In this document: piece by piece, positions 1 through 64,000 of the stretch | Numbering within the stretch: the stretch's first letter is position 1 | Layout: every line of letters begins with the position of its first letter | From: a virus | Length of the DNA: 64,000 bases | UHGV virus genome: UHGV-0171999 | Reading direction: 5' to 3' (one strand) | The notes under the pieces: generated by a model | Seen by the model: the letters and a program-made list of their open reading frames with translations, nothing else | What the model was told of the DNA's origin: nothing | Database searches by the model: none | Made by a program: the position numbers and the translations under genes

Positions 1-528
1 AACTTCTCTGACATATGACAAATAGTTTTCAAATGTGCTAGTCCATGGAATATCAGGAACATAAGCATTTATAGCATTTATTGCTGGAGTTAATAACGTG
101 CGATCCTGATAAATGACACCAAGCATTTCCTTTATAGATTCACCTGCATCAGGGAAAAACGGTCTACCAAATTTAAGATTTTCTATAGAATGAATAGTTC
201 CCAATTCAATAGCAATGATGTTATCACCCTTTGAATCTACTGACACGGAAAAATGCTTACATCCATAAATTCGTGTTTTAACATTATTAATATCGTTTGC
301 ATTAGCTACAGAAATCTGAATTATTTCATTTCCATCCATTTTTGTATGGATGTTTTTAGAATCATAAAACTGCAGCATTCCTTCATTTCGGCCATAAAGA
401 GAATCCCGCATAGTTAATGTGGTAATAGTAGCAGCTAATTCAACAAATCTATTATTACTCCAAGCGTCGTAGCTATCAAATAATTTAACGCTGAGATTTG
501 GATATCCAGGGCGTTGCAACATACTCAT
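1..528 (-). CDS. 27: baseplate hub subunit gp27, N-terminal 176 codons only (gene continues past window start)
   Basis: Minus-strand reading from ATG at 528..526 gives [23 protein letters not shown]...; ATG overlaps gp51 stop (TAATG); frame open to position 1; order 51 then 27 as in T4. Confidence 0.8.
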
Positions 529-1277
529 TATTGTTTATCCTTCTCAATCAGTTTTAATACGAATCCGCGCTCGGCAGGAATCATTTTCATTATTGAATTT
601 AAGCTATAATTACTTTTTACAAGTGTGTGATTAATTTGATAAAAAGTAAATATTTCATCTGGGTTAACTAATAGCTTAAACACATCTACTATATCAGTGT
701 ATTTTTTTACATACTTATTACAACACGACATATGCAATGTTAAATTAATAGGATTCATTGCATCAAGAATTTTTTCTAATGTTTCTATCTCGATGGCGTC
801 AACAAGCTCTATTTGACTTGATTCACTAATTTCCTTCCAATCATACCATGTTTCATCTACTTGAACAGAATGAATATTTTCAGTAATCATCTTTGCTTTA
901 TTTTCATAAAACTCAGAAGGAAACTTTAATTTAATTTTAACATTAGCTACATCAAAAACAGGTTCCTTTAATTCTTTTTGATATATTTCAAATGGAACTG
1001 TCTTTTCTTTTTTACATTTTGGACACACAAATGTGACCGGTACCTTAGTTTTACCTATTGACCCTACAAATACCTGCAAAAATATAAATGGTTGCCAAGT
1101 CTTCGGATAGTCTCCAAAATAATCGGCAATTAAATCAGCAATTATTTCTTTTTGTTCTTGTGGTGACCGATGTTCTATATCGTTTCGAACTAACAAAAAA
1201 TCTCGATAATCTTCTACCGTAAATGGTTTAAAACGATGAACACCATCTGGTAATTTACAACGAATAATGTTTGCCAT
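528..1277 (-). CDS. 51: baseplate hub assembly catalyst gp51
   Basis: 249 aa, ATG start, length and position match T4 gp51; late promoter motif upstream. Confidence 0.85.
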
Positions 1278-1294
1278 AGATGCTCCTTTTATTC

Positions 1295-1302
1295 TATTTA
1301 TA
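1295..1302 (-). promoter_or_regulatory. late promoter core TATAAATA (read on minus strand) for gene 51
   Basis: Plus strand reads TATTTATA about 18 nt upstream of the gp51 ATG; T4 late promoter consensus. Confidence 0.6.
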
Positions 1303-1306
1303 AATA
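1299..1306 (+). promoter_or_regulatory. late promoter core TATAAATA for gene 26
   Basis: TATAAATA 22 nt upstream of gp26 ATG, overlapping the divergent gene 51 promoter. Confidence 0.6.
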
Positions 1307-1327
1307 TGATAAATAAAGGAGCTAAAT

Positions 1328-1954
1328 ATGTATGAATACAAATTTGATGTGAGAGTTGGTTCTAAAATAATCAACTGTCGCGCATTTACTCTCAAAGAAT
1401 ATCTAGAACTTATTACTGCTAAAAAGAACGGTTCAGTAGAAGAGATTGTTAAAAAGCTAATCAAAGACTGTACAAATGCAAAAGATTTAAATCGACAAGA
1501 ATCAGAACTATTGTTGATTCATTTATGGGCGCATTCTCTTGGAGAAGTTAATCACGAAAACTCCTGGAAGTGCACCTGTGGAACTGAAATACCAACCCAT
1601 ATAAATCTATTACATACACAAATAGATGCACCAGAAGACCTCTGGTATACACTGGGTGACATTAAAATTAAGTTCCATTACCCTAAAATTTTTGATGATA
1701 AAAATATAGCCCACATGATAGTATCATGTATAGAAACAATTCATGCTAACGGTGAAAGCATTCCAATTGAAGACTTGAATGAAAAAGAGTTGGAAGATTT
1801 ATATTCTATCATCACAGAGTCAGATATTGTAGCTATAAAAGATATGCTTTTAAAGCCTACTGTTTATTTGGCTGTTCCAATTAAGTGTCCAGAGTGTGGA
1901 AAAACTCACGCTCATGTAATAAGAGGACTCAAAGAATTCTTTGAGCTATTGTAA
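1328..1954 (+). CDS. 26: baseplate hub subunit gp26
   Basis: 208 aa, Cys-rich C-terminal region, length and synteny match T4 gp26. Confidence 0.85.
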
Positions 1955-2352
1955 TGTCAAATATTAATAAGCTTTATTCTGACATTGACCCAGAAATGAA
2001 AATGGATTGGGACAAAGATGTTTCTAGATCCCTTGGATTAAGGTCAATTAAAAATAGCCTTTTAGGAATTATTACAACCAGGAAAGGGTCGAGACCATTT
2101 GACCCGGAATTTGGATGTGATTTATCTGACCAGCTTTTTGAGAATATGACTCCTCTTACTGCTGATACTGTTGAGCGTAACATTGAAAGCGCAGTAAGAA
2201 ACTACGAGCCACGTATTGATAAATTAGCAGTTAATGTAATACCGGTTTATGATGATTATACTCTGATAGTAGAAATACGCTTTTCGGTCATCGATAACCC
2301 TGATGATATTGAGCAGATAAAACTGCAACTGGCTTCTAGTAATAGAGTATAA
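1954..2352 (+). CDS. 25: baseplate wedge subunit gp25
   Basis: 132 aa, start overlaps gp26 stop, synteny with 26 and uvsY. Confidence 0.85.
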   Translation: MSNINKLYSDIDPEMKMDWDKDVSRSLGLRSIKNSLLGIITTRKGSRPFDPEFGCDLSDQLFENMTPLTADTVERNIESAVRNYEPRIDKLAVNVIPVYDDYTLIVEIRFSVIDNPDDIEQIKLQLASSNRV

Positions 2353-2378
2353 TGCTTCACGTATAAACGTGGTATAAT
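2350..2378 (+). promoter_or_regulatory. MotA-dependent middle promoter of uvsY
   Basis: MotA box TGCTTCA at 2353-2359, 13 nt spacer, -10 TATAAT at 2373-2378, upstream of uvsY. Confidence 0.65.
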
Positions 2379-2418
2379 GAATCTAAGTCCATCCAATAAC
2401 AATTGAATAGAGAACAAT

Positions 2419-2832
2419 ATGAAATTAGAAGATCTTCAAGAAGAATTGAAGAAAGATGTGTTTATAGATTCGACTAAATTACAGTATGAAGCAGCTAATA
2501 ATGTGATGTTATATAGTAAATGGCTTAATAAGCATTCAAGTATTAAAAAGGAAATGCTTAGAATTGATGCACAGAAAAAAGTTGCTCTTAAAGCTAAATT
2601 AGACTACTACTCGGGACGAGGAGATGGTGATGAATTTAGTATGGATCGTTACGAGAAATCAGAAATGAAGACAGTTCTATCAGCTGATAAGGATGTTTTA
2701 AAGGTTGATACCTCGTTACAGTATTGGGGGATTTTATTAGATTTCTGTAGCGGAGCTCTTGATGCTATTAAATCACGCGGATTTGCTATTAAGCATATTC
2801 AAGACATGCGAGCATTTGAGGCTGGAAAATAA
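2419..2832 (+). CDS. uvsY: UvsY recombination mediator
   Basis: 137 aa, N-terminus MKLEDLQEELKKDVFID..., length and context as T4 UvsY. Confidence 0.9.
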   Translation: MKLEDLQEELKKDVFIDSTKLQYEAANNVMLYSKWLNKHSSIKKEMLRIDAQKKVALKAKLDYYSGRGDGDEFSMDRYEKSEMKTVLSADKDVLKVDTSLQYWGILLDFCSGALDAIKSRGFAIKHIQDMRAFEAGK

Positions 2833-3071
2833 TGAGATATAGCATTGATGATGCTTTTAATTATGAAGAAGAATTCGAAACGGAAATTCAATTCTTAATG
2901 AAAAAGTATAATCTCAAGCGTCAGGATATTCGTATCCTGGCCGACCACCCATGTGGTGAAGATGTACTTTATATTAAAGGAAAATTTGCCGGATATCTTG
3001 ATGAATATTTTTATTCTAAAGATATGGGCATTGATATGCATATGAGAGTTATAAATAGATATATAATTTAG
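2832..3071 (+). CDS. uvsY.-1: uvsY.-1-like hypothetical protein
   Basis: 79 aa ORF, start overlaps uvsY stop, position as in T4. Confidence 0.6.
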   Translation: MRYSIDDAFNYEEEFETEIQFLMKKYNLKRQDIRILADHPCGEDVLYIKGKFAGYLDEYFYSKDMGIDMHMRVINRYII

Positions 3072-3082
3072 AGGAGACAATC

Positions 3083-3250
3083 ATGTCAGATAAGATTTGT
3101 GTTGTCTGTAAAACTCCAATCGATTCTGCATTGGTTGTTGAAACAGACAAAGGTCCTGTACATCCTGGGCCTTGCTATAATTACATTAAAGAACTACCAG
3201 TTTCAGAAAGTTCGGAAGAACAATTAAATGAAACACAACTTTTGCTATAG
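3083..3250 (+). CDS. small Cys-pair protein, uvsY.-2-like (55 aa)
   Basis: ATG with GAGGAG RBS; CVVC...PGPC pattern suggests a zinc ribbon; below the ORF-track size cutoff. Confidence 0.45.
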   Translation: MSDKICVVCKTPIDSALVVETDKGPVHPGPCYNYIKELPVSESSEEQLNETQLLL

Positions 3251-3273
3251 TGTGACCTTTAGTCTATAGTTTT

Positions 3274-3300
3274 GGCCCTTCCTTTTTGGTTGGGCCTTTT
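3274..3300. terminator. stem-loop (GGCCC/GGGCC) plus T-run between convergent uvsY operon and uvsW.1
   Basis: 5-bp GC stem, 13-nt loop, followed by TTTTTT on the plus strand. Confidence 0.45.
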
Positions 3301-3305
3301 TTAAT

Positions 3306-3536
3306 TTAAAAGCTTTCTTCTACTTCATCGTCTGAATCTTCTAATTCAGCTCTTTTTCCTGCCAAAGCATCTCTGACTGAGATGTCATCAGTATCTTTTA
3401 ATTCAGTTTCTTTAACTCTTTTCTTGTAATAAGCTTCAAGTTCTTCTAGACCTTCTAATGTTTGACAAGAGGCAATTTTACCCATAAATTCATCAATAGA
3501 AGCTTCATAAAGAAATTGTTTAAATTCTAGTAACAT
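3306..3536 (-). CDS. uvsW.1: uvsW.1-like small acidic protein
   Basis: 76 aa from the first ATG (ORF-track start at 3548 is TTG); GGAG RBS 6 nt upstream; C-terminus acidic. Confidence 0.55.
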   Translation of the reverse strand: MLLEFKQFLYEASIDEFMGKIASCQTLEGLEELEAYYKKRVKETELKDTDDISVRDALAGKRAELEDSDDEVEESF

Positions 3537-3561
3537 CTTTTTCTCCAAAGGGCCGAAGCCC

Positions 3562-4254
3562 TTATAAATTAACTGTTTTTCTAAGTATTCTTAGTTTGTA
3601 CATTGATAATCCAGTAGCTTTAGAAGCGTCTTTCATACATTTATATTTAACACCATTTACTTCTATAGGTTTAGCAGCTGGGTTATTAGCTCCTGAATTA
3701 TCTGGCATGTTATCTTTAATTTTCTGAATAGATTTAGCGGAATGTTTCCTTCCGTACATGCCGTTATTTTTACCCGATTGATTGATCGAATGTAATCTTT
3801 TAGCTTCTTCAGTCCATTTCGTTGGGTTCATTCTTTTAGTTTTACTAATTTTATTTCCCCATGTAATTGGACGACTTTTCATGAGTTTTGACATATATTG
3901 TTTATGTTCTTCCGTATGGTGTTTTCCGTAAAATGGATTACCTTCGCCGGATTGAAGTTCTGCCATTTTACGACGTTCCCATGCGTAAGATTTATTGACG
4001 TGTCTTTCATGAGTATTTGAATTCATTCCCATACATATAACGGCTTTAATTATACCATAATGGTTTGGATGAATTTTAGCTAAAAGTTTATGGGCTATAA
4101 AATGTTCTTCAGCCGTTAGTTCTACTAAATTACACTTATCATTTGTACCACCCATGCATCTAGGAATTATATGATGAGTTTCAGTGTATCCATTAAGGCG
4201 AGCCCGATTCTGGGCTCTATTAATTAAATTATCATATATTAATTTATAATTCAA
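3562..4254 (-). CDS. free-standing HNH homing endonuclease with NUMOD3-like repeats
   Basis: 230 aa; HNH core THHIIPRCMGGTNDKCNLVELTAEEHFIAHK; repeated G..YGRKHS/GKHHTEEHK motifs; no ATG in frame before the HNH motif, TTG start overlaps uvsW stop. Confidence 0.75.
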   Translation of the reverse strand: MNYKLIYDNLINRAQNRARLNGYTETHHIIPRCMGGTNDKCNLVELTAEEHFIAHKLLAKIHPNHYGIIKAVICMGMNSNTHERHVNKSYAWERRKMAELQSGEGNPFYGKHHTEEHKQYMSKLMKSRPITWGNKISKTKRMNPTKWTEEAKRLHSINQSGKNNGMYGRKHSAKSIQKIKDNMPDNSGANNPAAKPIEVNGVKYKCMKDASKATGLSMYKLRILRKTVNL

Positions 4255-5759
4255 AGTTTAACCTCTTTCATCACATAATTGAACTTCTCATCAGCATAAC
4301 GCTGAATACGATCAAGTCCATGTTTTAAAAGATAGTTTAAATGCGAGTATTTTTTAGAAGATGTTTTTGATTTAGAAACTACGCCCGCGTTATCTATGAG
4401 GTCCCAGACTGTTGCGATTGTTTTAGAACCATGCTTACGTAATACACGACCGATTGTTTGTAATACAATGATTTTTGATTTAACACCGTGTGCTAAAACA
4501 ACGTGATGCAGATTTTTAACTGAAATACCAGTAGAAAATACACCATAACTAGCTACTATAATTATTCCTTTACCGTTTTCAGCTAAGGTTTTCATTATAT
4601 TGCGGGTTTCGGTATCAACTTCCCCTGATACGTAATAAACTTTATCGTATTCATTTTTAATTAAATCGAAAATAGCTTTACCGTGCGATACGTGTTTAAA
4701 CATGACAAAAGCGTTTTCATCTTTTTGCGCAAGCTTAATAGCTAATTTAGCGATCCATTTATTTCTTTTACTGAGTCCAGTAATAATTTTTATTTCTTCT
4801 TGGTAAGTTTTTCCCTTTAATTTAGTAGTGAACTCATCGGGATAGCGAAGAAAAATACTATTAATTTTTAACTCAGTTACTTGTCCATCTTCCATTAATT
4901 TAGAAGTCGTTACTGGCTTAAATATTTCACCAAACATTCCAACATACTGCATGATATTAGCTTTGCCATCACGTAATGAACCCGATAGACCAAATTTGAA
5001 CATGCAGTTATTTAAACCTGATATGATAGATGAAATACTTTTTCCTGTAGCAAGATGACATTCATCATTCATCATCATTCCAAATTGTGAGAACCATTCT
5101 TTTGGTTGTTTTACTACAGTTTGCCATGTACCAACAACGACTGGTGCATCATTTTTATATTTATCATCTTTTGATGCTCCACCGCCAATTTTCTTTATCA
5201 TTGCGTGACTGAATAAACGATAATCAACAAAGTCATCAGCCATCTGAGTTGTTAAAGCAGTTGTTGGAACAATGATAAGAATTTTACCTTCATAATTTTC
5301 CAAATAATACCGAGCGAGCAAAGCTTGAATTAAAGATTTACCTGCGGATGTTGGAAGATTAAGAATTCTACGACGATTAACTAATCCTTCGAACACTGCA
5401 TCTTTTTGATACCAATGTGGTTCAATTCTTTTATTTCCTGAATAGATTTCTAACTTAGAAAGCCATTCATCGAAATCTTTTCTTGATAATTCTTCTTTTT
5501 CGTTAATCTGTGGGTCAATCCAGGCTTTATAGCCAAAGTTATCACAGAACTTTTTAATTTGCCCGACTAAGCCGAATGGAAGAAGACGATTATAATCTAA
5601 AAGACGGATTCGTCCATCCCAGTTGCCATATCTGAAGCGAGGATTAAACCTATATCCATCGGCCTCAAACGAAAAGAAATCTCTTAATTCGTGGAACGTG
5701 CTCTCTTCACAATCGATGCGTACATGACTGAAGTCGTGAAAATGTACTTTAATATCCAT
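4251..5759 (-). CDS. uvsW: UvsW SF2 DNA/RNA helicase
   Basis: 502 aa; Walker A LPTSAGKS; DEAH-type box MNDECH; length matches T4 UvsW. Confidence 0.9.
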   Translation of the reverse strand: MDIKVHFHDFSHVRIDCEESTFHELRDFFSFEADGYRFNPRFRYGNWDGRIRLLDYNRLLPFGLVGQIKKFCDNFGYKAWIDPQINEKEELSRKDFDEWLSKLEIYSGNKRIEPHWYQKDAVFEGLVNRRRILNLPTSAGKSLIQALLARYYLENYEGKILIIVPTTALTTQMADDFVDYRLFSHAMIKKIGGGASKDDKYKNDAPVVVGTWQTVVKQPKEWFSQFGMMMNDECHLATGKSISSIISGLNNCMFKFGLSGSLRDGKANIMQYVGMFGEIFKPVTTSKLMEDGQVTELKINSIFLRYPDEFTTKLKGKTYQEEIKIITGLSKRNKWIAKLAIKLAQKDENAFVMFKHVSHGKAIFDLIKNEYDKVYYVSGEVDTETRNIMKTLAENGKGIIIVASYGVFSTGISVKNLHHVVLAHGVKSKIIVLQTIGRVLRKHGSKTIATVWDLIDNAGVVSKSKTSSKKYSHLNYLLKHGLDRIQRYADEKFNYVMKEVKL

Positions 5760-5761
5760 AA

Positions 5762-6379
5762 TTATGCCTTACTAAATTTGCCTTTAGAGTCTCTTTTCAT
5801 GAGACGACCTTTAATAAATCCGTCGGGAATAATACCGTCTGGTTGTATTAATTTATTTATTACGCCATTATTGACCCAAAAAGTTCCTGTGGTAGTCGGT
5901 TTAACTTTACATCCTTTTCTAGACTTTCTATTAGGATGAACCATCCCTTTTACAAATCCTTCTGGAACAAGTTCTCCAGGTTTAATAAAAATATTTTTAG
6001 TTCCATTAGTGTAACAAGTTTTACCTAATACCGTTCCTGGTGAGTTTTCAAATCTTTTAGCGGAAGATTCTTTCATCTTTGCTATAACCTCTGTAGTCAT
6101 AACAATTCCACCAATTCCACCGGGTTTCATATTATAATAATTTTTGCTTTTTATTAGTTCAGGAGTTATAATTTCTTCTTCATACATGTACGCTTCTTCG
6201 GAAGTTTTAAACTCTTTTAGTATTTTTCTAGAGAAATTGTTTTCACCATATTTCTTTATAGCCTGCTGAATTGCCTTACCGGAACCAAGGTAACCATCAT
6301 TCAAGTCGTCAGTAGAATGCTTTCCTATATACTTTTTACCGTTTATTAGATTTGTTGTTTCATATACAAAGTGGTACAT
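5762..6379 (-). CDS. GIY-YIG homing endonuclease, seg family (segD/segE-like)
   Basis: 205 aa; N-terminal GIY-YIG module VYETTNLINGKKYIGKH; stop lies 2 nt before the uvsW ATG; between inh and uvsW. Confidence 0.8.
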   Translation of the reverse strand: MYHFVYETTNLINGKKYIGKHSTDDLNDGYLGSGKAIQQAIKKYGENNFSRKILKEFKTSEEAYMYEEEIITPELIKSKNYYNMKPGGIGGIVMTTEVIAKMKESSAKRFENSPGTVLGKTCYTNGTKNIFIKPGELVPEGFVKGMVHPNRKSRKGCKVKPTTTGTFWVNNGVINKLIQPDGIIPDGFIKGRLMKRDSKGKFSKA

Positions 6380-6407
6380 ACTATTTTCCGAGTAATAAAT
6401 ATATCTA

Positions 6408-6415
6408 TATTTATA
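6408..6415 (-). promoter_or_regulatory. late promoter core TATAAATA (minus strand) upstream of the seg-like gene
   Basis: Plus strand TATTTATA 29 nt upstream of the seg ATG. Confidence 0.45.
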
Positions 6416-6428
6416 CTGAGGAAATATT

Positions 6429-7109
6429 ATGATAGATAAAGATTATATTGCAGAGCTGAAGGCTCTTGATGATAATAAAGAAGCTAAGGCTAAATTAGCT
6501 GAATATGCTGAACAGTTTGGTATAAAGGTCAAAAAGAATAAATCTTTTGATAATATCGTTATTGATATTGAAGAAGCCCTCCAGAAGCTCGCTAGTGAAC
6601 CTATGCCAGAGACTGATGGGTTATCTATTAAAGACTTAATTGATGCTGCTGATGCCGCAGACGGATTAAAATATGACGATGAAGAAGTCAATCCAGAAGC
6701 AGCACTTCTGATTGATTCTCCGGTTAAATCTGACATTAAAATTGAAGTAGTAGAAATGGATAAAATTCCTGAAAATACCGATGTTTTGATTGAAGATACT
6801 CCCTTTGTTGAAGAAAAGTTTGAACAGGCTGTAGCTGAGATTATTGAATCTGAAAAGACGTCTGTATTTACTCTTCCGGAAAACTTTAGTCCGAATCTTC
6901 AGCTGATTGGAAAAAATCCAGGATTCTGTACTGTTCCTTGGTGGATTTACCAGTGGATTGCTGAAACCCCGGATTGGAAATCTCACCCAACTAGTTTTGA
7001 ACATGCGTCGGCACACCAAACTTTATTTAGCTTAATTTATTACATTAATCGCGACGGATCAGTTCTAATTCGTGAAACACGCAATTCTTCTTTCGTAACA
7101 TTAAAATAA
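6429..7109 (+). CDS. inh: Inh, inhibitor of prohead protease
   Basis: 226 aa, acidic, immediately upstream of hoc as in T4. Confidence 0.8.
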   Translation: MIDKDYIAELKALDDNKEAKAKLAEYAEQFGIKVKKNKSFDNIVIDIEEALQKLASEPMPETDGLSIKDLIDAADAADGLKYDDEEVNPEAALLIDSPVKSDIKIEVVEMDKIPENTDVLIEDTPFVEEKFEQAVAEIIESEKTSVFTLPENFSPNLQLIGKNPGFCTVPWWIYQWIAETPDWKSHPTSFEHASAHQTLFSLIYYINRDGSVLIRETRNSSFVTLK

Positions 7110-7118
7110 GGATAACTT

Positions 7119-8249
7119 ATGGCTTTTACAGTTGATATAACTCCTAAAACACCTACTGGAGTTATAGATCAGACTCAGCAGTTTACTGCTACACCCAGTG
7201 ATCAAACTGGAGATGGACCTATTACATATGCTTGGACTGTAGATGATGTTCCACAAGATGGAGCTGAAGCAACTTTTAGTTATGTACTAAAAGGACCTGC
7301 CGGTAAAAAAACTATTAAAGTAGTTGCAACCAATCAAGTTGCAGAATCTGAACCTGAAACAGCAGAAGCTACTACAACTATCACAGTTCAAAATAAGACA
7401 CAGACAACTACCTTAGTTGTAACTCCTGATAGTCCTGCTGCTGGAGTGATTGGAACTCCTGTTCAATTTACTGCCGCCTTAGCTTCTCAACCATCAGGCG
7501 CATCTGCTACGTATCAATGGTATGTTGATGACTCTCAGGCTAGTGGGGAAACTAACTCTACATTTAGCTATACTCCAACTACAAGTGGAGTAAAAAGAAT
7601 TAAATGTGTAGCCCAAGTAACCGCGACAGATTATGATGCACTGAGCGTTACTTCTAATGAAGTATCACTGACTGTTAATAAGAAGACAATGAATCCACAG
7701 GTTACATTGACTCCTCCTTCTATTAACGTTCAGCAAGATGCTTCGGCTACGTTTACTGCTAATGTAACTGATGCTCCAGAAGAAGCGCAAATTGCGTATT
7801 CATGGAAGAAAGATTCTTCTCTTGTAGAAGGGTTAACTAATGTATATACCGTTGATACATCATCTATTGGAAGTCAAACTATTGAAGTTACTGCAACTGT
7901 TACTGCAACTGATTATGATAGCAAAACTATCACAGCAGAAGGTCAAGTTCAGGTAACTGATAAAGTTGCTCCAGAACCAGAAGGTGAATTGCCTTATGTT
8001 CATCCTCTTCCACATCGTACTTCAGCTTATATCTGGTGCGGTTGGTGGGTTATGGATGAAATCCAAAAAATGACCGAAGAAGGTAAAGATTGGAAAACTG
8101 AAGATCCAGATAGTAAATACTACCTGCATCGTTACACTCTTCAGAAGATGATGAAAGACTATCCGGAAGTTGATGTTCAAGAATCACGTAATGGATACAT
8201 CATTCATAAAACTGCTTTAGAAACTGGTATCATCTATACCTATCCATAA
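7119..8249 (+). CDS. hoc: Hoc, highly immunogenic outer capsid protein
   Basis: 376 aa; repeated Ig-like segments (VTATDYD motifs); length matches T4 Hoc. Confidence 0.9.
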   Translation: MAFTVDITPKTPTGVIDQTQQFTATPSDQTGDGPITYAWTVDDVPQDGAEATFSYVLKGPAGKKTIKVVATNQVAESEPETAEATTTITVQNKTQTTTLVVTPDSPAAGVIGTPVQFTAALASQPSGASATYQWYVDDSQASGETNSTFSYTPTTSGVKRIKCVAQVTATDYDALSVTSNEVSLTVNKKTMNPQVTLTPPSINVQQDASATFTANVTDAPEEAQIAYSWKKDSSLVEGLTNVYTVDTSSIGSQTIEVTATVTATDYDSKTITAEGQVQVTDKVAPEPEGELPYVHPLPHRTSAYIWCGWWVMDEIQKMTEEGKDWKTEDPDSKYYLHRYTLQKMMKDYPEVDVQESRNGYIIHKTALETGIIYTYP

Positions 8250-8253
8250 TCTC

Positions 8254-8275
8254 AGGGGCTTCGGCCCCTTTCTTC
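8254..8275 (+). terminator. rho-independent terminator after hoc
   Basis: AGGGGC-TTCG-GCCCCT hairpin followed by T-rich run. Confidence 0.6.
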
Positions 8276-8337
8276 ATTTTGAAAGCACACAAAACATAAT
8301 CAGAAAATGATGTATATAATGGCACCAACTCGATAAC

Positions 8338-8553
8338 ATGAGATTGATTATGAGAACTGAGGTTGTGGTGTTTACTCTTCATGAGTCTGGAAAGTCATTC
8401 ATTGAAATTGCTCGTGAATTAAACTTACAGGCGAAAGAAGTGGCTGTATTATGGGCTCGAGCTATGACTGCTAAGAATAAATTTGAAACCCGAGAAAAAG
8501 TTGTCTATAGAAAAAGGCATATTAATAAAAAGGTGAATAATGGAACAGTATGA
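8338..8553 (+). CDS. 24.3-like small protein with helix-turn-helix-like segment
   Basis: 71 aa ORF with ATG; segment SFIEIARELNLQAKEVAVLWARA resembles an HTH; position as T4 24.3. Confidence 0.5.
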   Translation: MRLIMRTEVVVFTLHESGKSFIEIARELNLQAKEVAVLWARAMTAKNKFETREKVVYRKRHINKKVNNGTV

Positions 8554-8818
8554 TCTTTATGAAAATGAATCTTTTGCTAATCAATTACGCGAAAAAGCAC
8601 TTAAAAGTAAACAGTTTAAACTAGAGTGTTTTATTAAAGATTTTTCGGAACTTGCTAATAAAGCAGCTGAACAAGGTAAAACACATTTTAGTTATTATTG
8701 TACTGCTCGCGATAAATTGATTACTGAAGAAATTGGTGATTGGCTGAGAAAAGAAGGATTTAGCTTTAAAGTCAATAGTGATCAGCGTGATGGTGATTGG
8801 TTAGAAATTACATTTTGA
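8540..8818 (+). CDS. 24.2-like hypothetical protein
   Basis: 92 aa ORF with RBS, between 24.3-like ORF and rnlB. Confidence 0.5.
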   Translation: MEQYDLYENESFANQLREKALKSKQFKLECFIKDFSELANKAAEQGKTHFSYYCTARDKLITEEIGDWLRKEGFSFKVNSDQRDGDWLEITF

Positions 8819-8827
8819 GGATTAATT

Positions 8828-9832
8828 ATGTTTAAAAAGTATAGCAGTCTTGAAAATCATTACAATTCTAAATTTATTGAAAAACTTTACAGTTTAGGAT
8901 TGACTGGCGGCGAATGGGTAGCTCGTGAAAAGATTCACGGTACAAATTTCTCATTGATTATTGAGCGTGATAAAGCAACTTGTGCTAAACGCACTGGTCC
9001 TATTCTTCCTGCTGAAGATTTCTTTGGGTATGAAATTATTTTGAAGAATTACGCTGATTCCATTAAAGCAGTACAAGATATTATGGAAACTTCGGCAGTT
9101 GTATCTTATCAAGTCTTCGGCGAATTCGCTGGACCTGGCATTCAGAAGAATGTCGATTATGGTGATAAAGATTTTTATGTATTTGACATTATTGTTACTA
9201 CAGAAAGTGGTGATGTGACTTATGTCGATGATTATATGATGGAATCATTCTGTAATACATTCAGATTTAAAATGGCTCCACTTTTGGGTCGTGGTAAATT
9301 TGAAGAACTTATTAAATTGCCAAATGATTTAGATTCTGTCGTCCAGGATTATAATTTTACGGTAGACCACGCTGGATTAGTTGATGCAAATAAATGCGTT
9401 TGGAATGCTGAAGCAAAAGGCGAAGTATTTACTGCTGAAGGATATGTATTGAAACCTTGTTATCCTTCTTGGATGCCTAACGGAAATCGCGTAGCGATTA
9501 AATGCAAGAACTCTAAATTTAGCGAAAAGAAAAAGTCTGATAAGCCTATTAAAGCTAAAGTTGAGCTGTCAGAAGCTGATAATAAATTGCTGGGAATTTT
9601 AGCTTGTTACGTTACACTGAACCGAGTAAATAACGTTATTTCTAAAATTGGCGAAATTGGTCCAAAAGATTTTGGAAAGGTGATGGGACTAACTGTTCAA
9701 GATATTTTGGAAGAAACTTCTCGTGAAGGTATTACTCTAACTCAAGCGGATAATCCTTCTTTGATTAAAAAGGAATTAGTTAAAATGGTACAAGATGTAC
9801 TTCGTCCGGCTTGGATTGAATTGGTAAGTTAA
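8828..9832 (+). CDS. rnlB: RNA ligase 2
   Basis: 334 aa; ligase motif I KIHGTN near N-terminus; length and position match T4 Rnl2. Confidence 0.9.
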
Positions 9833-9836
9833 ATAA

Positions 9837-9858
9837 AAAGGGACCGAAAGGTCCCTTT
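9837..9858. terminator. bidirectional terminator hairpin between convergent rnlB and gene 24
   Basis: AAAGGGACC-GAAA-GGTCCCTTT with T-runs on both sides. Confidence 0.65.
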
Positions 9859-9861
9859 GTT

Positions 9862-11145
9862 TTATTCATCGACGATAATTTTTGGTAGCTTAACACCTAA
9901 TAAAACAGACAAATCTGAACGACCCGCCATTTTATCCATGTCTCCACCATCAATTATTCTTGCTTCTTTTTCATCTTTTGCTACAGTGTAAGGATTTGCA
10001 GATAAAGCATATCTAACCAATAAACCGATAGATGGTTGTAAGCTTTCTGGATCAACTACAACTTTAAATGCACCTACATGTTCAGGGTCATCTAAGTCAA
10101 GACCTTCTGTATACGGAGCATAGAAAATTGATCCGACAATTTCTTTTTCACCGATATTTTCTACTACACCAACGATTACATAATCTAATGGGCTGTTAGT
10201 ATCGCAATAAAGCGGTAAGCCATTAGCTAAGAACCCATAGGCATTTTGTGAAAGATATTTGTCATCTTCTGGTTTATGTTTTAACCAACCTGATGCAGCA
10301 AGAATCGCAGCAGCACGAGCTGAAGCAACACAGAACGTTGCTGTATAAGTTGATTCTTTTTGGATATGCGAAACCATTTCACATACCATTCGGTATAATG
10401 AACGACCAGCTTCAGGTGCAGATGCATAACTCAAATCAATGAATCCAGTATCAGTAATTCCTGTAACTTTATAGCGTTTTGACACTGTAATCAAAGACTG
10501 TAGAATATCTTTATTGATTTCATCCGCCATTTCAGTTGCAAGCAAATCTTCCAAGAAATTAGGAGCATCGAATCCATTTGCTTCTAAATCTTGTGCTAAT
10601 TCAACTGTGATGCCAGTTTTAAGCTTACGAGATTTAACTGCGGTTTGCCATTTATTAATCTGGAATCTAGCATCCGCAATTTCACTATCAGAGCTTTCAA
10701 ATTTGCTTGTTGACGCTGCGTCAGAAAATAGACGAACCTTTAAAAGAACAATTGCAATCTGAAGAGCTAATTCTAAATCGCTTTCTTCAATGGTAGCAAA
10801 TGGTGTATCTTCTAATACTTTATAAACGATATTATTATATTTGAATAAATCGCCTTTATTGAGAGTTAATTTAGACTCTTCTGTTAATTCTGTGATTTGT
10901 TCTCGGTCTACATATCCAGCTTCGCCGGCGTAAGTAGCACCAGTTTTAAACGTAAATTCGTTATCTGGGTTAAGGTATTTGATACCATAAAAAGCAGCAA
11001 CAGGTTGATTAGTTCTTTGCGTTGCTACAATGTCAGAATATATTAATTTAGTGGTAGCGCGAGTCAAAGCAACGAGATTTGGGCGACCGATTGAGTTGCT
11101 ATTCGTTGTGGTTGATTCGCGCAGAAGTTCGTTGATTTTAGCCAT
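9862..11145 (-). CDS. 24: capsid vertex protein gp24
   Basis: 427 aa, ATG verified, paralog-like similarity to gp23, synteny. Confidence 0.9.
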   Translation of the reverse strand: MAKINELLRESTTTNSNSIGRPNLVALTRATTKLIYSDIVATQRTNQPVAAFYGIKYLNPDNEFTFKTGATYAGEAGYVDREQITELTEESKLTLNKGDLFKYNNIVYKVLEDTPFATIEESDLELALQIAIVLLKVRLFSDAASTSKFESSDSEIADARFQINKWQTAVKSRKLKTGITVELAQDLEANGFDAPNFLEDLLATEMADEINKDILQSLITVSKRYKVTGITDTGFIDLSYASAPEAGRSLYRMVCEMVSHIQKESTYTATFCVASARAAAILAASGWLKHKPEDDKYLSQNAYGFLANGLPLYCDTNSPLDYVIVGVVENIGEKEIVGSIFYAPYTEGLDLDDPEHVGAFKVVVDPESLQPSIGLLVRYALSANPYTVAKDEKEARIIDGGDMDKMAGRSDLSVLLGVKLPKIIVDE

Positions 11146-11172
11146 TGCGCTTTCCTTTTGGTTTATATGATT

Positions 11173-11180
11173 TATTTATA
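11173..11180 (-). promoter_or_regulatory. late promoter core TATAAATA for gene 24
   Basis: Plus-strand TATTTATA 28 nt upstream of the gp24 ATG. Confidence 0.55.
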
Positions 11181-11196
11181 CCATAAAAACAACTAA

Positions 11197-11214
11197 AGGG
11201 ACCCGAAGGTCCCT
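11197..11214 (-). terminator. terminator hairpin after gene 23
   Basis: AGGGACC-CGAA-GGTCCCT hairpin; T-rich on the minus strand downstream. Confidence 0.6.
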
Positions 11215-11228
11215 TAAATCGTCAAAGA

Positions 11229-12794
11229 TTAGATACCTTTAACATATACACGGCGGAAGTAAGCGTTTTTACCAAGGCTATTCAGAATAGAAGGCATACC
11301 GCTCTGAATGCGAGAAGCCGGAGCCTGAGCAGCGGATTCTGCAAATGGGTTGATACCGATACCGTAACGAGTTTTGAATCCCATTACTGGTTGGAAGTTC
11401 TTCGGATCGGAACCACGCAGCGGAGTCAGAGCTACATATGGAGCGTAGTAAATACCAGCATCCATTTCGTTCGGACCTTTATAACCTACAGTGAAATAAT
11501 CCTGTTTAGCATACTGGTCGATATATACACGGTATTTACCACCCAGAACACCAGCAAATACCGACTTGGTAGTATCAGTGTTAAAGCCGGTAGCCAGACC
11601 CTGTGCAGCATAAGAAATGCCGGTATCAACTGAAGCCAGAACGTTAACTACGTTACGGGAAGCGATAATGAAGTTACCTTCACCACGACCGGTCTGACGA
11701 GCAATTTCAACTGCTTCTTTGTCAATCTGGAACAACAGAGCTTTAAAGGATTCACCTGCCCAGCGAGCACCACGAATATCGATTGGGTCCTGGAAGTCAA
11801 ATACACCAGCTTTAGAACCCGGAGTCAGGGTCATACCAGATTTACCAACCTGAGCTGAGTAGTTAATCCAATCAACAACTTCACGGTTGATTTCCAGCAT
11901 GATTTCGGTAGCCAGAATACCAGACAGTTCAGCATCAGCATCCATACCGTGAACAGCGCGGAGGTCTTGTGCTAATTCGATAGAGTAAGCAGCTTTCAGC
12001 TGGCGAGATTTAGCTTCGATAACTTGTTTATCGATACGGAAGCCCATTTCATTCCATGGGTTATCGGTAGAACCGTTGAAACTTTCCTGAAGTTCAGCAA
12101 TAGAAGTAGCCATACCTTCAGCGATTTCTACCAGTACACCAGCTTCCATTTGTTTCTTAATTTCAGCATCTAATTTGTCTGCGTCAGATGCGCCTGAATC
12201 AATTTGTTTAGCTGCTGTAGCTTGCAGATATACAGTACCAGTGTCCTGGAAGAAGTGGGTGTAAATAGTTCCAACTTCAAGAGTATCACTTGCTTTCAAA
12301 GCAGCGAATTTCTTAGCAGCACCCTGACCAGAGAACATTGCATCTGGACCATACATTGGGTGGAATGCTTCTTTAGCGCCGGCAGCGATTGGGTCTTTAC
12401 CATATACTGCGCGCAGTGCGAATACCTGACCGGTCGGACTGTTCATCGGCTGAACACCGCAAATATCGAAAGCAATCAGGTTAGGAATAGCACGACGTAC
12501 CATACCCATAACAGCTGGGCCAATCTGAGTTACTGCGCCAGAAGTCTGACCAGCAGCGATGTTAGTAGCATTGTAACCGTGGTCACCACCGATTTCAGCT
12601 TCTGTTAAGAAAGAACCGAACGCCTGAGCGATTTTTTCGTCTTTGTACTCTGGAGCTGTCTGGAAATCTTTTTCCTGGTTTTCAAAGATTTTAGCGATAA
12701 TCGCTTGTTTGCTATTAGCAATTTCCGGTAAACCTTCACCTTCCAGTAATGGCTTCCATTTGTTCAAAAGTTCAGCTTTAGTTTTGATAGTCAT
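11229..12794 (-). CDS. 23: major capsid protein gp23
   Basis: 521 aa, MTIKTKAELLNKWKPLLEGEG...; length and sequence as T4 gp23. Confidence 0.95.
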   Translation of the reverse strand: MTIKTKAELLNKWKPLLEGEGLPEIANSKQAIIAKIFENQEKDFQTAPEYKDEKIAQAFGSFLTEAEIGGDHGYNATNIAAGQTSGAVTQIGPAVMGMVRRAIPNLIAFDICGVQPMNSPTGQVFALRAVYGKDPIAAGAKEAFHPMYGPDAMFSGQGAAKKFAALKASDTLEVGTIYTHFFQDTGTVYLQATAAKQIDSGASDADKLDAEIKKQMEAGVLVEIAEGMATSIAELQESFNGSTDNPWNEMGFRIDKQVIEAKSRQLKAAYSIELAQDLRAVHGMDADAELSGILATEIMLEINREVVDWINYSAQVGKSGMTLTPGSKAGVFDFQDPIDIRGARWAGESFKALLFQIDKEAVEIARQTGRGEGNFIIASRNVVNVLASVDTGISYAAQGLATGFNTDTTKSVFAGVLGGKYRVYIDQYAKQDYFTVGYKGPNEMDAGIYYAPYVALTPLRGSDPKNFQPVMGFKTRYGIGINPFAESAAQAPASRIQSGMPSILNSLGKNAYFRRVYVKGI

Positions 12795-12812
12795 TTGTGT
12801 TAACCTTTAAAA

Positions 12813-13622
12813 TTAGAAACGAGATGCGACTTTCGCATATACACTTACAATATCTTCTGCACCAGGTGCAGCTTTATCTTCTACAGCTTCAGTGACGAAA
12901 TTCAGTCCGGCTGCTTCAGTATCAGGAGTATTTATACCCTCAGTAATAGTGCTTTCATCTTTATTAGACTTCTTCACCATTTCTACGATGGCACTCAATT
13001 TATTTGAGAATTCATCTGAATAATCCATACCTTCGACCAGAGCAGAGACTTTTTCTTTTTGAGACTCAGTCAGATCTTTAGTACTTTCGCTCAATGCCAC
13101 TTCACGCTGCACATAATTGATATATGCGTCACGCTTATTGAGTTCTTCGAACAGACGAGCTGATTCTTCTTTATGTTCTTGCAGCTCTTCTTCCATTTCA
13201 GCTACAACATCAACTGATTCTTCTGGAACAACAACGTTGTGTTCAACAAAGAGCTCTTTTAATCCACCAAGCATGGATTCAAACAGTTCGGCTTTGATGC
13301 CTTTATCAACTGCTAATTTATTTTCAGCGAGCCATTCTTTCGCAAGATGGTCGATGAATTTAGAAGCTTGCTCAGCGATTTTCTTCTCAGCTTTTTCTTC
13401 GGCTTCTTCTTTATTTTTTTCTACTTCTTCTTCTGCTTTTTCAGCAATTTTAGCGATATGAGATTCAGCTAATTTAACGGCGTGCTGCTTGACGGTAGCT
13501 TCGAATACAGTGCCGAAAGTTTCTTTTGCTTCCGGAGAAATATTAACTGATTCGAAAATACTATCAAGAGCAACGGAAGCATCAATTTTTTGCGCTTCAG
13601 CAATCAGTTGTTCTTTAAGCAT
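12813..13622 (-). CDS. 22: prohead core scaffold protein gp22
   Basis: 269 aa, highly acidic coiled-coil-like, synteny. Confidence 0.9.
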   Translation of the reverse strand: MLKEQLIAEAQKIDASVALDSIFESVNISPEAKETFGTVFEATVKQHAVKLAESHIAKIAEKAEEEVEKNKEEAEEKAEKKIAEQASKFIDHLAKEWLAENKLAVDKGIKAELFESMLGGLKELFVEHNVVVPEESVDVVAEMEEELQEHKEESARLFEELNKRDAYINYVQREVALSESTKDLTESQKEKVSALVEGMDYSDEFSNKLSAIVEMVKKSNKDESTITEGINTPDTEAAGLNFVTEAVEDKAAPGAEDIVSVYAKVASRF

Positions 13623-13649
13623 TTTGTAGTCCTGTTGTTTAGATAATAA

Positions 13650-13657
13650 TATTTATA
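13650..13657 (-). promoter_or_regulatory. late promoter core TATAAATA for gene 22
   Basis: Plus-strand TATTTATA 28 nt upstream of the gp22 ATG. Confidence 0.5.
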
Positions 13658-14291
13658 ACGCTTTTTTCATGGCCTCTGCGAGAGCCATATAGGCGTCATC
13701 GGCACTTGTATCGGCTTCCGCCGTCTGTGATTCGGTAATTTCCTTAGGAGTTACCCATGCATCTGGAGCACTTGGACCCCATACTGCATCAACACCTACA
13801 GTTAATTTGAATCCTTCGTTTACGATACGATAACCTTTATTTGTGTCAGTCAATGAACCTAATCCACGAGAAGAAACTCCTGGAATCCATCCGGCACGAA
13901 TATTAGCTGCTAATTTATCTCCAGGACCGTGGTCACCTTCAATAACACGAGCTCGTCCGTATACGTCATTTCCTTTCCACCACATATCTTCTATAATGAT
14001 AGCGGCTTGCATCGGGTCAACATTAGCGCGTGGAGGATGATTTAATTCTCCGAGAGCTTGTTTAGTTAAAACTTGCTCATTGATATAGTCTTTTACCGCT
14101 TTTTCTAATATGCGTTTTGGATAAAGACGTTTATTTCTATTGACGACTTCCGCTTGCATGAATATTCCTTCGATGTATAAACCCGGTTTTAAACCTAAGT
14201 CTTTTCCATCATGGGATTCAAGCATTGGCACACCATCAATAATTTCGCCAGGTTGACCCCAAGTTTCAATTAGTAATTGGGGTTCATTCAT
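13653..14291 (-). CDS. 21: prohead core protease gp21
   Basis: 212 aa, synteny between 68 and 22. Confidence 0.9.
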   Translation of the reverse strand: MNEPQLLIETWGQPGEIIDGVPMLESHDGKDLGLKPGLYIEGIFMQAEVVNRNKRLYPKRILEKAVKDYINEQVLTKQALGELNHPPRANVDPMQAAIIIEDMWWKGNDVYGRARVIEGDHGPGDKLAANIRAGWIPGVSSRGLGSLTDTNKGYRIVNEGFKLTVGVDAVWGPSAPDAWVTPKEITESQTAEADTSADDAYMALAEAMKKAL

Positions 14292-14716
14292 TAGCTTAAT
14301 CCTAATGCTTTACGGCGTTTAAGAGCTTTTTTACGCTTACGCTGAGCACGAGATTGACCTGCTGGATTGGCAATCTTCGTTTTGGTAGCTTTGCGAGCAA
14401 TTTGTCTACGTTTTGCTTTAGACAGCCCGGTGGTTTGAAATGCATTACGTTCACGCGTCTTGCGGTCTTTAGTACGTGTAATTTCACCACGGGCAGAAAC
14501 ATGTTTAACGATGAATTCATTTAGCGGCATATCTTCATTAATAGAAGCTAATGCAATCGCTAAATCAGTTTCATCATCAAGCATATTCTCGACAATTGTA
14601 TTTATATCGTCTTTATTTAAAGCAGAAGACAATTCGTCGAAGCGACCCTGTGCTTCAGGAATAAGTGCTTCGACATTCTCGAGAACTAATTCATGAGTTT
14701 CAGGGATCAGAAGCAT
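14291..14716 (-). CDS. 68: prohead core protein gp68
   Basis: 141 aa, basic C-terminus, synteny. Confidence 0.85.
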
Positions 14717-14960
14717 TATTCATCATCCTCGTCTTCGTCATCTTCGTCAGAGTCTTTGTCTTTTTTGTCGTCTTTATCATCACTATCTTCGTCTTCATCA
14801 TCTTCGTCTTCAGGTTCTTCACCTTCGATTAAGAAATTACGAGCGATAGCGATTTTTTCTTCTTTAATTAAATCAATCGTTCTTGCAGCCATGGCTTCAG
14901 CAAATAATTTACGAGCGGCTACGAGGTCGTTTGATTTAATAGCTTCAATTAAACCTTCCA

Positions 14961-14961
<1 letters not shown>
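14716..14961 (-). CDS. 67: prohead core protein gp67
   Basis: 81 aa with poly-acidic DEDED tail, synteny. Confidence 0.85.
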
Positions 14962-16586
<1,625 letters not shown>

Positions 16587-16595
16587 TTAAGCAGG

Positions 16596-16613
16596 ATGGG
16601 GATTTCTCCCCAT
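16596..16613 (-). terminator. stem-loop after gene 19
   Basis: ATGGGGA-TTTC-TCCCCAT hairpin immediately downstream of the gp19 stop. Confidence 0.4.
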
Positions 16614-16618
16614 TCATT

Positions 16619-17110
16619 TTATTCCCAATAATCGAGAGCGAGAGTTACTTCAAAGGTTTGGATTTCATTGTTTGAATCCCAATCTAATTGAAGTTCACCC
16701 ACGTTAGTAGGCCACAAACCTTTAATTTCGACTTCTTTTGTTACAGTTTTAGCGTCACGAGCATATTGGCGAACAACAGCACTCTTTTTATACTCTGCTG
16801 GTTTTCCACCAGTAATTTCGTTTCCTTGTCCAGCAGCAATGCTTTGCCAGTCAACAAACTTCTGGCGTGCATCATGCGCCTCATCATTCATTACTGTAAT
16901 AGTCCAGTCATCGAATGTACGATCGCCTGCTACGTTAATTTTACGGTTCATAAACCCGACTGGAATTTTTTCTACAATACCAGCTGGTAAAGCAGTGGCT
17001 TTGCATTGAAACGTAAAATTTTGTCCAAGATAAGAAATTTCTACTTGGAATAAGTTAGGTCGAGCAAAATCACCAGATTCAAACGCTCGTGTTACATCAT
17101 CTACAAACAT
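16619..17110 (-). CDS. 19: tail tube protein gp19
   Basis: 163 aa, synteny after gp18. Confidence 0.9.
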   Translation of the reverse strand: MFVDDVTRAFESGDFARPNLFQVEISYLGQNFTFQCKATALPAGIVEKIPVGFMNRKINVAGDRTFDDWTITVMNDEAHDARQKFVDWQSIAAGQGNEITGGKPAEYKKSAVVRQYARDAKTVTKEVEIKGLWPTNVGELQLDWDSNNEIQTFEVTLALDYWE

Positions 17111-17183
17111 ATTAGCCTCTGTAGTATTTATATCCCTATGTTTAACCTAGGGCATATAGAATTAAAGAATTAAGGATATAGTG

Positions 17184-17191
17184 TATTTATA
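17184..17191 (-). promoter_or_regulatory. late promoter core TATAAATA upstream of gene 19 (second copy at 17125-17132)
   Basis: Two plus-strand TATTTATA motifs between genes 18 and 19. Confidence 0.5.
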
Positions 17192-17192
17192 T

Positions 17193-17210
17193 GGCCTGCC
17201 GAAACAGGCC
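17193..17210 (-). terminator. stem-loop after gene 18
   Basis: GGCCTG-CCGAAA-CAGGCC hairpin just downstream of the gp18 stop. Confidence 0.45.
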
Positions 17211-17226
17211 TTTAGAATGCACCGTA

Positions 17227-19206
17227 TTAACCTGCAAGACCAGTTAACTCATCGAAATCTGCACCAGTAGCAGTTGCTACGAAGTTCAAGGTAATGTAGT
17301 TAATGCTTCTAGCCGGTTGGATGTAGAATGTTGCAACAAACTCATTTCTATCAATTACTGACGGAGTGTTATTTGTTGTATCGCAAACTACACGATATTC
17401 ATAAATTCCACCGAGAGCTTTAATTCCCTGCAAGTACTGGGCAGTTTCTGTGCGGAATGATGAACGAGTAAACGCGTTGTTTAATTCGAATAAACGATAT
17501 TTTGAACTGCGTCCGATATTCGTTTTTAACATATTAAACAGACGACGAACGTTAATACGATCAAATGGAGAAGGAACAGAAGTAGCTGTTTTATCACCAT
17601 ACAATACGTAACCATCACCACCTGTACCAGTTACTGGGTTGATAGCTTCTTGGTATAAACGGTCGCGCTGCGCCTGGCGAGTTTCAATAGCAAGTTTAAT
17701 AACGTTAAGAATCTGGCCACGATTATAACCAGCTGGAGACATCCAAGTATGAGAAACGTTATCAGTTCTTGCGCATAAACCAGCAATATCAGCTGCTAAT
17801 GGAACCCAACGATTCACATCATTATATTTGTCATACTGATACTTGTAGTTACCATCAATTGCTGCGTAGGTTGAACTGATATTAAAGTTATTATCAGTGT
17901 ATGAACCTGATGCGGTTCTCCAATTGACTAAGTTGTCAACAGCACGAGTTACAGGAATTCCAACTACAGTTTCACGCGGTGGTGAGCACAATACTAAGCA
18001 ATCCTGGCGAGCATCCCCAATTGAAACGACGTGTTTTTGGACAGTAGATGCTGTTTCTAAAGATTCGCCGGCACAAGAACCCGCAATAAACAACTGAACA
18101 TCAACAGATTCACGGTCAGCAAAGAAGTCCCAAGCTTCCATCAAATCTCCTGCTGTTACTTCAGCATTTGATGATAATCCACCAGACAGAGTTAAAATTC
18201 CAGAGAAGCCTTCTGGCCAGTTTTGTGCAGTTGCGAAAATATATTCTGAACCGCCTTTTGCGAAAAAGTCATCAATATAGATGTTACTATCGTAAATATC
18301 TTTTTCACCACGCTTTGTTGAAAGAACAACGCTTTGAACAATAGCATCATTGCGACGAACTATAATAGCGTATTGTGAATCAGTTTGTGGTCCATATCCA
18401 AACACTGCTTTGGCAGTAGATGCGCGTGTTCCGCCACCTGGATAAATTGGGAGTAATGCAGAAGCCCCTTTTGTGTAGTCAGCTTTAGATACGATTTCAA
18501 TTTCAATTTTATCGCCCAACTCACCTGGATAAAGAGCTACTACTCCTGGAATTCCATATTTTTCGAGATTTGTTTGAAATTCAACAGCTGTCATAGCAGC
18601 TTCGGCATTTTCAATTTCAGCTAATAAAATACCAGAATCAGTAATAATTTTTCCAAGAGTTATTACTGCAGCTAAACCAGAGGAAGACGAAGAAATTTCC
18701 GCGGTCCAGTTAGAACCTAATTCTGGATATTCGCCTACTTCTTTCGCTTTAGCGATAATTTTTGCAGTAGGAATATTAATTTTCTTAATTTTTCCATCAG
18801 CATCTACTTCGGTAACTTTACATTCTGTTTCAATGTCTTCTGAAACATACTTAACCGTGATTTTATCTCCAACCGCGTAGTTACTACCTGGGGTAGAAAT
18901 AGTGTATTCAATATTACCGGCAATTGGAGATGAGTTTTTAGCGGTATCTCTATCGACAGCACGCACAACTCGCAAATCATTTCCGTATTGTAAGAAATTC
19001 ATTGCAGACATAAAATAGTCAGCAGTTTCAGCTGTAGGTTGACCAAAAGTATTAACTAAATCTACTTCGTTTGTAACCTGTTTAATTTGAAAAGCAGGAC
19101 CCCACTGGAATTTACCGGCCAGAGCTGCTGTACCAGTAGAGTTATTAACCACGGTGCTTTGAACCGTAGTTTCTTTGAGCTCAATGCCCGGAGATAATAA
19201 AGTCAT
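17227..19206 (-). CDS. 18: tail sheath protein gp18
   Basis: 659 aa, MTLLSPGIELKETTVQS..., length as T4 gp18. Confidence 0.95.
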   Translation of the reverse strand: MTLLSPGIELKETTVQSTVVNNSTGTAALAGKFQWGPAFQIKQVTNEVDLVNTFGQPTAETADYFMSAMNFLQYGNDLRVVRAVDRDTAKNSSPIAGNIEYTISTPGSNYAVGDKITVKYVSEDIETECKVTEVDADGKIKKINIPTAKIIAKAKEVGEYPELGSNWTAEISSSSSGLAAVITLGKIITDSGILLAEIENAEAAMTAVEFQTNLEKYGIPGVVALYPGELGDKIEIEIVSKADYTKGASALLPIYPGGGTRASTAKAVFGYGPQTDSQYAIIVRRNDAIVQSVVLSTKRGEKDIYDSNIYIDDFFAKGGSEYIFATAQNWPEGFSGILTLSGGLSSNAEVTAGDLMEAWDFFADRESVDVQLFIAGSCAGESLETASTVQKHVVSIGDARQDCLVLCSPPRETVVGIPVTRAVDNLVNWRTASGSYTDNNFNISSTYAAIDGNYKYQYDKYNDVNRWVPLAADIAGLCARTDNVSHTWMSPAGYNRGQILNVIKLAIETRQAQRDRLYQEAINPVTGTGGDGYVLYGDKTATSVPSPFDRINVRRLFNMLKTNIGRSSKYRLFELNNAFTRSSFRTETAQYLQGIKALGGIYEYRVVCDTTNNTPSVIDRNEFVATFYIQPARSINYITLNFVATATGADFDELTGLAG

Positions 19207-19234
19207 TTTTAATCCTCTTTAATATGCTTTAATA

Positions 19235-22375
<3,141 letters not shown>

Positions 22376-22416
22376 GATTTCTCCTAATCTGGGCTTTAAT
22401 TAGTTTATAATATTTA

Positions 22417-24118
<1,702 letters not shown>

Positions 24119-24131
24119 TTAAAAATCCTTT

Positions 24132-24147
24132 GGGGCCTTGCGGCCCC
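24132..24147 (-). terminator. terminator hairpin after wac
   Basis: GGGGCC-TTGC-GGCCCC hairpin followed by T-run on the minus strand. Confidence 0.55.
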
Positions 24148-24150
24148 ATG

Positions 24151-25614
24151 TTATGCTGGTGATAAAAAGGTAGAAAGTAATACCCATTCGCCGTCTTTAC
24201 GAACGTAAGCTTGACCATCTTTCGGAGCTTCAGGAATATAACCTGCTTCTTGTAGAGCTTGAACATCACCTTGCAGAGAAGATATACTACCTTTGGCTGT
24301 ATTCACTTCTTGTGTAACTGATGCGATGTTAGTTTCGTTAGCTTTTATTGAATTGGTTAATCCGCGTTCTTCGACTGTTGAACCATTTGGATTAGTTCCA
24401 TTTACTAAAGTATTTAAAGCTACAACTTGCCCTTTAATTCCTGTGCTGTTATTCCCAATCTCTACTTGCAGGTTTTGAACATCGTTATTCAAGCCTGAAA
24501 CAGAAGTTTCAATTGTAGAAACTCGGTTTAAAAGAGACCCAGGAGGAGACGGTTGTCCACCGCTAGAATCAGTTCCAACAATTTGGTTTAACCATGAAAC
24601 ATTCGCTCTTAAACCAGATGAAGTGTTTTCACCGACGATTCCATTTAGAACTTCGATTGAAGTTGTATTATCTTTAATTTGTCCTTTAATACTCGAAGGA
24701 ATATCATCTGAACCGATAGAAGTTTCTATAGCGGTTAAACGCTGTTTAATACCTCCACTTTGATTTAGCTCTAAATTAATAGATGCAATATTATCAGTGT
24801 TTGTATTAACACTCGTAATAATCGAATTATTTCCTGGATATCCTATTGAGGTCTTAATAGCACTAATGTCAGACTCAACTGTTGTCTGTTTAGTGTCAAT
24901 TTCATTTAAACGACTATAAACAGTTTGAGAAAATGACGGCGGTTTCGGTCCAAGCTCTTCACGAAGATTGCCAACTTCAATAGTCAAAGAACCTACATCA
25001 GATTCAATAAATTTTGTTTCTAATTCGCTTAAACGTATTCCCTGTGAAGTAATGACATCAGTATTATTAATAATACGATGCTTCATTCCAGTACTAGGAT
25101 TTCCTACAACAGGAAGACCATTAATATCTTGACCCGTGTATTGACCTAATTCACGTTTAATCCACAGTAAATCATTTCTGATCGTTCTATATACAGAGTT
25201 GGCCTCAGAGTTAAATGGACCAATATCAGCAAGAATGCTGTCAACCGTACTATTAGTTCCATTTAATATTTCTGTATGTTCACTGGTTAGCGTTTTAAGG
25301 TCAGAAATATCCTTTTTATTGATACTTATTTGAGCCAAAGCTTCAATATCACCAGATACATCTAAGATGCCCTGAATTGTTTTAATATCACTATTTGCGG
25401 TTTCTAAAGATGTTTTAAGTATTCCAATGTTTTTATCGAGAACTTCAACATTTCTTAGTACAGAAACTGTAGGTCTATTCATTGAACCTTCACTTCCATA
25501 CTGTGTGTCAGCTCCTAAAATTTCTTCGCCGTTTTTAATCCAGGAAATGCGGCTCTGGCCCTCTGCAGGAGGGCCGTCAACGAATGGTAAGTCATTCAGT
25601 ACAATATCTGTCAT
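24151..25614 (-). CDS. wac: fibritin (whisker) neck protein
   Basis: 487 aa, long coiled-coil with heptad repeats, C-terminal foldon-like [27 protein letters not shown]. Confidence 0.95.
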
Positions 25615-27194
25615 TCTTTTACCTTAATTATGTAGTTTAAAGAAATGTTCCATGGACGTGTTTCATTTCCAATTAATTCAGGACGATTTAATGTATATCT
25701 GGAATTTCGTTGTGATGCTGGGTCAATTTCATACCCGTCATTAGTGAAGTATGAACGGTTATCCCAGTCAAGTCCTTTACGTGTACCAACAAAATTTGAT
25801 CTACGAGTATTACCGAATGCCCCAGAATCATCCCATTCACCAAATCCGCCAGCATGTTTATGATAAGACATCTGCTGTTTTTGCACTTCGCCAACATATC
25901 CACCGGTACAACCTACACCTAATCTAGGCTTACCAAATTGGTCATTACCATTAACGTTTGGATTTGTTAAGTGAGAGCCACGACCAGAGCCACGAACAAA
26001 AAGACCACGCATATCAGGTAATCCAGGATTTGATGAGCTTCCGCCGTATCTTGTTCCAATTCTAGAAGCATACAATGGACAATCTGATGCTGAAACAGTT
26101 CCGCCATGACAGAAGCGCCAAGCATCACTAGGAAGGCTATCAGCCGCCCACATCATAATAGCTCCGACAGGAATAGTTCTATCTATTTCATTCTGCGTTA
26201 CAACACGCTTACCTTGAATATAACCACCGGTCATGTTAACTGTTCCGGTAATATTTGCTCCGCCTGAAGCTATTGTGAGCGTATTATTAATGCGAAGTGT
26301 TCCATTAATCGTTTGACCACCTCTTTGGTGGATAACGTCAGCATTCCAAGCTAGTGCTGATGAAGCATCACCTCCGCTCTGTGAACCGGCAGTTGTAGTT
26401 AATTTAACTACGCCTCTCATTGACGTTGTAGAACCACGACCATTAAGAGTTGCGCCAGTAACCGCAACAGAAGCATTATTTGAGTTAACTTCTGATTGCG
26501 TTCCTAATTTAATTACACCCTTATATTCTTCGGTAGCAGTAGAATTCATAAACGTATAAGGAGAAATTGCATAGCCTTCTCTTAAAGTTCCTTGACGAAC
26601 TTGAGCTACTGTCGCTAATTGAACAACACCTTGGGCCGATTCGGTAGCTGTGGTTTCAGAAGGAGCAATTTGTGCAATTAATTTAATAGCTAACTGTTGT
26701 GTTTTTAATGGAGTCATTGCAGTAGTATCATCAGCACCTGCCAGTGCTTGCGGTAGAGATGAAATTTTAATAACTCCATTTGATGATTCAGTTGAAACAC
26801 GGGTTTCAAAGGCGTTATTAAGGGCAACAGTAAATTTAGCAGGAGTTATAGAAGATTCATTATTAACTCCGGCAATCGCTTCATCATTGGTTGAATATCT
26901 TGTTAATCCGTAAACAGTTTCAGTTGCGTTTGGATAAGATAATCTTGTTGCTAACGTTGCTGGTGTAACTGCTTTGGTATTATCAGTTCCGTCGATAACT
27001 TCCTGTTCAGTGGCAAGAAATAAAATTCCCTTTGTTGTTGATGATGCGTCAGGAACTCCATTTACACCAGCAGGAGAAATGGCTGCTATAGCAGCCTGAA
27101 CATCAGTAATCTCTGCTGGAAAATTTGTACCAGTTGGATCAAATTTTACATAGCGAGATTCATTAGAAACGTGTTGATATGTATTATTACTCAT
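25611..27194 (-). CDS. 12: short tail fiber protein gp12
   Basis: 527 aa, synteny and length as T4 gp12. Confidence 0.95.
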
Positions 27195-27850
27195 GCTGTT
27201 CTCTCAAAATGATAAAGTACTATTGGAGTTTGCTGATTATCTAAAGTTACAGTTTGTGCACCAAGCAAATTCCATGTGCCATATCCAGGCTTAGATTCGG
27301 AAATAATTTCTTGGGAAATAGTTATTCCATATGTAGAATATGTGCTTAATACATGTTTCTGATTATCTAAATAAGTAACTTCTAATTTACTACCGTCAGT
27401 TGGATGGTCTTTATATGAATTGATAGCAGTAAATGACGCAATAGCTTCTTGCAAGGCAACACGAACTTTGGCGACAAACTCAATAGCTGTCATTCCAGTT
27501 GTTGCTGAAACTGGAAGACCAAATACTAATACAGTAACAGGAGAACCAGGAGGAAGCGAATCATCTGTTACAGTTCCCGAAAATGCCCAATAATCAGTTT
27601 GAGAAACACCCTCAGGAGAAACACCAGTTTTATTAGTAATAATTGTACCAACGTCTTTTATAGAAAAATTATGAACATCATTAATAGCTGATTCTACGTT
27701 TGGTTCATAAAATCCTTTCGCTAATTGAGAAATTGTCACTGACCCAACCGATTGACGATTCATTACATCGATGTCGCCAGTTTTAGGTCTAAAACCAAGA
27801 AAATCGGCTAAGCGGGAAATAACTCCCGCTTTATTATTAAGTAAACTCAT
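27191..27850 (-). CDS. 11: baseplate wedge and short-tail-fiber connector gp11
   Basis: 219 aa from ATG at 27850 ([10 protein letters not shown]...), overlapping gp10 stop (TAATG); ORF-track start 27868 is TTG. Confidence 0.9.
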
Positions 27851-29658
27851 TATGCAATCCTTATCCAACGATAAACTGTAATATATGGTTGAATGTTAGT
27901 TATTGATGTTGGCGGAGTGTGAGTAGAGTTAGTAGATGCTTTAGCTTCACGGTATTTCGTGTAAACTGGACCAGATTCATCTGGATCGTATTGACATCCA
28001 CCAACAATGACTGATCCATTTTCATCAACTATTAGAACTTCTTCATCCGTTTCAGTTGCAGGAAGATTAGCATTTTCCAATGTAACAGAAGTAGAACCAC
28101 CTGTTCCACCTGCAGTATGTGAAGGATTTCCACCCGAATCTAAATCGTTGTTATTTAGAGCAAAGTTAGGGTCCGAAATATCTTCATTCCATCCAACTAA
28201 AACTTTTCCTTGCCCAAATAATTTCCATGAGCCGAATCCCATATATGTAACAGGGTTATTTGGATTAACAGCGTTTTCATATATAGTTCCAATAGGATAA
28301 ATCGTATCAAAGATATTTGAAACAGCATTAAATTCGCGTTGATAGGATTGAACTGCTTCTACATTTGGCCAACCAATTTTATCGAAGTCTGTTAAATTTA
28401 CATCACCGGAAATATCTACTCCTGGTCCTTGCGATACATAAAGATTATCAGTTTCATCAATAATCTCATCTTTTGTTAATAATGTACCTAAATCATTATT
28501 AAACCAGGTGATATTGATAATGTCACCATGCTCAAATACTCTATCGAAATGTAAAATTTCCGGTATGCCGTTTTCATCAGTTTCAACTGAATAATCGGTA
28601 TGAGACTGTTCCCAAGTTCCACCTAGAACAGCGCATTCTACTTCATCGTCTGAATCAGCACCAACACAATGAAATAATGGCATTCCAACTGTTCCAGCCA
28701 ATTCTTGTAAAATTCCATTAAAACGAACCTCAAGAGAATTAGGATTAATAGGTTCACCTGGAATTAATCCAAAAGCTGAAAATGGAATTGATTTCATTGT
28801 TGATAAATCAGTAACGTAAATGCTTCCTTCTAAAGAAGTTTTTGACGTTAATTTTGAATCTAACAGTCTAATTTGGCGTCTTGTATATGAACTTCTCCAT
28901 TGTGATACACCATCCATAAATGTTTCAATTTGAACAGTGTCACCAATATTACAAGGCTGTCTTAATCGAATATTAAATCCATCAAGAGGAACCAGTTCTC
29001 CTTCATTTTCGCCCGGAGAGCCAAAATCACTGTTTTCACTAAATACATCGCCATAATACAATTCGTTACCACGATGTTTTACTCTGATGTTATTTACATT
29101 ATAACTAGTTCCACGGAAAACATCTAAAAAGTCAGTTTGTCCTTGGACTTCGACTAAAAATTCTTTACGAGCTACATTACTAATGTCTGAACTGGTAATT
29201 TTGTCAATTTGCTTATTTTTGACATATTCCCAACGTCCTGGGGCGCAATACACTAATTCCAAATCGCTGAATTGAACATTAATTTCAACTGGTACTGCAG
29301 ACCCTTTAATCGTATCGCCAGAAGCAGCTACTAGTGTAACTGGGTTGACGTTCCATGTAGCGAATACGTCTCTAGCTCTAATTACCTTGTTGTAATCATT
29401 GACAGTTCCTTTTGGAAGATTTATAGTCACTCTTCCAGAAGAGGTATTAATAGCGTATGATTTTCCCCATTCGGCTTTTAGTGTTTGACCAGATGAAGCA
29501 TCATAAGTTTTCCAGGCACCGGCTGAATATGGAACATCTCCATCACCAAGCTCATAATAAAGCTCATCAAAGTTTTCATTTATTTTTATACCACCTTTAC
29601 GCAGGTAGTCACCGGTACCATCATCAACAACATTACCGATATTAATATTTTGTTTCAT
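27850..29658 (-). CDS. 10: baseplate wedge subunit gp10
   Basis: 602 aa, synteny. Confidence 0.95.
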
Positions 29659-30524
29659 TATTGAGCCACCCCGATTTTCTGCGTAGCGATAACTTTAACT
29701 GCTGCTCTCATACCGACAGTTGAAGAACTTATAGTCGCCGTTACATAATTTTCTTTAATACTAAATGCAATATTAGCGATTTCGTCTTCTTCGGTTTCAT
29801 TCCCAACCCACATGACAGCATATTCAGAAGAAATGACCTCTGAATTAACAGTATCCACAAGAATATTTATTTCTGCTGTTTTAATTTTTCTTCCATCTAC
29901 TGATTGGCACGTAACTAGCAATTTAGCCATATTGTATTCAGTGGGATGAAATAGTGGAATATCAACTGATCCGGATGTAGAAATATTCCATGTACCTTCA
30001 GCTGGTGATTCCTTTTGGCCAAACATACTTTCAATAGAATAATTCCACACCGATGTAGAATTATCAGATGAAATACAACGTAAAGTTACTTTACTATATG
30101 GGCTAGTTACTACTAAATTACCTGAAACACCTTTAATTGAATCAATCGCTTGAATCGTTAAAGGATTAGTAACTGATATAGATCCATTTGAGTTAATAAA
30201 TTCAACGCAATCACCAAGTTCGCCTCTTTCAATGATAACTTTAACACCAACAGTAGAGGTATCAATATCATGCCTAGTGCCAACTTTTACTGGAGTTGCG
30301 TACTCTGCAATAGAGTGTTTTTGATAATATCCAGTAGCATGGATAATTTGGCCATCTGCTCCAGTGCCATTTGCTACTGCCATTTTACGTTGATCGCCAA
30401 ACGCATTATAAATTGCGTTAAAATCACTATTAATTTTATTACCACCGTCGAATAAGATATCACCAGTAGAAGCGTTACCAATTTCGCCGGTATCAATCAA
30501 TTTCTTTGGTTCTTGAATGAACAT
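29658..30524 (-). CDS. 9: baseplate wedge, long tail fiber socket gp9
   Basis: 288 aa, synteny. Confidence 0.95.
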   Translation of the reverse strand: MFIQEPKKLIDTGEIGNASTGDILFDGGNKINSDFNAIYNAFGDQRKMAVANGTGADGQIIHATGYYQKHSIAEYATPVKVGTRHDIDTSTVGVKVIIERGELGDCVEFINSNGSISVTNPLTIQAIDSIKGVSGNLVVTSPYSKVTLRCISSDNSTSVWNYSIESMFGQKESPAEGTWNISTSGSVDIPLFHPTEYNMAKLLVTCQSVDGRKIKTAEINILVDTVNSEVISSEYAVMWVGNETEEDEIANIAFSIKENYVTATISSSTVGMRAAVKVIATQKIGVAQ

Positions 30525-30548
30525 AGCGGTTTCCTTATGAGTTTATAG

Positions 30549-30556
30549 TATTTATA
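30549..30556 (-). promoter_or_regulatory. late promoter core TATAAATA for gene 9
   Basis: Plus-strand TATTTATA 25 nt upstream of the gp9 ATG. Confidence 0.55.
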
Positions 30557-30564
30557 AAGAAAAA

Positions 30565-30582
30565 GGGAGCCCATGGGCTCCC
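30565..30582 (-). terminator. palindromic terminator hairpin after gene 8
   Basis: GGGAGCCC-AT-GGGCTCCC perfect palindrome followed by T-run on the minus strand. Confidence 0.6.
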
Positions 30583-30587
30583 TTAAT

Positions 30588-31592
30588 TTAAAATGTAAAC
30601 AGAATATTGATTTCTTCTGTTTGATCCATTGCCATGATAATAGGTGGCCTATTTTCCATATAAATCATTTCGCCCGAATGCCTCATTAAATCTTCCGGAT
30701 CATAATAATCCTTTTCAGCTTTAACGTTTGGGTCATTTGGATGAGCTTTAGCTTCAAGAGGATTCGTGATTATTGATATTTGTCTAAATCCTTTATTTCC
30801 TGGCAATGCAGCTTCAGGAAAATAAACTGAATCTAAATATGCTTTAAAACGGATAGTATTTGCCTTAACACGGTAAATTAATCCAAAATCATCTTGTTGC
30901 CAAGTGAGGTTATCTTCATACCCCCATCTAGTCGGGTCTTCTTTTAATTCTTCAGGCCAAGGAACCACGATATATTCATTCGTGCATCTATTTATAGATA
31001 CATCAGGCGGAATCTCAAATAGATATTCCCATACATACCCGTCTCCAGGCTCGATTGTTCCTTCCGCGTCTCCTCGACCTTCAGGAGGAGTCATTGATCT
31101 AGCAGAAGGAGTCCATTTTCCACCTAACTTAAGGCATTCATCCTTATTAGTTAAAGACTCAATCGAGCACATTCCGGTATCAGGAACATCTAAACAGCGA
31201 TATACTAACCAGCCTGCGCCTGATTCAGTAGCATTGTAAGGAGCTGAGTTACACACTACAATATCGTTAATTCTAAATGTGTATGGATCCGGATATCTAG
31301 TATCTCCCCAATCTCGACGAGGAATAACTGCATCAAGCATAGATGGAAGAACCTTTACGGTTCCCATCATATGAGTCCACATGTCAGTTACACCTAATAC
31401 GGAATCGGTAGGATAAGGTGGAGCAAAGCCCACCTCATTTTCATTTGATGACCACGGTTCTGATCTTCCAAATGTGATAAAGATAGTGTTTTTATCCGGA
31501 CCACTTCCAATTGAATTATAAAAATTCAACATTTTTTCTGTTCTAAATTTTGAAGTAACTATCGCACGATAGATAACACTTGAGTCATTCAT
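30588..31592 (-). CDS. 8: baseplate wedge subunit gp8
   Basis: 334 aa, synteny. Confidence 0.95.
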   Translation of the reverse strand: MNDSSVIYRAIVTSKFRTEKMLNFYNSIGSGPDKNTIFITFGRSEPWSSNENEVGFAPPYPTDSVLGVTDMWTHMMGTVKVLPSMLDAVIPRRDWGDTRYPDPYTFRINDIVVCNSAPYNATESGAGWLVYRCLDVPDTGMCSIESLTNKDECLKLGGKWTPSARSMTPPEGRGDAEGTIEPGDGYVWEYLFEIPPDVSINRCTNEYIVVPWPEELKEDPTRWGYEDNLTWQQDDFGLIYRVKANTIRFKAYLDSVYFPEAALPGNKGFRQISIITNPLEAKAHPNDPNVKAEKDYYDPEDLMRHSGEMIYMENRPPIIMAMDQTEEINILFTF

Positions 31593-34500
31593 CTATTTTA
31601 ACCTGTGTTGGATTTTCAGGGTCTCTTGGATTTCCTATATTATCTTTTAGACGTTTATTAACTAAATCCCTAAATTGTGCAAATGTTGTTCCAGATGCGT
31701 CAAATAGAGGACTCATTAATTTACGTCGTTCAGACGGCAATTGACCTTGAAATATTGAATTGTTATTTTCAGCATTATAGTCATCAGGAAGAGGATATTC
31801 TACACCAGCCATTGGGCCAGGCTCATAAATTGCTTCGCCTGTTACCGAATCATGCTCAATTTCACCGGTTGGAGTTAATTTAGCTACTCTATCAGCATAT
31901 TCAGTAGGCAATCCAGAATCCCATTTATAGTTTTTGTATTTATTAATTATGGTCTCTGTATGTTTAAGAGTTAAACCAACATTAATAAACATAGTTAAAA
32001 GGGTAATTGCTATAAATCCAAATCCTACTGGATGAACAAAACGAATAACGTCAGATTTCCAACGGGAAGAAGGCAAATTGGATTTAATTTTCATTACATA
32101 ATATGATCGACTTCTATTAATATAGTCTATATTATTTTGAAGCAAATCCTTTCCTTTAACCCCACGAATAATTTCGCCTTCAAAACTAGGAAGTCTTTCT
32201 GCTTTAACTTCTTGACCGGCAATTAATCTTCCCAAAAGATTATGAATAGTTACGGTCCATTGCAATTTACCATTAGAATAGCTTCTTTCTATATAAGTAA
32301 CATTGCATCTTCCTGTAGCTGTATAAATCGTTTGTCCTACTAAGTCTTCAGTCAAAGAATCAGATTGAACGATTATATCATATTCAGTACCAGCCCCAGA
32401 TTCGATTTCAATTTCAACTTCTTCATTATAAAGAACTTTAAAAAGAAATTTGTATGATGCTTCAATTCCTTTAGTAGAATAAAAATCATAGCTACGTGAT
32501 TCGAAAAATCTTGCAACAGCATCGCGTTTGTCAGCATTTAAATAAATGTTTCTTTTATATATCTCTGACCACAAATATTCCCATGCATGCTCTTCTCGCG
32601 GATATTTGTTACGAATTAAATTTCGTAAATTGTTATACTGAGTTCCATATCCATCAGAAAGATACTGAATATATGCTTCGCAAAATGCCTCAAAATTCGA
32701 ATCCTGTAGCAAGTAAGAATCAGGCATCATTGTGCCAATCAATGGTCTTAAATCAGGGTCAGCTAATCCACGCTCTTCTTCAGGCGACCAAGGGGTTTCA
32801 TGCTCTTGGTTTTGTAAAAATGCTTTTAAAAATACTTCAGTTGGCTTCCAAATAATTTCGACAGTGTCTCTAACACGATAATTAAAATCATAGTAAGAAA
32901 TTATTTCACCGGAGGCTTTATAGAAAAGCATCCCAGATGCATATTTTTTAAATCCAGTGAATTTAACATTTGGCATTACTATAGTGCAATCGCCATCATC
33001 CCAGTATTCATGAACTAATCTATCTGGTGATGTTTCCGGAATATTTTCTATAACTTTAGTGTATTTTAAATCAGCATAAACTACTACAACCCTATCAGAG
33101 TTGTTTATCCAACAACGCGTGTTAGATTTTTTAGACCAGTTAAAGAATGGTTCAGCGTAGTATTTCATCGGCTGAGGAGTAAAAGTTTCCCAATCAGACT
33201 TTTCATCTGCTATAAATGCCATCATATGATAATGCTTATCAGCTAGCCATTCACGAGGAAATTCATATTTAACGGCACCGATTAACTGATATTTTGCCGC
33301 AGTTTCAGGGTCATCAACAACATTATCACTTAAAAATTTAAAATTACTCGATGATAGAGAAACTAATTTACCATCAGTTGACATATTCGCATACCCTGGT
33401 TGAATACGTCTTCTTTCTTCTTCAGTGTTGCCAAAAACTCTTTTCCATGTTTTTGTGTCATGATTTAAAACATATATTCCTTTATCAACAGAATCAATTA
33501 TTTTTGATGTTCTAGGATTAGCATTTAATGTTTCAACTTCACCAATAATAAGAGCAAAAACTTTATCACCGACAGAATCCATTTTATAGCATACTGCTTT
33601 AGGATTTCCGGTTATAGTCATTGTATCAGGTTCAAAAAGCCTTTCAGAATATGTTGGAGATAATGGGTCAGAATCTATAGGTGCATTACTCGTTTTTATG
33701 TATCTAACTTTGTCTCTGGCAACAACGTAAATGTAATCATCGGTGCAAGTAATAGCTTCTGCAATGCGATATACATTCGCTGGTAAAGTCGCGTAAGTGG
33801 CAAAAATTTCTACATCAAATCCTAAATGTAATTGGTCGCCAAGTTTAGCAAATGTTATATCCTGTGAACTGAATCTGACATCGTCAGCTGACCATCTAAC
33901 ATCAGTCGATTTGCGGCCATAGAAAATCTTGTCGTATCCTAGAACGTATGTTGTGTTCGCAGATTGGTAATATACTGTCTTAGATAAAGGATATCCTACG
34001 CGGTCATTGAAGAGCTTTACAGCTTTCCAGGTTTGTCCTTTATCATTAGATACTTTAACTACAGGTTGATAACGCTCAAAAAGATATAGAATCCCTTCTG
34101 ATTCCATCAAATAAACTCGGTTAATATCCTTACATACTTGTTGAATAGAACCTTGTATTTCATGATACTCATTTTCACCAATAATAAAATTACTTATTGA
34201 TGAAACATCAACATATGATGGACTGAATTGAAAAGATTCATTCATCAATGCAGCCATTATAGTGTCATTATTAAAATTGACATAATCAGAATTATTAAGA
34301 GTAAATTTTTCCTGAATGAATTTATTGGCTAATTGCATTTCAATCATGTTTTGAAATGTATAAGCATTTGTAGCAAAAGTTTCAAACTCTTCGGTATAAA
34401 TCCAATCAGACTGCTCAAAATCTTGCGCAGCTGTAGCTACTCTGATAATGTATGATGTCAATGGGTCAGCATCATCAAAAAAGAAGCTGTTATTTGCAGT

Positions 34501-34683
34501 ATATCCTAAGTTAATCCATCTGTATTGATTACTCGGGAGATTTTCCCCCGAGTTTGTTTTTGTCTCAGCGATTTCTACAAAATAGTAGAAATTAGCACCA
34601 ACGTCATCCCAGCGTACTTGCACCTGATTTGCGGATAACTTGGAAATTCTGAGACTAGTGACTGAAGGTGCTTTTACTGTCAT
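31585..34683 (-). CDS. 7: baseplate wedge initiator gp7
   Basis: 1032 aa, synteny and length as T4 gp7. Confidence 0.95.
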   Translation of the reverse strand: MTVKAPSVTSLRISKLSANQVQVRWDDVGANFYYFVEIAETKTNSGENLPSNQYRWINLGYTANNSFFFDDADPLTSYIIRVATAAQDFEQSDWIYTEEFETFATNAYTFQNMIEMQLANKFIQEKFTLNNSDYVNFNNDTIMAALMNESFQFSPSYVDVSSISNFIIGENEYHEIQGSIQQVCKDINRVYLMESEGILYLFERYQPVVKVSNDKGQTWKAVKLFNDRVGYPLSKTVYYQSANTTYVLGYDKIFYGRKSTDVRWSADDVRFSSQDITFAKLGDQLHLGFDVEIFATYATLPANVYRIAEAITCTDDYIYVVARDKVRYIKTSNAPIDSDPLSPTYSERLFEPDTMTITGNPKAVCYKMDSVGDKVFALIIGEVETLNANPRTSKIIDSVDKGIYVLNHDTKTWKRVFGNTEEERRRIQPGYANMSTDGKLVSLSSSNFKFLSDNVVDDPETAAKYQLIGAVKYEFPREWLADKHYHMMAFIADEKSDWETFTPQPMKYYAEPFFNWSKKSNTRCWINNSDRVVVVYADLKYTKVIENIPETSPDRLVHEYWDDGDCTIVMPNVKFTGFKKYASGMLFYKASGEIISYYDFNYRVRDTVEIIWKPTEVFLKAFLQNQEHETPWSPEEERGLADPDLRPLIGTMMPDSYLLQDSNFEAFCEAYIQYLSDGYGTQYNNLRNLIRNKYPREEHAWEYLWSEIYKRNIYLNADKRDAVARFFESRSYDFYSTKGIEASYKFLFKVLYNEEVEIEIESGAGTEYDIIVQSDSLTEDLVGQTIYTATGRCNVTYIERSYSNGKLQWTVTIHNLLGRLIAGQEVKAERLPSFEGEIIRGVKGKDLLQNNIDYINRSRSYYVMKIKSNLPSSRWKSDVIRFVHPVGFGFIAITLLTMFINVGLTLKHTETIINKYKNYKWDSGLPTEYADRVAKLTPTGEIEHDSVTGEAIYEPGPMAGVEYPLPDDYNAENNNSIFQGQLPSERRKLMSPLFDASGTTFAQFRDLVNKRLKDNIGNPRDPENPTQVKIDE

Positions 34684-36662
34684 TGTGATATAGGCTCCAA
34701 ATCGATAGTTAAGTATTGTGGACGTAAGTCATTTTCAAATACAATCAGTGAACCGTCGCGAGTAAAGATAACATCATCGGTTGGGTCAGAATATAATTCA
34801 ATGGTCTGAACTTCAAATTTTTCAGATGTTAAATTAATTTTAGCGATATTCCAATAAATCACATCAGCTGGATAATTTATTTCACCGATAACATAGTATT
34901 TGTCACGTCCATCAGAATTTGCTAATTTGTTAAAATCGTTGCCTGTATACGGCTGAATGTTTTCATTTTCTGTAACATCACCAGAAGCAAATGGACCAAT
35001 AATAACTTTACCAATTCCTTTAGAATCTCGGTCTGTTGATACTATGCGAACGTCATATAATACATCTTCTTCTAAACCAGTATCAGGATTTACAACCTTT
35101 CGTCCAGAATTAAATGAAAATGTATTAGATTCCATAGAACGATCTTTTATTTGATTATTGTATTTAATACCTGCTTCAGGCGTTTTATAGAAGTTTTGTA
35201 CTTCACGAACAATTTGAATTGTCGCTGATGAACCAATGATAGAATGATCTACATCATCTACATATGTCAACATCTTAGATTTAGCGAAAGATGAGTTAAA
35301 AATTTCTACATCTTCGGTATAATAACGATCAATTTTATCAATTATTTGACCTTCGAGCCACTGTTCGGATTCTTGCAGCTTATTTAAAGCATATGTGACT
35401 TTTAAATTAGTCTTAATAAAAAGATAATTAGGAGAAATAATTGATGGCGTAATAGGAGCTAAATTATAGTCTTTGAGATAATTTTTAATATCTTCACGCT
35501 GTACGGTAGTTAAATACAGACCTGATTTAGGTTTAGCAGCAATAAATGCATAACCAGGTTTAGTAGAATCAGTGAACGTCTGAACTGCTTGAATAATAGA
35601 ACCAAATCTCTCTGAAACGAATGTATCATAGTCAGTCGCAGTTACGCAGCGTTGCTGAGTTTCGCGTTTAATAGTACCCAATTCGCGAATACGTTCAATA
35701 TCTTCTGGATCACCGCCGCCATCTGCCCCAACAAAATCTGGGTCATCGTTTGGATTTTCATTAATATTGATGACAGTTATATTTGTTAATGTATCTGCGT
35801 ATGAAAATCCGACTGCGCCATTCGCATCTGCACCGTTAGTACTGATGTACTCAATAACAATCGTAGAGTTCTGAGTAGGTTTAAGACCTCCAATGTAATT
35901 AGCGGTTAATGCTCCTTCTGCCGCATTAACGGAAATCTCACCTTCACCAAAATAGAATTCAGTGTTTCCATCAATAGTTTCACGCATATAATAAATCGTT
36001 GATGTTGAACCAGCATGAACCATTGACTTTCTCGTCCAGTTAATCCATTCCGCTCCATCAACATATAATTTAACCTGGTTTCTATCAATATTTTTATCAT
36101 AAATGATAATAGGTGTTAATTTATCATAAATGATTTCGGTTCTTACTATACGCCCTTGAGCAAGTTTTAAACGTGGAAAATATTGGTTATTTTTATCACG
36201 AATAGCAATAACGTCTTCAGTAGAAACGAAGTTATATGGATTAACAGAAGTATCTTTTGCGTATGCTAAAAAGCGAGTACCACGAGGAATAGTAATGTAA
36301 TTTCTATTCAATGCGTCTGTGCACGTTAACATAATTTCAGTCTGTGCAGCGGATTTTGAAGTAGGTAAATATCCGTTATCTTGCGCAGCTTGAACAACTG
36401 AACTTCGTAAGTTAGCAGTACGCATAAAGCTTTCATACACGGCAGCATTACCAAACTGCTGAATGTATAATGTATTATAAGCCAAAAGGTCGCACAGAAC
36501 GTTTAATCTTGAGCCTTCAAAATCATAATCCAAAAATTCATTTTGACCATTAAGCCATTCAATGAGGTTTTGTTTTATTTCAGCAAATGTACCCCCGACG
36601 AATATCTCGGGAATAGCATTTGCTGTTCTTGTTAATTGATAATTTACAGGGGTATTTGCCAT
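34680..36662 (-). CDS. 6: baseplate wedge subunit gp6
   Basis: 660 aa, synteny. Confidence 0.95.
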   Translation of the reverse strand: MANTPVNYQLTRTANAIPEIFVGGTFAEIKQNLIEWLNGQNEFLDYDFEGSRLNVLCDLLAYNTLYIQQFGNAAVYESFMRTANLRSSVVQAAQDNGYLPTSKSAAQTEIMLTCTDALNRNYITIPRGTRFLAYAKDTSVNPYNFVSTEDVIAIRDKNNQYFPRLKLAQGRIVRTEIIYDKLTPIIIYDKNIDRNQVKLYVDGAEWINWTRKSMVHAGSTSTIYYMRETIDGNTEFYFGEGEISVNAAEGALTANYIGGLKPTQNSTIVIEYISTNGADANGAVGFSYADTLTNITVININENPNDDPDFVGADGGGDPEDIERIRELGTIKRETQQRCVTATDYDTFVSERFGSIIQAVQTFTDSTKPGYAFIAAKPKSGLYLTTVQREDIKNYLKDYNLAPITPSIISPNYLFIKTNLKVTYALNKLQESEQWLEGQIIDKIDRYYTEDVEIFNSSFAKSKMLTYVDDVDHSIIGSSATIQIVREVQNFYKTPEAGIKYNNQIKDRSMESNTFSFNSGRKVVNPDTGLEEDVLYDVRIVSTDRDSKGIGKVIIGPFASGDVTENENIQPYTGNDFNKLANSDGRDKYYVIGEINYPADVIYWNIAKINLTSEKFEVQTIELYSDPTDDVIFTRDGSLIVFENDLRPQYLTIDLEPISQ

Positions 36663-36670
36663 TTTAAATC

Positions 36671-36964
36671 CTATTTAATGAATACTTTAGATGATGCCTG
36701 AGCCACAGTATCACCGCATGATATTGGATCAGCCATTTGAACAGCTTTCTTTCCAGTGACATATACCTTAGAAGTTCTAGGTTGTGTCACTCCGCCATGT
36801 GTTTCATATGGCTTTTTAATTTCTGTATGTTCTGTAATTGGATCACCTGCTACGAGAACAGCAATTCCTCCAGTGAATACTTTACTCTGTGTAGCATTCA
36901 CAACTGTTGGAGGCCATGCTTCATGGCCGGCAGTAACGCACTTATCATAACTTAATCCTGACAT
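36671..36964 (-). CDS. 5.4: PAAR-repeat tail spike tip protein gp5.4
   Basis: 97 aa, small Cys/His-containing protein directly downstream of 5.1. Confidence 0.85.
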
Positions 36965-37519
36965 TTATGACCTCTCATACACGTAGCTTCTCAATTTATT
37001 AGCCCAACGACTCCAATTTCCAACTATAGTTTTTGTATAATTTTTAACAAGAGTTTTTCTTATTGGAGCTGGAGGATTCGTCGGTTCAGTAGTATCAGAA
37101 GATGACCTAGAATTACTGCCAGAACCTCCAGATTCACCTTGTTCTTGGTAGTCATATATTAATGTTACTTCGTAAGTGAATGTCTTCTGGAGGTTTTGAG
37201 GAGCTTTCCATAGATATAACTGAGTATTAGAATCAGTTGGAAGGTCTTCCCATGAAGCAGCAGTTTTAAATTCATTATCTAAACGATATTTCAACGCATC
37301 ATTTCCAAATCCAAATACAGATTCATACGTTCCATATAAACGATTTTCTTCTACTAAAACCCCAGGAGTTTCTTCGTAACTAGTTATATTTATAGATACT
37401 AACGTTTCACCTGTTTCTAATTGAGCGGTAAAGGTGACGTCGATAGAAGAACCTTCCATGGATTCTCCTAAATCAGCGCTCATTGGAAGTATATTAGCCA
37501 ATGTCAATCCTCGATCCAT
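36965..37519 (-). CDS. 5.1: gp5.1 hypothetical protein
   Basis: 184 aa from ATG at 37519 (ORF-track start 37522 is TTG); overlaps the 3' end of gene 5. Confidence 0.7.
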
Positions 37520-39221
37520 CAATTGTGTATTGACCAGATGAAATAGAACTCATAGATGCCATTTTTTCTGTCCAATCACCACCAACGTCCCAATCAACTG
37601 TCCCAGCAACTTTCCAAGAAAGATTTCCATTTACTGTATTAGTCTGATTTCCTTCAACTAAAGTGGTAGCATCTCCTTTAACTGTAATGTCAGCATTACC
37701 TTCAACTACAATAGTAACATTACCTTTAACTAGGATAGTTCCATTACCTTCAACTGTCTTAGTTTCATCGCCACGTACAAATATTGTATTACTTCCATCT
37801 ATCTGGTGAAGACGATTATCCATGTTGTAATAAATTTCTGAACCACCGACGTTAGTCTTTTTATCACCGGCTACCAAAAAATTACCATCAGCGTTGGTTA
37901 TATCATACAAATTATCAACAGTTTTTCTTGTTCTTCTTCCTGACGGTGATACTTCTTCATAAGTTCCAGTTGGATGAACTAATCTATATCGTTCTTGCCC
38001 AGGGGTATCATCAAATTCCTGAATATGACCACTTTCAGTTTCCATTGTGTGAACATACGGATATTCACCTTTATATGAAGAAACAGGTTCTTTGAATAAA
38101 ATTCTCGAATCATTCGGAATAGGAGGGTCAGCTGGATCAGAAGACTTCGCCACAGTAGCAGCCATTGCTGATAGAGACCTAGCTGGAGTTTTCACTTCAA
38201 TACCGTATGATTCCAAATTACCCGTAAGAATAATCATGGTAACACGGGATGCACGGCCTTTTGTTTGTTGATACCACAATGAATCACGACCAGCTTTATA
38301 TGCTTTTTCCCAATCTCCGGCTAACATAGCAGTTAACATTGTGTTAAATTTAGCTACACCGCCAACACCCATCTGAAATGCCATATTTTCTAATGCCATT
38401 TGACGAGAACGATTAACTGCTTGCCAAACTGGGCCAACTTTAGAATGTGATTTAATGTCACGTTGCATATCAGCCAAATCACGCTCAAATAAAGCTACCG
38501 CTTCTTCCATTGTAATAGAACCTGGATTTCCGGTAATTTCACGACCAACTTGTTTTGATAAAACTTTATTAATTTGGGTCATATCACGAACTGGCTGCTT
38601 CATGATAAGATGACCAATGCCAATTGTCGGATATCCTTCAGTATCCCAATAAACTTTTAGTCTTAATCCTTCATCACGGCGAAGCATTTCAGCCATTGAC
38701 ATATTTGGATTATCATCAGTTGGAATCTCTGATAACGGTCTATCATCGGGATTTATTGCAGTGTCTAGATTGCTATCTTGGATAATATTAGAAGACGAAT
38801 CATATCCTACTTCTCCGCCTTGGTTTAATACGTTAGTATCATTTCCTAGACGTCTAGGATACTGTCCAGTCGGGTCAGAAAATCCTTCAAGTCTATTAGG
38901 CTTTTCGCGAACTATTCCGCCATACGTGCCAAGGACAATTCCGTTAGTTTTCCATTTGTCTAAAAAATGACCATAAACTCTAGTTCCTTCTACCGGACCA
39001 GTAACGGAGCCTCCAATTCCAGACATTGCTGCAGAAGTTATAGGTTGAATAACTGACATCCATGGTAATTTATCAGTTGGAATACCCATTACGTCGCCTT
39101 GTGCTCTTTGAGGTGGATGCAGACCAACTACACGAACACGAACACGACCTAATTTTAATGGGTCCATTCTATCTTCAACAACACCAACAAACCAATTAAG
39201 GTTATTACTTATCATTTCCAT
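37494..39221 (-). CDS. 5: baseplate central spike and tail lysozyme gp5
   Basis: 575 aa; internal T4-lysozyme-like domain (MAEMLRRDEGLRLKVYWDTEGYPTIGIGHL); C-terminal beta-helix VxGxxxxx repeats. Confidence 0.95.
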   Translation of the reverse strand: MEMISNNLNWFVGVVEDRMDPLKLGRVRVRVVGLHPPQRAQGDVMGIPTDKLPWMSVIQPITSAAMSGIGGSVTGPVEGTRVYGHFLDKWKTNGIVLGTYGGIVREKPNRLEGFSDPTGQYPRRLGNDTNVLNQGGEVGYDSSSNIIQDSNLDTAINPDDRPLSEIPTDDNPNMSMAEMLRRDEGLRLKVYWDTEGYPTIGIGHLIMKQPVRDMTQINKVLSKQVGREITGNPGSITMEEAVALFERDLADMQRDIKSHSKVGPVWQAVNRSRQMALENMAFQMGVGGVAKFNTMLTAMLAGDWEKAYKAGRDSLWYQQTKGRASRVTMIILTGNLESYGIEVKTPARSLSAMAATVAKSSDPADPPIPNDSRILFKEPVSSYKGEYPYVHTMETESGHIQEFDDTPGQERYRLVHPTGTYEEVSPSGRRTRKTVDNLYDITNADGNFLVAGDKKTNVGGSEIYYNMDNRLHQIDGSNTIFVRGDETKTVEGNGTILVKGNVTIVVEGNADITVKGDATTLVEGNQTNTVNGNLSWKVAGTVDWDVGGDWTEKMASMSSISSGQYTIDGSRIDIG

Positions 39222-39795
39222 AAGATTTCTCCATTATACGTATAAGGTCGTTCATAAATGAATTGATGTCTGATTTTGCTATTATTTTTATTTGACGAAG
39301 TTTTTCATTTTCAAGAACAGCAGCTTCATACGTATCGACTGCAGCAAGTGCTCCTTCATATTGAGGATATTTTCTAGCTTTATCGCCTTTGTCATACCAA
39401 ACATATGGATTATCATCATATGATACTAAATTATAAAATTTTTCACCGTTCTCGTTCACATGATATACTATTTGGTCTCCACCTACGTTTTTGTATTTTT
39501 GTATAGATGCTTGATAAGCAGCTTCTTGCGAAGTAATCCATCCATAATACGGATCATAATTATCATTACACATCAATAAAACCCAATACAACTGCGGATT
39601 TCCATATATAGCATTTGCTAATTCTTCCGGGCGTGGTGAACCTTTAATATAATAAGTACGTAAACGGTATCCCGCAAGAGCACGTTTGAAATAGTCTTTA
39701 TAGTTTCTAAAAATATCTGTCATAGGAATAGTCGGCGCGTTTTTATTCACCGTTTTGGCCGCATATTCAATCGGATCAAAAAATGTAAAGAGCAT
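39205..39795 (-). CDS. 53: baseplate wedge subunit gp53
   Basis: 196 aa, synteny upstream of gene 5. Confidence 0.9.
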   Translation of the reverse strand: MLFTFFDPIEYAAKTVNKNAPTIPMTDIFRNYKDYFKRALAGYRLRTYYIKGSPRPEELANAIYGNPQLYWVLLMCNDNYDPYYGWITSQEAAYQASIQKYKNVGGDQIVYHVNENGEKFYNLVSYDDNPYVWYDKGDKARKYPQYEGALAAVDTYEAAVLENEKLRQIKIIAKSDINSFMNDLIRIMEKSYGNDK

Positions 39796-39808
39796 GGGCC
39801 CTCCTGTT

Positions 39809-39816
39809 TATAAATA
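39809..39816 (+). promoter_or_regulatory. late promoter core TATAAATA for gene 4
   Basis: TATAAATA 27 nt upstream of the gp4 ATG. Confidence 0.55.
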
Positions 39817-39823
39817 TATTATC

Positions 39824-39831
39824 TATTTATA
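39824..39831 (-). promoter_or_regulatory. late promoter core TATAAATA (minus strand) for gene 53
   Basis: Plus-strand TATTTATA 29 nt upstream of the gp53 ATG; divergent from the gene 4 promoter. Confidence 0.55.
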
Positions 39832-39842
39832 AGGAGAATCCA

Positions 39843-40295
39843 ATGGCATATTCTGGAAAATGGGTTCCTAAAAATATATCAAAATATAGAGGTGACCCTA
39901 AAAAAATTACGTATAGATCAAATTGGGAAAAATTCTTTTTTGAATGGTTAGATAAAAATCCAGAAATTATTGCATGGGGTAGTGAAACAGCAGTAATTCC
40001 TTATTTTTGTAATGCAGAAGGGAAAAAACGTAGATACTTCATGGATATTTGGATGAAAGATTCTTCTGGGCAAGAATTTTTTATTGAAATAAAACCTAAA
40101 AAAGAAACACAACCACCAGTTAAACCAGCACATCTAACAACTGCAGCGAAGAAAAGATTTATGAATGAAATTTATACATATTCCGTTAATACTGACAAAT
40201 GGAAAGCAGCGCAAGCTTTAGCTGAAAAGCGCGGAATAAAATTTAGAATTCTAACAGAAGATGGATTACGAGCTCTTGGCTTTAAGGGGGCATAA
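39843..40295 (+). CDS. 4: head completion protein gp4
   Basis: 150 aa, synteny 53/4/2. Confidence 0.9.
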
Positions 40296-41119
40296 TGGCT
40301 ATTTTTCAAATAATTAATGAAAGCACTCCCCAAGTTCCAAAGGTTAAGCAATCATTAAACGAAAAGAAATGGATTCAGATAGGTCTTGAATACAAAAAGG
40401 CCAAAGCAAAAGGAATGACAGGAAAGCAATTTGCCGAAGAAAGAGGAATCAAATACTCTACGTTTACTTCAGCAATGTCAAAATATGCTTCAGGAATTAA
40501 AACGGCTGAAAAGATTCAAAAGCTTGAATCAAAACCAATGAATAAACTCAATAAGCAAGAAAGACAACTGCTTATGATAAATTCATTCAGGCAAACATTG
40601 CGTGATAAAATTCGTAATGAAGGCGCAGCAATTAATAATAAAACCAGAAAGTGGTTTGCTGAAACTATTAAGCAAGTAAAAGGACATAAAGTTGTTCGCC
40701 CGCAGCCGGGACGAATATATGCTTTTGCTTATGATGCTAAACACAAAGAAACTCTTCCTTACTGGGATAAATTTCCTTTGATAATTTATCTTGGTTTAGG
40801 TAAACATAATTTAATGTACGGATTGAACTTGCACTATATTCCACCTAAAGCTCGTCAGCAATTTTTAGAAGAGCTTTTAAAGCAATATTCAAATACACCT
40901 ACTATTACTAATAAAACGAAATTAAAAATTGATTGGAGTCAAGTGAAAGGATTTAGGGGTGCAGACCAAATGATTAAGGCATATATACCAGGTAATATTA
41001 TGGGTAGCCTTGTTGAAATCGCCCCGAAAGACTGGGCGAACGTTGTGTTAATGCCACTTCAGCAGTTCGTTTCAAAAGGAAAACGTTTCTCTGCAAACAA
41101 AGTCTGGTCAAATATCTAA
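40295..41119 (+). CDS. 2: DNA end protector protein gp2
   Basis: 274 aa, start overlaps gp4 stop (TAATG). Confidence 0.9.
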
Positions 41120-41225
41120 TTCTATTATCTTCCATTCTTTTCTATTGTTTGTTCTAATTGGAATTGAATGGAAGGGACTTAGATCCATTATACCACCAAC
41201 ATTTATAAAGCATTATGAGGAATAT

Positions 41226-41756
41226 ATGTCGCAAGCACTACAACAAATTTTTAACCAAGCAAATACAACTAACTTTGTAGTATCAATACCACATAGTAAT
41301 ACTACATCTGCTTTTACTTTAAATGCTCAGTCAGTTCCTATTCCAGGAATTAGGATACCTGTTACTGATACCGTGACTGGGCCATTTGGACTGGGTCGAG
41401 CACAGCGTCCAGGAGTTACATTTGAGTACGATCCACTCATCGTGAGATTTATAGTTGATGAAGAGCTTAAGTCGTGGATAGGAATGTATGAATGGATGCT
41501 AGGAACTAGTAACTATCTTACAGGCGAAAATACTGCCCCAAAAACAGGTCCTGAATACATTACGCTTTACATTTTAGATAATAGTAAAACTGAAATCGTG
41601 ATGTCAATAAATTTTTATAAGCCTTGGGTTTCTGACCTGTCTGAAGTAGAATTTAGCTACACGGAAGATTCAGACCCGGCTTTAGTATGTACAGCAACGA
41701 TTCCTTATACGTATTTTCAAGTAGAAAAAGATGGTAAAATTATAGCAGAAGTTTAA
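41226..41756 (+). CDS. 3: tail completion and sheath stabilizer gp3
   Basis: 176 aa from ATG at 41226 with GAGG RBS; ORF-track start 41145 is TTG. Confidence 0.85.
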   Translation: MSQALQQIFNQANTTNFVVSIPHSNTTSAFTLNAQSVPIPGIRIPVTDTVTGPFGLGRAQRPGVTFEYDPLIVRFIVDEELKSWIGMYEWMLGTSNYLTGENTAPKTGPEYITLYILDNSKTEIVMSINFYKPWVSDLSEVEFSYTEDSDPALVCTATIPYTYFQVEKDGKIIAEV

Positions 41757-41780
41757 TGCTTCAGTTTCATGTGTTATAAT
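41754..41780 (+). promoter_or_regulatory. MotA-dependent middle promoter upstream of gene 1
   Basis: MotA box TGCTTCA at 41757-41763, 11 nt spacer, -10 TATAAT at 41775-41780. Confidence 0.55.
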
Positions 41781-41805
41781 CTTAACTAAATTTGAGGAGA
41801 AACAT

Positions 41806-42518
41806 ATGAAACTAATCTTTTTAAGCGGTGTAAAGCGTAGTGGAAAAGATACCACTGCTGATTTTATTATGAATAATTATTTTGCAGTTAAATATCAACT
41901 TGCTGGTCCGATTAAAGATGCACTAGCCTATGCGTGGGGTGTATTTGCATCAAACACCGTTCATCCTTGCTTAACTCGTAAAGAGTTTGAAGGAATTGAC
42001 TATGATCGTGAAACTAATTTAAATCTGACTAAATTAGAAGTAATTACGATTATGGAACAAGCATTTTGCTATCTTAATAATAAAAGCCCAATTAAAGGTG
42101 TGTTTGTTTTTGATGACGCAGTTAATTTCGTAGCATTTAACAAGATTGCTGACGTTATAAATAATATTGAAGATCAATGGTCAGTCCGTCGTCTGATGCA
42201 AGCCCTAGGTACGGATTTGATTGTTAATAACTTCGACCGCATGTATTGGGTAAAATTATTTGCTTTAGATTATCTTGATAAATTTAACTCAGGTTATGAT
42301 TATTATATCGTTCCTGATACTCGTCAAGATCATGAAATGGATGCGGCTAGGGCGATGGGTGCTACAGTAATTCATGTAGTTCGTCCTGGTCAAAAATCCA
42401 ATGATACTCATATTACAGAAGCTGGATTGCCAATTCGTGATGGCGATTTAGTAATTACAAACGATGGTTCTCTTGAAGAACTTTTTTCTAAAATTAAAAA
42501 TACACTAAAGGTACTATA

Positions 42519-42519
<1 letters not shown>
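41806..42519 (+). CDS. 1: deoxynucleoside monophosphate kinase gp1
   Basis: 237 aa; P-loop GVKRSGKDT; MKLIFLSGVKRSGKDTTADF... Confidence 0.9.
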
Positions 42520-43216
<697 letters not shown>

Positions 43217-43228
43217 TTTCACAAAGTT

Positions 43229-43258
43229 GTTTACACGTTGATGAGGTAGTGATACTAT
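43229..43258 (+). promoter_or_regulatory. T4-type early promoter upstream of ipI
   Basis: -35 GTTTAC at 43229-43234, 18 nt spacer, -10 TACTAT at 43253-43258. Confidence 0.6.
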
Positions 43259-43288
43259 TATCTCATCAAAATTAATTAGGAAAATAAA

Positions 43289-43575
43289 ATGAAAACTTTC
43301 AAAGAATTTACTTCTACAACTACCCCGGTTTCTACTATTACTGAAGCTACTCTTACTTCTGAAGTTATTAAAGCAAATAAAGGACGAGAAGGTAAACCAA
43401 TGATTAGTTTGGTTGATGGTGAAGAAATCAAAGGTACTGTTTACCTAGGCGATGGATGGTCTGCTAAAAGGATGGTGCTACAATCGTTATCTCTCCTGCT
43501 GAAGAAACTGCGTTGTTTAAAGCTAAACACATTTCTGCGGCACATCTCAAGATTATTGCTAAAAATCTTTTGTAA
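43289..43575 (+). pseudogene. ipI: internal protein I (IPI) gene interrupted by a 1-nt frameshift in an A-run
   Basis: N-terminal capsid targeting sequence MKTFKEFTSTTTPVSTITE; frame changes at 43466-43470 (AAAAG); the +2 frame continues ...DGATIVISPAEETALFKAKHISAAHLKIIAKNLL to TAA at 43573; restoring one A gives a 95-aa protein. Confidence 0.7.
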
Positions 43576-43593
43576 TAAATATTTCACAAAGTT

Positions 43594-43623
43594 GTTTACA
43601 TAGGGTTTTAGTTGTGATACTAT
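43594..43623 (+). promoter_or_regulatory. T4-type early promoter
   Basis: -35 GTTTAC at 43594-43599, 18 nt spacer, -10 TACTAT at 43618-43623. Confidence 0.6.
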
Positions 43624-43651
43624 TACCCTATCAACTACCGAGGAGAATAAA

Positions 43652-43837
43652 ATGAAACGTTGTGAATTAATTCGAAATGTTGCTATTGCAATTTCTGCTT
43701 CTGCTTTTAGTTTTTCAATGTTTGTTGGATTTATATGCGGATTATTAACTACAGCAGAAAACGTTTTTTCACTTGTAGTAGCATTTTTAATTGGTTTAAT
43801 TGCTATCGTTATGGATAAAATTTCTAAAGGTGAATAG
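43652..43837 (+). CDS. small hydrophobic membrane protein
   Basis: 61 aa; GAGGAG RBS; two predicted transmembrane segments. Confidence 0.6.
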   Translation: MKRCELIRNVAIAISASAFSFSMFVGFICGLLTTAENVFSLVVAFLIGLIAIVMDKISKGE

Positions 43838-43838
43838 A

Positions 43839-44219
43839 ATGTACAAAGTGTATGCGGATTATCAGGCTAATCCATCTGAAAAGCCAGGTTGTCAAATTGG
43901 ATGGGCTCATGATACTTTGCTTGAAGCAGTAGATGCTGCTCAAAAATTGGGATATAAATATGTAGAGATTGTTCAACCGTCAGGAAAAGTTATTACTCTT
44001 GAAGAGTTCAATAACATTAAACCAAACTTTTTACTTTTTGCAGGTGATAATTATTATCCTCGTGGTGGATATGCTGATTTAATAGCGAAAGCCGCTACCG
44101 AAGATGAACTCCGTGACATTATCAAAGAAAATGAAAACAAACCAGATTATGGTTCTAATCGCTTTGATTGGTGGCAAATTGTAAATGCCAATACGCACAC
44201 TATTGTTGATGAAGGTTGA
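43839..44219 (+). CDS. hypothetical protein
   Basis: 126 aa from ATG at 43839 with AGGTGA RBS; ORF-track start 43800 is TTG. Confidence 0.6.
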   Translation: MYKVYADYQANPSEKPGCQIGWAHDTLLEAVDAAQKLGYKYVEIVQPSGKVITLEEFNNIKPNFLLFAGDNYYPRGGYADLIAKAATEDELRDIIKENENKPDYGSNRFDWWQIVNANTHTIVDEG

Positions 44220-44221
44220 TA

Positions 44222-44509
44222 ATGATTCTTTATGCGAAAGTATCGTCCGTTGAAAATGGATATAAATATGATCAAGAAGCAGCTAAAGCCTTGATTGATG
44301 ATTATGGCATTTTAACATATTTTGAAGTTGAAAAGGTTTACATTGACCGTTCATCTTCTCAAGTTAAATTAGTGAAGGAAGACCGTAAATTTAACACAGT
44401 AAATTTTGATTTCTTTATTGAAACAGAAAAAGGTCCTCTTGAATATGATATTTTCAAGAATCCTTTGGGTCTTGAATGCATCGTAAATATGTATTATCAT
44501 AAATGGTAA
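44222..44509 (+). CDS. hypothetical protein
   Basis: 95 aa from ATG at 44222 immediately after the upstream stop; ORF-track start 44216 is TTG. Confidence 0.55.
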   Translation: MILYAKVSSVENGYKYDQEAAKALIDDYGILTYFEVEKVYIDRSSSQVKLVKEDRKFNTVNFDFFIETEKGPLEYDIFKNPLGLECIVNMYYHKW

Positions 44510-44606
44510 ATATGCTTTAAGAATTATTTGTTATTATTAACTCATATCGCACTGATTAATACCCTCTATCATCAAGGGTTCTTGCTTGAGAGCCTTTGTT
44601 AATAAT

Positions 44607-44679
44607 TGGGAATTAGCCAAGTTGGTAAGGCACTGGATTTTGATTCCAGGATGCAAAGGTTCGAGTCCTTTATTCCCAG
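44607..44679 (+). tRNA. tRNA-Gln (anticodon UUG), no encoded CCA
   Basis: Cloverleaf folded by hand: acceptor TGGGAAT/ATTCCCA, anticodon loop TTTTGAT, T-arm GGTTCGAGTCC. Confidence 0.8.
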
Positions 44680-44680
44680 C

Positions 44681-44767
44681 GCGAGAATGGTCAAATTGGT
44701 AAAGGCACAGCACTTAAAATGCTGCGGAATGATTTCCTTGTGGGTTCGAGTCCCACTTCTCGCACCA
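44681..44767 (+). tRNA. tRNA-Leu (anticodon UAA), long variable arm, CCA encoded
   Basis: Acceptor GCGAGAA/TTCTCGC, anticodon loop CTTAAAA, T-loop TTCGAGT, 3' ACCA. Confidence 0.8.
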
Positions 44768-44772
44768 AATTT

Positions 44773-44846
<74 letters not shown>

Positions 44847-44856
44847 ATTTAATTTA

Positions 44857-44931
44857 CTCCGTGTAGCTCAATGGCAGAGCGATCGCCTGTTAAGCGATTG
44901 GTTATAGGTTCGAATCCTATCACGTCCGCCA
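44857..44931 (+). tRNA. tRNA-like gene with anticodon GUU (Asn-type), acceptor stem only 4 of 7 bp paired
   Basis: D-arm GCTC-AATGGCA-GAGC, anticodon arm ATCGC-CTGTTAA-GCGAT, T-arm ATAGG-TTCGAAT-CCTAT, 3' GCCA; 5' CTCCGTG pairs poorly with 3' CACGTCC. Confidence 0.45.
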
Positions 44932-44935
44932 AATC

Positions 44936-45011
44936 CGAGGCATAGCTCAGAAGGAAGAGCAAGGACCTTCTAAGTCCTAGGTCGTAGGTTCGATCCCTAC
45001 TGCCTCGACCA
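44936..45011 (+). tRNA. tRNA-Arg (anticodon UCU), CCA encoded
   Basis: Acceptor CGAGGCA/TGCCTCG, anticodon loop CTTCTAA, T-loop TTCGATC. Confidence 0.8.
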
Positions 45012-45027
45012 ATTAAGTGAGGAAAAT

Positions 45028-45378
45028 ATGAAAGGTAATGTTTATTTAGTAGTTCATGATTTAACGTTCTATTTTAATCACAATGACACTGTTATTTCTG
45101 AACGTGTAATTAATTTGCTTTATCAGCATGCAGATTATGTTTATGTCGAAAACGAATATGGTCATTGGCAATTTCTCAAAAATCGTTCATTTGGTTTAGA
45201 TGGTTACGAATACTTTGAACGTAAAGACCTTTTAGATAAAATTCCGTTATCTACACAATATCAAAATCATAAGTCTTTATATAAATGCCGTCCAATTCGA
45301 AATGCTGAATCCGCGTATGAAGCAATTGATTTATGGCGTAAACGCCGTGAACAGATTGATTCTTTAAAAGAATATTAA
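45028..45378 (+). CDS. hypothetical protein within the tRNA region
   Basis: 116 aa ORF with GAGG RBS directly after tRNA-Arg. Confidence 0.6.
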   Translation: MKGNVYLVVHDLTFYFNHNDTVISERVINLLYQHADYVYVENEYGHWQFLKNRSFGLDGYEYFERKDLLDKIPLSTQYQNHKSLYKCRPIRNAESAYEAIDLWRKRREQIDSLKEY

Positions 45379-45380
45379 GA

Positions 45381-45690
45381 AACCGGGTCGCTACCGGTAA
45401 GTCGTCGGACTGATGTTCCCTGCGTAAGGACTGGCATTAACAAATCTTTACGATCTGTTAATGTCCCCTTACATCACAGCAGAAACGGCGCACAGAATTA
45501 TCGATTCGAGGAAATATCTTTGCCGTAAGCCGAGTAGCGTTTTTGACGGAACGTTCGGATATGGTCGAGATATGGCCTTTTAAAAATATTGAGTAGCGTC
45601 AACTGCTTAATAACCGGGTTCGAATCCCGGCGTTTCGTACAAACACTTGCCTTAGCAGGTGGAACCCCGACAAGGTTGCCGCAAGGCTTA
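45381..45690 (+). ncRNA. structured non-coding region, candidate small stable RNAs (T4 species 1/2-like)
   Basis: No plus-strand ORF over 310 bp; several hairpins; tRNA-like T-arm CCGGGTTCGAATCCCGG; ends at a terminator. Confidence 0.35.
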
Positions 45691-45717
45691 GCCCCGACCA
45701 AAAGGTTGGGGCTTTTT
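45691..45717 (+). terminator. rho-independent terminator closing the tRNA/small RNA unit
   Basis: GCCCCGACC-AAAA-GGTTGGGGC hairpin followed by TTTTT. Confidence 0.7.
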
Positions 45718-45850
45718 GGTATCTAGGCCTTTCTGGACCTCTCTAGGCATCATTTAGTTTCTACCCTTTATAATATATTATCCTATCCTTTAATTGCCCC
45801 TTTCATCCCTAGAATTCCCTAAAACTTTTTAAAAAATTTTTCACAAAACT

Positions 45851-45880
45851 GTTTACACCCCTGTTCTTCCATGGTACTAT
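45851..45880 (+). promoter_or_regulatory. T4-type early promoter
   Basis: -35 GTTTAC at 45851-45856, 18 nt spacer, -10 TACTAT at 45875-45880, preceded by A/T-rich UP-like tract. Confidence 0.6.
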
Positions 45881-45923
45881 ACAACTATCAACTACTGATA
45901 CAGAAAACAACTTGGAGAATGAA

Positions 45924-46187
45924 ATGGATAATTACGGCGAACTGTTCAACTTCTTTATGAAATGCGTTTCAGAAGATTTCGGTCGTACAGTGAATGATAT
46001 TAAAGTTATCGGTCCTGACCATCCGATGTTTGAAACTTACGCAGTAATGGGTAATGAAGATGGTCAGTGGTATACTGTAAAGGTTGTGATTAACATGTTC
46101 ACTGCTGAAGGTTATGTTAAACTGTCTTCTAAAGTTTACCATGATAACGACGAAATCGCAGAAGAATATTTCAATAATATGAAATAA
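45924..46187 (+). CDS. hypothetical protein
   Basis: 87 aa from ATG at 45924 with GGAG RBS; ORF-track start 45912 is TTG. Confidence 0.6.
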   Translation: MDNYGELFNFFMKCVSEDFGRTVNDIKVIGPDHPMFETYAVMGNEDGQWYTVKVVINMFTAEGYVKLSSKVYHDNDEIAEEYFNNMK

Positions 46188-46224
46188 GTTTACATAGGCT
46201 CATGATTGAGATATTATGAGCCTA
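46188..46224 (+). promoter_or_regulatory. early promoter embedded in a 9-bp stem-loop
   Basis: -35 GTTTAC at 46188-46193, -10 TATTAT at 46212-46217; hairpin TAGGCTCAT...ATGAGCCTA spans 46195-46224. Confidence 0.5.
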
Positions 46225-46291
46225 TAACTTGATGATAGAGTATAATACTACTTTTACGGATTTTAAATCTTAATCAACCTAAGGAAATACT

Positions 46292-46885
46292 ATGAACACA
46301 CTGAAGAAAATTGTTGAGTTTATTCGCACTAAACTTGGTTCTGCTATGGCTAAAAATTTATCTGTTGAAGAACAGTATACTGCTGCAGCAGCAAAACTAC
46401 TTGATAAAATTAAAGACCTAAAAACTGCTTCTGTTAAATCTATTAATGAAGAAAAACGTATTCGTGAACTTATTGTCGAAAAGAATCGACAGGCCGAATC
46501 AAAAGAGCGTGAAATTCGCAAGCTTCTTTCCGAAGGTCAAGATGTAACAATGCATGCTAAACTCGGCTTGCTATATCGTCGAACAGCTGAGCAGTTGACT
46601 ACTAAAGCTGATGGTTATGCTGAAATGCGAATTGAAATCGCCAAGAAAGTAGTTGAATTGGATGATGCTCGCCAAGAACTTGCAGTTAAATTGGAATATA
46701 TCCGTGAAACTCGTGCAGCAAATGCCCTTGGAATTAGTACTGCTGATGATGTAGTTGAAATTGCAGCGCTGACTAAGGTTGATATTGAAGATACTCTTGC
46801 TCGAGTTGAAACCTTTAATGGCAATATTTCTGGGGTTGAAACTACCTCTGCCGATGTTCAGGAATATATTAATTCTTTGAAATAA
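46292..46885 (+). CDS. coiled-coil protein, possibly PspA/IM30-like
   Basis: 197 aa; N-terminal amphipathic segment followed by long charged heptad-rich helices. Confidence 0.5.
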
Positions 46886-46890
46886 TGATA

Positions 46891-46906
46891 AGGGGCTTCG
46901 GCCCCT
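46891..46906 (+). terminator. stem-loop after the coiled-coil gene
   Basis: AGGGGC-TTCG-GCCCCT hairpin; weak T-run. Confidence 0.4.
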
Positions 46907-46926
46907 ATTACTTGGAGTAAATAGGA

Positions 46927-47532
46927 ATGAAAATGCAAAGTGATTTTAATTCAATGTTTGAAGAGTTCCAAAGACAGGTTGATGTTCCAGACCAATTACT
47001 AAATGCTCTTAAACGCATGGCAGAAGGACGTAATTACTATTGGGGTTCTTCATATGAAACTGATGAAAGTCTTTCTGGAAGATTTTCTAGAGGTAAAAAG
47101 TCTTTAATACGTCCTGGAATACTTATTAACAGTATTGAATCAATTCATTTATTAACATGCGATTTTGATGTTGAATTTACTGATTTCATTTCTCCTGAAT
47201 GGACGGTCTGTTATTTAAATGACGATTATGATTATCTTGGCGTTTATAGTTTAAGTGACGCATGGTTTAAACGTAATTTACAAAAGTCAAATTTATTTTA
47301 TATTGATACTACAGTAAAATTTCAGGGAAAGAAATATTTCTTTACTCTTATAGTTGACTCTGAAACAAAATATGAAAATAAGCGTATTCTTAGTAAAAAG
47401 AATATCTTGACTATTGTTGATGATCTTTTTGATAAATTCGTAGAAAATCCTAATTTTGAAAGCGATTTATTAGAAAAATTTGTTAAGGAATGCAGAGAAT
47501 ATGTCAAAGCCATCACTATACCTTCCAAGTAA
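46927..47532 (+). CDS. hypothetical protein, C-terminal FVKECR motif
   Basis: 201 aa ORF with RBS; C-terminus KFVKECREYVKAITIPSK. Confidence 0.6.
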   Translation: MKMQSDFNSMFEEFQRQVDVPDQLLNALKRMAEGRNYYWGSSYETDESLSGRFSRGKKSLIRPGILINSIESIHLLTCDFDVEFTDFISPEWTVCYLNDDYDYLGVYSLSDAWFKRNLQKSNLFYIDTTVKFQGKKYFFTLIVDSETKYENKRILSKKNILTIVDDLFDKFVENPNFESDLLEKFVKECREYVKAITIPSK

Positions 47533-47893
47533 ACCTTTGAAGTATGAATTAAAGCGCCAGATAATTTCTACCGATGTATTAATGGGTCCTGTGGTAGCTG
47601 TATCATTTGTGATTCTGCTGATTGCTGGAATGGTTATAGACGTTATGACTGATATTGAATCTGGTGTAATATTTGGAGCAACGCTAATTCTTCCATTAAT
47701 AATTCCGCTTTTATTAGTACCTGTAAATTTGGTAGGATACTGGTATCAAGGAAGACATTATCGTAAACGCGTACGTGATTGGAAAGCACAGTGTAAAAAG
47801 ATTAAAAAGGAACACCAGCTTAAACTAGATATGTATGAATTTAATGAAATTATGAAATTTGTTAAGGAATCACGATGCAAAAGCCAAAACTAA
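47501..47893 (+). CDS. small membrane protein, C-terminal FVKESRCK motif
   Basis: 130 aa from first ATG at 47501 (ORF-track start 47480 is TTG); hydrophobic core segments. Confidence 0.5.
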   Translation: MSKPSLYLPSKPLKYELKRQIISTDVLMGPVVAVSFVILLIAGMVIDVMTDIESGVIFGATLILPLIIPLLLVPVNLVGYWYQGRHYRKRVRDWKAQCKKIKKEHQLKLDMYEFNEIMKFVKESRCKSQN

Positions 47894-48237
47894 ATAAAGT
47901 CAAATATTCGTTTCCTGAGGCACTATTAATTCTTGCTGTGTCAGTATTTGCAGCTCTTGCAGGTAGTTTTATTGGATTAATGATTGACTGTATTATTTTA
48001 AACATCGATGGTTCAGCGATTATAACAGAGGTTTGGAGTGAACTTCGTTTTACTATAGCGATTACATTATTTTCATTCTTTGGCACCATGTTATATTTTC
48101 ATTATGATAATTTTAAAATAAATTGGCAAAGAAAAAAGGATTACAAAATACAATTAAAAGAATATAATAGCTATATGTCTTATATTGAAAATGAATCAAT
48201 GAAAGAGTTTGTGAGTGATTGTAGGAAAATCGGATGA
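47875..48237 (+). CDS. small membrane protein, C-terminal FVSDCRK motif
   Basis: 120 aa; two hydrophobic segments. Confidence 0.6.
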   Translation: MQKPKLNKVKYSFPEALLILAVSVFAALAGSFIGLMIDCIILNIDGSAIITEVWSELRFTIAITLFSFFGTMLYFHYDNFKINWQRKKDYKIQLKEYNSYMSYIENESMKEFVSDCRKIG

Positions 48238-48722
48238 TTTTAAAAACTCGCTGGTATGATTTAGATGATGGGGATGATGGCATTCCAGTTGATAGAGTTG
48301 ACTGGAATGGCTGTTCCGAAGATATGAAAAATTTGTTGATTAGGGAGTTTAGAATGGGATATCAACCAGTTAAGCCATCTACTATAACAGATGATAAATT
48401 CGTGTGTATTCAAAATGGCCGCGCTAAGTTAACGAATGCTGATTGGTTTACAAATAAGATTATGATTCTGTGGTATATCATTAGTCTTCCTGTGACATCA
48501 TTTGTATTTTGCTTCTTTGGAGAAAGTCCAGTAGGCAGAATGGGAGATTGGATTCTTTTAATCATACTTGTTAATATTTTGACAGCAGCAATACTATCAG
48601 GAATATGGTGTGTGTTCATCGAAATGCCATGGCGGTTACGTAAGCAGCAAAAGATTTTTGATGAAAAGAAATATACTCAAAATTTAAATAACTTTATCAC
48701 TGAATGCAGGAAATTAAAATGA
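48234..48722 (+). CDS. membrane protein, C-terminal FITECRK motif
   Basis: 162 aa; hydrophobic segments; ATG overlaps upstream stop (ATGA). Confidence 0.6.
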   Translation: MILKTRWYDLDDGDDGIPVDRVDWNGCSEDMKNLLIREFRMGYQPVKPSTITDDKFVCIQNGRAKLTNADWFTNKIMILWYIISLPVTSFVFCFFGESPVGRMGDWILLIILVNILTAAILSGIWCVFIEMPWRLRKQQKIFDEKKYTQNLNNFITECRKLK

Positions 48723-49159
48723 AAACACTATCAGCTGGTATTATCTTTATGACAGAAGATAAAGATTTATTTATGGGACGAGTTACTGGTTCTCGTAAAC
48801 ATGGAATGATGGCACATCGCTGGGATATTCCAAAGGGCCGCGTAGAAAATTCTGATTTAAACGCGCTAGATGCAGCACGAAGAGAATGCTTAGAAGAGAC
48901 CGGTTTTAGCAATTATAATCCAGACCTTCTAGAAGACCTAGGTGTATTTAAATATTCTAGTAATAAAGACTTACAGTTATTTTATTATACGATTCCAGTA
49001 GAGCATGAGATGTTTAGAAATTGCCATTGCGAGTCTTATTTTGAAAATAAAGATGGAGTTATGATTCCAGAGATGGATGCTTTTGCTCTTATTCCTCGTA
49101 CTCAGTGGCAATATGTGATGGGTCCTTCACTTTACCGAATAATGAACAGCCTCTTTTAA
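48704..49159 (+). CDS. nudE: Nudix hydrolase
   Basis: 151 aa; Nudix box GRVENSDLNALDAARRECLEETGF; immediately upstream of e as in T4. Confidence 0.85.
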   Translation: MQEIKMKTLSAGIIFMTEDKDLFMGRVTGSRKHGMMAHRWDIPKGRVENSDLNALDAARRECLEETGFSNYNPDLLEDLGVFKYSSNKDLQLFYYTIPVEHEMFRNCHCESYFENKDGVMIPEMDAFALIPRTQWQYVMGPSLYRIMNSLF

Positions 49160-49962
<803 letters not shown>

Positions 49963-49963
49963 T

Positions 49964-49993
49964 GTTTACTTCCTCCAAGGACTTTGATACTAT
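49964..49993 (+). promoter_or_regulatory. T4-type early promoter of denV inside a 10-bp stem-loop
   Basis: -35 GTTTAC at 49964-49969, -10 TACTAT at 49988-49993; TTCCTCCAAG at 49970-49979 pairs with CTTGGAGGAA at 50007-50016 (includes the RBS). Confidence 0.6.
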
Positions 49994-50020
49994 ACATTCA
50001 TCAACTACTTGGAGGAAATT

Positions 50021-50434
50021 ATGACTCGTATCAATTTAACACTTGTTTCTGAATTGACCGACCAACATCTTATGGCTGAGTATCGTGAATTACCACGCGT
50101 ATTTGGTGTAGTTCGTAAACATGTTCAAAACGGTAAACGTGTAAAGGATTTTAAAATCTCTCCAACATTTATCTTAGGCACAGGTCACGTAACATTCTTT
50201 TACGACAAACTCGAATTTTTACGTTTACGTCAAATCGAGCTAATCACTGAATGCTTGAAACGTGGTTTCAAAATCAAGGACACGACTGTCCAGGATATTT
50301 CCGACATCCCTGCCGAATTTCGTAATAATTATGTCCCGTCCGAAGCGTCCATTGCGATAAGTCAAGCACGCTTAGATGAAAAAATTGCTCAACGTCCTAC
50401 TTGGTACAAATACTATGGTAAATCAATCTACTAA
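50021..50434 (+). CDS. denV: endonuclease V, pyrimidine dimer DNA glycosylase
   Basis: 137 aa from ATG at 50021; [29 protein letters not shown]... as T4 endonuclease V. Confidence 0.9.
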
Positions 50435-50440
50435 GGAAAA

Positions 50441-50701
50441 ATGAAAATGTATCAAGAATTTATCATTGAAGCAGATGCCAAAGGTCCTAAATTTAAAGTT
50501 AAAGCTTTCATTGGTGATGCGGAAGACTTTGGCTCATTAAAACGTAATGGGTATTTTTTCTTAGGTGGCGATGGTAAAGAAATCAACACCTATGCAAAAC
50601 GTAGTGAAATTGCTTATGTTGTAGCAAGCCCTAAAGTAGATGTTGACGATATTGGATATGATTTTAACAACTTCGGAATTATTTCTGGCGGTAAAGCTTA
50701 A
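50441..50701 (+). CDS. ipII: internal protein II-like (capsid targeting sequence protein)
   Basis: 86 aa; N-terminus MKMYQEFIIEA; position between denV and ipIII. Confidence 0.65.
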   Translation: MKMYQEFIIEADAKGPKFKVKAFIGDAEDFGSLKRNGYFFLGGDGKEINTYAKRSEIAYVVASPKVDVDDIGYDFNNFGIISGGKA

Positions 50702-50704
50702 ATT

Positions 50705-50734
50705 GTTTACGCTTAAGTATTAATATGGTATAAT
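50705..50734 (+). promoter_or_regulatory. T4-type early promoter upstream of ipIII
   Basis: -35 GTTTAC at 50705-50710, 18 nt spacer, -10 TATAAT at 50729-50734. Confidence 0.6.
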
Positions 50735-50764
50735 TACTCTATCAAAACAAACAAGGAAACAAAA

Positions 50765-51343
50765 ATGAAAACGTATAAAGAATTTATCGCCGAGGCCTTT
50801 GCAGGAAAAGCTCAAGGTATTAATAAGGACGAGTGGACTTATCGTGGTGGAAACGGCTTTGACCCTAAAACTGCTCCACTTGAACGATATCTAGCCACAA
50901 AAGCTTCTGATTTTAAAGCCTTCGCTTGGGAAGGACTTCGCTGGCGTAACGATCTAAATATTGAAGTTGACGGACTTAAATTTGCTCATATTGAAGATGT
51001 TGTTGCTAGTAACTTAGACGCAGCTTTTGTTAAAGCCGACAGTGACCTTCGTCGCTGGAATTTAAAACTGTTCTCTAAACAAAAAGGCCCGAAGTTTGTG
51101 CCTAAAGCAGGTAAATGGGTTATTGATAATAAATTAGCTAAGGCTGTCAACTACGCCGGTCTTGAATTTGCCAAGCATAAATCATCATGGAAAGGTCTTG
51201 ATGCAATGGCTTTCCGTAAAGAATTTGCCGATGTTATGGCTAAAGGCGGCTTTAAGGCAGAAATAGATACCTCTAAAGGTACGTTTAAAGACGCTAATGT
51301 TCAGTACGCTTACGCCGTTGCTAATGCGGCCCGTGGTAATTAA
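50765..51343 (+). CDS. ipIII: internal protein III
   Basis: 192 aa; N-terminus MKTYKEFIAEA targeting sequence; basic; position as in T4. Confidence 0.85.
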   Translation: MKTYKEFIAEAFAGKAQGINKDEWTYRGGNGFDPKTAPLERYLATKASDFKAFAWEGLRWRNDLNIEVDGLKFAHIEDVVASNLDAAFVKADSDLRRWNLKLFSKQKGPKFVPKAGKWVIDNKLAKAVNYAGLEFAKHKSSWKGLDAMAFRKEFADVMAKGGFKAEIDTSKGTFKDANVQYAYAVANAARGN

Positions 51344-51520
51344 TAAGGCCTATACTTAGGCCTATTTACATTCAAATAACATGGGAACAAGCTGGACTTC
51401 ATGATTCTGTGAGGGATTCCCGCCAACCTATAATAAGGTCGAGCCCAAGTGCGGTAATGGGTAAATACAGAAATGGACAATTCATGCGCCATGGAATGGC
51501 CCAAATTTAGAGAGAATAAA

Positions 51521-52060
51521 ATGAGAACATTTTTAACTGGTCCTTATCTATCCCTGATGAATGCTTTTACACACCATTCTGATGCTAGAGTAGAAGAAAT
51601 TTGTAAAAACGATTATATCCCACCATTTGAAGACTTACTTAAGCAGTATTGCACACTTCGACTAGATGGTGGACGTCAATCTGGTAAATCAACTGCAGTA
51701 ACTAATTTTGCCGCTAATTGGTTGTATGACGGTGGAACAGTTATTGTTCTTTCTAATACTTCAGCTTACGCTAAAATTTCTGCGGGCCACATTAAAAAAG
51801 AATTTTCTCGTTATTCTAGCGATGATATTCGATTCCGTTTATTTACTGATTCTGTCCGTAGTTTTGTTGGTAATAGAGGTAGCAAGTTCAGAGGTTTATC
51901 GCTTTCTCGAATTTTGTATATAATCGATGAGCCTGTTAAAGCTCCTGATATGGATAAAATTTACGATATTCATATTGAAACTGTGCAACACTGTTGCAAT
52001 AGTAAATGCTGCATTGGTGGTATTACTCGTCCACAGTTTTTCGTAATTGGGATGCAATGA
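51521..52060 (+). CDS. P-loop NTPase-like hypothetical protein (vs.8 position)
   Basis: 179 aa from ATG at 51521; Walker A-like GGRQSGKST; ORF-track start 51473 gives a longer form. Confidence 0.5.
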   Translation: MRTFLTGPYLSLMNAFTHHSDARVEEICKNDYIPPFEDLLKQYCTLRLDGGRQSGKSTAVTNFAANWLYDGGTVIVLSNTSAYAKISAGHIKKEFSRYSSDDIRFRLFTDSVRSFVGNRGSKFRGLSLSRILYIIDEPVKAPDMDKIYDIHIETVQHCCNSKCCIGGITRPQFFVIGMQ

Positions 52061-52386
52061 TGACAGATACGCAACTTTTCGAATATCTTTATTTTTCGCC
52101 AAAAACTATTAAAAATAAATTGGTGAATCATTTTGAAATTTTGGCAAATAACAACGTCTTGAGCGAATTTTATCCTAAGCAATACAAATTACAAAAAGGT
52201 GTATTCAAAGGATGCAGAGTGTTGTGCACCGCTCCTAATGCAAAGTTAATGAATAAAATTCCATATTTTACCATGGAATTTATTGATGGGCCTTTTAAAG
52301 GACTAATTACCCAAAGTTTAATGGCATATGATTCTGAGCCATTTTTAATTAAAGAACAATCTTGGATAAATTTATTTTCTAATTGA
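52057..52386 (+). CDS. hypothetical protein (vs.7 position)
   Basis: 109 aa; ATG overlaps upstream stop. Confidence 0.5.
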
Positions 52387-52394
52387 GAGGTTAT

Positions 52395-52757
52395 ATGAAA
52401 GCATATCAAATTCTTGAAGGCACGCATAAAGGTACTATTTATTTTGAAGACGGTATTCAAGCACGAATTATTGTATCTAAAACCTTTAAAGAGGACTCTT
52501 TTGTAGACCCAGAAATTTTCTACGGTTTGCATGCCCGTGAAATTGAAATTGAAACACAACCTACAGTTAAAATTGAGGGTGGTCAACACCTGAACGTTAA
52601 CGTTCTGCGTCGCGAAACTCTGGAAGATGCAGTTAAGCATCCGGAAAAATATCCGCAGCTGACCATCCGTGTATCCGGTTATGCAGTTCGCTTTAACTCT
52701 CTGACTCCGGAACAGCAGCGCGACGTTATTGCTCGTACCTTTACCGAGAGTTTGTAA
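52395..52757 (+). CDS. GrcA/YfiD-like autonomous glycyl radical cofactor protein
   Basis: 120 aa from ATG at 52395 with GAGG RBS; C-terminal glycyl-radical motif [31 protein letters not shown]; 3' half GC-rich with host-like codons. Confidence 0.8.
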
Positions 52758-52978
52758 TGGCAAAGATAATTATTGAAGGTTCTGAAGATGTGTTAAATGC
52801 TTTCGCCGAATGGTTTAGTAATTCAGGCGAACAACAATTTAACGAAGCGTGGAACATGGGTGATATTAATGGAATTTATCCTACGACAGAAATTTCTGTT
52901 CAAGGATATGGCATTCATGAGCCTATTCGTTTAGTTGAATATGATTTGGGAACAGGTGAGGAAGTAAAATATGATTGA
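52757..52978 (+). CDS. hypothetical protein (vs.5 position)
   Basis: 73 aa ORF, translationally coupled. Confidence 0.5.
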   Translation: MAKIIIEGSEDVLNAFAEWFSNSGEQQFNEAWNMGDINGIYPTTEISVQGYGIHEPIRLVEYDLGTGEEVKYD

Positions 52979-53237
52979 AGATATTAAAGGCTATAAGCCA
53001 CATACTGACGATAAAATCAGTAAAGTGAATGCAATCAAAGACGCTGAAGTTCGTTTAGGACTTATCTTTGATGCTTTATATGATGAATTCTGGGAAGCGC
53101 TAGATAATTGTGAAGACTGTGAATTTGCGAAGAATTATGCTGAAAGTCTTGATCAGTTAACTATTGCTAAAACGAAACTCAAAGAAGCTAGTATGTGGGC
53201 TTGTCGCGCAGTGTTCCAACCAGAGGAAAAATATTAA
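52971..53237 (+). CDS. hypothetical small protein (vs.4 position; Acb2-type sponge candidate by synteny only)
   Basis: 88 aa ORF in the vs.3-vs.8 block. Confidence 0.45.
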
Positions 53238-53515
53238 TGGCTCAATTAAGCGCAGGGTTTGGTTATGAGTATTATACCGCCCCTCGTCGTGTATCTGTTG
53301 CTCCTAAGAAAATTCAAAGTCTTGATGACTTCCAGGAAGTAGTCCGTAAAGCTTTCCAGGACTATGCACGTTATCTTAAAGAAGATTCACAGGACTGTCT
53401 CGAAGAAGATGAAATTGCTTACTATGAGCAACGTCTTGAACAGCTCAAAAACCTACATGAGGTTCGTGCAGAAGTTACAAAGTCTATGAATAAATTGATT
53501 AGATTTAAAGAATAA
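53237..53515 (+). CDS. hypothetical protein (vs.3 position)
   Basis: 92 aa from ATG at 53237; ORF-track start 53195 is upstream in the same frame. Confidence 0.5.
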
Positions 53516-53517
53516 CT

Positions 53518-53547
53518 GTTTACTTTTCCTCTTGACTGTGGTATAAT
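53518..53547 (+). promoter_or_regulatory. T4-type early promoter of regB
   Basis: -35 GTTTAC at 53518-53523, 18 nt spacer, -10 TATAAT at 53542-53547; flanking TCCTCTT/AAGAGGA inverted repeat. Confidence 0.6.
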
Positions 53548-53574
53548 TTTTCTATCAGTTAAGAGGAGAATAAC

Positions 53575-54036
53575 ATGACTATCAACACAGAAGTTTTTAT
53601 CCGTCGAAATAAGCTCCGTCGTCACTTTGAGTCGGAGTTTCGTCAAATTAACAATGAGATTCGTGAGGCATCAAAAGCAGCAGGGGTCTCATCGTTTCAT
53701 CTAAAATATTCTCAACATCTTCTTGATCGTGCAATTCAACGGGAGATTGATGAGACATATGTTTTTGAATTATTCCATAAAATAAAAGACCATGTTTTAG
53801 AAGTTAATGAATTCCTGAGTATGCCTCCGCGTCCTGACATTGACGAGGATTTTATCGATGGGGTTGAATATCGTCCTGGGCGTTTAGAAATCACAGATGG
53901 AAATCTTTGGCTTGGATTTACAGTTTGTAAACCTAACGCGAAGTTCAAAGACCCGTCACTTCAATGTAGGATGGCCATTATCAACAGCCGTCGTTTACCA
54001 GGAAAGGCTTCTAAAGCAGTAATTAAAACTCAATGA
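53575..54036 (+). CDS. regB: RegB site-specific endoribonuclease
   Basis: 153 aa; length and position match T4 RegB. Confidence 0.85.
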   Translation: MTINTEVFIRRNKLRRHFESEFRQINNEIREASKAAGVSSFHLKYSQHLLDRAIQREIDETYVFELFHKIKDHVLEVNEFLSMPPRPDIDEDFIDGVEYRPGRLEITDGNLWLGFTVCKPNAKFKDPSLQCRMAIINSRRLPGKASKAVIKTQ

Positions 54037-54043
54037 GGTAAGC

Positions 54044-54589
54044 ATGAGAAAAGCACTACTCGCTGGTCTATTGGCCATTTCAATGATGGCACATAGCTCC
54101 GAGCATACTTTCAGTAATGTCCAACTCGATAACATGCGTTACGCGTATCAATTCGGGGAACAATTTTCTAAGGATGGAAAATATAAAACACACAAAAATA
54201 TCCATAAAAGCGGATTAGGTCATATAATGGCTGCTATTTTATGGCAAGAAAGCTCTGCCGGAGTTAATTTAAAATCTAAACCGAAGCATCATGCCTACGG
54301 AATGTTCCAAAACTATTTGCCGACCATGCGTGCAAGAGTTAAGGAACTTGGTTATAATATGACCGATGCCGAAATAAAAAGAATGTTGAATAAACGGTCC
54401 AATTCAGCTTCCTGGGCGTACATTGAACTTTCTTATTGGTTAAATATACATAAGGGTGATATAAGAAAGGCAATATCCTCTTATAATTCGGGATGGAATG
54501 TTAAAGCAGGTTCTAAATATGCTTCTGAAGTCCTAGAAAAGGCTAACTACTTTAAAAATAATAAACTACTGGAAATAGTAAATGACTAA
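54044..54589 (+). CDS. secreted lytic transglycosylase-like protein (SLT domain)
   Basis: 181 aa; signal peptide MRKALLAGLLAISMMAHS; SLT motifs AAILWQESSAG, AYGMFQ, YNSGW. Confidence 0.65.
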   Translation: MRKALLAGLLAISMMAHSSEHTFSNVQLDNMRYAYQFGEQFSKDGKYKTHKNIHKSGLGHIMAAILWQESSAGVNLKSKPKHHAYGMFQNYLPTMRARVKELGYNMTDAEIKRMLNKRSNSASWAYIELSYWLNIHKGDIRKAISSYNSGWNVKAGSKYASEVLEKANYFKNNKLLEIVND

Positions 54590-54929
54590 AATTTTGGTTT
54601 TATGTATAGGATTAATTTCATTTTCTGCTTATGCGTCAGCAGATATATCATATTCTGAAGTTAGAGAGTATGTAAACCGTACTGCCGCGGATTATTGTGG
54701 GAAAAATAAAGCATGCCAAGCTGAATTTGCACAGAAATTAATATATGCATATAAAGACGGAGAAAGAGATAAATCAAGCAGATACAAAAACGATACATTA
54801 TTAAAACGATATGCTAAAAAGTGGAATACCTTAGAATGTTCAGTTGCGGAGGAGAAAGATAAAGCCGCTTGTCATTCAATGGTTGACCGTTTGGTAGATT
54901 CTTATAATCGAGGATTGAGTACTAGATGA
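54582..54929 (+). CDS. vs: Vs, valyl-tRNA synthetase modifier-like protein
   Basis: 115 aa with signal-peptide-like N-terminus; position between regB/vs.1 and tk. Confidence 0.6.
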   Translation: MTKILVLCIGLISFSAYASADISYSEVREYVNRTAADYCGKNKACQAEFAQKLIYAYKDGERDKSSRYKNDTLLKRYAKKWNTLECSVAEEKDKAACHSMVDRLVDSYNRGLSTR

Positions 54930-55405
54930 TTGTAAAATATATCAAGGGCGATATTGTCGCCCTATTTCTTCAAGGTAATATTATTGCGCACGGGTGCAAT
55001 TGCTTCCACACAATGGGCTCTGGTGTAGCTGGTCAATTAGCAAGAGCCTATCCCAAAATTTTAGAAATAGATAAGACCACAACTGAATATGGTTCGCGTG
55101 AAAAACTCGGTGATATGTCTATTGTTTTTAGACATAAACCTAATGGTTTTGGTATATGCTATAACCTGTATACACAATACGAACCAGGTCCTAATCTTGA
55201 TTATGGTGCTTTAGTAAACTGCATGATAGAATTAAATCTACAGGCAGAAACCCTTTTGTTTAAACCAGTAATTTACATTCCACGCATAGGTTGTGGTATT
55301 GCTGGCGGTGATTGGGATAAGGTTTCTAAATTAATCGACATGTTTACTCCTGATATTGATTTAATAGTGGTGGATTATGAAAGTACATTACCCACATCCG
55401 TTTGA
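54926..55405 (+). CDS. macrodomain protein (OARD1/TARG1-like ADP-ribose processing fold)
   Basis: 159 aa; motifs IKGDIV, HGCNCFHTMGSGVAGQL, GCGIAGGDW resemble the macro ADP-ribose binding site. Confidence 0.65.
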   Translation: MIVKYIKGDIVALFLQGNIIAHGCNCFHTMGSGVAGQLARAYPKILEIDKTTTEYGSREKLGDMSIVFRHKPNGFGICYNLYTQYEPGPNLDYGALVNCMIELNLQAETLLFKPVIYIPRIGCGIAGGDWDKVSKLIDMFTPDIDLIVVDYESTLPTSV

Positions 55406-55589
55406 TCCTAAAAACAAAGCAGAAATTATTCGTCAATGGGAACGCATTTGCCGTACTAAATGCCCAATTAATAGTCCTCATGATGTAGATAAAGACTATA
55501 TTGGAACATTCGTTGAATATACCTTCATTGATAGGAAAGGTCGTAAACAACATGTAGAAGAATATTGCTTAAAGGTTACATGGTTATGA
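55377..55589 (+). CDS. hypothetical protein
   Basis: 70 aa ORF overlapping the macrodomain gene 3' end. Confidence 0.45.
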   Translation: MKVHYPHPFDPKNKAEIIRQWERICRTKCPINSPHDVDKDYIGTFVEYTFIDRKGRKQHVEEYCLKVTWL

Positions 55590-55792
55590 GCCAAACTAGT
55601 ATTCTTAAAAATGCCCATTGTGAAAAGTGTAAATGGCCTGTTGTTTTTGCTTTATGTAATGATGAAATGGCCTGTGATTTCGACTATTGGTGCTATTGTT
55701 CTAATAAAGGATGCATCAATCATAAAGGTGAAGGATTTTATTCAGGATTTTATCCTTATCCTGATTTCGTTAAAGAAGGTAAACCAAAATGA
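55586..55792 (+). CDS. Cys-rich small protein (putative zinc binding)
   Basis: 68 aa from ATG at 55586; CEKC...C...C.C...C pattern. Confidence 0.5.
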   Translation: MSQTSILKNAHCEKCKWPVVFALCNDEMACDFDYWCYCSNKGCINHKGEGFYSGFYPYPDFVKEGKPK

Positions 55793-55962
55793 ATAATTTT
55801 GAGTTACAATATGAAGTGTTACGTGAGCTTGATAATTTAATTGAACTCGCTGTTAATAAAGGTTTTGCCATTGGAATCGGTCAAAAAGATACTGACCATT
55901 TAACTACGGAAATATTTAAGCAAAAGCGAATTATTTTAAAACTCCTGGAAATTAATATATGA
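55789..55962 (+). CDS. hypothetical small protein (57 aa)
   Basis: ATG overlapping upstream stop; below the ORF-track size cutoff. Confidence 0.4.
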   Translation: MNNFELQYEVLRELDNLIELAVNKGFAIGIGQKDTDHLTTEIFKQKRIILKLLEINI

Positions 55963-56144
55963 GTCTAAGTAAAGAACAAAAAGATAAATTGTTTGAGCTT
56001 ATCCATGAACTTCTAGATGAGCATGCAGAAGCAAACACCTTTTATGATGAATACGGCCCGCTATCTCCCGAACAACAAGAAGAATTTGCTGACCGGTTTG
56101 ATAAGAAAGAAAACGAATTAATAGCTTATGTGAATACGCTTTAA
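55959..56144 (+). CDS. hypothetical acidic protein
   Basis: 61 aa ORF just upstream of tk. Confidence 0.5.
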   Translation: MSLSKEQKDKLFELIHELLDEHAEANTFYDEYGPLSPEQQEEFADRFDKKENELIAYVNTL

Positions 56145-56153
56145 GAAGGTGAT

Positions 56154-56735
56154 ATGGCGAGTTTAATTTTTACTTATGCAGCAATGAATGCTGGAAAATC
56201 TGCTTCTCTTTTGACTGCCGCACATAATTATAAAGAACGTGGGATGAGTGTATTAGTTCTTAAGCCTGCTATTGATACTCGCGATTCTGTCTGTGAAGTC
56301 GTTTCTCGCATTGGAATTAAGCAGGAAGCGAATATTATTACGGATGATATGGATATTTTTGAGTTCTATAAATGGGCTGAAGCACAAAAAGATATTCATT
56401 GCGTATTTGTAGATGAAGCTCAATTTTTAAAAACTGAACAGGTGCATCAATTAAGCCGAATTGTTGATACATATAATGTTCCTGTTATGGCTTATGGTCT
56501 AAGGACTGATTTCGCTGGAAAATTATTTGAAGGTTCTAAAGAACTTTTGGCGATTGCAGATAAACTTATTGAACTGAAGGCAGTTTGTCATTGCGGCAAA
56601 AAAGCGATTATGACAGCTCGATTAATGGAAGATGGAACACCAGTTAAAGAAGGTAATCAAATCTGTATTGGTGATGAAATTTATGTTTCTTTGTGTAGAA
56701 AACATTGGAACGAATTAACTAAAAAGCTCGGTTAG
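56154..56735 (+). CDS. tk: thymidine kinase
   Basis: 193 aa; P-loop AAMNAGKSASLL; C-terminal zinc ribbon CHCGKKA...C; length matches T4 Tk. Confidence 0.9.
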   Translation: MASLIFTYAAMNAGKSASLLTAAHNYKERGMSVLVLKPAIDTRDSVCEVVSRIGIKQEANIITDDMDIFEFYKWAEAQKDIHCVFVDEAQFLKTEQVHQLSRIVDTYNVPVMAYGLRTDFAGKLFEGSKELLAIADKLIELKAVCHCGKKAIMTARLMEDGTPVKEGNQICIGDEIYVSLCRKHWNELTKKLG

Positions 56736-56744
56736 TGCAAAAGT

Positions 56745-56752
56745 TATAAATA
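56745..56752 (+). promoter_or_regulatory. late promoter core TATAAATA upstream of the rI cluster
   Basis: TATAAATA 26 nt upstream of the ATG at 56778. Confidence 0.5.
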
Positions 56753-56777
56753 GGTTTATCTAACTAAAGGGGTATAT

Positions 56778-56990
56778 ATGCTACAATTAACTGAAAAGCA
56801 ACTTCGCAATCTTACTGTTCTTCAATTAGATGAAATTCGTAGGGAAGTTGGAAATATCATTTCAGCTTTGCGTCGAGAAGTATCACTCAACCAATCTCCA
56901 GCAGACTATACTAGATTGCGAAATTTTGAAAAATACCTTGATAAAGTTAAGGCCGTGCACCGGCACAAAGTAAATACAGGACAAAAATGA
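56778..56990 (+). CDS. rI.1-like hypothetical protein
   Basis: 70 aa ORF immediately upstream of rI. Confidence 0.5.
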
Positions 56991-57002
56991 TAGGAGGCCT
57001 TT

Positions 57003-57296
57003 ATGGCCTTAAAAGCAGCGGCACTATTCGCCATGCTAGGATTAGCGTTTGTTTTATCTCCACCGATTGAAGCGAACGTCGATCCTCATTTTGATAAATT
57101 TATGGAATCTGGTATTAGACATGTTTATATGCTTTTTGAAAATAAAAGCGTAGAATCATCTGAACAGTTCTATAGTTTTATGCGAACGACTTATAAAAAT
57201 GACCCGTGCTCTTCCGATTTTGAATGTATAGAGCGAGGCGCGGAGATGGCACAATCATACGCTAGAATTATGAACATTAAATTGGAGACTGAATGA
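57003..57296 (+). CDS. rI: RI lysis inhibition regulator
   Basis: 97 aa; N-terminal signal-anchor MALKAAALFAMLGLAFVLSPP; length matches T4 RI. Confidence 0.85.
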   Translation: MALKAAALFAMLGLAFVLSPPIEANVDPHFDKFMESGIRHVYMLFENKSVESSEQFYSFMRTTYKNDPCSSDFECIERGAEMAQSYARIMNIKLETE

Positions 57297-57679
57297 AATT
57301 CAGCGACTTTTCACAAAGTGGAAAACCTTCAAAGGCAGATGAATACTTAGGTTTATTAATGGCTGCACAAGCTTATTTTCATTCTGCGCATTTTGAAACT
57401 AAAAGTTATGCTAGACACAAAGCATACGATTTTATTTTCTCTGAGTTGCCAGATTTGATTGATAAATTTGGTGAGCAATATTTGGGGTATTCTGGTAGAA
57501 AATACACACCTTCAATTCCAGATGCCAGTAAACTTCCTACCGACACAATTAAAATGATTGATCGTATACTAGACCAATCTAACAGCATTTATAAAGAAAT
57601 GCCTCCAGCCATTCAAAGCACGATAGATGATATTACTGGAATGTTTTACCAGAGTAAGTATCTTCTTTCCCTCGAATAA
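57293..57679 (+). CDS. rI.-1-like hypothetical protein
   Basis: 128 aa; start overlaps rI stop. Confidence 0.55.
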
Positions 57680-57684
57680 CATTA

Positions 57685-57706
57685 GTCTCCTTCGGGAGAC
57701 TTTTTT
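57685..57706 (+). terminator. rho-independent terminator
   Basis: GTCTCC-TTCG-GGAGAC hairpin followed by TTTTTT. Confidence 0.7.
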
Positions 57707-57716
57707 CATTTTACCG

Positions 57717-57746
57717 GTTTACTTTCCATTTGAGCTGTGATACTAT
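57717..57746 (+). promoter_or_regulatory. T4-type early promoter
   Basis: -35 GTTTAC at 57717-57722, 18 nt spacer, -10 TACTAT at 57741-57746. Confidence 0.6.
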
Positions 57747-57774
57747 ACAACCATCGGATAAAGAGGAGAACATC

Positions 57775-57963
57775 ATGAAAATTGAAGCACTTAATCAAGA
57801 AGGAAATATCTACGTCATCATTAATGGTGATTTTTTCGTCGACATGGATGAAGTTACTAGTGAAGAACTTGTAGAACTTCTTAAGAAACGTTATGATATG
57901 TGTGATGAAGCTGCAACTCACATGGCGTGTGCAATATTCTCTCTTTCATATGTGGTGGAATAA
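57775..57963 (+). CDS. hypothetical small protein
   Basis: 62 aa from ATG at 57775 with AGAGGAG RBS; ORF-track start 57730 is TTG. Confidence 0.55.
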
Positions 57964-58166
57964 TGATTAGTATCGAACAAGCAGATAAAATTAAAGAATT
58001 GGTAGCTTTAATTCGCAAAGCAGATGAGGAACTTAGTGACTTTGCTTGGTTTTCGGCAGGCATTGCAAATAAAGGCGCTGAAGAACTTGAAGCTAAAGTT
58101 GATAATGCTGTAGAAGCTTTAGATATGTTTCTTGATGAAATTATCGATCATAATACGAGAGTTTAA
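57963..58166 (+). CDS. hypothetical small acidic protein
   Basis: 67 aa from ATG at 57963 overlapping upstream stop (TAATG). Confidence 0.5.
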   Translation: MISIEQADKIKELVALIRKADEELSDFAWFSAGIANKGAEELEAKVDNAVEALDMFLDEIIDHNTRV

Positions 58167-58168
58167 GT

Positions 58169-58516
58169 ATGCTGACACGCGAACAGTTTGAAAAAATCAT
58201 TAAATTAGTACGTGATGTTGAAATAGATTCATATCAATTAGCAGTTGAGCATTGTGAAGGATACTCATACGATGGTATAGAAGCAGCTAAAAAGGATTTG
58301 GATAAATCCAAAGCTAAGTTAGTTCAATATCTTGAAATGATTAGGTGGACTGAAAAGCAGATGTTTTTAATGAAGCTAATTGAAGAATATGCTAATGCAG
58401 TTTCTGACTATGAGTATTCTGCTCGAGAAAGAGGTACAGCTTTCGCAAAGGAAGAAATGAAAATCATGGTTGATGCTCACACAAAGCTTCAGAATTTTAT
58501 TGAAAACGTCATTTAA
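58169..58516 (+). CDS. hypothetical protein
   Basis: 115 aa ORF with ATG. Confidence 0.55.
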   Translation: MLTREQFEKIIKLVRDVEIDSYQLAVEHCEGYSYDGIEAAKKDLDKSKAKLVQYLEMIRWTEKQMFLMKLIEEYANAVSDYEYSARERGTAFAKEEMKIMVDAHTKLQNFIENVI

Positions 58517-58518
58517 TG

Positions 58519-58549
58519 GTTTACAAGTTGGCAAGGTTATGGTATAGTA
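58519..58549 (+). promoter_or_regulatory. T4-type early promoter
   Basis: -35 GTTTAC at 58519-58524, 19 nt spacer, -10 TATAGT at 58544-58549. Confidence 0.5.
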
Positions 58550-58576
58550 ATCTTGTCAACTGCCAAGGAGAAGAGA

Positions 58577-58681
58577 ATGAAAGTTTTGTTTGTTGTGTAT
58601 GTGATGATTCAATATTATCACCCGATGTTTACTTATAATCTGGTGAACAACATTATTGATATTATTCAAAGGAGTATGTAA
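58577..58681 (+). CDS. 34-aa hydrophobic micro-ORF
   Basis: Strong AAGGAG RBS; MKVLFVVYVMIQYYHPMFTYNLVNNIIDIIQRSM. Confidence 0.3.
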   Translation: MKVLFVVYVMIQYYHPMFTYNLVNNIIDIIQRSM

Positions 58682-58741
58682 TGACAAATGAACAAGCTTT
58701 TAAGTTAAGAGAATTAATTGAAACTTTAATTGGTGAATAAT

Positions 58742-59008
58742 GTGAGCTTTCCGAAATTAGAAGTAGGTGATTTAGTCTTAACAAAATTGTGGAATGATAC
58801 TCAATCAGTAGAAATCTGCCAATATCGTGGAGCAACAGGTAATTTGATGTACACGATTTATAATCCAGAAATTTTGTTAGAGTGTCATTTGGAACGCTTT
58901 ATAAAAGATACTGATAGTATGCCTTATAGTGTATCGATTGTACGTAAATCTAATACGAAGGAATACTCTAAAATTTTAGAACAAATTCATGCCAATAAAA
59001 AGGATTAA
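58742..59008 (+). CDS. hypothetical protein lacking an in-frame ATG (candidate GTG start)
   Basis: ORF-track 58730..59008 starts at TTG; candidate GTG at 58742 with GGTGA RBS; alternatively fused by frameshift to the 19-aa ORF at 58681..58740. Confidence 0.4.
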   Translation: MSFPKLEVGDLVLTKLWNDTQSVEICQYRGATGNLMYTIYNPEILLECHLERFIKDTDSMPYSVSIVRKSNTKEYSKILEQIHANKKD

Positions 59009-59009
59009 T

Positions 59010-59540
59010 ATGAAACGATTAGTATTAGAAGTTAGTCCGCTTTTTGGTGAATTGGCTATAGAAAAAGTAAATAACATGTATCGTTTGACGCAAGAAGACG
59101 ATATGCTATATTTTACGCCTAGTGAAATCATTCATTTAACCCAAATTGAATATCCTTATACCGATAAAATAGTAAGCATTAATGATGAGCATAAAATTCA
59201 TTTTTATTCTTCATGTCCAGGATTTAATATTAAAAGTGAGTCGATGTGTTTATCAGTTATCCATTGGGATAGTTTTATAGATAAGATTAAATATTTTTAT
59301 TATTCTAATGAAAGAAAACATAATTTAAAATGGTTTAAAAATTGCAATGCTATTATTACTAACGCTTGTAATCAAAATTATGAAACTGTTTTAGATGTAT
59401 CAAAATGCTATGAAGAGGGAGATGTCATAACTATTCGTCAATCGGTAAATGATGTTAATGTTGTTGTATTAAACAAAGAAGAAGCTGTTTTATTAAAGAC
59501 TTATCTTGATTCTGTCATTCCAACTATGGTTTCAAAGTGA
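59010..59540 (+). CDS. hypothetical protein, paralog of the following gene
   Basis: 176 aa from ATG at 59010 with AAGGA RBS (ORF-track start 58989); C-terminus resembles the next ORF. Confidence 0.55.
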   Translation: MKRLVLEVSPLFGELAIEKVNNMYRLTQEDDMLYFTPSEIIHLTQIEYPYTDKIVSINDEHKIHFYSSCPGFNIKSESMCLSVIHWDSFIDKIKYFYYSNERKHNLKWFKNCNAIITNACNQNYETVLDVSKCYEEGDVITIRQSVNDVNVVVLNKEEAVLLKTYLDSVIPTMVSK

Positions 59541-59546
59541 GGAAAT

Positions 59547-60068
59547 ATGTTTATTTCAAGTGGAAGCGGTTTAATTCGTGTTGAATTTAAAAATGACATC
59601 TTCCTTATTCAAGGAGATGATATTATTAAAATGAGCTATGATGAAATCAAGAAAATTTGTCATGCTCTTGAAAGTCATGGAAAGGAAAATGCTACTATCG
59701 ATATAGGTGATTTATGGGTGACACTCTATGAAGTATCCGAAGGATTTAACATTGAAGATGAAAACAACATCTTAGCTATTGATAAAAGAAGCGATTTGTT
59801 TGACGTGTTAAAAGTTTATGAACAGTCAAACGATGGAAGAAAAGCTGCATTGATTTATCAAAAACCACATTCATGTGGAACTGCTTCAATCATTTCAGAT
59901 ATTGAAGATGAAACTGATACTTATATGTGTGTTTTAAAAGCTGGTGGTGACCGTCATCCGGATTTTATTTCTATTCGTCAAAACAATGGAGAAATTTCAT
60001 TATCAAAATCAGAAGCTGAAGCTATGATTAAGTATTTAACAACTGTTACACCTTCAATGAAAGGATAA
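59547..60068 (+). CDS. hypothetical protein, paralog of the preceding gene
   Basis: 173 aa; GAGG RBS; C-terminal IRQ...YL..V.P.M motif shared with the preceding ORF. Confidence 0.6.
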   Translation: MFISSGSGLIRVEFKNDIFLIQGDDIIKMSYDEIKKICHALESHGKENATIDIGDLWVTLYEVSEGFNIEDENNILAIDKRSDLFDVLKVYEQSNDGRKAALIYQKPHSCGTASIISDIEDETDTYMCVLKAGGDRHPDFISIRQNNGEISLSKSEAEAMIKYLTTVTPSMKG

Positions 60069-60070
60069 TT

Positions 60071-60532
60071 ATGATTATTAATGAAAGCTCTTGGCACTAT
60101 AAATTATTCAAAATGTTTAACGACGAATGGAAACGACCTAAGACACTGTGCGCGTATTTTTGGTCTATTGTTATCCCTACATTTTTCGTTTCTTTTTTCG
60201 GATGTACTATACTCGCAGGTCTAACTATCATCTGTGCAGAAATCATGCAGAAATGGCTTATTTTTGGTAGTTTATGGACTCTTATTCCAGCAGCATTTAT
60301 ACTTGCCATTTTGCTTGTTTTACTTATTATTGGTTCATTTGTTATTCCTGCACAACTACATGAAAAATATAAAGATTATAAATGGAAAAAGGATTATGCT
60401 TTACATGTAGAAAATATTGATAGGGCGTATAAAGGTTTACCTCCTATTCAACCCAAGAAATCTATTATCATCGAATTTTTAAAAGCGTGTAAAGCTAAAG
60501 TATGTCCTGTTATTGAATATAAGGCTGAATAA
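60071..60532 (+). CDS. membrane protein
   Basis: 153 aa; two long hydrophobic segments; AAGGA RBS. Confidence 0.6.
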   Translation: MIINESSWHYKLFKMFNDEWKRPKTLCAYFWSIVIPTFFVSFFGCTILAGLTIICAEIMQKWLIFGSLWTLIPAAFILAILLVLLIIGSFVIPAQLHEKYKDYKWKKDYALHVENIDRAYKGLPPIQPKKSIIIEFLKACKAKVCPVIEYKAE

Positions 60533-61542
60533 TGAAAACAGTAATGAAAAGTTATTTTGGTAGTCATCTTTATGGAACTTCTACCCCAGAATCTGATGTA
60601 GATTTTAAAGAAATTTTTGTTCCTCCTGCTCGTGATATTCTTATCGGAAATGTTAAAGAGCATATGAGTAAAAACACTAACAACACATCATCTAAAAACA
60701 CTAAAGATGATATTGACCATGAACTATATAGTCTTAAGTATTTCTTTAAATTAGCAGCAGATGGTGAAACTGTAGCATTAGATATGCTCCACACTCCACC
60801 TGCACTAGTGGTTAAATCTGATTTGCCTGATGTGTGGAAGTTTATTCAAGACAACCGTTCTCGTTTTTATACAACTAACATGAAATCCTATTTAGGATAT
60901 GTCCGTAAGCAAGCTTCTAAATATGGCGTTAAGGGTTCTCGTTTGGCTGCATTACGTGATGTATTGAAAGTAGTTAATCAAATCCCTGAGCAATGGGTTG
61001 ATTACCAAGAAGATGGTTCTATTAAACAGCGTCGCACTAAAGTTGAAGATATTAAGCATCGTCTTCCAGAGAACGAGTTCTGCGAATGGGTGTTCCATAA
61101 TCATGAGAAAACAGGTCCGCAAACGTTCTATACAGTGTTGGGTCGTAAATATCAGACAACGCTTTCTCTTATTGAGCTTAAGCAGTCACTGAACAAATTA
61201 GATGCTGAATACGGCGAACGTGCTCGTAAGGCCGAAGCTAATGAAGGTATTGACTGGAAAGCTCTGAGCCATGCTTGCCGTGGTGGACTCCAACTATTGG
61301 AAATTTACAAAACTGGTGACTTGGTTTATCCACTCCAAGATGCTCCATTTATTCTCGATGTGAAGTTGGGTAAACACCCATTTAAAACGGTCCAAGAGTT
61401 TTTGGAAGATGTGGTCGATCAAGTAGAAGCAGCATCTACTGAAGCTTCTAAGAACGGTATGCAGCAAAAAGTGGACATGGGTTTCTGGGATGACTTCCTT
61501 GAGAGGGTGTATCTCGAAAACCATCGAAGTTATTATAAATGA
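60532..61542 (+). CDS. nucleotidyltransferase-fold protein (minimal NTase motif)
   Basis: 336 aa; N-terminal GSHLYGTSTPESDVD fits the G[GS]x(9-13)DhD nucleotidyltransferase signature. Confidence 0.6.
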   Translation: MKTVMKSYFGSHLYGTSTPESDVDFKEIFVPPARDILIGNVKEHMSKNTNNTSSKNTKDDIDHELYSLKYFFKLAADGETVALDMLHTPPALVVKSDLPDVWKFIQDNRSRFYTTNMKSYLGYVRKQASKYGVKGSRLAALRDVLKVVNQIPEQWVDYQEDGSIKQRRTKVEDIKHRLPENEFCEWVFHNHEKTGPQTFYTVLGRKYQTTLSLIELKQSLNKLDAEYGERARKAEANEGIDWKALSHACRGGLQLLEIYKTGDLVYPLQDAPFILDVKLGKHPFKTVQEFLEDVVDQVEAASTEASKNGMQQKVDMGFWDDFLERVYLENHRSYYK

Positions 61543-61544
61543 TA

Positions 61545-61568
61545 GGGAGCCTTCGGGCTCCCTTTTTT
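61545..61568 (+). terminator. rho-independent terminator
   Basis: GGGAGCC-TTCG-GGCTCCC hairpin followed by TTTTTT. Confidence 0.7.
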
Positions 61569-61593
61569 ATTTCAAAATTTTTTTCACAAAACA

Positions 61594-61623
61594 GTTTACA
61601 AGCATAAAGCTTTATGGTACTAT
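61594..61623 (+). promoter_or_regulatory. T4-type early promoter
   Basis: -35 GTTTAC at 61594-61599, 18 nt spacer, -10 TACTAT at 61618-61623. Confidence 0.6.
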
Positions 61624-61657
61624 ACAACTATCAACTGATACGGATTTGGAGAATAAA

Positions 61658-62626
61658 ATGAAAACTGTAACTATCAATAAGGGTATCTACTTCGGTAAAG
61701 AAATCTCTGGAACTTTTGAGCTCTTAGGCGAATGGTTCCCAGATAATGCTCCGGTAGATGCACAAGGAGATGGTAAAGTTTTTGTTGAAATTGACGGTAA
61801 ACGTCGCGGTGTTTGGGTTTACAAATCAGATATTTCATATGATGGTGTAAAAGTTGAAGAAGTTAAAGAATCATATGAAGATATGAAAACCCGCATTAAT
61901 AAAAGATTTAATGTTATGGGAATGATGACGAATGGTATTATTAACGGAAACATTCGTTCATTAATTATCTCTGGCGCAGCAGGTATTGGTAAAACGTATT
62001 CTTTAGATAAAGCTTTAAATAAAGCAAATGATATTGGATACATTGAATATAAAAGCATTAATGGTAAAATCTCTGGTATTGGTCTTTATGAGCAGCTTTG
62101 GAATAATCGTGAAGAGAATTCTGTCCTTTTGATTGATGATGTGGATGTTTTTTCTGATATGGACATTCTTAATCTTCTAAAAGCCGCTCTGGACACCGGA
62201 GAGACCCGTAAAGTATGCTGGAGCACTGCATCTTCCTACTTAGAAGAAAAAGGTATTGACCGTGAGTTTGAATTTAAAGGAACGATTGTTTTTATCACAA
62301 ACGTTGACATTGACCGCGAATTAGACCGTGGTACTAAACTTGCTCCACACTTACAAGCATTAGTGTCCCGCTCAGTTTATTTGGATTTGGGTGTTCATAC
62401 TAATGAAGAAATTATGGTCAGGGTTGAAGATGTTATTCTTTCAACTGACATGATGCAAAAGCGCGGTCTTTCTGATGAAGAAACTTATAAAGCATTATCA
62501 TGGATGAAAGTTAATGTAAACCGTTTACGCAATGTTTCACTGCGTACTGCTCTTTATCTTGCTGACTTTATTATGACCGACAAAAACGGTTGGGAAGAAA
62601 TTGCTGAGGTTACTCTTCTGAAATAA
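61658..62626 (+). CDS. AAA+ ATPase-like protein
   Basis: 322 aa from ATG at 61658 with GGAG RBS; Walker A GAAGIGKT and Walker B LLIDDVD; ORF-track start 61490 runs through the terminator and promoter. Confidence 0.6.
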   Translation: MKTVTINKGIYFGKEISGTFELLGEWFPDNAPVDAQGDGKVFVEIDGKRRGVWVYKSDISYDGVKVEEVKESYEDMKTRINKRFNVMGMMTNGIINGNIRSLIISGAAGIGKTYSLDKALNKANDIGYIEYKSINGKISGIGLYEQLWNNREENSVLLIDDVDVFSDMDILNLLKAALDTGETRKVCWSTASSYLEEKGIDREFEFKGTIVFITNVDIDRELDRGTKLAPHLQALVSRSVYLDLGVHTNEEIMVRVEDVILSTDMMQKRGLSDEETYKALSWMKVNVNRLRNVSLRTALYLADFIMTDKNGWEEIAEVTLLK

Positions 62627-62727
62627 TTCATAAGAGGACTTCTATGACAAAAAGGCAGTTCAGAAATAGATTATATGGACTGCCATTAAAAAGATGACTA
62701 GAATTAAACTGGTGAATGGAGGTAGTG

Positions 62728-63030
62728 ATGTTATACTCAAAGGCTCGTGAAATTTACGAAACTAAAATTAAAGAAGCAGTATTTCAGTTCGCAACGACAA
62801 TGCGATGGACAAATGATTGGGAGTATTCAAAAAATCATAAGAAGCCCATGGTGACAAGAAAGGCTCATATGTTAGTGTTAATAGACCGTGAGCAGATTAA
62901 AGCCCGAGAAGCCCTCCAGAATCATAAAAAGGCTGCCTTTGAATGGTTTATGGACCACACTGCTCCTGAGACTAAGAAAGCAGTGAGCGCCTGGTTCAGT
63001 GGAAAAAATTGTGAAAGAAGTTTCTTTTAG
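62728..63030 (+). CDS. hypothetical protein
   Basis: 100 aa from ATG at 62728 with GGAGG RBS (ORF-track start 62716). Confidence 0.5.
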   Translation: MLYSKAREIYETKIKEAVFQFATTMRWTNDWEYSKNHKKPMVTRKAHMLVLIDREQIKAREALQNHKKAAFEWFMDHTAPETKKAVSAWFSGKNCERSFF

Positions 63031-63032
63031 TG

Positions 63033-63062
63033 GTTTACAAGACTGTTCCTCTGTGGTACTAT
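63033..63062 (+). promoter_or_regulatory. T4-type early promoter inside a stem-loop
   Basis: -35 GTTTAC at 63033-63038, -10 TACTAT at 63057-63062; CTGTTCCTC at 63044-63052 pairs with GAGGAACAG at 63070-63078 (RBS in 3' arm). Confidence 0.6.
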
Positions 63063-63090
63063 ACAACTATCAACTACGGAGGAACAGAAA

Positions 63091-63618
63091 ATGAACGCTA
63101 AAGATATTTTCAACTTGGTAAATTACAACGATGGTAAATTTAAATCTGAAGCACAAAGCAAGTTCTTTAATGACATCTCAATCGGAGGTGAAATCACTGT
63201 TGATGGAGGACAAATTTACAAATCACGTTGGAATTGGATCGTTATTATCGATGAGATTGGTATTGTAGAAATTTACAAGAATACGAATAAAAATCGTACA
63301 TTACACTGGTCTCGTGATACTAACGAACAGTATAAAAAGGATAAAGCATCTAAATTATCTCGTGTAACTCAAGAAGATATTGAGTTCATCAAGAAAGATA
63401 TTTTAATGTATGATAACTTAATTGCTGAAGAGCAAGCTGTTATTGATAAATTTGATGAGATTAAAGCTTCTCGTGAAATTCCTGATTTTATGAAAGAATC
63501 AGTAAATGAACGATACACTCTCATTTCAGAGCGTATTGAAACTTACAAAAAGCAAAGAGCTGAACGCCAAAATACTCTTCGGAAGTTTGAAGAACGGTTA
63601 AAGACGGTACTCGCATAA
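63091..63618 (+). CDS. hypothetical protein
   Basis: 175 aa; GGAGG RBS. Confidence 0.55.
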   Translation: MNAKDIFNLVNYNDGKFKSEAQSKFFNDISIGGEITVDGGQIYKSRWNWIVIIDEIGIVEIYKNTNKNRTLHWSRDTNEQYKKDKASKLSRVTQEDIEFIKKDILMYDNLIAEEQAVIDKFDEIKASREIPDFMKESVNERYTLISERIETYKKQRAERQNTLRKFEERLKTVLA

Positions 63619-63673
63619 CCGCTTTATACCAAGGATGGTATAATGGTTCTAAGCCCTTTTAATTGAGATTATT

Positions 63674-64000
63674 ATGAAACAGTTGATAATTAAAAGATTG
63701 AATTTATTGATATGTTGTTTATGTGTAGTAGTTGCATATGGTTATTACGCAATTAATGATTATATGCACTATAAAGATTATGATGTTACTGTAGTTAATA
63801 CTATTACAGGAACACAAGGAAAGGGGTCTAGTTTATCGTTTATTGCCGTATATGAACTTAAAGACGATTATAGATTTAGTGAATATATTTCCCCAGAGAT
63901 GTATTCTTCAATAGAAAAAGGTGATAATATTACTGTAAGTTTACGTCCTTTCGACGTAAAACAGACACTGTTTGATAATATTGTTTGGTTCTTTGGAATG
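63674..64000 (+). CDS. membrane-anchored hypothetical protein, 5' part (continues past window end)
   Basis: ATG at 63674; N-terminal hydrophobic segment LNLLICCLCVVVAYGYYAI; frame open to the window end. Confidence 0.4.
   Translation, partial: MKQLIIKRLNLLICCLCVVVAYGYYAINDYMHYKDYDVTVVNTITGTQGKGSSLSFIAVYELKDDYRFSEYISPEMYSSIEKGDNITVSLRPFDVKQTLFDNIVWFFGM

Follow-up and report, generated by a model that had tools for sequence, protein, structure and literature searches.

In the virus genome UHGV-0171999, of which we analysed a window of 64,000 nucleotides, a homing endonuclease gene that is intact, free-standing and of the T4 MobE type very probably sits at the 3' end of the helicase gene uvsW, so that the interpretation given in the earlier note on this DNA was essentially right. 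The gene itself is known: annotations already exist for T6 and many relatives, and its class has been thoroughly studied. What is new here is incremental and consists of four features: the displaced and replaced tail of uvsW, the recurrent non-AUG start codons with their Shine-Dalgarno sequences, a selected hairpin inside the coding region, and a divergent uvsW tract that is linked to the gene.

The endonuclease gene, its product and its distribution

The gene occupies positions 3562..4254 on the minus strand and consists of 230 codons and a stop (693 nt). It appears in the ORF list as one unbroken reading frame, and the window copy contains neither a frameshift nor an internal stop. The earlier note had let the feature begin at 3549; the ORF is present, but its true end is at 3562, and the additional bases take in a hairpin that lies downstream. 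The preceding gene is uvsW (4251..5759, minus strand, 502 aa), which was identified by the Pfam domains UvsW_N (E 8e-44), ResIII and Helicase_C and whose 3' end has been invaded. The gene that follows is uvsW.1 (3306..3536, minus strand, 76 aa; Pfam UvsW-1, E 1.7e-30), which is 98% identical to its T4 counterpart and has its true ATG at 3536, with GGAG just before it. Another homing endonuclease gene, segE of the GIY-YIG type (5762..6379), flanks uvsW in the window. No paralogues of the endonuclease were found within the window.

By sequence, the protein is a member of the T4 MobE-type endonucleases: its residues 1–217 matched PHROG 655 ('homing endonuclease') with an E value of 3.9e-60, and in BLASTP it was 42% identical to T4 MobE over 181 aa (E 8e-34), with about 70% identity in the first 60 aa. 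An exact match to the protein is present in a large protein collection. The HNH catalytic core was assigned to aa 23-58 (Y-E-x-HH-IIP-x-C-x-GG...N...L...EH..AH; 4081..4188, minus strand) with the help of alignment, profile and AlphaFold model. The conserved His-(His)...Asn...His motif of HNH nucleases is present, and in an alignment of 59 homologues H28, N42, H51 and H55 were invariant; with H27 included, the residues of the motif are invariant or nearly so. The Pfam HNH model gave 16.2 bits, which is under its cutoff of 21.4 bits, and the family profile matched the McrA HNH core over aa 23-54 with an E value of 4.3e-4. The AlphaFold model (pLDDT 88.5) has a strand at residues 25-28, a second strand at 43-46 and a helix at 48-61, with pLDDT values of about 96 in this part; its C-terminus forms a small domain of strands and helices. 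Structure searches returned no significant HNH match.

Downstream of the catalytic core, Pfam detected a NUMOD3 repeat at aa 94-122 (3889..3975, minus strand; PF07460, E 7.6e-14, two stretches) and a second NUMOD3 repeat (PF07460) inside the C-terminal domain. The latter domain (aa 157-216; 3607..3786, minus strand) combines a NUMOD3 helix with a helix-turn-helix and resembles the DNA-binding domain of I-TevI (PDB 1i3j), which was matched with E 0.006 by the single sequence and with E 6.6e-8 by the family profile; Pfam also gave a weak match to the I-TevI DNA-binding domain. Foldseek against the PDB ranked 1i3j first with a probability of 1.00. The I-TevI and HNH domains that it returned included none at E≤0.001, and we relied on the sequence profiles instead. 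The architecture predicted from profiles and model is therefore an N-terminal HNH nuclease followed by NUMOD3 linkers and an I-TevI-like helix-turn-helix. This agrees with the 230-aa ORF with an HNH core and NUMOD3-like motifs that had been noticed from the letters of the sequence, and which Pfam, PHROG 655 and the family profile have now borne out.

In 49 phage records, all of them T4-like and including T6, Yersinia phage PST, ACG-C40 and HY03, we found the 661-nt core of the gene with an identity of 95-99%. Most of these carriers annotate the identical 693-nt CDS, often as 'homing endonuclease', which is also the name of the T6 orthologue (RefSeq YP_010067330.1). The nucleotide matches to the gene included no T4 or T2 record. 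In T4 we found no endonuclease gene at the uvsW/uvsW.1 site, and the gene is likewise absent at this site in LH2 and JD18. The proposal that a free-standing HNH endonuclease gene had inserted here as a mobile element, which depended on the same gene not being present in T4, thus holds relative to T4 with its empty site. The flanks have matches of ≥95% in at least 500 records, so that carriers make up about one-tenth or fewer of the relatives. Presence and absence of the gene are therefore polymorphic at a single site: T4, LH2 and most other Tequatrovirus genomes have it empty, with the locus otherwise 96-98% identical, and the same polymorphism occurs in Jiaodavirus, where pzk-kv6-1 carries the gene and JD18 does not. 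We also compared 12 lineages, drawn from Tequatrovirus, Jiaodavirus, Dhakavirus, a Morganella phage and metagenomic contigs, whose endonucleases are 54-100% identical in amino acid sequence to the window copy. All 12 have the gene at the junction of uvsW and uvsW.1 with its start overlapping the uvsW stop, and these lineages span at least four named phage groups.

Our literature searches found no paper that names or studies the endonuclease at the uvsW site. The 15 endonucleases in a review of T4 mobile elements from 2010 include none at the uvsW/uvsW.1 site (PMC2988022), and the UFV-AREG1 genome paper lists the two flanking 'helicase' CDSs and makes no comment on the gene between them. For annotation, our results mean that the TTG start described below is very probably real and that several records name the gene inaccurately, as 'group I intron endonuclease', 'mobD' or 'hypothetical protein'.

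Insertion into the end of uvsW and the linked divergent tract

We mapped the insertion by aligning the window with T4, T6 and the endonuclease-free phage LH2. The net insertion amounts to 689 bp (4265..3577), and homology on the uvsW.1 side (98%) restarts at AAAACAGTTAATTTATAA GGGCTTCGGCCC. The first of these two sequences is a remnant of the original uvsW 3' end (AAA ACA GTT AAT TTA TAA; 3562..3579, minus strand), which now encodes the end of the endonuclease, KTVNL*. It is the end of uvsW in endonuclease-free phages, agreeing with LH2 at 18 of 18 nt, and it also matches the uvsW end of the T4 reference, save for one extra A that stems from a compression error. The uvsW gene of the window has the C-terminal end MKEVKL*, and alignment with T4, LH2 and T6 identified its last codons as a replacement 3' end that comes from the element (AAA GAG GTT AAA CTT TGA, that is KEVKL*; 4251..4268, minus strand). 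The two copies of the uvsW tail form a degenerate direct repeat with 13 of 24 matching positions in the window, 16 of 24 in PSD2002 and 21 of 24 in the Dhakavirus-like L021; random 24-mers, which served as the control, gave a mean of 6.5 matches. These alignments indicate that the element displaced the last five codons of uvsW and supplied substitutes for them, with the full length of the uvsW protein being kept. The earlier note was right about the two flanking genes when it put the endonuclease exactly between uvsW and uvsW.1, but the point of insertion is within the final codons of uvsW.

The sequence downstream of the ORF folds, as had been predicted, into a UUCG-tetraloop hairpin (AAGGGC-UUCG-GCCCUU; 3548..3563, minus strand), which overlaps the last two bases of the stop codon. 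The same hairpin was found between uvsW and uvsW.1 in T4 and LH2, both of which are endonuclease-free. The hairpin that the earlier note described after the endonuclease stop is therefore real, but it is an ancestral part of the uvsW-uvsW.1 spacer and lies outside the element. At this hairpin the T4 reference reads TAAG--CTTCGGCCC, a known compression error that fuses uvsW and uvsW.1, and it is owing to this error in the neighbouring hairpin that the T4 reference still has a fused uvsW. In the other genera no UUCG hairpin was present at the boundary of the endonuclease gene and uvsW.1; here, the endonuclease stop lies at the uvsW.1 ATG or a few nt from it, with an ATGA overlap in most cases. 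At this locus one sees how a selfish element can settle in the last part of an important host gene and leave that gene unharmed: the host receives substitute codons, and the element in turn makes use of the host's former codons and stop and of the hairpin downstream of them.

The presence of the gene is linked to a divergent tract in the part of uvsW next to it. The window differs from T4 uvsW at 83 positions, and 46 of these 83 fall into the last 172 nt (4251..4422, minus strand). Within this tract, a 42-nt patch at 4341..4382 is almost unalignable with T4, whereas the uvsW.1 side is 98% identical. Identity of the tract was 96.5-98.8% in the 49 records that have the endonuclease, and in exactly these; it was 89-90% in four endonuclease-free recombinants (LH2 and OES_C-1/2/3) and at most 77.6% elsewhere among the matches listed. 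The gene-free LH2 is of the window type at informative sites 172 to 94 and of the T4 type from site 88 onward. We found no donor of the tract, the next best full-length match being 77.6% identical among the matches listed.

A second genus has a corresponding tract. When the uvsW genes of the Jiaodavirus carrier pzk-kv6-1 and the non-carrier JD18 were compared, 32 of the 45 differences, mostly synonymous, lay in the last 175 nt, as against 13 in the first 1328 nt; uvsW.1 differed at 4 of 243 positions. These comparisons were made gene by gene, since MAFFT applied to the whole locus put the insertion gap in the wrong place. In both genera the boundary of the tract lies just 3' of the codons for helicase motif VI. 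The two genera differ in where the substitutions are densest, and at the 42-nt patch the Klebsiella carrier retains T4-type sequence. The linkage of tract and gene, together with the recombinants that have only part of the tract, is consistent with co-conversion and with polymorphisms that confer immunity, and this is evidence from populations rather than from a cross. The tract could equally be left over from one transfer out of a distant donor, in which case the homology available next to the motif VI codons, and not a cleavage site, would have set the crossover. The two genera share the boundary, 172-175 nt ahead of the uvsW stop, and it may point to a site of cleavage by the motif VI codons.

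Start codon, transcription signals and a hairpin inside the coding region

The initiation codon of the endonuclease gene is a TTG (4252..4254, minus strand) that shares two bases with the uvsW stop TGA (4251..4253), giving TTGA. In the endonuclease frame a TAA stands two codons upstream of this TTG, and the first in-frame ATG is codon 34, which is located 3' of His27/His28. Therefore, TTG is the sole canonical start that retains the catalytic motif, which confirms that no ATG precedes the motif and that the TTG in the uvsW stop is the only start available; this overlap hints at translation that is coupled to uvsW and throttled, much as the earlier note had suggested. Every homologue, close or distant, starts with MNY..IY where the window copy has its TTG. 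Of the 12 lineages at the uvsW site, six have ATG as the homologous start codon, five have TTG and one has GTG, and TTG was the start in all eight Tequatrovirus copies examined.

Seven nucleotides upstream of the TTG there is a Shine-Dalgarno sequence, GAGG (4262..4265, minus strand), made from the replacement uvsW codons Glu-Val. GAGG or AGGTGG was found 6-7 nt upstream of the start in four of the five TTG lineages vs one of the seven ATG/GTG lineages, and in the TTG lineages it is encoded by uvsW codons for Lys-Glu-Val or Lys-Gln-Val. It is suggestive that a strong Shine-Dalgarno sequence goes with a TTG start, in a sequence comparison whose 12 lineages are related and thus phylogenetically non-independent. 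The strength of the start codon and that of the Shine-Dalgarno sequence appear to be traded off via the last codons of the host gene. Around the TTG, no convincing RNA structure that would sequester the Shine-Dalgarno sequence was detected (z −1.5; the centroid is unpaired there).

A consensus T4 late promoter, TATAAATA (6408..6415, minus strand), lies upstream of segE, is the only one on this strand within 3200-6500, and is the likely source of late transcripts that run through segE, uvsW, the endonuclease gene and uvsW.1. There was no consensus promoter directly upstream of the endonuclease gene, and no consensus late or sigma-70-like promoter was found in a position to serve its ORF. As a candidate for a dedicated late promoter we considered a 7/8 match, TATAAATT at 4248..4241, and rejected it: it sits within the first codons and cannot serve the ORF. 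Judged by these sequence signals alone, the gene has the promoterless, start-over-stop layout of T4 MobE-type endonucleases.

A further element, on which the earlier note was silent, is a GC-rich hairpin within the coding region (GAGCCC-AGAAUC-GGGCUC; 4200..4217, minus strand), corresponding to nt 38-55 of the ORF. We compared 13 genes, the twelve uvsW-site lineages and T4 mobE, and in 12 of them the most stable 28-nt window of the ~690-nt ORF was located at ORF nt 25-65. The stems vary among lineages in sequence, loop size and codon phase. As they occur in different registers and codon phases, a MAFFT alignment of this 5' region was unfit for counting covariation, and we used the position of the best hairpin and synonymous recoding as controls. 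At most 0.8% of the synonymous recodings folded as stably as the natural sequence in 11 of the 13 genes; the proportion was 4% for L021 and 7.4% for the window copy (0.074, which is marginal taken alone). The hairpin is present and selected across the uvsW-site lineage at the position of the mobE terminator, with no U tract following it. In two relatives that have their own intergenic ribosome-binding sites, the hairpin is absent.

The start over the stop, often a non-AUG codon, and the hairpin ~35 nt into the coding region may together constitute a conserved module that throttles expression, and, as far as the sequences compared here indicate, this module may be specific to HNH homing endonucleases that ride on the translation of a host gene, namely mobE and the uvsW-site lineage. 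Since most copies lack a U tract, the hairpin is perhaps not a terminator; it may instead be a device at the RNA level that affects reinitiation at the weak start, or mRNA processing or stability. We put forward the combination of a throttling module, an RNA-level hairpin, a trade-off between start codon and Shine-Dalgarno sequence, and a tract boundary that marks the cleavage site as a tentative picture that has a real chance of being right but is more probably wrong in at least one part. In any case, the mobE-type layout with no promoter, an overlapping start and an internal hairpin is extended to a second lineage, with selection visible at the nucleotide level.

Selection, proposed mobility and known systems

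Among seven intact Tequatrovirus copies, pairwise comparisons gave up to 24 synonymous vs 5 non-synonymous substitutions (dN/dS 0.03-0.07). The concern that the ORF might be decayed is thus answered for the window copy, which is intact and belongs to a group under purifying selection. A 4-nt deletion in the copy of phage BF15 leads to a truncated protein. Active copies and now and then a dead one are in keeping with a homing element that cycles.

We propose the following course of events. The endonuclease gene, having no promoter of its own, would be read from uvsW transcripts, and ribosomes that end translation of uvsW would restart at the UUG, giving a low level of endonuclease. The selected hairpin at ORF nt 38-55 would lower expression further, for which the internal terminator of mobE offers a parallel. 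During mixed infection, the enzyme would then nick or cut the 3' region of uvsW in endonuclease-free phages, for example T4, and repair from the carrier genome would copy the gene and, along with it, the neighbouring ~172 nt of uvsW. The densely substituted tract probably shields carriers from cleavage by their own enzyme.

The very low dN/dS and the long-term retention of one site in several genera might also be expected of a domesticated or dual-use nuclease that is kept for its benefit to the phage and not because it is still homing. Suggested benefits are the exclusion of competitor markers, the production of recombinogenic ends near uvsW and the amplification of loci, and SegB has recently been reported to aid T6 by amplifying anti-defence loci (PMC13096335). 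Nevertheless, the patchy occurrence in 49 of at least 500 Tequatrovirus-like records is the pattern of a cycling selfish element, the BF15 copy is frameshifted, endonuclease-free recombinants exist, and marker exclusion through homing is hardly a distinct mechanism. We therefore regard domestication as unlikely, although worth keeping in mind.

The catalytic motif with no ATG ahead of it, the missing promoter and the one decayed copy in BF15 could suggest instead that the gene is a silenced relic, which lost its ATG, is essentially untranslated and is becoming a pseudogene. Purifying selection acts across the copies, however, and the catalytic residues are invariant. Furthermore, TTG is shared by all eight Tequatrovirus copies and by four more diverged lineages, mostly with a strong and ideally spaced Shine-Dalgarno sequence, and orthologues of only 54-70% identity are intact, which is unexpected for an unused ORF. 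Decay is accordingly a very improbable explanation. It is scarcely conceivable that the endonuclease is intron-encoded, or that frameshifting at the overlap yields a UvsW-HNH fusion, as the label 'group I intron endonuclease' in several records, a weak TIGR01453 match (30 bits vs a cutoff of 56) and the −1 frame of the ORF relative to uvsW might suggest, given that no Rfam family matched 3200-4600 at E≤1, that endonuclease-free phages have uvsW and uvsW.1 as two complete, separate genes, that a slippery heptamer is absent and the overlap sequence varies between lineages, and that the homologues including MobE all start at MNY as independent ORFs.

A cycling, free-standing homing endonuclease of this kind would be a further well-defined example of intronless homing in T-even phages, in which T6 is a carrier and T4 and T2 are not among the carriers, and it leaves the current understanding of homing endonucleases unchanged. 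Its closest known counterpart is T4 mobE, a free-standing HNH gene between nrdA and nrdB (Wilson & Edgell 2009, PMC2790892). T4 mobE is promoterless, has an internal terminator, and its product introduces an HNH-dependent nick in T2 nrdB; its stem-loop was shown experimentally to be a weak intrinsic terminator (PMC2790892), and its AUG overlaps the nrdA stop (PMC2988022). The uvsW-site gene shares with MobE the membership in PHROG 655, the NUMOD3 repeats, the lack of an own promoter, the start over an upstream stop, and a GC-rich hairpin at the equivalent place of the 5' coding region. It differs from MobE in its site and presumed target (the uvsW 3' end instead of nrdB), in its UUG in place of AUG, in an I-TevI-like C-terminus that does not align with MobE past aa 168, in the shorter stem of its hairpin and the absence of a U tract, and in that the element replaces and duplicates the last codons of the host gene.

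Other known endonucleases share single features with the protein. Its C-terminal 60-80 residues match the I-TevI DNA-binding domain (PDB 1I3J) in sequence and fold, but I-TevI is a GIY-YIG enzyme encoded by an intron in td, whereas the uvsW-site gene is free-standing and encodes an HNH nuclease. I-HmuI, the HNH nicking enzyme of Bacillus phage SPO1 (PDB 1U3E), is of the same general design, in which an extended DNA-binding region comes after the HNH nuclease. T4 SegE, whose gene is located between hoc.1/inh and uvsW, likewise flanks uvsW but belongs to a different nuclease family (GIY-YIG); it homes without an intron and co-converts its flanks (PMC2330249). Finally, as with Aeh1 mobE in nrdA and T4 mobA in gene 39/60, a coding region and not a spacer has been entered (PMC2988022); unlike in these two cases, only the last five codons of the host gene were displaced, and the uvsW-site element itself supplied the substitutes.

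The 3' end of uvsW in endonuclease-free phages

Four phages that lack the endonuclease, namely Escherichia phage LH2 (locus L008, 2500-2690) and OES_C-1, OES_C-2 and OES_C-3, have the 42-nt uvsW patch (window 4341-4382) in the form typical of carriers, but in these same four phages the last ~88 nt of uvsW are of the T4 type. LH2 and OES_C-1/2/3 are clean mosaics, with the switch located between 94 and 88 nt from the uvsW stop.

Comparison of the T4 reference sequence NC_000866 with LH2, T6 and the window revealed a discrepancy at positions 4175-4190 of the T4 locus L004, corresponding to window 3548-3566: the reference reads AATTTAATAAG--CTTCGGCCC, whereas LH2, T6 and the window all have AATTTATAAGGGCTTCGGCCC. 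The UUCG hairpin lies here, and the discrepancy is an error of the compression type within it. As a result, the uvsW stop was lost from the T4 reference, giving a fused uvsW of 587 aa, which is still the current T4 annotation.

Transcription signals near the endonuclease gene

Codons 3-5 of the endonuclease contain the late-promoter-like sequence TATAAATT (4241-4248, minus strand), which matches the T4 late promoter TATAAATA at 7 of 8 positions. If this putative promoter is active, it would produce transcripts without the TTG start codon, possibly serving uvsW.1. Between the converging genes uvsW.1 and uvsY.-2 lies a strong hairpin, GGCCC...GGGCC (3274-3296, z = -3.6), with A and T runs at its sides; in T4-like phages, a conserved terminator acting in both directions has been reported, and this hairpin is its counterpart.

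Homing endonuclease genes in the window and in related phages

Directly upstream of uvsW, the window has a gene for a 205-aa SegE-type GIY-YIG homing endonuclease (5762-6379, minus strand; Pfam SegE_GIY-YIG, E = 6e-9). Together with the HNH gene, this means that uvsW of this phage has a homing endonuclease gene on either side, the two being different. Phage RPN226, which matches the HNH region most closely, has no segE. Compared with T4, segD is absent from the window (11158-11217; 60 nt versus 789 nt in T4), segC is replaced by a direct junction at ~36965 (557 nt in T4), and the tRNA region at 44882-45377 comprises 496 nt versus 1085 nt including segB in T4. The endonuclease complements of the window and T4 differ at no fewer than four sites in 64 kb.

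A frameshifted copy of the endonuclease is present in Escherichia phage BF15 (locus L014, 387-1085), where a 4-nt deletion at nt ~477 of the ORF has scrambled the C-terminus of the annotated 195-aa product. A relative with 35% identity to the endonuclease was found inside nrdA of the Mosigvirus phage ZQ3 (locus L006, 1031-4190), dividing this gene into two CDSs that are both annotated as 'subunit alpha'. This arrangement is similar to the case of mobE in Aeh1 known from the literature.

Follow-up and report, generated by a model that had tools for sequence, protein, structure and literature searches.

The phage gene for internal protein I (ipI) is, judged by its sequence, present in a disrupted allele in the window (the whole stretch of DNA analyzed here, with a length of 64 kb). 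The window is part of a near-complete T4-like genome of about 167 kb that was assembled from a metagenome, and this genome belongs to Tequatrovirus. We consider it likely (with a probability of about 0.8) that a genuine and recent deletion of a single base, which shortened a run of five A's to four, has turned the non-essential gene ipI into a loss-of-function allele.

Identity of the gene and position of the lesion

In an intact phage, IPI is first synthesized as a precursor of 95 aa with a 19-aa N-terminal targeting sequence which directs it to the prohead core, where the head protease cuts after the residues ITE. The remaining 76-aa protein (IPI*) is injected together with the DNA and blocks GmrSD of the CT596 type, a restriction enzyme that cuts DNA carrying glucosyl-hmC. 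The ORF in the window (43289–43603, plus strand) starts with ATG at 43289, ends with TAG at 43601–43603, and codes for 104 aa. Its residues 1–60 correspond to T4 internal protein I and consist of the 19-aa capsid targeting sequence and 41 residues of the mature protein. Codons 1–19 (43289–43345, plus strand) encode MKTFKEFTSTTTPVSTITE, which has the ITE cleavage site at its end and is followed by ATLTSE. The mature chain in the Protein Data Bank (2jub_A) begins at A20 with these same residues (ATLTSE), right after ITE. The targeting sequence pattern of the family (MKT[FY]xEF, with a protease site I/L-x-E) is present in the ORF, as are the residues that are invariant among family members (M1, K2, T3, E6, F7, and E19). 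The first-pass annotation, which was made from the sequence without database searches, had described the targeting sequence at the gene start as intact, and this is confirmed by the cleavage site and by the start of 2jub_A. The 41 native residues of mature IPI* that follow (codons 20–60, 43346–43468, plus strand) are identical to those of slur03 and T4 IPI.

The alignment places the lesion at 43466–43469 (plus strand), where the window has AAAA, adjoined by G at 43470, and the relatives have AAAAA. The codons GCT AAA AAG GAT are thereby changed to GCT AAA AGG ATG. Four relatives were aligned (T4, NC_000866; slur03; SA21RB; EcNP1), and each alignment contains one gap, which is located in the A-run; all four relatives have five A's. 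This agrees with the first-pass annotation, according to which a 1-nt deletion within an A-run splits ipI and shifts the frame at 43466–43470 (AAAAG), and every position that it gave proved to be right. In the alignment to T4 ipI that it had suggested, the T4 reference shows five A's rather than the same four. The lesion is seen by direct comparison with relatives and not as a statistical pattern, and thus chance is not at issue.

When one A is added, the predicted 95-aa precursor and the 76-aa mature IPI* are regained. The restored mature residues (20–95) are 100% identical to 2jub_A, which is named "Internal protein I" and is the solved structure of T4 IPI* (2JUB). The Pfam model IPI_T4 (PF11634) scores 94 bits against the ORF of the window (cut-off 25) and covers model positions 1–42 of 76 only; against the restored protein it scores 180 bits and covers model positions 1–76. 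As in T4, the genes are arranged in the order 1 – 57A – 57B – ipI – trna.4, with an early promoter ahead of ipI. The assignment to ipI thus follows from the identity to 2jub_A, the match to IPI_T4, and the T4-like position between 57B and trna.4. Compared to IPI/IPI* from T4 (ipI; PF11634; PDB 2JUB), the targeting sequence, the cleavage site, the restored mature protein, and the position are identical. The difference is that the allele in the window is one A short and codes for 104 aa instead of 95.

An intact 95-aa frame which gives the complete 76-aa fold is absent: codon 60 is the last one before the shift, and the 35 codons that remain are found in the −1 frame. The first changed residue is residue 61 (K to R). 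While 60 native residues are kept, an out-of-frame tail of 44 aa takes the place of the last 35 of the 76 mature residues; it reads RMVLQSLSLLLKKLRCLKLNTFLRHISRLLLKIFCNKYFTKLFT in the zero frame and is closed by TAG (43469–43603, plus strand). This tail extends 28 nt beyond the native stop and runs across the −35 hexamer TTTACA (43595–43600) of the next early promoter, into which the annotated frame had been said to continue. The first-pass annotation had located the native C-terminus in the +2 frame, ending at TAA 43573, and this is where it was found. The frame which starts at 43291 (+2, equivalent to −1) is closed up to the TAA at 43465–43467, then reads KDGATIVISPAEETALFKAKHISAAHLKIIAKNLL, and stops with TAA at 43573–43575. 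The stranded 3′ part of ipI in this frame (43468–43575, plus strand) represents codons K61–L95 plus TAA, as determined by tblastn and by comparison with T4 and slur03. The ipI product of slur03 (95 aa) equals the window ORF for residues 1–60; its residues 61–95 are those of the remnant in the −1 frame. When residues 61–95 of IPI from EcNP1 were used for tblastn, they matched at 43468–43572 in the second frame (97% identity). The third frame is closed. As far as can be told from the reading frames, the stranded part cannot be expressed alone, because its frame is closed just upstream and there is no start codon before TTG at 43513.

Two 54-nt direct repeats (78% identity), each with an early promoter and a hairpin, flank ipI. 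The upstream cassette (43216–43269, plus strand), which drives ipI, is of the PeSL type. It carries the promoter TTTACA-N17-TACTAT at 43230–43258 and hairpin arms at 43238–43248 and 43259–43269. At the equivalent position, a T4 early promoter overlapping a terminator is annotated in SA21RB. The downstream cassette (43581–43634, plus strand), a direct repeat of the upstream one, drives a trna.4-like gene (43652–43837) and has its TTTACA-N17-TACTAT promoter at 43595–43623. The hairpin stems of the two cassettes differ in sequence, and both still pair. For the pair PST/T4, the PeSL consensus is TTTACW-N17-TAYWAT (PMC4122927). Both repeats fit the description of PeSL elements, in which an early promoter of this consensus contains a stem-loop and copies of which lie at the edges of variable genes. 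Such elements have been proposed to mediate modular shuffling of accessory genes in T4-type phages. The trna.4 homolog is 100% identical to that of EcNP1 and, having a promoter of its own, should be expressed normally.

Three more genes in the window have a targeting sequence of the pattern MK[TM]Y.EF. They are located at 49681–49962, 50441–50701, and 50765–51343, code for 93, 86, and 192 aa, respectively, and are all intact. The 192-aa gene sits where PF26861 (Phage_T4_IpIII, 192 aa) is tagged on the contig. The only broken member of the internal protein set of the window is ipI.

Real deletion or sequencing error

A missing A may also have been lost in the reads or in the assembly, so that the phage truly has five A's and an intact ipI. 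Indel errors typically arise in homopolymers, the allele is confined to one sample, and the downstream frame is perfectly kept, as would be expected if nothing were truly broken. We nevertheless consider such an error unlikely. The three readings that the first-pass annotation had offered thus fared differently: loss of function is the reading we favor, a sequencing error is possible but less likely, and a slippery homopolymer, which is dealt with below, is unlikely.

The same base string is present in three different assemblies. Exactly this 104-aa protein was found on four contigs only, three of which were compared to the window, and all three are byte-identical to it over 6.3–20.3 kb. These are the ENA contig PASO19-1_SAMN09781698_METAG-scaffold_6 (167,058 bp), the contig NODE_3_length_167000_cov_45.62 from ENA ERZ1035044, and the Logan contig SRR7658682_312 (51,207 bp). 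The k-mer coverage of the second of these is 45.6, which also argues against an error. The three pipelines agree on the bases, and they probably started from one read set (SRR7658682/SAMN09781698), so that the three assemblies do not represent independent confirmation at the level of reads. The sequencing platform may be deduced from the label PASO19, which probably stands for Pasolli 2019 and would point to Illumina and to the Madagascar cohort. Sibling records of the ENA series are likewise labeled by first author and year (ZHAN20, GUOW18, and KIMC21), and the new samples in Pasolli 2019 were NexteraXT/Illumina stool metagenomes.

The whole 64-kb window was compared to the phage EcNP1 (NC_054910), to which it is about 96% identical. 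Among 73 gap runs, the gap in ipI is the only one that is uncompensated, is not a multiple of three, and falls inside a conserved coding sequence, away from its ends. The other gaps which are not a multiple of three lie between genes, at the edges of genes (the final few codons of a gene included), in the D-loop of a tRNA, or are paired in divergent stretches. When EcNP1 proteins with a counterpart in the window were used for tblastn, all but three matched at full length in one frame. The exceptions are ipI, which is found in two frames with the split at 43468, and two genes which are cut by the ends of the window. The sole frame-broken gene among about 90 that are common to the window and EcNP1 is thus ipI. 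The window contains 1,138 homopolymer runs of at least four bases. The fact that only ipI is broken despite this number makes general homopolymer noise unlikely and speaks against an error in this specific run.

A further point is the gene that was hit. The internal protein genes have been described as non-essential (PMC12373910). Although a large part of the window codes for essential virion proteins, including structural ones, the single lesion falls in the dispensable gene ipI, and this too speaks against an error. Taken together, the agreement of three assemblies, the restriction of frame breakage to ipI, and the non-essential nature of ipI favor a real mutation, and we infer that the deletion was in the DNA of the phage and not in the reads.

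The comparison with EcNP1 revealed several other differences. Intergenic length differences of a single base were found at 24121 and at 45907 (four T's vs. five in both cases), and a base is missing beside an A-run at 57698. These differences are harmless, and they show that a difference of one base in length is tolerated between these phages outside of coding sequences. In-frame 12-nt indels occur at 42118 (gene 1) and at 42749 (57A); the dNMP kinase encoded by gene 1 has 237 aa (241 in EcNP1) and gp57A has 80 aa (76 in EcNP1). The gene 5.1-like ORF (36965–37519, minus strand) was called with 184 aa on the source contig, compared to 164 aa in relatives. The start chosen by the gene caller lies further upstream, so that the ORF reaches into the 3′ end of gene 5; its homologous portion has the full length, hence there is no frameshift. 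Five EcNP1 ORFs lack a counterpart in the window, in the regions around 45400–46250 and 61540–61660 (EcNP1 L004 18873–21092 and 3336–3745, respectively). These differences in gene content affect the variable stretch downstream of ipI, which carries the tRNA genes in T4, and one other stretch, as is expected for hyperplastic regions.

To assess how rare the allele is, the region 43230–43620 was compared by megablast to 50,697 phage records. A total of 494 records matched, of which 170 span 80% or more of the query. Sequence identity reaches 99.0% in the best matches, which have 392 bases where the query has 391. The two alleles were then distinguished with a 47-nt query (four A's) and a 48-nt query (five A's). 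The flanks in these queries are shorter than the 28-base word of megablast, and thus only 28-mers which span the allele can seed a match. In this test of the phage records, the 4-A allele was found in no record, and the 5-A allele, which is the same stretch plus one A, was found in 134. Exact pattern scans for the 4-A allele in IMG/VR, JGI metagenomes, and GTDB genomes did not return a match. A conserved 24-mer from downstream of the A-run also has no match in IMG/VR, so that IMG/VR provides no denominator. In these collections, the 4-A allele appears to be private, which fits a private mutation and also an error.

Several hundred contigs carry a member of the family, and most of them encode an intact 95-aa protein. 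A search for a sister genome in which ipI is intact yielded contigs from unrelated cohorts, which differ from the window in their local gene content. Public data contain sporadic examples of other disrupted ipI alleles, with products of 78 aa (BYEP02) and of 83 and 58 aa (Logan contigs). Like the allele in the window, these are truncated or frameshifted in otherwise T4-like genomes; unlike it, they have their lesions elsewhere, none being the 4-A allele. A 68-aa partial wild-type IPI is listed at NCBI under Enterococcus faecalis (WP_411429804.1). It is encoded on a 2.4-kb contig, which probably represents contamination of the Enterococcus faecalis assembly by a T4-like phage.

Recoding and new function

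A slippery homopolymer could in principle provide full-length IPI from the 4-A allele, either by −1 frameshifting at GCU AAA AGG or by transcriptional slippage, and the A-run would then be a regulated or phase-variable switch. The geometry is suitable, because a −1 shift after AAA (43466–43468) leads to AAG (43468–43470) and GAT, and thus to the exact wild-type protein. In addition, the codon at the shift site is AGG, which is rare in E. coli. T4-type phages, however, encode their own tRNA-Arg (T4 annotation), and four A's are far below the run length at which transcriptional slippage is known to occur. A slippery heptamer (X XXY YYZ) in the zero frame was not found at the lesion, where the sequence is U AAA AGG within GCU AAA AGG. 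There is also no stimulatory structure in the region 43460–43560, as these 100 nt fold no better than shuffled sequences. Their minimum free energy is −16 kcal/mol, whereas the shuffled sequences average −18.3 (z = +0.74), and 152 of the 200 shuffles are equally stable or more stable. Finally, the two-frame arrangement is not conserved: among relatives, all 134 records have five A's and none has four, and T4 has five as well. We consider that recoding at this site is extremely improbable.

Programmed −1 frameshifting in particular was rejected because heptamer, downstream structure, and conservation are all lacking.

The frameshifted product may also be thought of as a novelty. Neofunctionalization would imply that the 104-aa product enters the virion and has gained an activity, its new tail being basic and amphipathic; alternatively, inactivation of ipI may have been selected in the host. 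Both the targeting sequence and the cleavage site are intact, so that the aberrant protein could enter the head, and the ip loci are a hotspot of the arms race (PMC12373910). Against this, the tail is an out-of-frame reading of a sequence which is identical to that of the wild type, and thus had no time to adapt, and the allele is private. The structure prediction does not lend support either: AlphaFold of the 104-aa ORF (from the single sequence) yielded a pTM of 0.27 and a long helical tail, and this model is unreliable. We thus regard neofunctionalization or adaptive loss as very unlikely. The same holds for two more specific versions, which we likewise consider highly improbable. In one, the virion would carry and inject an 85-aa protein with a new basic and amphipathic C-terminus, whose effector activity would be new or dominant-negative. 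In the other, the short A-run would be a selected on/off switch for ipI in situations where IPI* is a liability.

Consequences for IPI and implications

A recent loss of function, which we favor, is consistent with the pattern of substitutions. The 105 nt that follow the deletion do not differ from T4 and slur03 at any position, and the differences before the deletion are synonymous only. This indicates that the deletion is recent and that ipI was under purifying selection until then. According to the Streisinger model, the replication machinery slips in homopolymers, and such slippage would account for the change from five A's to four. Streisinger-type frameshifts in T4 (rII, lysozyme) also involve a change of one base in a short A-run, and the likeness would be one of mechanism only. 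The deletion would be tolerated because ipI is non-essential.

The altered product is most likely still made. It would keep the targeting sequence and 41 mature residues, with the last 35 residues being exchanged for 44 unrelated ones, and it may be packaged and would be inactive as an inhibitor. The lost segment (KKDG–TIVISP and the C-terminal helix) is conserved in homologs down to 59% sequence identity. An AlphaFold model of intact IPI, which was based on 9 sequences and has a mean pLDDT of 70.7, shows a helix (19–29), three strands (50–54, 57–62, and 65–70), and a second helix (84–93). It fits the published description of the fold, in which N- and C-terminal helices flank two beta sheets and which is needed for inhibitor activity (PMC3012670). 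In this model, what is lost through the frameshift is the last part of the second strand, the whole third strand, and the C-terminal helix. These predictions suggest that the allele would be null with respect to GmrSD inhibition.

The phenotype may be anticipated from mutants of T4. Eco94GmrSD restricts T4 delta-ip1 by a factor of about one million (PMC4437046). By analogy, the phage is expected to be restricted on a host with GmrSD of the CT596 type and to grow normally elsewhere, as would be expected of T4 delta-ip1. In this strain and in T4 ipI-minus mutants, IPI is likewise lost from an otherwise viable phage, with restriction expected only on hosts bearing GmrSD. The ipI-minus mutants of T4 are laboratory mutants, reportedly going back to Black and Abremski in 1974. 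The allele in the window differs in being natural, as it comes from a metagenomic phage.

We are thus dealing with a known gene that carries an ordinary, recent loss-of-function frameshift, which is probably genuine. For annotation, the 104-aa ORF should be labeled as frameshifted ipI (a pseudogene or a possible error) and not as a new protein. Predictions of the host range of this phage should not assume protection against GmrSD of the CT596 type. The significance of the finding is limited. If the deletion is real, it represents a natural case of a T4-like gut phage which has lost one of several injected anti-GmrSD inhibitors, and it would be in line with the view of the ip loci as arms-race cargo that turns over fast and is dispensable on most hosts.

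Follow-up and report, generated by a model that had tools for sequence, protein, structure and literature searches.

The region that follows the tRNA cluster in the 64,000-nucleotide viral genome UHGV-0171999 (the window, to which unprefixed coordinates refer) very probably holds this phage's copies of two small stable RNAs of phage T4, species 2 (rnaD) and species 1 (rnaC), both known since the 1970s. Judged from sequence comparison, the probability of this reading is roughly 85%, a figure that covers the identity of the two genes as well as their nature as structured, processed RNAs. The source of the window is a Tequatrovirus, a T4-like phage, and the finding, being one of orthologs of known genes, is already known. 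What is added here is a covariation-supported fold for each RNA, of which an earlier description in the literature of the 1970s-80s is possible.

In the T4 reference genome (NC_000866), rnaD is annotated as 'species 2 RNA' at 71053-71171 (119 nt) and rnaC as 'species 1 RNA' at 70908-71046 (139 nt), in the order tRNA-Arg, rnaD, rnaC and then e.8. The synteny is kept in the window, where, on the plus strand, tRNA-Arg (44936-45011) lies upstream of the rnaD homolog (45375-45494, about 120 nt), a 6-nt spacer (45495-45500, GAAUUA, with AAAUUA as the T4 equivalent), the rnaC homolog (45501-45639, 139 nt), a terminator, and a gene with 99% identity to T4 e.8; rnaC and the terminator are also annotated at the homologous site in the GiZh record. 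The two rnaC sequences are identical at 137 of 139 bases over their full length, have the same predicted fold, and occupy the same place between rnaD and the terminator, ahead of e.8. Both substitutions are structure-neutral, one changing a U-A pair to U.G in a 10-bp hairpin and the other a U.G pair to C-G in a long arm. rnaD is about 88% identical to its T4 counterpart (45378-45493 aligns locally with T4 rnaD positions 4-118), with the 5' 47 nt and 3' 30 nt near-identical and helices P0, P1 and P2 common to both, whereas the central hairpin, where the differences are concentrated, is altered in sequence with compensated changes. A first-pass annotation of the letters alone had proposed equivalence to T4 species 1 and 2 and transcripts of 120-140 nt, and the end-to-end alignments, the synteny and the annotated T4 lengths agree with it on both counts. 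Its starting point of 45381 was about 6 nt too late, as the element begins at about 45375 and overlaps the TAA stop (45376-45378) of the upstream ORF.

A blastn search with the 340-nt region matched 806 phage records, nearly all from T4-like phages (of Escherichia, Shigella, Yersinia and Salmonella), and query coverage reached at least 80% in 680 of these. rnaC alone matched 765 phage records and rnaD alone 736, with rnaC and/or rnaD annotated at the matching spot in some GenBank records. Identity of rnaC is 99% or more in 504 records and at least 95% in 694 of the 765; rnaD is far more variable, with 99% or more in just 9 records and 60-80% in 167. Furthermore, rnaC is kept in at least eight genera, though the neighbouring spacers and the rnaD core diverge. 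The rnaC homologs come from Tequatrovirus, Mosigvirus (RB69) and Gaprivervirus, from Karamvirus (myPSH1140, PG7), Kanagawavirus (IME523, Kosakonia 305), Moonvirus and Tegunavirus (fHe-Yen9-01), and from two Klebsiella phages as well as IMG/VR and metagenome contigs. The covariance model of rnaC, R1, has a single match in the window, rnaC itself, at 161 bits. A strict 38-nt rnaC pattern had zero matches across one genome per bacterial or archaeal species, and 11 loci in a metagenome scan, all from close T4-like relatives that added no new diversity; with a loose gapped DNA pattern run over viral contigs, model R1 found no rnaC in 99 of the matches listed (L106-L204).

Both RNAs are non-coding and structured, and their folds are under purifying selection. 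The several hairpins noted in the first pass are present, and all three sub-segments fold well above dinucleotide shuffles (z = -3.61 for 45376-45494, -4.55 for 45501-45639 and -3.72 for 45640-45722), with none of 200 shuffles of 45501-45639 folding as well as the native sequence. The Rfam scan proposed with that annotation matched no family: Rfam 15 gave none for rnaC, rnaD or the trailer beyond. At the gathering score it reported tRNAs alone, both for the window and for six related loci, and every match obtained over 45300-45950 at E up to 10 scored far below threshold. This silence reflects the fact that no Rfam model exists for either RNA, and not any want of structure.

The region had also been called free of ORFs, which is not so in the literal sense, as frames of 40 aa (45461-45583) and 45 aa (45589-45726, with a TTG start) occur on the plus strand and one of 67 aa (45498-45701) on the minus strand; none of them is conserved in frame. 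These mechanical ORFs, together with the many GenBank records in which one or two 'hypothetical protein' CDSs are laid over rnaC and rnaD, are what could be said for the region encoding small proteins. That it does so is scarcely credible, since no frame stays open across all homologs, indels of 1-2 nt (not multiples of three) shift the frames, substitutions are compensatory in RNA helices, and the same DNA yields stable RNAs in T4.

In our structural model rnaC folds as an oversized tRNA, with a 7-bp acceptor-like end stem stacked on a canonical T-arm, and the minimum free energy architecture is identical in 21 divergent homologs. The 5' strand of the end stem, CGAUUCG (45502-45508), pairs with CGUUUCG (45631-45637) with two U.U mismatches. 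The third pair of this stem shows a compensatory A-U / G-C change (15 versus 13 sequences), in the Yersinia-phage lineage the two U.U mismatches are replaced by U-A and C-G, and the stem falls within 1-2 nt of the RNA ends annotated in T4. Next to it, a D-arm-like 3-bp stem, AGG/CCU (45509-45511 with 45576-45578), encloses an irregular 60-nt long arm (45514-45573) with the apical loop UUGACG (45543-45548). In the position of the anticodon arm is a 10-bp hairpin (45587-45612) with a 6-nt loop, CGUCAA (45597-45602), in which nine of the ten stem pairs covary. The T-arm, CCGGG-UUCGAAU-CCCGG, recognized as tRNA-like from the outset (CCGGGTTCGAATCCCGG), was found at 45614-45630, directly adjoining the 3' strand of the acceptor-like stem. 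It is 100% paired and two of its five pairs covary (CCGGG/CCCGG, CCUGG/CCAGG, CUUGG/CCAAG); the T-loop is not kept in Kanagawavirus, which has UGCAUGC. All of these elements are on the plus strand.

The covariation that the first pass had named as support for a structure is strong for both RNAs. For rnaC, 94.1% of the cells in a sequence-only MAFFT alignment of 18 sequences are paired and 23 pairs have changes on both sides; none of 500 shuffles reaches any of the measures, and slid controls are 37-43% paired. Extended to 28 sequences, compensatory change is seen in 31 of 56 pairs. In the D-arm-like stem and its 60-nt arm, helix 2 is 95.2% paired, with compensatory change in 11 of 20 pairs, and helix 3 is 97.6% paired, with such change in five of six. 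Conservation extends beyond the helices to the loops and single-stranded stretches. A tRNA-elbow contact between the GG before the D-like stem and the T-loop was considered and discounted, the G.U to C-G change in Kanagawavirus being one event of doubtful geometry.

UUGACG, the loop at the tip of the long arm, is fully complementary to CGUCAA, the loop of the 10-bp hairpin, and all six pairs of this loop-loop helix are kept in 28 of 28 sequences (100% paired). Two independent double changes preserve the contact, which was not included in the alignment model: Tegunavirus has UUGAUG with CAUCAA (C-G to U-A), and the Klebsiella phages have UUGGCG with CGCCAA (A-U to G-C). Phage P8 has a G.U intermediate. 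The contact may be intramolecular or intermolecular, covariation fitting both arrangements; because the long arm, at about 23 bp, is so much longer than the 10-bp hairpin, the contact may need a sharp bend or else be made within a dimer.

Compared with a canonical tRNA (RF00005), the rnaC ends likewise form a 7-bp stem on a 5-bp T-stem with a UUCGAAU loop, its four helices radiate in tRNA order, and its spacers in tRNA arrays are tRNA-like. In contrast, rnaC is 139 nt long rather than about 76, has a 60-nt arm in the position of the D-loop, and lacks a 7-nt anticodon loop, having a 10-bp stem whose 6-nt loop is sequestered in the loop-loop helix. Its acceptor stem carries two U.U mismatches in most lineages, with no encoded CCA (the tail is U-A-C-A-A). 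In the Klebsiella phages (L237:1636-1643, L238:1634-1641), rnaC encodes U-C-C-A after the acceptor-like stem and so has a fully tRNA-like 3' end, the corresponding bases being U-A-C-A or U-U-C-A in the other lineages.

This resemblance bears on a different reading, that the 3' portion of rnaC (about 95 nt) is itself a tRNA or tRNA pseudogene with an acceptor stem formed by the internal ACGGAACG and the 3' end CGUUUCGU. In T4-type sequences the two segments pair over 8 bp without a mismatch, and because of this pairing ARAGORN and some GenBank records call a 'tRNA' of about 95 nt over rnaC homologs, for instance tRNA-Phe (L008 7816-7911) and tRNA-Stop (L073:980-1073) by ARAGORN, and the labels 'tRNA-Met' in PG7 and 'tRNA-OTHER' in G9062; there is also a weak Rfam match, the best in the tRNA clan, to tRNA-Sec (16.6 bits, E = 2.1, against a threshold of 47). 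We nevertheless consider this reading very improbable. The internal acceptor pairing shows zero compensatory change, and a U to C change in its 3' strand goes with G to A in the partner, leaving A.C in 10 of 18 sequences. On none of the five measures does the pairing outdo any of 500 shuffles, and the variable G/A position closes an apical hairpin instead, as U.G or U-A. Furthermore, neither ARAGORN nor the Rfam tRNA model finds a tRNA in 45375-45720, and a 7-nt anticodon loop is lacking. Mis-calls of the 3' part of rnaC (as Phe, Stop, Met or OTHER) are found at the two loci named, at L239:1547-1641 and in many GenBank records.

The tRNA-like domain of tmRNA and the module of the bacterial YrlA / Y-RNAs are acceptor/T-arm mimics without a decoding anticodon, and their processing by tRNA enzymes is established. 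rnaC, in the fold preferred here, appears analogous to these domains, an analogy by which it too might be processed by tRNA enzymes. Unlike tmRNA, rnaC has neither a tag reading frame nor G3.U70, and no tmRNA was called by ARAGORN in the window. Unlike YrlA, in which the RNA ends form the Ro-binding stem, its ends form the acceptor-like stem. Neither the tmRNA nor the YrlA model of Rfam matches in 45300-45950, even at E up to 10.

rnaC occupies a tRNA slot in the arrays of other genera. Karamvirus, Moonvirus and an IMG/VR relative (L008) have a tRNA gene on either side of it, separated from it by 5-8 nt; in Kanagawavirus IME523 a tRNA ends 5 nt upstream of it, and in Tegunavirus and one further locus (L030) a tRNA follows after 8 nt. 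The fold is unchanged whether rnaC stands at the end of the operon, as in T4, or between tRNAs, as in Karamvirus and Moonvirus. rnaC and rnaD are independent modules, as some phages carry just one of them: rnaC occurs without rnaD in Karam-, Kanagawa-, Moon- and Tegunavirus, rnaD being found in Tequatrovirus and close relatives alone, and in Escherichia phage EcWhh-1 (L105:1201-1340) rnaD is joined straight to the trailer (...GGCGCACCGAACACTTGCC) with rnaC cleanly gone, model R1 giving no rnaC match at that locus. Two complementarities between the RNAs that were seen by eye, CGCUA/UAGCG and GUUCC/GGAAC, were rejected, as the RNAs are not co-inherited and the rnaC partners lie inside helices.

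Other features of these tRNA clusters were noted in passing. The tRNA clusters of Kanagawa-, Karam- and Moonvirus and of Klebsiella T4-like phages also contain another conserved non-coding element, about 150-180 nt long (L003:1745-1912, L005:1760-1918, L004:1262-1415, L239:700-868, L237:1257-1385 and L007:1262-1434). It ends just before tRNA-Met and has a covarying long-range helix (CAGAGAG/CUCUCUG, CUUGAAG/CUUCAAG, CUAAAGAG/CUCUUUAG); it matches no Rfam family and is absent from the window. Within the window, a fifth 'tRNA' (44857-44927), scored by Rfam at 59.6 bits and missed by ARAGORN, is a chimera in which the 5' end, CTCCGTGTAGCTCA, comes from tRNA-Pro and the remainder from tRNA-Asn. 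About 427 bp were deleted between shared copies of GTGTAGCTCA, which removed tRNA-Pro, Ser, Thr, Ile(CAU) and Tyr and left three acceptor-stem mismatches. A site resembling a T4 middle promoter (44511-44538: MotA box TATGCTTTA, 12 nt, TATTAT) lies just upstream of tRNA-Gln, and a near-consensus late-promoter motif, TATAAATG, is found at 45280-45287, inside the ORF upstream of rnaD.

In rnaD, the 5' 47 nt and the 3' 30 nt are almost invariant among homologs, and across 17 homologs 91.9% of the alignment cells are paired, a value reached by none of 500 shuffles. The RNA opens, on the plus strand, with the 5' hairpin P0 (45382-45398), a 5-bp stem of the form RCCGG/CCGGY around an invariant 7-nt loop, GUCGCUA. 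P0 is paired in 17 of 17 sequences, its closing pair covarying between A-U and G-C with G-U intermediates; the same hairpin was also detected on the minus strand by a terminator search. The main body (45401-45493, plus strand) consists of P1, P2 and P3. P1 pairs GUCGUCG (45401-45407) with CGGCG(C)AC (45486-45493) and is invariant, and P2 pairs UGAU (45411-45414) with AUCA (45473-45476), being 98.5% paired with one compensatory change. An alternative P2 from the minimum free energy fold was rejected, as it is 93.1% paired and shows no compensatory change. P3 (45424-45472) is a hypervariable central hairpin in which four of six base pairs covary; it exists in at least four very different sequence versions, every one of which folds as a hairpin.

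The upstream junction of rnaD differs from that of T4. There, rnaD starts 1 nt after tRNA-Arg, whereas here an ORF of 116 aa (45028-45378) intervenes between the two, its stop codon overlapping the start of rnaD. The ORF belongs to phrog_3355 and is 69% identical to RB69ORF150c; it has no Pfam domain, and Pfam searches of the ORFs neighbouring rnaD and rnaC found no RNA-binding domain. An ORF is also found between tRNA-Arg and rnaD in RB69, ime09, VEc20 and P8, which makes this arrangement a frequent form of the locus and no sign of a separate family. Because the ORF replaces the tRNA-Arg junction, the 5' end of rnaD, which is predicted at about 45375, cannot form here as it does in T4.

Downstream of the 3' end of rnaC, as annotated in T4, the primary transcript would continue into a 3' trailer (45640-45689, plus strand), in which folding places a hairpin, CACUUGC-CUUA-GCAGGUG (45644-45661), and a second, small one, GCC-GCAA-GGC (45678-45687). 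The trailer is conserved in T4-type phages (T4, GiZh, RB69) and not in other genera, and its approximately 50 nt are presumed to be removed during maturation. It is followed by the intrinsic terminator of the tRNA and stable-RNA unit (45690-45718, plus strand), with a stem of 10 pairs (seven of them GC) at 45690-45713, the loop AAAA and a TTTTT run. The first pass had seen a strong terminator at 45691-45717, which is real, with limits that were slightly off. The trailer also holds, at 45665-45678, a partial copy (CCCCGAC..GGUUG) of the terminator arms CCCCGACC..GGUUGGGG (45692-45711), and this first copy could compete for the 3' arm of the terminator. In phages of the ime09, VEc20 and P8 type, an ORF of about 153-157 aa lies between the rnaC trailer and the terminator region (L236:988-1461; L100:1577-2038); it has no Pfam domain and is missing from the window and from T4.

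How the two RNAs would be released from this transcript can be modelled from their folds. It seems reasonably probable that rnaC is matured in the manner of a tRNA, by RNase P and subsequent 3' trimming. To the processing machinery rnaC would resemble a tRNA, so that RNase P would recognize its acceptor/T-arm stack and cleave at its 5' side; the same cut would free rnaD with a 6-nt tail, and 3' exonucleases would then shorten both RNAs to their terminal helices. To make the 5' end of rnaD, an endonuclease would cleave the AU-rich sequence that precedes P0. We infer the RNase P dependence from the shape of rnaC and its context. Such a pathway would account for where the RNAs end in the T4 annotation, for the 6-nt spacer between them, for their metabolic stability, and for the place of rnaC in tRNA arrays.

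T4 deletions of the tRNA region reportedly grow on laboratory hosts, and thus any function of rnaC or rnaD would be conditional. The same dispensability would also suit a view in which neither RNA acts in trans, the two being leftovers, or cis elements (for 3'-end protection, or as entry or spacing sites for processing enzymes), kept for stability alone. Consistent with this, both RNAs are invariably located inside a tRNA transcription unit or at its end. We regard it as unlikely, since 694 of 765 records share at least 95% identity with rnaC, which at least eight genera retain while adjacent spacers and the rnaD core diverge, since conservation covers loops and single-stranded stretches as well as helices, and since the rnaC fold is kept at the operon end or between tRNAs. 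A further point against it is that a change in rnaD went with a large host-specific gain in virulence, as follows.

In T4, RNAC has been detected by Northern blot and both RNAs are classed as late RNAs (PMC9697503). Their function is stated to be unknown (PMC3014915; likewise PMC9697503, PMC12685909), and that none of these papers reports a function for either RNA could be counted in favour of there being no trans-acting role. The sole functional hint comes from the T4-like phage BW1, in which all three lines evolved on ECOR34 shared a single rnaD SNP, with virulence on that strain (RBG) rising from 0.17 to 0.98 after evolution (PMC12685909). The SNP could be standing variation, or it could mark an escape, with rnaD being sensed by a host system, rather than a gain of activity.

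Published descriptions of rnaC and rnaD as small or regulatory RNAs (PMC12685909, PMC9697503) would fit base-pairing sRNAs that target host or phage mRNAs, by way of GUCGCUA, GUUCCCUG and CAGCWGAAAC in rnaD and UUUUAAAAAUA in rnaC, and these unpaired motifs are invariant. This possibility is slightly more doubtful again than that of no trans-acting role. The mature RNAs, by the T4 annotation, are without the terminator U-tail typical of Hfq-dependent sRNAs, and rnaC is near-invariant over its whole length, which suggests a packed tertiary fold or protein surface, not a short seed.

Our best guess, and a tentative one, is that rnaC is a tRNA mimic and rnaD a separate effector. rnaC, without a decodable anticodon, would occupy a host or phage factor that recognizes the acceptor/T-arm side of tRNA, and rnaD, as a module of its own, would contact a host-strain-specific factor through its conserved loops. 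A bolder and somewhat less likely version holds that rnaC, a tRNA mimic in the arrays whose anticodon-position loop is locked by the 6-bp contact, within one molecule or in a dimer, would work jointly with the separately inherited rnaD on factors specific to the host strain, serving as a decoy to host enzymes or defence systems that are directed at tRNA, or else being the RNA sensed by such a system.

The annotation of the window is settled as two known non-coding RNA genes followed by a trailer and a terminator, in a region that is wrongly annotated with hypothetical proteins or a tRNA in many GenBank records. The alignments obtained here could directly seed an Rfam model, and the folds point to concrete mutants, namely in the loop-loop pairs and the terminal stem of rnaC and in swaps of the central hairpin of rnaD. 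Among phage RNAs whose function is still unexplained, the two rank with the oldest. If the decoy or sensed-RNA reading is true, it would explain how a convergent rnaD SNP unlocks a semi-permissive E. coli host, and rnaC, rnaD and the further unannotated element would constitute a class of phage tRNA-cluster RNAs that is missing from Rfam.

Follow-up and report, generated by a model that had tools for sequence, protein, structure and literature searches.

Four consecutive genes of a T4-like phage, e.5, e.4, e.3 and e.2, share a short C-terminal tail, which recurs on about 31 families of otherwise dissimilar proteins in the same position of related genomes, essentially always downstream of the conserved gene e.6. 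The tail is apparently a previously undescribed signature that is conserved at the protein level (a literature search by gene name found no published description of it). We consider it an about even proposition that the tail is a docking helix, which would bring hypervariable proteins to one conserved cytoplasmic partner.

The window (the whole stretch of DNA analysed here, 64,000 nt of UHGV virus genome UHGV-0171999) comes from a T4-like phage (Tequatrovirus; Tequatrovirus genomes share 94–96% nucleotide identity). Using PHROG profiles, we were able to identify the four ORFs as e.5, e.4, e.3 and e.2 (full coverage, E 2e-107 to 2e-57), and the gene order e.6-e.5-e.4-e.3-e.2-nudE-e matches the T4 annotation of the homologous region. 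Table 1 lists the features of the locus. A GC-rich hairpin splits e.6 from a run of overlapping genes that starts with e.5 and finishes with nudE, which does not carry the motif. Three of the four motif genes had been called membrane proteins in the initial annotation, and they are: e.4 (residues 31–49 and 55–73), e.3 and e.2 (76–94 and 106–124) have two strong hydrophobic segments each, and e.5 has none. The e.2 protein starts with about 75 soluble residues, followed by the two transmembrane segments and the tail. e.5 has an internal near-repeat, LFDKFVEN / LLEKFVKEC. The four are early accessory genes that are dispensable in the laboratory (knockdown of T4 e.2 to e.8 in laboratory E. coli has no fitness effect; PMC11879866, supplementary file 15).

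Table 1. Genes, C-terminal tails and other features of the e.6 to nudE locus (window positions; SD: Shine-Dalgarno sequence)
Feature	Coordinates	Strand	Description
e.6	46292..46885	+	conserved helical protein, first gene of the cluster; speculative partner of the tails
GC-rich hairpin AGGGGCTTCGGCCCCT	46891..46906	+	between e.6 and e.5
e.5	46927..47532	+	soluble, 201 aa; PHROG 2607; precomputed Pfam PF26876; divergent 'e.5-position' superfamily
e.5 tail LEKFVKECRE	47470..47499	+	core FVKECR 47479-47496; SD of e.4 is AAGGAA 47485-47490
e.4	47501..47893	+	130 aa, two transmembrane segments; PHROG 2604; T4 annotation
e.4 tail IMKFVKESRC	47849..47878	+	core FVKESR 47858-47875 (Ser for Cys); SD of e.3 is AAGGAA 47864-47869
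e.3	47875..48237	+	120 aa, two transmembrane segments; PHROG 2330
e.3 tail MKEFVSDCRK	48199..48228	+	core FVSDCR 48208-48225; SD of e.2 is AGGA 48223-48226
e.2	48234..48722	+	162 aa; PHROG 2203
e.2 tail LNNFITECRK	48684..48713	+	core FITECR 48693-48710; SD of nudE is AGGA 48708-48711
nudE (Nudix hydrolase)	48719..49159	+	Pfam NUDIX E 2e-13; T4 annotation

As first noticed, the four genes do have a motif in common: the pattern F[VI].[ED][CS]R has exactly four matches in the six-frame translation of the window, all at these C-termini, as compared to 0.42 expected by chance from composition (100 shuffles gave a mean of 0.37 and a maximum of 2). The motif is followed by 5 residues in e.4, by 3 in both e.3 and e.2, and by 11 in e.5, which continues as EYVKAITIPSK. 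Profile searches with e.6 to e.2 and with 10 motif carriers from other genera returned nothing above noise in Pfam, NCBIfam and PADLOC, the last of which gave no match to anti-phage defence proteins. No match was found in a PDB sequence search with e.6, the e.5 superfamily and e.2, nor to any Rfam RNA family at E up to 1 (positions 45000-50000).

A comparison of the locus across T4-like genomes, which the initial annotation had called for, extends the motif to more than 10 genera. We scored the core [FW]-[IV]-x-x-C-[RK] in the last 35 aa of ORFs from 52 T4-like loci, and found it in 140 of 1452 ORFs on the coding strand as compared to 1 of 644 on the opposite strand. It is present in 114 of the 593 ORFs downstream of e.6 and in 2 of the 570 upstream, both of them on one short contig in which e.6 is not at its standard position. 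For the gene directly after e.6 (39 loci), the strict motif is found in 35 cases and an F[IV]xxC-I variant in 2, and the remaining 2 are shortened ORFs (145 and 79 aa) without the motif. At one locus (L012), the tail is on a separate downstream ORF, consistent with a gene split by a frameshift. There is no occurrence in the rest of T4 (100 kb), and none in all 164 kb of RB49, a phage from which e.6 is absent as well. Searching IMG/VR with a degenerate DNA pattern for E-x-F-I-K-E-C-R-K gave four matches, two in Mosigvirus e.3 and two in unrelated proteins that look like chance; beyond T4-like phages, this search therefore gives no hint of the motif.

The consensus reads hydrophobic(-3)-[E/N/D](-2)-x-F(0)-[I/V](+1)-x-x-C(+4)-[R/K](+5)-[K/G/R], with L, F, I or V at position -3 and Glu at +3 in only 9 of 31 families. 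It is not absolutely fixed: the e.4 lineage, along with a few more, has S, I, V or M where Cys is expected (S, I or V in e.4 orthologues), and CC2-like Aeromonas phages have Ile for Arg.

Outside the tail, little connects the carriers. BLAST sorts the bodies of the 137 unique motif proteins into 31 families, with either zero or two transmembrane segments. The initial annotation read the four genes as a tandemly expanded family, and alignment of their profiles bears this out weakly, for the three membrane proteins only. According to hhalign, e.4 and e.3 match with a probability of 95%, which drops to 46% (E 2e-4) when the tail is removed, and e.3 and e.2 with 88%, which drops to 1%. Besides PHROG 2330, e.3 has a weak full-length cross-match to PHROG 2604 of e.4 (E 0.076), and a phmmer search with e.3 against 1.84 billion representative proteins returned 5 matches only, reaching neither e.4 nor e.2. 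From these comparisons e.4, e.3 and e.2 appear weakly related. The alignment of e.5 to the other three is limited to 9–10 motif columns. Without its tail, e.5 matches a Klebsiella/Kosakonia family (hhalign 93%), and only N98, F185, C189 and R190 are invariant in the alignment of the e.5 superfamily. Judged by sequence, e.5 belongs to a separate soluble superfamily, with the tail as the sole part it has in common with its neighbours.

Because the same tail is found on unrelated bodies and is nearly the only conserved part of the e.5 superfamily, we infer that it could serve as a docking or address helix for hypervariable proteins, with e.6 named speculatively as the conserved cytoplasmic partner; we would put the docking reading at roughly equal chances of being right or wrong. 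The hydrophobic positions -3, 0, +1 and +4 are spaced as expected for one face of an amphipathic helix. By the positive-inside rule, the tails of the two-transmembrane proteins would be placed in the cytoplasm, alongside the soluble e.5-type proteins, and the helix would bind there to one common, conserved partner. The predicted model of e.5 is of low confidence (pLDDT 61, about 55 for the tail helix), too low to tell whether the tail helix is free or packed.

As the source of the conservation, the initial annotation had allowed for the protein level, translational coupling or both. As the genes overlap (ATGA or similar), the tail codons also hold the downstream SD, and the overlap reported initially is seen at all four junctions. 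AAGGAA lies 10 nt before the ATG of e.4 and 5 nt before that of e.3 (this ATG overlaps the Arg codon, cgATGc), and AGGA lies 7 nt before the ATGs of both e.2 and nudE. If conservation were in the nucleic acid, the peptide would be a by-product of the ribosome-binding site or coupling signal of the next gene, or of a DNA junction for cassette shuffling. Besides the SDs, two observations fit this: e.5 and e.4 have 16 identical nucleotides in common (AAATTTGTTAAGGAAT), and AGG is enriched where the motif runs up to the next start (it encodes the Arg in 22 of 72 genes with at most 4 residues after the motif vs 1 of 65 with 5 or more; for AGR vs CGN by closeness to the next start, Fisher p = 0.004). 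However, the SD is in the K-E codons of e.5 and e.4 and in the R-K codons of e.3 and e.2, and thus in two registers relative to the motif. The match extends beyond the nucleotides that encode the SD, as the codons for F and I/V are upstream of it and are not purine-rich, and the motif is kept when it lies 5–25 codons from the gene end (its distance to the stop ranges from 0 to 25 residues, and it is within the last 6–31 residues of every carrier). The motif codons vary, as the initial annotation had remarked: those for F, I, C and R are used as in the background, Arg is encoded by all six of its codons, and some families have W for F, a replacement that needs two nucleotide changes. There is also no Rfam match, and the frequency of identical codons at identical residues (0.52 within genomes vs 0.47 between genomes) shows no excess of nucleotide identity. 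A nucleic-acid origin of the similarity is by now largely refuted, and we leave it a minimal probability. The protein level is therefore primary: residues are kept, synonymous codon choice is at background, and the motif is also retained where no downstream start is close by. Selection acts on the protein, and the SD is a secondary overlay and not the cause of conservation. Protein and coupling thus both play a part, in that the choice of AGG/AGA for Arg, and no other codon choice, is adapted to the downstream SD. Two further candidates were rejected: gene conversion or a recombination junction on the codon identities just given, and a nascent-peptide or ribosome arrest motif on the varying distance to the stop.

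Among protein-level explanations, it is possible, if less probable than docking, that the tail is the slowest-evolving remnant of tandem paralogues, with the e.5 body grafted on, which would be kept for the proteins' own folding or self-association (e.g. helix bundling of two-transmembrane oligomers) and would need no external partner. The carriers are adjacent genes on the same strand, small two-transmembrane proteins diverge rapidly, some bodies remain weakly similar without the tail (e.4–e.3 as given above, e.2 vs families f23 and f25 at 65–79%, f19–f28 at 94%), and the near-repeat in e.5 suggests helix-helix packing. Against this stand the e.5 superfamily and the small soluble families f6, f9, f11, f16, f21 and f27, which resemble the membrane proteins only in the tail (there is no evident reason why the same six residues should serve the folding of both an alpha/beta globular protein and a two-transmembrane hairpin), as well as the failure of the e.3 phmmer search to reach e.4 or e.2. 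A special case of a common partner would be a host protease or adaptor (FtsH, ClpXP, Lon or Tsp type), for which the tail would be a C-terminal degron that keeps early accessory proteins short-lived. Such degrons are known in bacteria, early accessory proteins may need a short life, and the tail is C-terminal, cytoplasmic on membrane and soluble proteins alike, and basic at its end (RK, RGK, RRK). We regard a degron as unlikely, given that as many as 25 residues can follow the motif, that to our knowledge it is unlike degrons of the ssrA, MuA and LpxC type, and that restriction to one cluster and joint absence with e.6 in RB49 would be unexpected for a general host degron.

Less probable still, the tail might mirror the T4 capsid targeting sequence (MKTYQEFIAE) at the C-terminus, so that its carriers would go to the prohead core or the membrane-bound site of prohead initiation, with the gp21 protease cutting after I/L-x-E. 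The two have the core x-F-I-x-E in common, e.2 reads FITE|CRK, and genes with an N-terminal capsid targeting sequence adjoin the cluster (49681 and 50441); moreover, Alt and gp21 are also processed C-terminally (PMC9026906). Y4 and F7 are the targeting residues of the capsid targeting sequence, and I8 and E10 those for processing (PMC9026906). Yet that sequence acts at the N-terminus, and the critical positions are V in e.5 and e.4 and D in e.3, such that only e.2 fits I-x-E. Glu at +3 is as infrequent as noted above, the invariant C-R has no counterpart, packaging is impossible for two-transmembrane proteins, and E-F-I should occur by chance about a dozen times per T4 proteome (our own estimate).

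Coming back to a docking tail, e.6 is the best genomic fit for its partner, as it is highly conserved (50–100% identity across genera), helical, directly upstream of the motif genes in every locus examined and absent from RB49, which has no motif. The synteny of e.6 with the motif genes means that phylogeny confounds their co-occurrence, and RB49 is a single negative case. The predicted model of e.6 is a helical hairpin or bundle similar to membrane-associated scaffolds, and its structural matches (BAR domains, Snf7) are generic for any long helical bundle. No sequence match that would put e.6 in PspA_IM30 or Snf7 was found in Pfam, NCBIfam or PDB at E up to 1-10. The lineage with the R-to-I tail has two changes in e.6 (D124N and R127L), which are anecdotal, being non-significant by our own estimate given the number of changes in that lineage. 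The choice of e.6 as common partner is speculative. A rather doubtful extension is that e.6 is a membrane-associated hub and the tail a modular address tag, such that lineage-specific soluble effectors (e.5-type) and two-transmembrane anchors (e.4, e.3 and e.2 types) would plug in via the Phi-E-x-F-I-x-x-C-R helix. If true, the arrangement would be a cytoplasmic counterpart of the loading of variable internal proteins into the head by the capsid targeting sequence, and e.6 to nudE would form a single functional system and not a string of ORFans.

Several known systems resemble parts of this arrangement. Small membrane anchors recruit a helical scaffold via their cytoplasmic tails in the case of PspB/PspC with PspA and of LiaI with LiaH. 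The cluster is similar in having the conserved, long-helical e.6 beside small membrane proteins with putative cytoplasmic C-terminal helices, and by this analogy a PspA/LiaH-like mode is plausible for the tails, as a lead only. MIT-interacting motifs are short amphipathic C-terminal helices on ESCRT-III paralogues that have one reader domain in common. They likewise provide a set of proteins with a short C-terminal helix, but they have another consensus, are eukaryotic or archaeal and are carried by homologous proteins, and no MIT-like reader was identified for the tail. Closer to the locus, the T4 capsid targeting sequence (of IPI, IPII and IPIII) is also a terminal peptide of about 10 residues on hypervariable, unrelated accessory proteins in the same genome neighbourhood, with one conserved address (core E-F-I-x-E vs x-F-I-x-E in the tail) for many variable cargos (PMC9026906). 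It differs in being N-terminal and without Cys-Arg, in needing Glu for cleavage and in having packaged soluble carriers, whereas the tail is C-terminal, with near-invariant C-R and variable +3, on early proteins, some of them integral to the membrane. Coupled overlapping genes of T4 (ATGA-type) have the SD inside the upstream coding sequence with adapted AGG/AGA, as at all four junctions here, but ordinary coupling accounts neither for a conserved peptide with F, I and C, whose codons are non-purine, nor for its persistence far from a junction. PeSLs, mobile promoter-terminator cassettes that drive shuffling in T4-type hyperplastic regions (PMC2839356, PMC4122927), are short conserved elements that recur beside hypervariable genes in T4-like genomes too; they are intergenic and conserved in nucleotides, whereas the tail is coding and conserved in amino acids.

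The ORFs e.2 to e.8 of T4 have no laboratory phenotype (PMC11879866 supplement) and belong to a hypervariable region, different from genus to genus. A near-invariant six-residue tail connects the otherwise unrecognisable families to one conserved neighbour. It provides an annotation rule for these ORFans across Straboviridae and an experimental handle (bait peptides, point mutants and tail swaps). The region is also a clean case of dual coding, in which synonymous codons of a conserved protein motif are recruited as the SD of the overlapping gene.

The automatic labels 'site-specific RNA endonuclease' (e.5), 'sulfurtransferase' (e.4 and e.3) and 'host specificity protein' (e.6), which some database records carry, are unsupported by every profile search made here. 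We also note that e.2 is intact in the window (162 aa), as compared to 102 aa in the T4 reference annotation.

The window, which reads in the opposite orientation to the T4 map, belongs to a Tequatrovirus (T4-like) genome, and its region 46200-49200 shares 94–96% nucleotide identity with many T4-like phages and is collinear with T4 e.6-e.5-e.4-e.3-e.2-nudE-e. The initial annotation had reported a common C-terminal motif, F[VI].[ED][CS]R, in four consecutive genes, and a search of the 64 kb window in all six frames returned exactly four matches (0.42 expected from composition; mean 0.37 and maximum 2 in 100 shuffles), all in frame and 3–11 residues before the stop in e.5, e.4, e.3 and e.2, which with nudE form a run of mutually overlapping genes. 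As that annotation stated, three of the four encode membrane proteins. Profile scans found no Pfam, NCBIfam or PADLOC matches for the four proteins; the Pfam release that was scanned lacks PF26876, the accession precomputed for e.5. Some database records label e.5 as site-specific RNA endonuclease, e.4 and e.3 as sulfurtransferase, and e.6 as host specificity protein, and none of these labels is supported by any result here.

Features of the e.6–nudE region and of related loci (window coordinates unless a locus is named)
Feature	Coordinates	Length	Character	Full-length PHROG match	Motif match
e.8	45924-46187
sigma-70-like promoter match	46189-46217		TTTACA-17-TATTAT
e.6	46292-46885
hairpin	46891-46906		AGGGGCTTCGGCCCCT; GC-rich, UUCG-type loop
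e.5	46927-47532	201 aa	soluble	2607	47479-47496
e.4	47501-47893	130 aa	two transmembrane segments	2604	47858-47875
e.3	47875-48237	120 aa	two transmembrane segments	2330	48208-48225
e.2	48234-48722	162 aa	soluble N-terminal part and two transmembrane segments	2203	48693-48710
nudE	48719-49159
small ORF	49681-49962		capsid-targeting-type N-terminus
denV	50009-50434
small ORF	50441-50701		capsid-targeting-type N-terminus
e.2 of T4 (L001, NC_000866)	67491-67960	102 aa	as annotated
e.5-type genes, CC2-like Aeromonas phage (L046)	6651-7932		two genes ending SF[IV]xYC-I
second tandem family, L002	4231-5025
second tandem family, L003	3851-4890
second tandem family, L005	6710-8315
second tandem family, L006	6302-6828
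second tandem family, L010	6863-8131

The observation is real, highly non-random and reaches well beyond these four genes. We took the homologous region from T4, Mosigvirus, Dhakavirus, Gaprivervirus, Jiaodavirus, Kanagawavirus, Karamvirus, Biquartavirus, Ishigurovirus and Pseudotevenvirus, together with 42 additional IMG/VR loci anchored on e.6, and looked for a strict core, [FW][IV]xxC[RK], within the last 35 residues of each ORF. This core is found in 140 of 1452 coding-strand ORFs as compared to 1 of 644 opposite-strand ORFs. The comparison across T4-like genomes that had been proposed shows it recurring downstream of e.6 (114/593 ORFs, versus 2/570 upstream, both in one short contig where e.6 is off its standard position). 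The gene directly after e.6 has the strict motif in 35 of 39 loci and an F[IV]xxC-I variant in two; the remaining two begin with a short ORF (145 and 79 aa) that has no motif. One fetched locus (L012) has the tail on a separate downstream ORF, which fits a frameshift-split gene. No further core was found in the window, in a further 100 kb of T4, or in RB49 (a Straboviridae coliphage, 164 kb genome), where an HMM search with E up to 10 did not find e.6 either. A degenerate DNA probe for ExFIKECRK had just four matches in IMG/VR, two in Mosigvirus e.3 genes and two that look like chance. A conserved C-terminal peptide thereby marks out a group of accessory proteins that T4-like phages encode downstream of e.6; a literature search found no description of this motif.

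After tail removal, BLAST groups the 137 unique carriers into 31 families, with bodies that are in some cases soluble (80–290 aa) and in many have two transmembrane segments. Numbering the aromatic residue as 0, the consensus over one representative per family is hydrophobic at -3 (L13 F8 I4 V3), E/N/D at -2 and any residue at -1, followed by F28/W3, I26/V5, two variable positions, C31, R28/K3 and then K/G/R. The reading as a tandemly expanded family stands only in part. In profile-profile comparisons, e.4 and e.3 match with 95% probability, and still with 46% once the tail is removed (E 2e-4, 44 columns), but for e.3 and e.2 the value falls from 88% to 1%, and e.5 aligns with each of the others over 9–10 columns only; a phmmer search of 1.84 billion representatives with e.3 returned five proteins, neither e.4 nor e.2 among them. 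By contrast, proteins that occupy the e.5 position across genera are linked even without tails (93% over 152 columns between e.5 and the Klebsiella/Kosakonia family; further links at 79% and 88%). The carriers thus comprise the soluble superfamily of e.5, a loosely connected set of families with two transmembrane segments, and a number of small soluble families, and the tail is their sole common feature. Besides Met1, only N98, F185, C189 and R190 are invariant in a 14-sequence alignment of the e.5 superfamily, three of these four belonging to the motif. We note a second tandem family in other genera, absent from the window and T4, in which 3–6 consecutive small soluble proteins (65–105 aa) inserted between e.3-like and e.2-like genes share the end G-x-W-[VIL]-S-S-S-x-x-C, with the stop right after.

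As originally noted, the motif codons overlap the ribosome-binding site of the next gene. They contain its Shine-Dalgarno (SD) sequence, though in two registers: in e.5 and e.4 it is AAGGAA, over the K-E codons, and in e.3 and e.2 it is AGGA, over the R-K codons. The e.4 Arg codon also overlaps the e.3 start codon. A purely nucleic-acid cause of the similarity is largely refuted, and we regard it as very improbable. Motif codons vary, as the initial annotation had seen, and track the background of the same genes (F: TTT 89, TTC 41; I: ATT 76, ATC 20, ATA 12; C: TGT 80, TGC 57), all six Arg codons are in use, and several families have replaced F by W, a change of two nucleotides. The motif end lies 0–25 residues from the stop, a variability that also excludes a nascent-peptide arrest motif, and in some carriers the motif is retained far from any downstream start (15 residues and then a 30-nt gap follow it in a Karamvirus 117-aa protein, and about 30 residues in an RB43 205-aa protein). 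Identical residues use identical codons nearly as often between genomes (0.47) as within them (0.52), so nothing points to gene conversion or to a junction element in the DNA, and Rfam gave no matches. An RNA-level signal is real: AGG encodes the Arg in 22 of the 72 genes with at most 4 residues after the motif, as compared to 1 of 65 with at least 5 (AGR versus CGN by distance, p = 0.004, or 0.06 once collapsed to families). Of the options first listed (protein level, translational coupling or both), "both" holds, the protein level being the primary one: the evidence favours selection on the peptide as peptide, and dual coding is secondary, synonymous codons being recruited as SD where the next gene begins nearby.

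As to what the peptide does, the best explanation, to which we give about even credence, is that it docks the carriers to a common partner that is itself conserved. The hydrophobic positions -3, 0, +1 and +4 have i, i+3, i+4, i+7 spacing and would form one face of an amphipathic helix; in the AF2 model the e.5 motif falls, at low confidence, inside a C-terminal helix (179–195). In e.4, e.3 and e.2, K and R abound at the N-terminus and beyond the second transmembrane helix and the inter-helix loop is acidic, so by the positive-inside rule the tail is predicted to be cytoplasmic, as in the soluble carriers. A docking motif would be expected to show this pattern, a short and exposed helix that hardly varies, carried by fast-evolving bodies unrelated to one another. 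Such a helix would bring all carriers onto one partner; we infer that the tail is a shared terminal address or docking peptide, a mechanism now open to direct experimental test. A less probable alternative is that the carriers are paralogues, each of which needs the tail to fold or oligomerise; the weak body-level similarity kept by some membrane families speaks for it, and the tail on unrelated soluble folds speaks against it. That the tail is a C-terminal degron recognised by a host protease seems improbable. Still more so is a counterpart of the capsid targeting sequence MKTYQEFIAE, in which F7 and Y4 direct targeting and I8 and E10 direct gp21 cleavage (PMC9026906). The two have x-F-I-x-E in common, C-terminal processing by gp21 is known for Alt (PMC9026906), and the cluster is flanked by genes whose N-termini are of this type (49681, 50441); however, the Glu is present in only 9 of 31 families, the C-R of the tail has no equivalent, and membrane proteins could not be packaged.

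For a docking peptide, e.6 is the obvious, if speculative, candidate partner, since it is always directly upstream, strongly conserved (50–100% identity and 55 invariant columns across 9 genera, far above its neighbours), absent together with the motif from RB49, and predicted to consist of a helix at the N-terminus, a helical hairpin of 56/60 residues and short helices at the C-terminus (pLDDT 76). In CC2-like Aeromonas phages (L046, L047), two e.5-type genes after e.6 have Arg replaced by Ile in the motif, and there alone e.6 alters otherwise invariant residues (R12T, D124N, R127L, K162D); these changes may be compensatory, though a single lineage is not significant. In a CRISPRi-ART screen of T4, e.2 to e.8 are listed as of unknown essentiality and scored 'Not Fit', i.e. 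knockdown without fitness effect in laboratory E. coli (PMC11879866, supplementary file 15).

Other features of the region, among them several differences from the T4 reference, were also observed. T4 e.2 differs from the intact window gene by two 1-nt indels that lie about 95 nt from each other and compensate, which put the segment coding the second transmembrane helix out of frame before the 3' end (NNFITECRKLK*) returns to the original frame; PHROGs therefore keeps separate families for the two halves (35263, 35580), and either T4 e.2 is a pseudogene or an error in the old sequencing is responsible. The T4 annotation begins nudE at an ATG inside the Glu-Cys codons of the e.2 motif (gaATGc, MQEIKMKT...; window 48704-48721), and the second ATG at 48719 (MKTLSAG...), 7 nt after AGGA, looks like a better start. 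The GC hairpin between e.6 and the overlapping genes is terminator-like on the minus strand only in a simple scan, the coding strand having no clear U-tract. T4 e.7 (111 aa) is absent from the window (stretch 45924-46291), where e.6 starts 104 nt after e.8 and the gap holds the promoter match. Finally, denV sits between the two small ORFs with capsid-targeting-type N-termini (one being MKMYQEFIIE...), as compared to the T4 order e-ipIII-ipII-denV, so the internal-protein genes are arranged differently.

What the first reader, a model, noticed from the sequence alone, without database searches (positions are those of the whole stretch)
49964..50020. Early promoters embedded in stem-loops whose 3' arm is the downstream RBS
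At denV the -35 and -10 lie inside a 10-bp inverted repeat (TTCCTCCAAG...CTTGGAGGAA) whose 3' arm contains the ribosome binding site. Similar arrangements occur at 43241-43268, 43604-43630, 46195-46224, 53524-53568 and 63044-63078. This matches the promoter-early-stem-loop cassettes described in T4-type phages (attributed from memory to Arbiol et al. 2010) as recombination modules flanking shuffled accessory genes; the genes between them are candidate horizontally exchanged cargo.
Basis: partly seen in the sequence, partly recalled or inferred. Interest (0 to 1): 0.5.

Follow-up and report, generated by a model that had tools for sequence, protein, structure and literature searches.

The report
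Early promoters inside ribosome-site-masking hairpins
In this T4-like phage several early promoters sit inside conserved hairpins, and at three genes (denV, regB, nrdC.8) the hairpin should hide the ribosome binding site on RNA arriving from upstream but not on RNA started at the gene's own promoter, an early-promoter version of a switch already known for T4 lysozyme.

Summary
The window is a Tequatrovirus (T4-like phage) with its early genes on the + strand. The inverted repeats are real and far from chance, but they were mis-described. The -35 lies just outside the repeat. The 5' arm fills the promoter spacer and the -10 sits in the loop. The 3' arm is the ribosome site at only three of the six sites: denV, regB and nrdC.8. 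A seventh hairpin, at mobD.2, was missed.

Because the predicted start site lies 3' of the 5' arm, only read-through RNA can form the hairpin. The predicted cost of opening the ribosome site is 12-22 kcal/mol on read-through RNA and 3-5 on the gene's own transcript. The proven lysozyme (e) hairpin in the same window gives 13-15 and 2-4.

The design is kept in 29 of 29 denV and 29 of 31 regB upstream regions from diverged T4-like phages, with compensatory arm changes. Wobble pairs fall almost only on the sense strand, which points to an RNA structure.

The promoter-early-stem-loop (PeSL) reading is only partly right. Some gene swaps end in these cassettes, but no more often than at other gene junctions. 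The arms are the variable part, and none looks like a terminator.

Verdict: new members of the known T4 class of translational switch in which a promoter sits inside a hairpin. No experiment has tested this. Moderate interest.

The parts
49964..50023 (+). denV cassette: -35 49964-69; anti-SD 5' arm 49970-79 (in the spacer); TGn-10 49985-93; predicted +1 about 50000; SD 3' arm 50008-17; ATG 50021
   Evidence: MFE -17.8, z -5.2; opening cost 12.0 on read-through RNA, 3.0 on the own transcript
53518..53577 (+). regB cassette: -35 53518-23; 5' arm 53524-38; -10 53542-47; predicted +1 about 53554; SD 3' arm 53556-70; ATG 53575
   Evidence: MFE -22.4, z -5.8; opening cost 12.2 and 4.4. Identical in T4.
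63033..63093 (+). nrdC.8 cassette: -35 63033-38; 5' arm 63043-57; -10 63057-62; predicted +1 about 63069; SD 3' arm 63073-87; ATG 63091
   Evidence: MFE -23.2, z -6.3; opening cost 22.0 and 5.4
43229..43291 (+). ipI-like internal-protein promoter with a non-SD hairpin: arms 43238-48 / 43259-69, TGn-10 in the loop, SD at about 43279, ATG 43289
   Evidence: z -4.2. SD accessibility is unchanged.
43594..43654 (+). trna.4 promoter with a weaker non-SD hairpin: ATAGGGT 43600-06 / ACCCTAT 43625-31
   Evidence: z -2.1, marginal. Orthologues keep a hairpin with different arms.
46188..46292 (+). Promoter upstream of e.6 (homologous to the T4 e.7 promoter) with a 13-bp non-SD hairpin at 46194-46206 / 46213-46225. 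It is followed by a degenerate second -10 (TATAAT 46241-46) and the e.6 leader.
   Evidence: z -5.0
   Evidence: MFE -19.0, z -4.25
49162..49198 (+). Gene e (lysozyme) hairpin at 49166-76 / 49185-95 with late promoters TATAAATA at 49162-69 and 49175-82. This is the experimentally established prototype, used here as a positive control.
   Evidence: PMC3014915 section 29
57684..57746 (+). Canonical terminator (UUCG loop plus U-run, 57684-57701) immediately upstream of early promoter P9 (57717). This is a Comeau-2014-type PeSL with no embedded repeat.
61544..61623 (+). Canonical terminator 61544-61563 upstream of early promoter P11 (61594). No embedded repeat. Insertions in relatives map here.

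Best explanation
These are sense-strand RNA hairpins that can form only on transcripts reading through an early promoter from upstream. The 5' arm lies in the promoter spacer (or, in some relatives, over the -10/discriminator). That is upstream of the promoter's own start site.

At denV, regB and nrdC.8 the 3' arm is the Shine-Dalgarno sequence. Read-through (polycistronic, delayed-early or middle) RNA therefore carries a masked ribosome site. RNA started at the embedded early promoter lacks the 5' arm and is open to ribosomes, and for regB also to RegB self-cleavage.

The expected result is that each such gene is translated essentially only from its own immediate-early promoter. Its synthesis then stops when early promoters are shut off, wherever the cassette sits in the genome. 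This is the lysozyme (e)/soc/49/I-TevI principle with an early sigma-70 promoter in place of a late one.

Shown here: the structures, their statistics, their conservation and covariation, their strand specificity and the predicted accessibility difference. Inferred: the start sites, the existence and amount of read-through RNA, and the effect on translation.

The second class (ipI, trna.4, e.6, mobD.2) is also a selected sense-strand structure, but it does not touch the SD. Its role is unresolved. It could be a decay or processing barrier or a 3'-end protector for the upstream cistron.
For: (1) Non-random pairing in the window. z is -4.2 to -6.3, spacer shuffles give 0 of 300, and spacer swapping gives 0 of 20000.

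(2) Geometry. The 5' arms lie at -29 to -16 relative to +1, so any plausible start site excludes them.

(3) Predicted cost of opening SD..AUG, read-through RNA then own transcript. denV 12.0 and 3.0, regB 12.2 and 4.4, nrdC.8 22.0 and 5.4 kcal/mol. P(SD unpaired) is 0.00-0.01 and 0.40-0.47. The validated e hairpin in the same window gives 13-15 and 1.7-3.8, and the review reports a 100-fold translational effect for e.

(4) Conservation. The SD pairs with a segment 5' of the predicted start site in 29 of 29 distinct denV and 29 of 31 distinct regB upstream regions. These come from T4-like phages whose proteins are down to about 52-60% identical. The median opening cost is about 11.7, against about 0.4 from the start site.

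(5) Covariation. Own promoter with own leader duplexes are -17.5 and -15.6 kcal/mol, against -11.5 and -9.8 for cross-pairings (0 of 20000 each). In a GGAG-anchored alignment the five variable inner pairs show 3-4 Watson-Crick types each. They are 85% paired, against 27-52% when slid and 53 +/- 3% when shuffled.

(6) Strand specificity. Non-Watson-Crick positions inside the repeats are G.T on the sense strand 43-73 times and A.C 3-17 times (p <= 2e-9). With unique arm pairs the counts are 10 and 1 (SD class) and 23 and 3 (non-SD class).

(7) Generality. In T4 itself 9 of 30 early promoters scanned have the SD type (motB.2, mrh.2, nrdC.8, regB, denV, alt.-3, 30.8, alc, ndd.4).

(8) Alternative solutions. 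Where denV has no promoter of its own (marine relatives), or has a terminator-plus-promoter composite (jumbo phages), the SD hairpin is absent.

(9) Literature. regB is described as needing tight control and as made only from an early promoter that shuts off at 2-3 min. Transcripts starting at the denV promoter are seen by primer extension.
Against: There is no experimental test for these genes. Start sites are inferred from the T4 early consensus, not mapped here.

The upstream stop codons lie only 7-12 nt before the 5' arms. Terminating ribosomes could therefore open the hairpin and couple translation rather than silence it, although the e hairpin has the same 6-nt geometry and is inhibitory.

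Five of 12 early promoters in the window have no hairpin, and four have hairpins that do not touch the SD. SD masking therefore cannot be the whole story.

The 2010 T4 reviews (PMC3014915, PMC2988021) do not mention such control at regB or denV. This may mean it was never tested, or that it was tested without effect.

The sequences in the covariation tests are phylogenetically related.
Confidence: 0.6

Rival explanations
1. PeSL reading. The promoter-plus-stem-loop cassettes are mainly recombination modules, and their stem-loops are terminators or attenuators. Homologous exchange between cassettes shuffles the accessory genes between them.
For: The concept is published for T4-type phages.

Several events in the window have ends inside the cassettes. 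The IP body is swapped between 43310-23 and 43611. e.7/ORF130 is gained or lost within 46187-46275. Breaks lie at 49963, 50753 and 50787 around denV and ipIII. Insertions lie at 61559-61664.

denV is absent from PST. A 1.8-kb block carrying denV is 96-100% identical to a Mosigvirus while its flanks are 57-82% identical.
Against: Breakpoints are not enriched at promoter junctions relative to other gene junctions (P = 0.15-0.32).

The borders of the exchanged block lie inside gene e and at a terminator, not at the repeats.

The arms differ between cassettes and co-vary with each gene's own leader. The shared homology is the promoter consensus and the IP leader codons, not the stems.

No U-tract follows any embedded hairpin, and the terminator scan picks up none of them.

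The sense-strand G.U bias argues for an RNA function.
Confidence: 0.2
2. Translational coupling device. On read-through RNA the hairpin keeps the downstream SD closed until a ribosome finishing the upstream ORF melts the 5' arm. The downstream gene is then translated in proportion to its upstream neighbour rather than being silenced.
For: The upstream stop codons end 7, 8 and 12 nt before the 5' arms of denV, regB and nrdC.8. For denV this is within reach of a terminating ribosome.
Against: The e hairpin has the same spacing (6 nt after the nudE stop) and is experimentally inhibitory.

The upstream neighbour of denV differs between phages (ipII in T4, an IP-like ORF here, others elsewhere), yet the hairpin stays tied to the promoter and not to the ORF end.

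Stems of 13-15 bp reach well beyond a ribosome's footprint.
Confidence: 0.12
3. The hairpins mainly control RNA decay or processing. They would shield GGAG from RegB, block 5'-to-3' RNase E/G attack, or protect the 3' end of the upstream cistron. Translational gating would not be their main role.
For: RegB is inhibited by secondary structure, and sixteen structured GGAG sites are resistant in vivo.

The non-SD class cannot act on the SD, yet it is conserved and strand-specific.
Against: For the SD class, masking the SD necessarily blocks 30S binding too, so this reading is additive rather than exclusive.

The RegB resistance of denV was traced to the sequence 3' of GGAG, not to structure.
Confidence: 0.15
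4. A DNA-level element: a cruciform, or a palindromic operator for a dimeric protein, at the promoter.
For: The non-SD class is a near-palindrome with a 4-10 nt centre on the extended -10.
Against: Arm sequences differ from promoter to promoter, so there is no common binding site.

Loops of the SD class are 15-30 nt, too long for cruciform extrusion.

The excess of G.T over A.C shows that only one strand is under selection.
Confidence: 0.03

Closest known systems
T4 inhibitory translation-initiation hairpins with an internal late promoter (genes e, soc, 49, I-TevI)
   Same: The SD and/or AUG is paired with a segment that lies upstream of an internal promoter's start site. Long transcripts are translationally silent and promoter-proximal transcripts are open. 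The e example is present in this window (49166-49195), and its predicted energetics match those of denV, regB and nrdC.8.
   Different: The embedded promoter here is an early sigma-70-type promoter, and the anti-SD arm occupies its -35/-10 spacer. The temporal logic is reversed: expression is confined to the immediate-early period instead of being delayed to late. There is no experimental proof.
PeSLs (promoter-early stem-loops) of RB49/phi1, PST/T4 and nt-1/KVP40 (Arbiol 2010; Comeau 2014), and the IP-locus elements of Repoila 1994
   Same: Repeated intergenic cassettes made of an AT-rich upstream region, an early promoter, a stem-loop, an SD and an ATG. They are concentrated in hyperplastic accessory regions, and some indels end in them.
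   Different: PeSL stems are described as terminators. They are G-rich and similar between copies in RB49, and lie upstream of the promoter in PST/T4. Here the stems are cassette-specific, lack U-tracts, enclose the -10 and, in one class, are the SD itself. Recombination association is not above background in this window.
RBS-sequestering hairpins of free-standing homing endonuclease genes (Aeh1 mobE; T4 segB)
   Same: An RNA hairpin masks the ribosome binding site of an accessory gene that is read through from upstream.
   Different: Those hairpins are not described as built from a promoter spacer, and the genes differ.
Classical translational coupling hairpins in polycistronic mRNAs (general knowledge)
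   Same: The downstream SD pairs with sequence near the end of the upstream cistron.
   Different: Here the 5' arm tracks the promoter, not the upstream ORF, which varies between phages.

Membership tests
PeSL (Arbiol 2010 / Comeau 2014) | Strong early (sigma-70-type) promoter with an AT-rich upstream region, followed by the SD and ATG of the downstream gene | tested here: met
   Twelve GTTTAC-N18-TAnnnT promoters, mostly with TGn, each with an SD and ATG 55-105 nt downstream of the -35
PeSL (Arbiol 2010 / Comeau 2014) | Stem-loop within or next to the promoter | tested here: met
   Seven of 12 promoters have a significant hairpin enclosing the -10. This fits Arbiol's 'overlapping -10' subclass but not the 'just upstream of the promoter' placement given for PST/T4. 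Two further promoters have upstream terminators.
PeSL (Arbiol 2010 / Comeau 2014) | The stem-loop acts as a transcription terminator or attenuator | tested here: inconclusive
   No U-run follows any embedded hairpin, and none is in the terminator scan. Function in vivo cannot be tested here.
PeSL (Arbiol 2010 / Comeau 2014) | Stem sequences similar between copies, giving about 100 bp of shared homology | tested here: not met
   Promoter consensus and leader motifs are shared, but the arms are different in every cassette
PeSL (Arbiol 2010 / Comeau 2014) | Preferential location at insertion, deletion or replacement boundaries | tested here: inconclusive
   About 5-6 of about 16 events touch a cassette, and 12 of 51 junctions carry one. 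P = 0.15-0.32.
T4 e-type promoter-in-hairpin translational control | SD and/or start codon paired in a stable helix on long transcripts | tested here: met
   denV, regB and nrdC.8: P(SD unpaired) 0.00-0.01 and opening cost 12-22 kcal/mol
T4 e-type promoter-in-hairpin translational control | The 5' strand of the helix lies upstream of the start site of an internal promoter, so the short transcript cannot form it | tested here: met
   The 5' arms lie in the -35/-10 spacer. The start site is inferred from the consensus. Own-transcript leaders are weakly folded.
T4 e-type promoter-in-hairpin translational control | The internal promoter is a late (gp55, TATAAATA) promoter | tested here: not met
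   The promoters are early type, GTTTAC...TGnTAnnAT. This is why the elements are filed as new members working the same way, not as the same elements.
T4 e-type promoter-in-hairpin translational control | Measured loss of translation from read-through transcripts | not testable with these tools
   Needs reporter or ribosome-profiling experiments
T4 e-type promoter-in-hairpin translational control | Structure conserved in related phages | tested here: met
   29 of 29 denV and 29 of 31 regB upstream regions, with compensatory changes

The most novel reading that the evidence does not exclude
About a third of Tevenvirinae early promoters may be self-insulating expression cassettes. Each would carry an anti-Shine-Dalgarno sequence written into its -35/-10 spacer. 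Proteins such as RegB, DenV, Alc, MotB.2 and NrdC.8 would then be translated only from their own immediate-early transcript, whatever the cassette's genomic context.

This would help explain the abrupt stop of early protein synthesis. It would also let accessory genes be shuffled without being mis-expressed. A second, equally conserved class of sense-strand hairpins on the -10 would have a separate RNA-level role that is not yet known.
Probability: 0.4. Interest if true: 0.55.

Novelty: new member of a known kind. Interest (0 to 1): 0.4.

Why it matters
If the gating works as predicted, it adds a simple rule to the T4 gene-expression programme: for roughly a third of early genes, which promoter made the RNA decides whether the gene is translated.

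It would help explain why synthesis of proteins such as the RegB nuclease stops so sharply. That question is described as not completely understood in the 2010 review.

It also suggests why accessory cassettes can move between phages and genomic contexts without losing correct timing.

It offers a compact design for insulated synthetic expression units. It also corrects the common assumption that these stem-loops are terminators.

Tried and rejected
The generic sigma-70 scan was uninformative (83 sites found, 77.7 expected). It was replaced by a T4-type pattern.

The MAFFT alignments A1 and A2 put the SD and arms out of register. The count of structure pairs was therefore not used. Pair counts were made in Python on a GGAG-anchored alignment, with slid and shuffled controls.

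The search for related loci with RegB alone returned only 11 loci. regB orthologues were recovered instead from the denV loci and from annotated genomes.

Rfam matched only the tRNAs.

The terminator reading is disfavoured on sequence grounds, because no U-tract follows the embedded hairpins. The operator and cruciform readings were rejected because the arms vary between promoters and only one strand is under selection.

Enrichment of breakpoints at promoters was tested and was not significant.

Repoila 1994 and Miller 2003 are not held. My recollection that Valerie et al. 1986 (NAR 14:8637) already noted stem-loops before ipIII, ipII, denV and orf61.9 could not be checked.

Searches for T4 start-site maps found nothing usable.

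Full report
Identity of the window. The 48-52 kb stretch is 94-96% identical to many Escherichia and Shigella T4-like phages (Tequatrovirus). Aligned to T4 (NC_000866), window 42-64 kb corresponds to T4 75-53 kb read on the early-gene strand. The gene order is 1, 57A, 57B, ipI-like, trna.4 ... e.8, e.6-e.3, nudE, e, an IP-like ORF, denV, orf86, ipIII, vs.8 ... regB ... tk ... mobD.x ... nrdC.11-nrdC.8.

The observation. At denV the sequence reads GTTTAC(-35, 49964-69) | TTCCTCCAAG (49970-79) | ... TGaTACTAT (49985-93) ... | CTTGGAGGAA (50008-17) | ATTATG. The perfect 10-bp repeat is real, and its 3' arm is the Shine-Dalgarno (SD) sequence. The -35 is outside the repeat, the 5' arm is the promoter spacer, and the -10 is in the loop.

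A T4-type pattern scan finds 12 early promoters on the + strand between 41.7 and 63.1 kb. Folding from the -35 to the ATG gives strong hairpins between the spacer and the downstream region at seven of them. The z-scores are: denV -5.2, regB -5.8, nrdC.8 -6.3, ipI-like -4.2, e.6 -5.0, mobD.2 -4.25 and trna.4 -2.1. The other five lie between -0.6 and +0.95.

Shuffling only the spacer gives 0 of 300 for the six strong cases. Exchanging spacers among the 12 promoters gives a mean of -8.2 +/- 1.0 kcal/mol, against the observed -13.8 (0 of 20000).

The 3' arm contains the SD at denV, regB (53556-70) and nrdC.8 (63073-87) only. At 43229, 43594, 46188 and 58519 it is the -10/discriminator/+1 region.

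What the geometry implies. T4 early promoters start about 7 nt after the -10. This is established knowledge, and the start sites here are inferred. The predicted +1 positions are about 50000, 53554 and 63069, which lie 20-30 nt downstream of the 5' arms. A transcript started at the embedded promoter therefore cannot form the hairpin. Only RNA coming from upstream can.

The predicted cost of opening SD..AUG on read-through RNA and on the own transcript is 12.0 and 3.0 (denV), 12.2 and 4.4 (regB), and 22.0 and 5.4 kcal/mol (nrdC.8). The SD is unpaired with probability 0.00-0.01 on read-through RNA and 0.40-0.47 on the own transcript. The own-transcript leaders fold weakly.

The same window contains the classical lysozyme hairpin (49166-76 / 49185-95) with its two late promoters. 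The same calculation gives 13-15 and 1.7-3.8. For that gene the review by Uzan and Miller reports a 100-fold translational effect and lists e, soc, 49 and I-TevI as the known cases.

[quoted passage not shown] It is 7, 8 and 12 nt for denV, regB and nrdC.8.

Comparative evidence. I collected denV loci from IMG/VR. I also took annotated regions of T4, PST, Pu-Krd-SF7, two Mosigvirus genomes and a Jiaodavirus genome.

In all 29 distinct denV upstream regions of T4-like phages the SD is paired with a segment 5' of the predicted start site. The same holds in 29 of 31 distinct regB upstream regions. The arms differ widely while staying complementary. Examples are TTCCTCCAAG/CTTGGAGGAA, TCTCCTGTAG/CTACAGGAGA (T4 itself), CTCCGTTTG/CAAACGGAG and TCTCCTTTTAGTTGTGT/ACACACTAAAAGGAGA.

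In some lineages the 5' arm has moved onto the -10/discriminator (for example GATGTCTTCC/GGAGGACATC). That position is still upstream of +1.

An alignment-free test supports covariation. A promoter's own upstream part pairs with its own leader at -17.5 (regB) and -15.6 (denV) kcal/mol. With orthologous leaders the values are -11.5 and -9.8 (0 of 20000 permutations each).

In a GGAG-anchored alignment of 30 sequences the 11-bp consensus helix is 88% paired, against 43-52% when slid. The five variable inner pairs each show 3-4 Watson-Crick types. They are 85% paired, against 27-52% when slid and 53 +/- 3% when shuffled (0 of 2000).

Where denV lacks its own promoter (distant marine relatives) there is no hairpin. 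In jumbo phages denV has a terminator whose stem contains the -35, a true terminator-promoter composite, and again no SD hairpin.

RNA or DNA? I scored the repeats symmetrically for both strands. Internal non-Watson-Crick positions are G.T on the sense strand 43-73 times and A.C 3-17 times (p <= 2e-9). With unique arm pairs only, the counts are 10 and 1 for the SD class and 23 and 3 for the non-SD class.

A cruciform or a double-strand binding site would not show this bias. The arms also share no common sequence. Both classes are therefore selected as sense-strand single-stranded structures. Read-through RNA is the obvious candidate.

Loops of the SD class are long (median 21 nt). Those of the non-SD class are short (median 8 nt).

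Generality. In 125 kb of T4 early regions, 30 early-type promoters have a gene start within 90 nt. Nine are of the SD type: motB.2, mrh.2, nrdC.8, regB, denV, alt.-3, 30.8, alc and ndd.4. Five carry a strong non-SD hairpin: dmd, mobD.2, ipII, ipI and 30.7.

The PeSL interpretation. Arbiol et al. 2010 and Comeau et al. 2014 describe promoter-plus-stem-loop cassettes in T4-type phages. They assign the stem-loop a terminator or attenuator role. They propose that recombination between cassettes shuffles the intervening ORFs. They note that the T-even internal-protein (IP) locus elements are analogues. For PST/T4 the stem-loop is drawn just upstream of the promoter.

In the window that description fits 57684-57701/P9 and 61544-61563/P11, which are UUCG-loop terminators with U-runs. 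These two promoters have no embedded repeat. The embedded hairpins have no U-tract and are absent from the terminator scan.

Synteny. I compared the window with T4, PST, Pu-Krd-SF7, Lutter and five IMG/VR genomes. This gave about 16 distinct indel or replacement events.

Several events end inside cassettes:
- The ipI-type coding body is replaced from the conserved capsid-targeting codons (43310-23) to the spacer of the next promoter (43611).
- The e.7/ORF130 cassette is present or absent, with ends between 46187 and 46275.
- Breaks lie at 49963 (just before the denV -35), at 50753 (ipIII SD) and at 50787 (end of the ipIII leader codons).
- Insertions lie at 61559-61664.

PST has no denV. T4 has the order e-ipIII-ipII-denV, where the window has e-IP-denV-orf86-ipIII.

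Other events lie at terminators (45693-45722, 51360-83). Others lie at homing-endonuclease or tRNA regions (44615-45378). Others lie at tight gene junctions (48228-48693, 55590-56154, 58682-59012, 59565-60528).

With 12 of about 51 junctions carrying an early promoter, 5-6 of 16 events is not a significant excess (P = 0.15-0.32).

A block from about 49560 to 51376 is 96-100% identical to Mosigvirus phi25-307, while its flanks are 57-82% identical. denV and its neighbours are therefore horizontally exchanged cargo. However, the block's borders are inside gene e and at a terminator, with one internal indel at promoter P7.

The shared homology that could mediate exchange is the promoter consensus, the +1 motif ATCAACTAC and the IP leader codons. 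The arms are the variable part.

Assessment. The best-supported reading is a promoter-gated translational hairpin, for these reasons:
- It has the same architecture and energetics as the proven e case.
- It is conserved with covariation across genera.
- It is strand-specific.
- It is tied to the presence of the gene's own promoter.
- It fits what is written about regB, which is transcribed from an early promoter shut off at 2-3 min and described as needing tight control.

Neither 2010 review mentions such a hairpin for regB or denV. Durand et al. 2006 worked on the denV SD without discussing it. From memory only, Valerie et al. 1986 noted potential stem-loops before ipIII, ipII, denV and orf61.9. 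The structures themselves are therefore probably not newly seen.

I file the SD class as new members of the known promoter-in-hairpin translational control. They differ in promoter class and in temporal logic. The non-SD class remains functionally unexplained. Nothing here is experimentally tested.

Noticed in passing
window 49560-51376 (compare L094 11601-14605): A block covering the 3' part of gene e, an IP-like ORF, denV, orf86 and ipIII is 96-100% identical to Mosigvirus phi25-307. The flanks are 57-82% identical. This indicates a recent exchange between genera, with borders inside e and at the terminator 51346-63.
   Followed up: partly
window 45690-45722: The intrinsic terminator after the rnaC/rnaD region is an insertion hot spot. 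Five relatives carry 0.5-1.2 kb inserted here, with 28-36 bp of the terminator repeated on both sides.
   Followed up: partly
window 46226-46275: Downstream of promoter 46188 lies an orphan TATAAT (46241-46) with no -35. It resembles the Mosigvirus e.6 promoter and looks like a degraded half-cassette left where T4, Lutter and PST carry e.7 or ORF130.
   Followed up: partly
window 43289-43323 and 50765-50787: The internal-protein genes share near-identical first 8-11 codons (MKTF/YKEF..., the capsid-targeting leader). Replacement breakpoints fall exactly at the end of this leader.
   Followed up: partly
L025, L027, L030, L033 (about 350-kb phages), upstream of denV: An intrinsic terminator whose stem contains the -35 (AAAAGGGTTGAC-TTCG-GTCAGCCCTTTTT) is followed by TATAAT. 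This is a true terminator-promoter composite, and there is no SD hairpin.
   Followed up: no
T4 NC_000866: gene starts 8161, 15232, 123032, 130253, about 136275, about 166749: motB.2, mrh.2, alt.-3, 30.8, alc and ndd.4 in T4 show the same pairing between promoter spacer and SD as denV, regB and nrdC.8.
   Followed up: partly
window 50000-50008, 43630-38, 45887-95, 61630-38, 63069-77: Many early promoters share the motif ATCAACTAC at the predicted +1 to +9. It is a conserved transcript 5' end of unknown role.
   Followed up: no
window 48228-48693: A 162-aa ORF (48234-48722) between e.3 and nudE is absent from PST, Pu-Krd-SF7 and one IMG/VR relative. Its ends lie at tight gene junctions with no promoter.
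   Followed up: no
window 44607-45008: There is a cluster of five tRNA genes. The region is shorter than in T4 and PST, which carry more tRNAs plus segB.
   Followed up: no
L097 (Yersinia phage PST) 8383-10743: PST has e-ipIII-ipIV-vs.8 and no denV at all.
   Followed up: no
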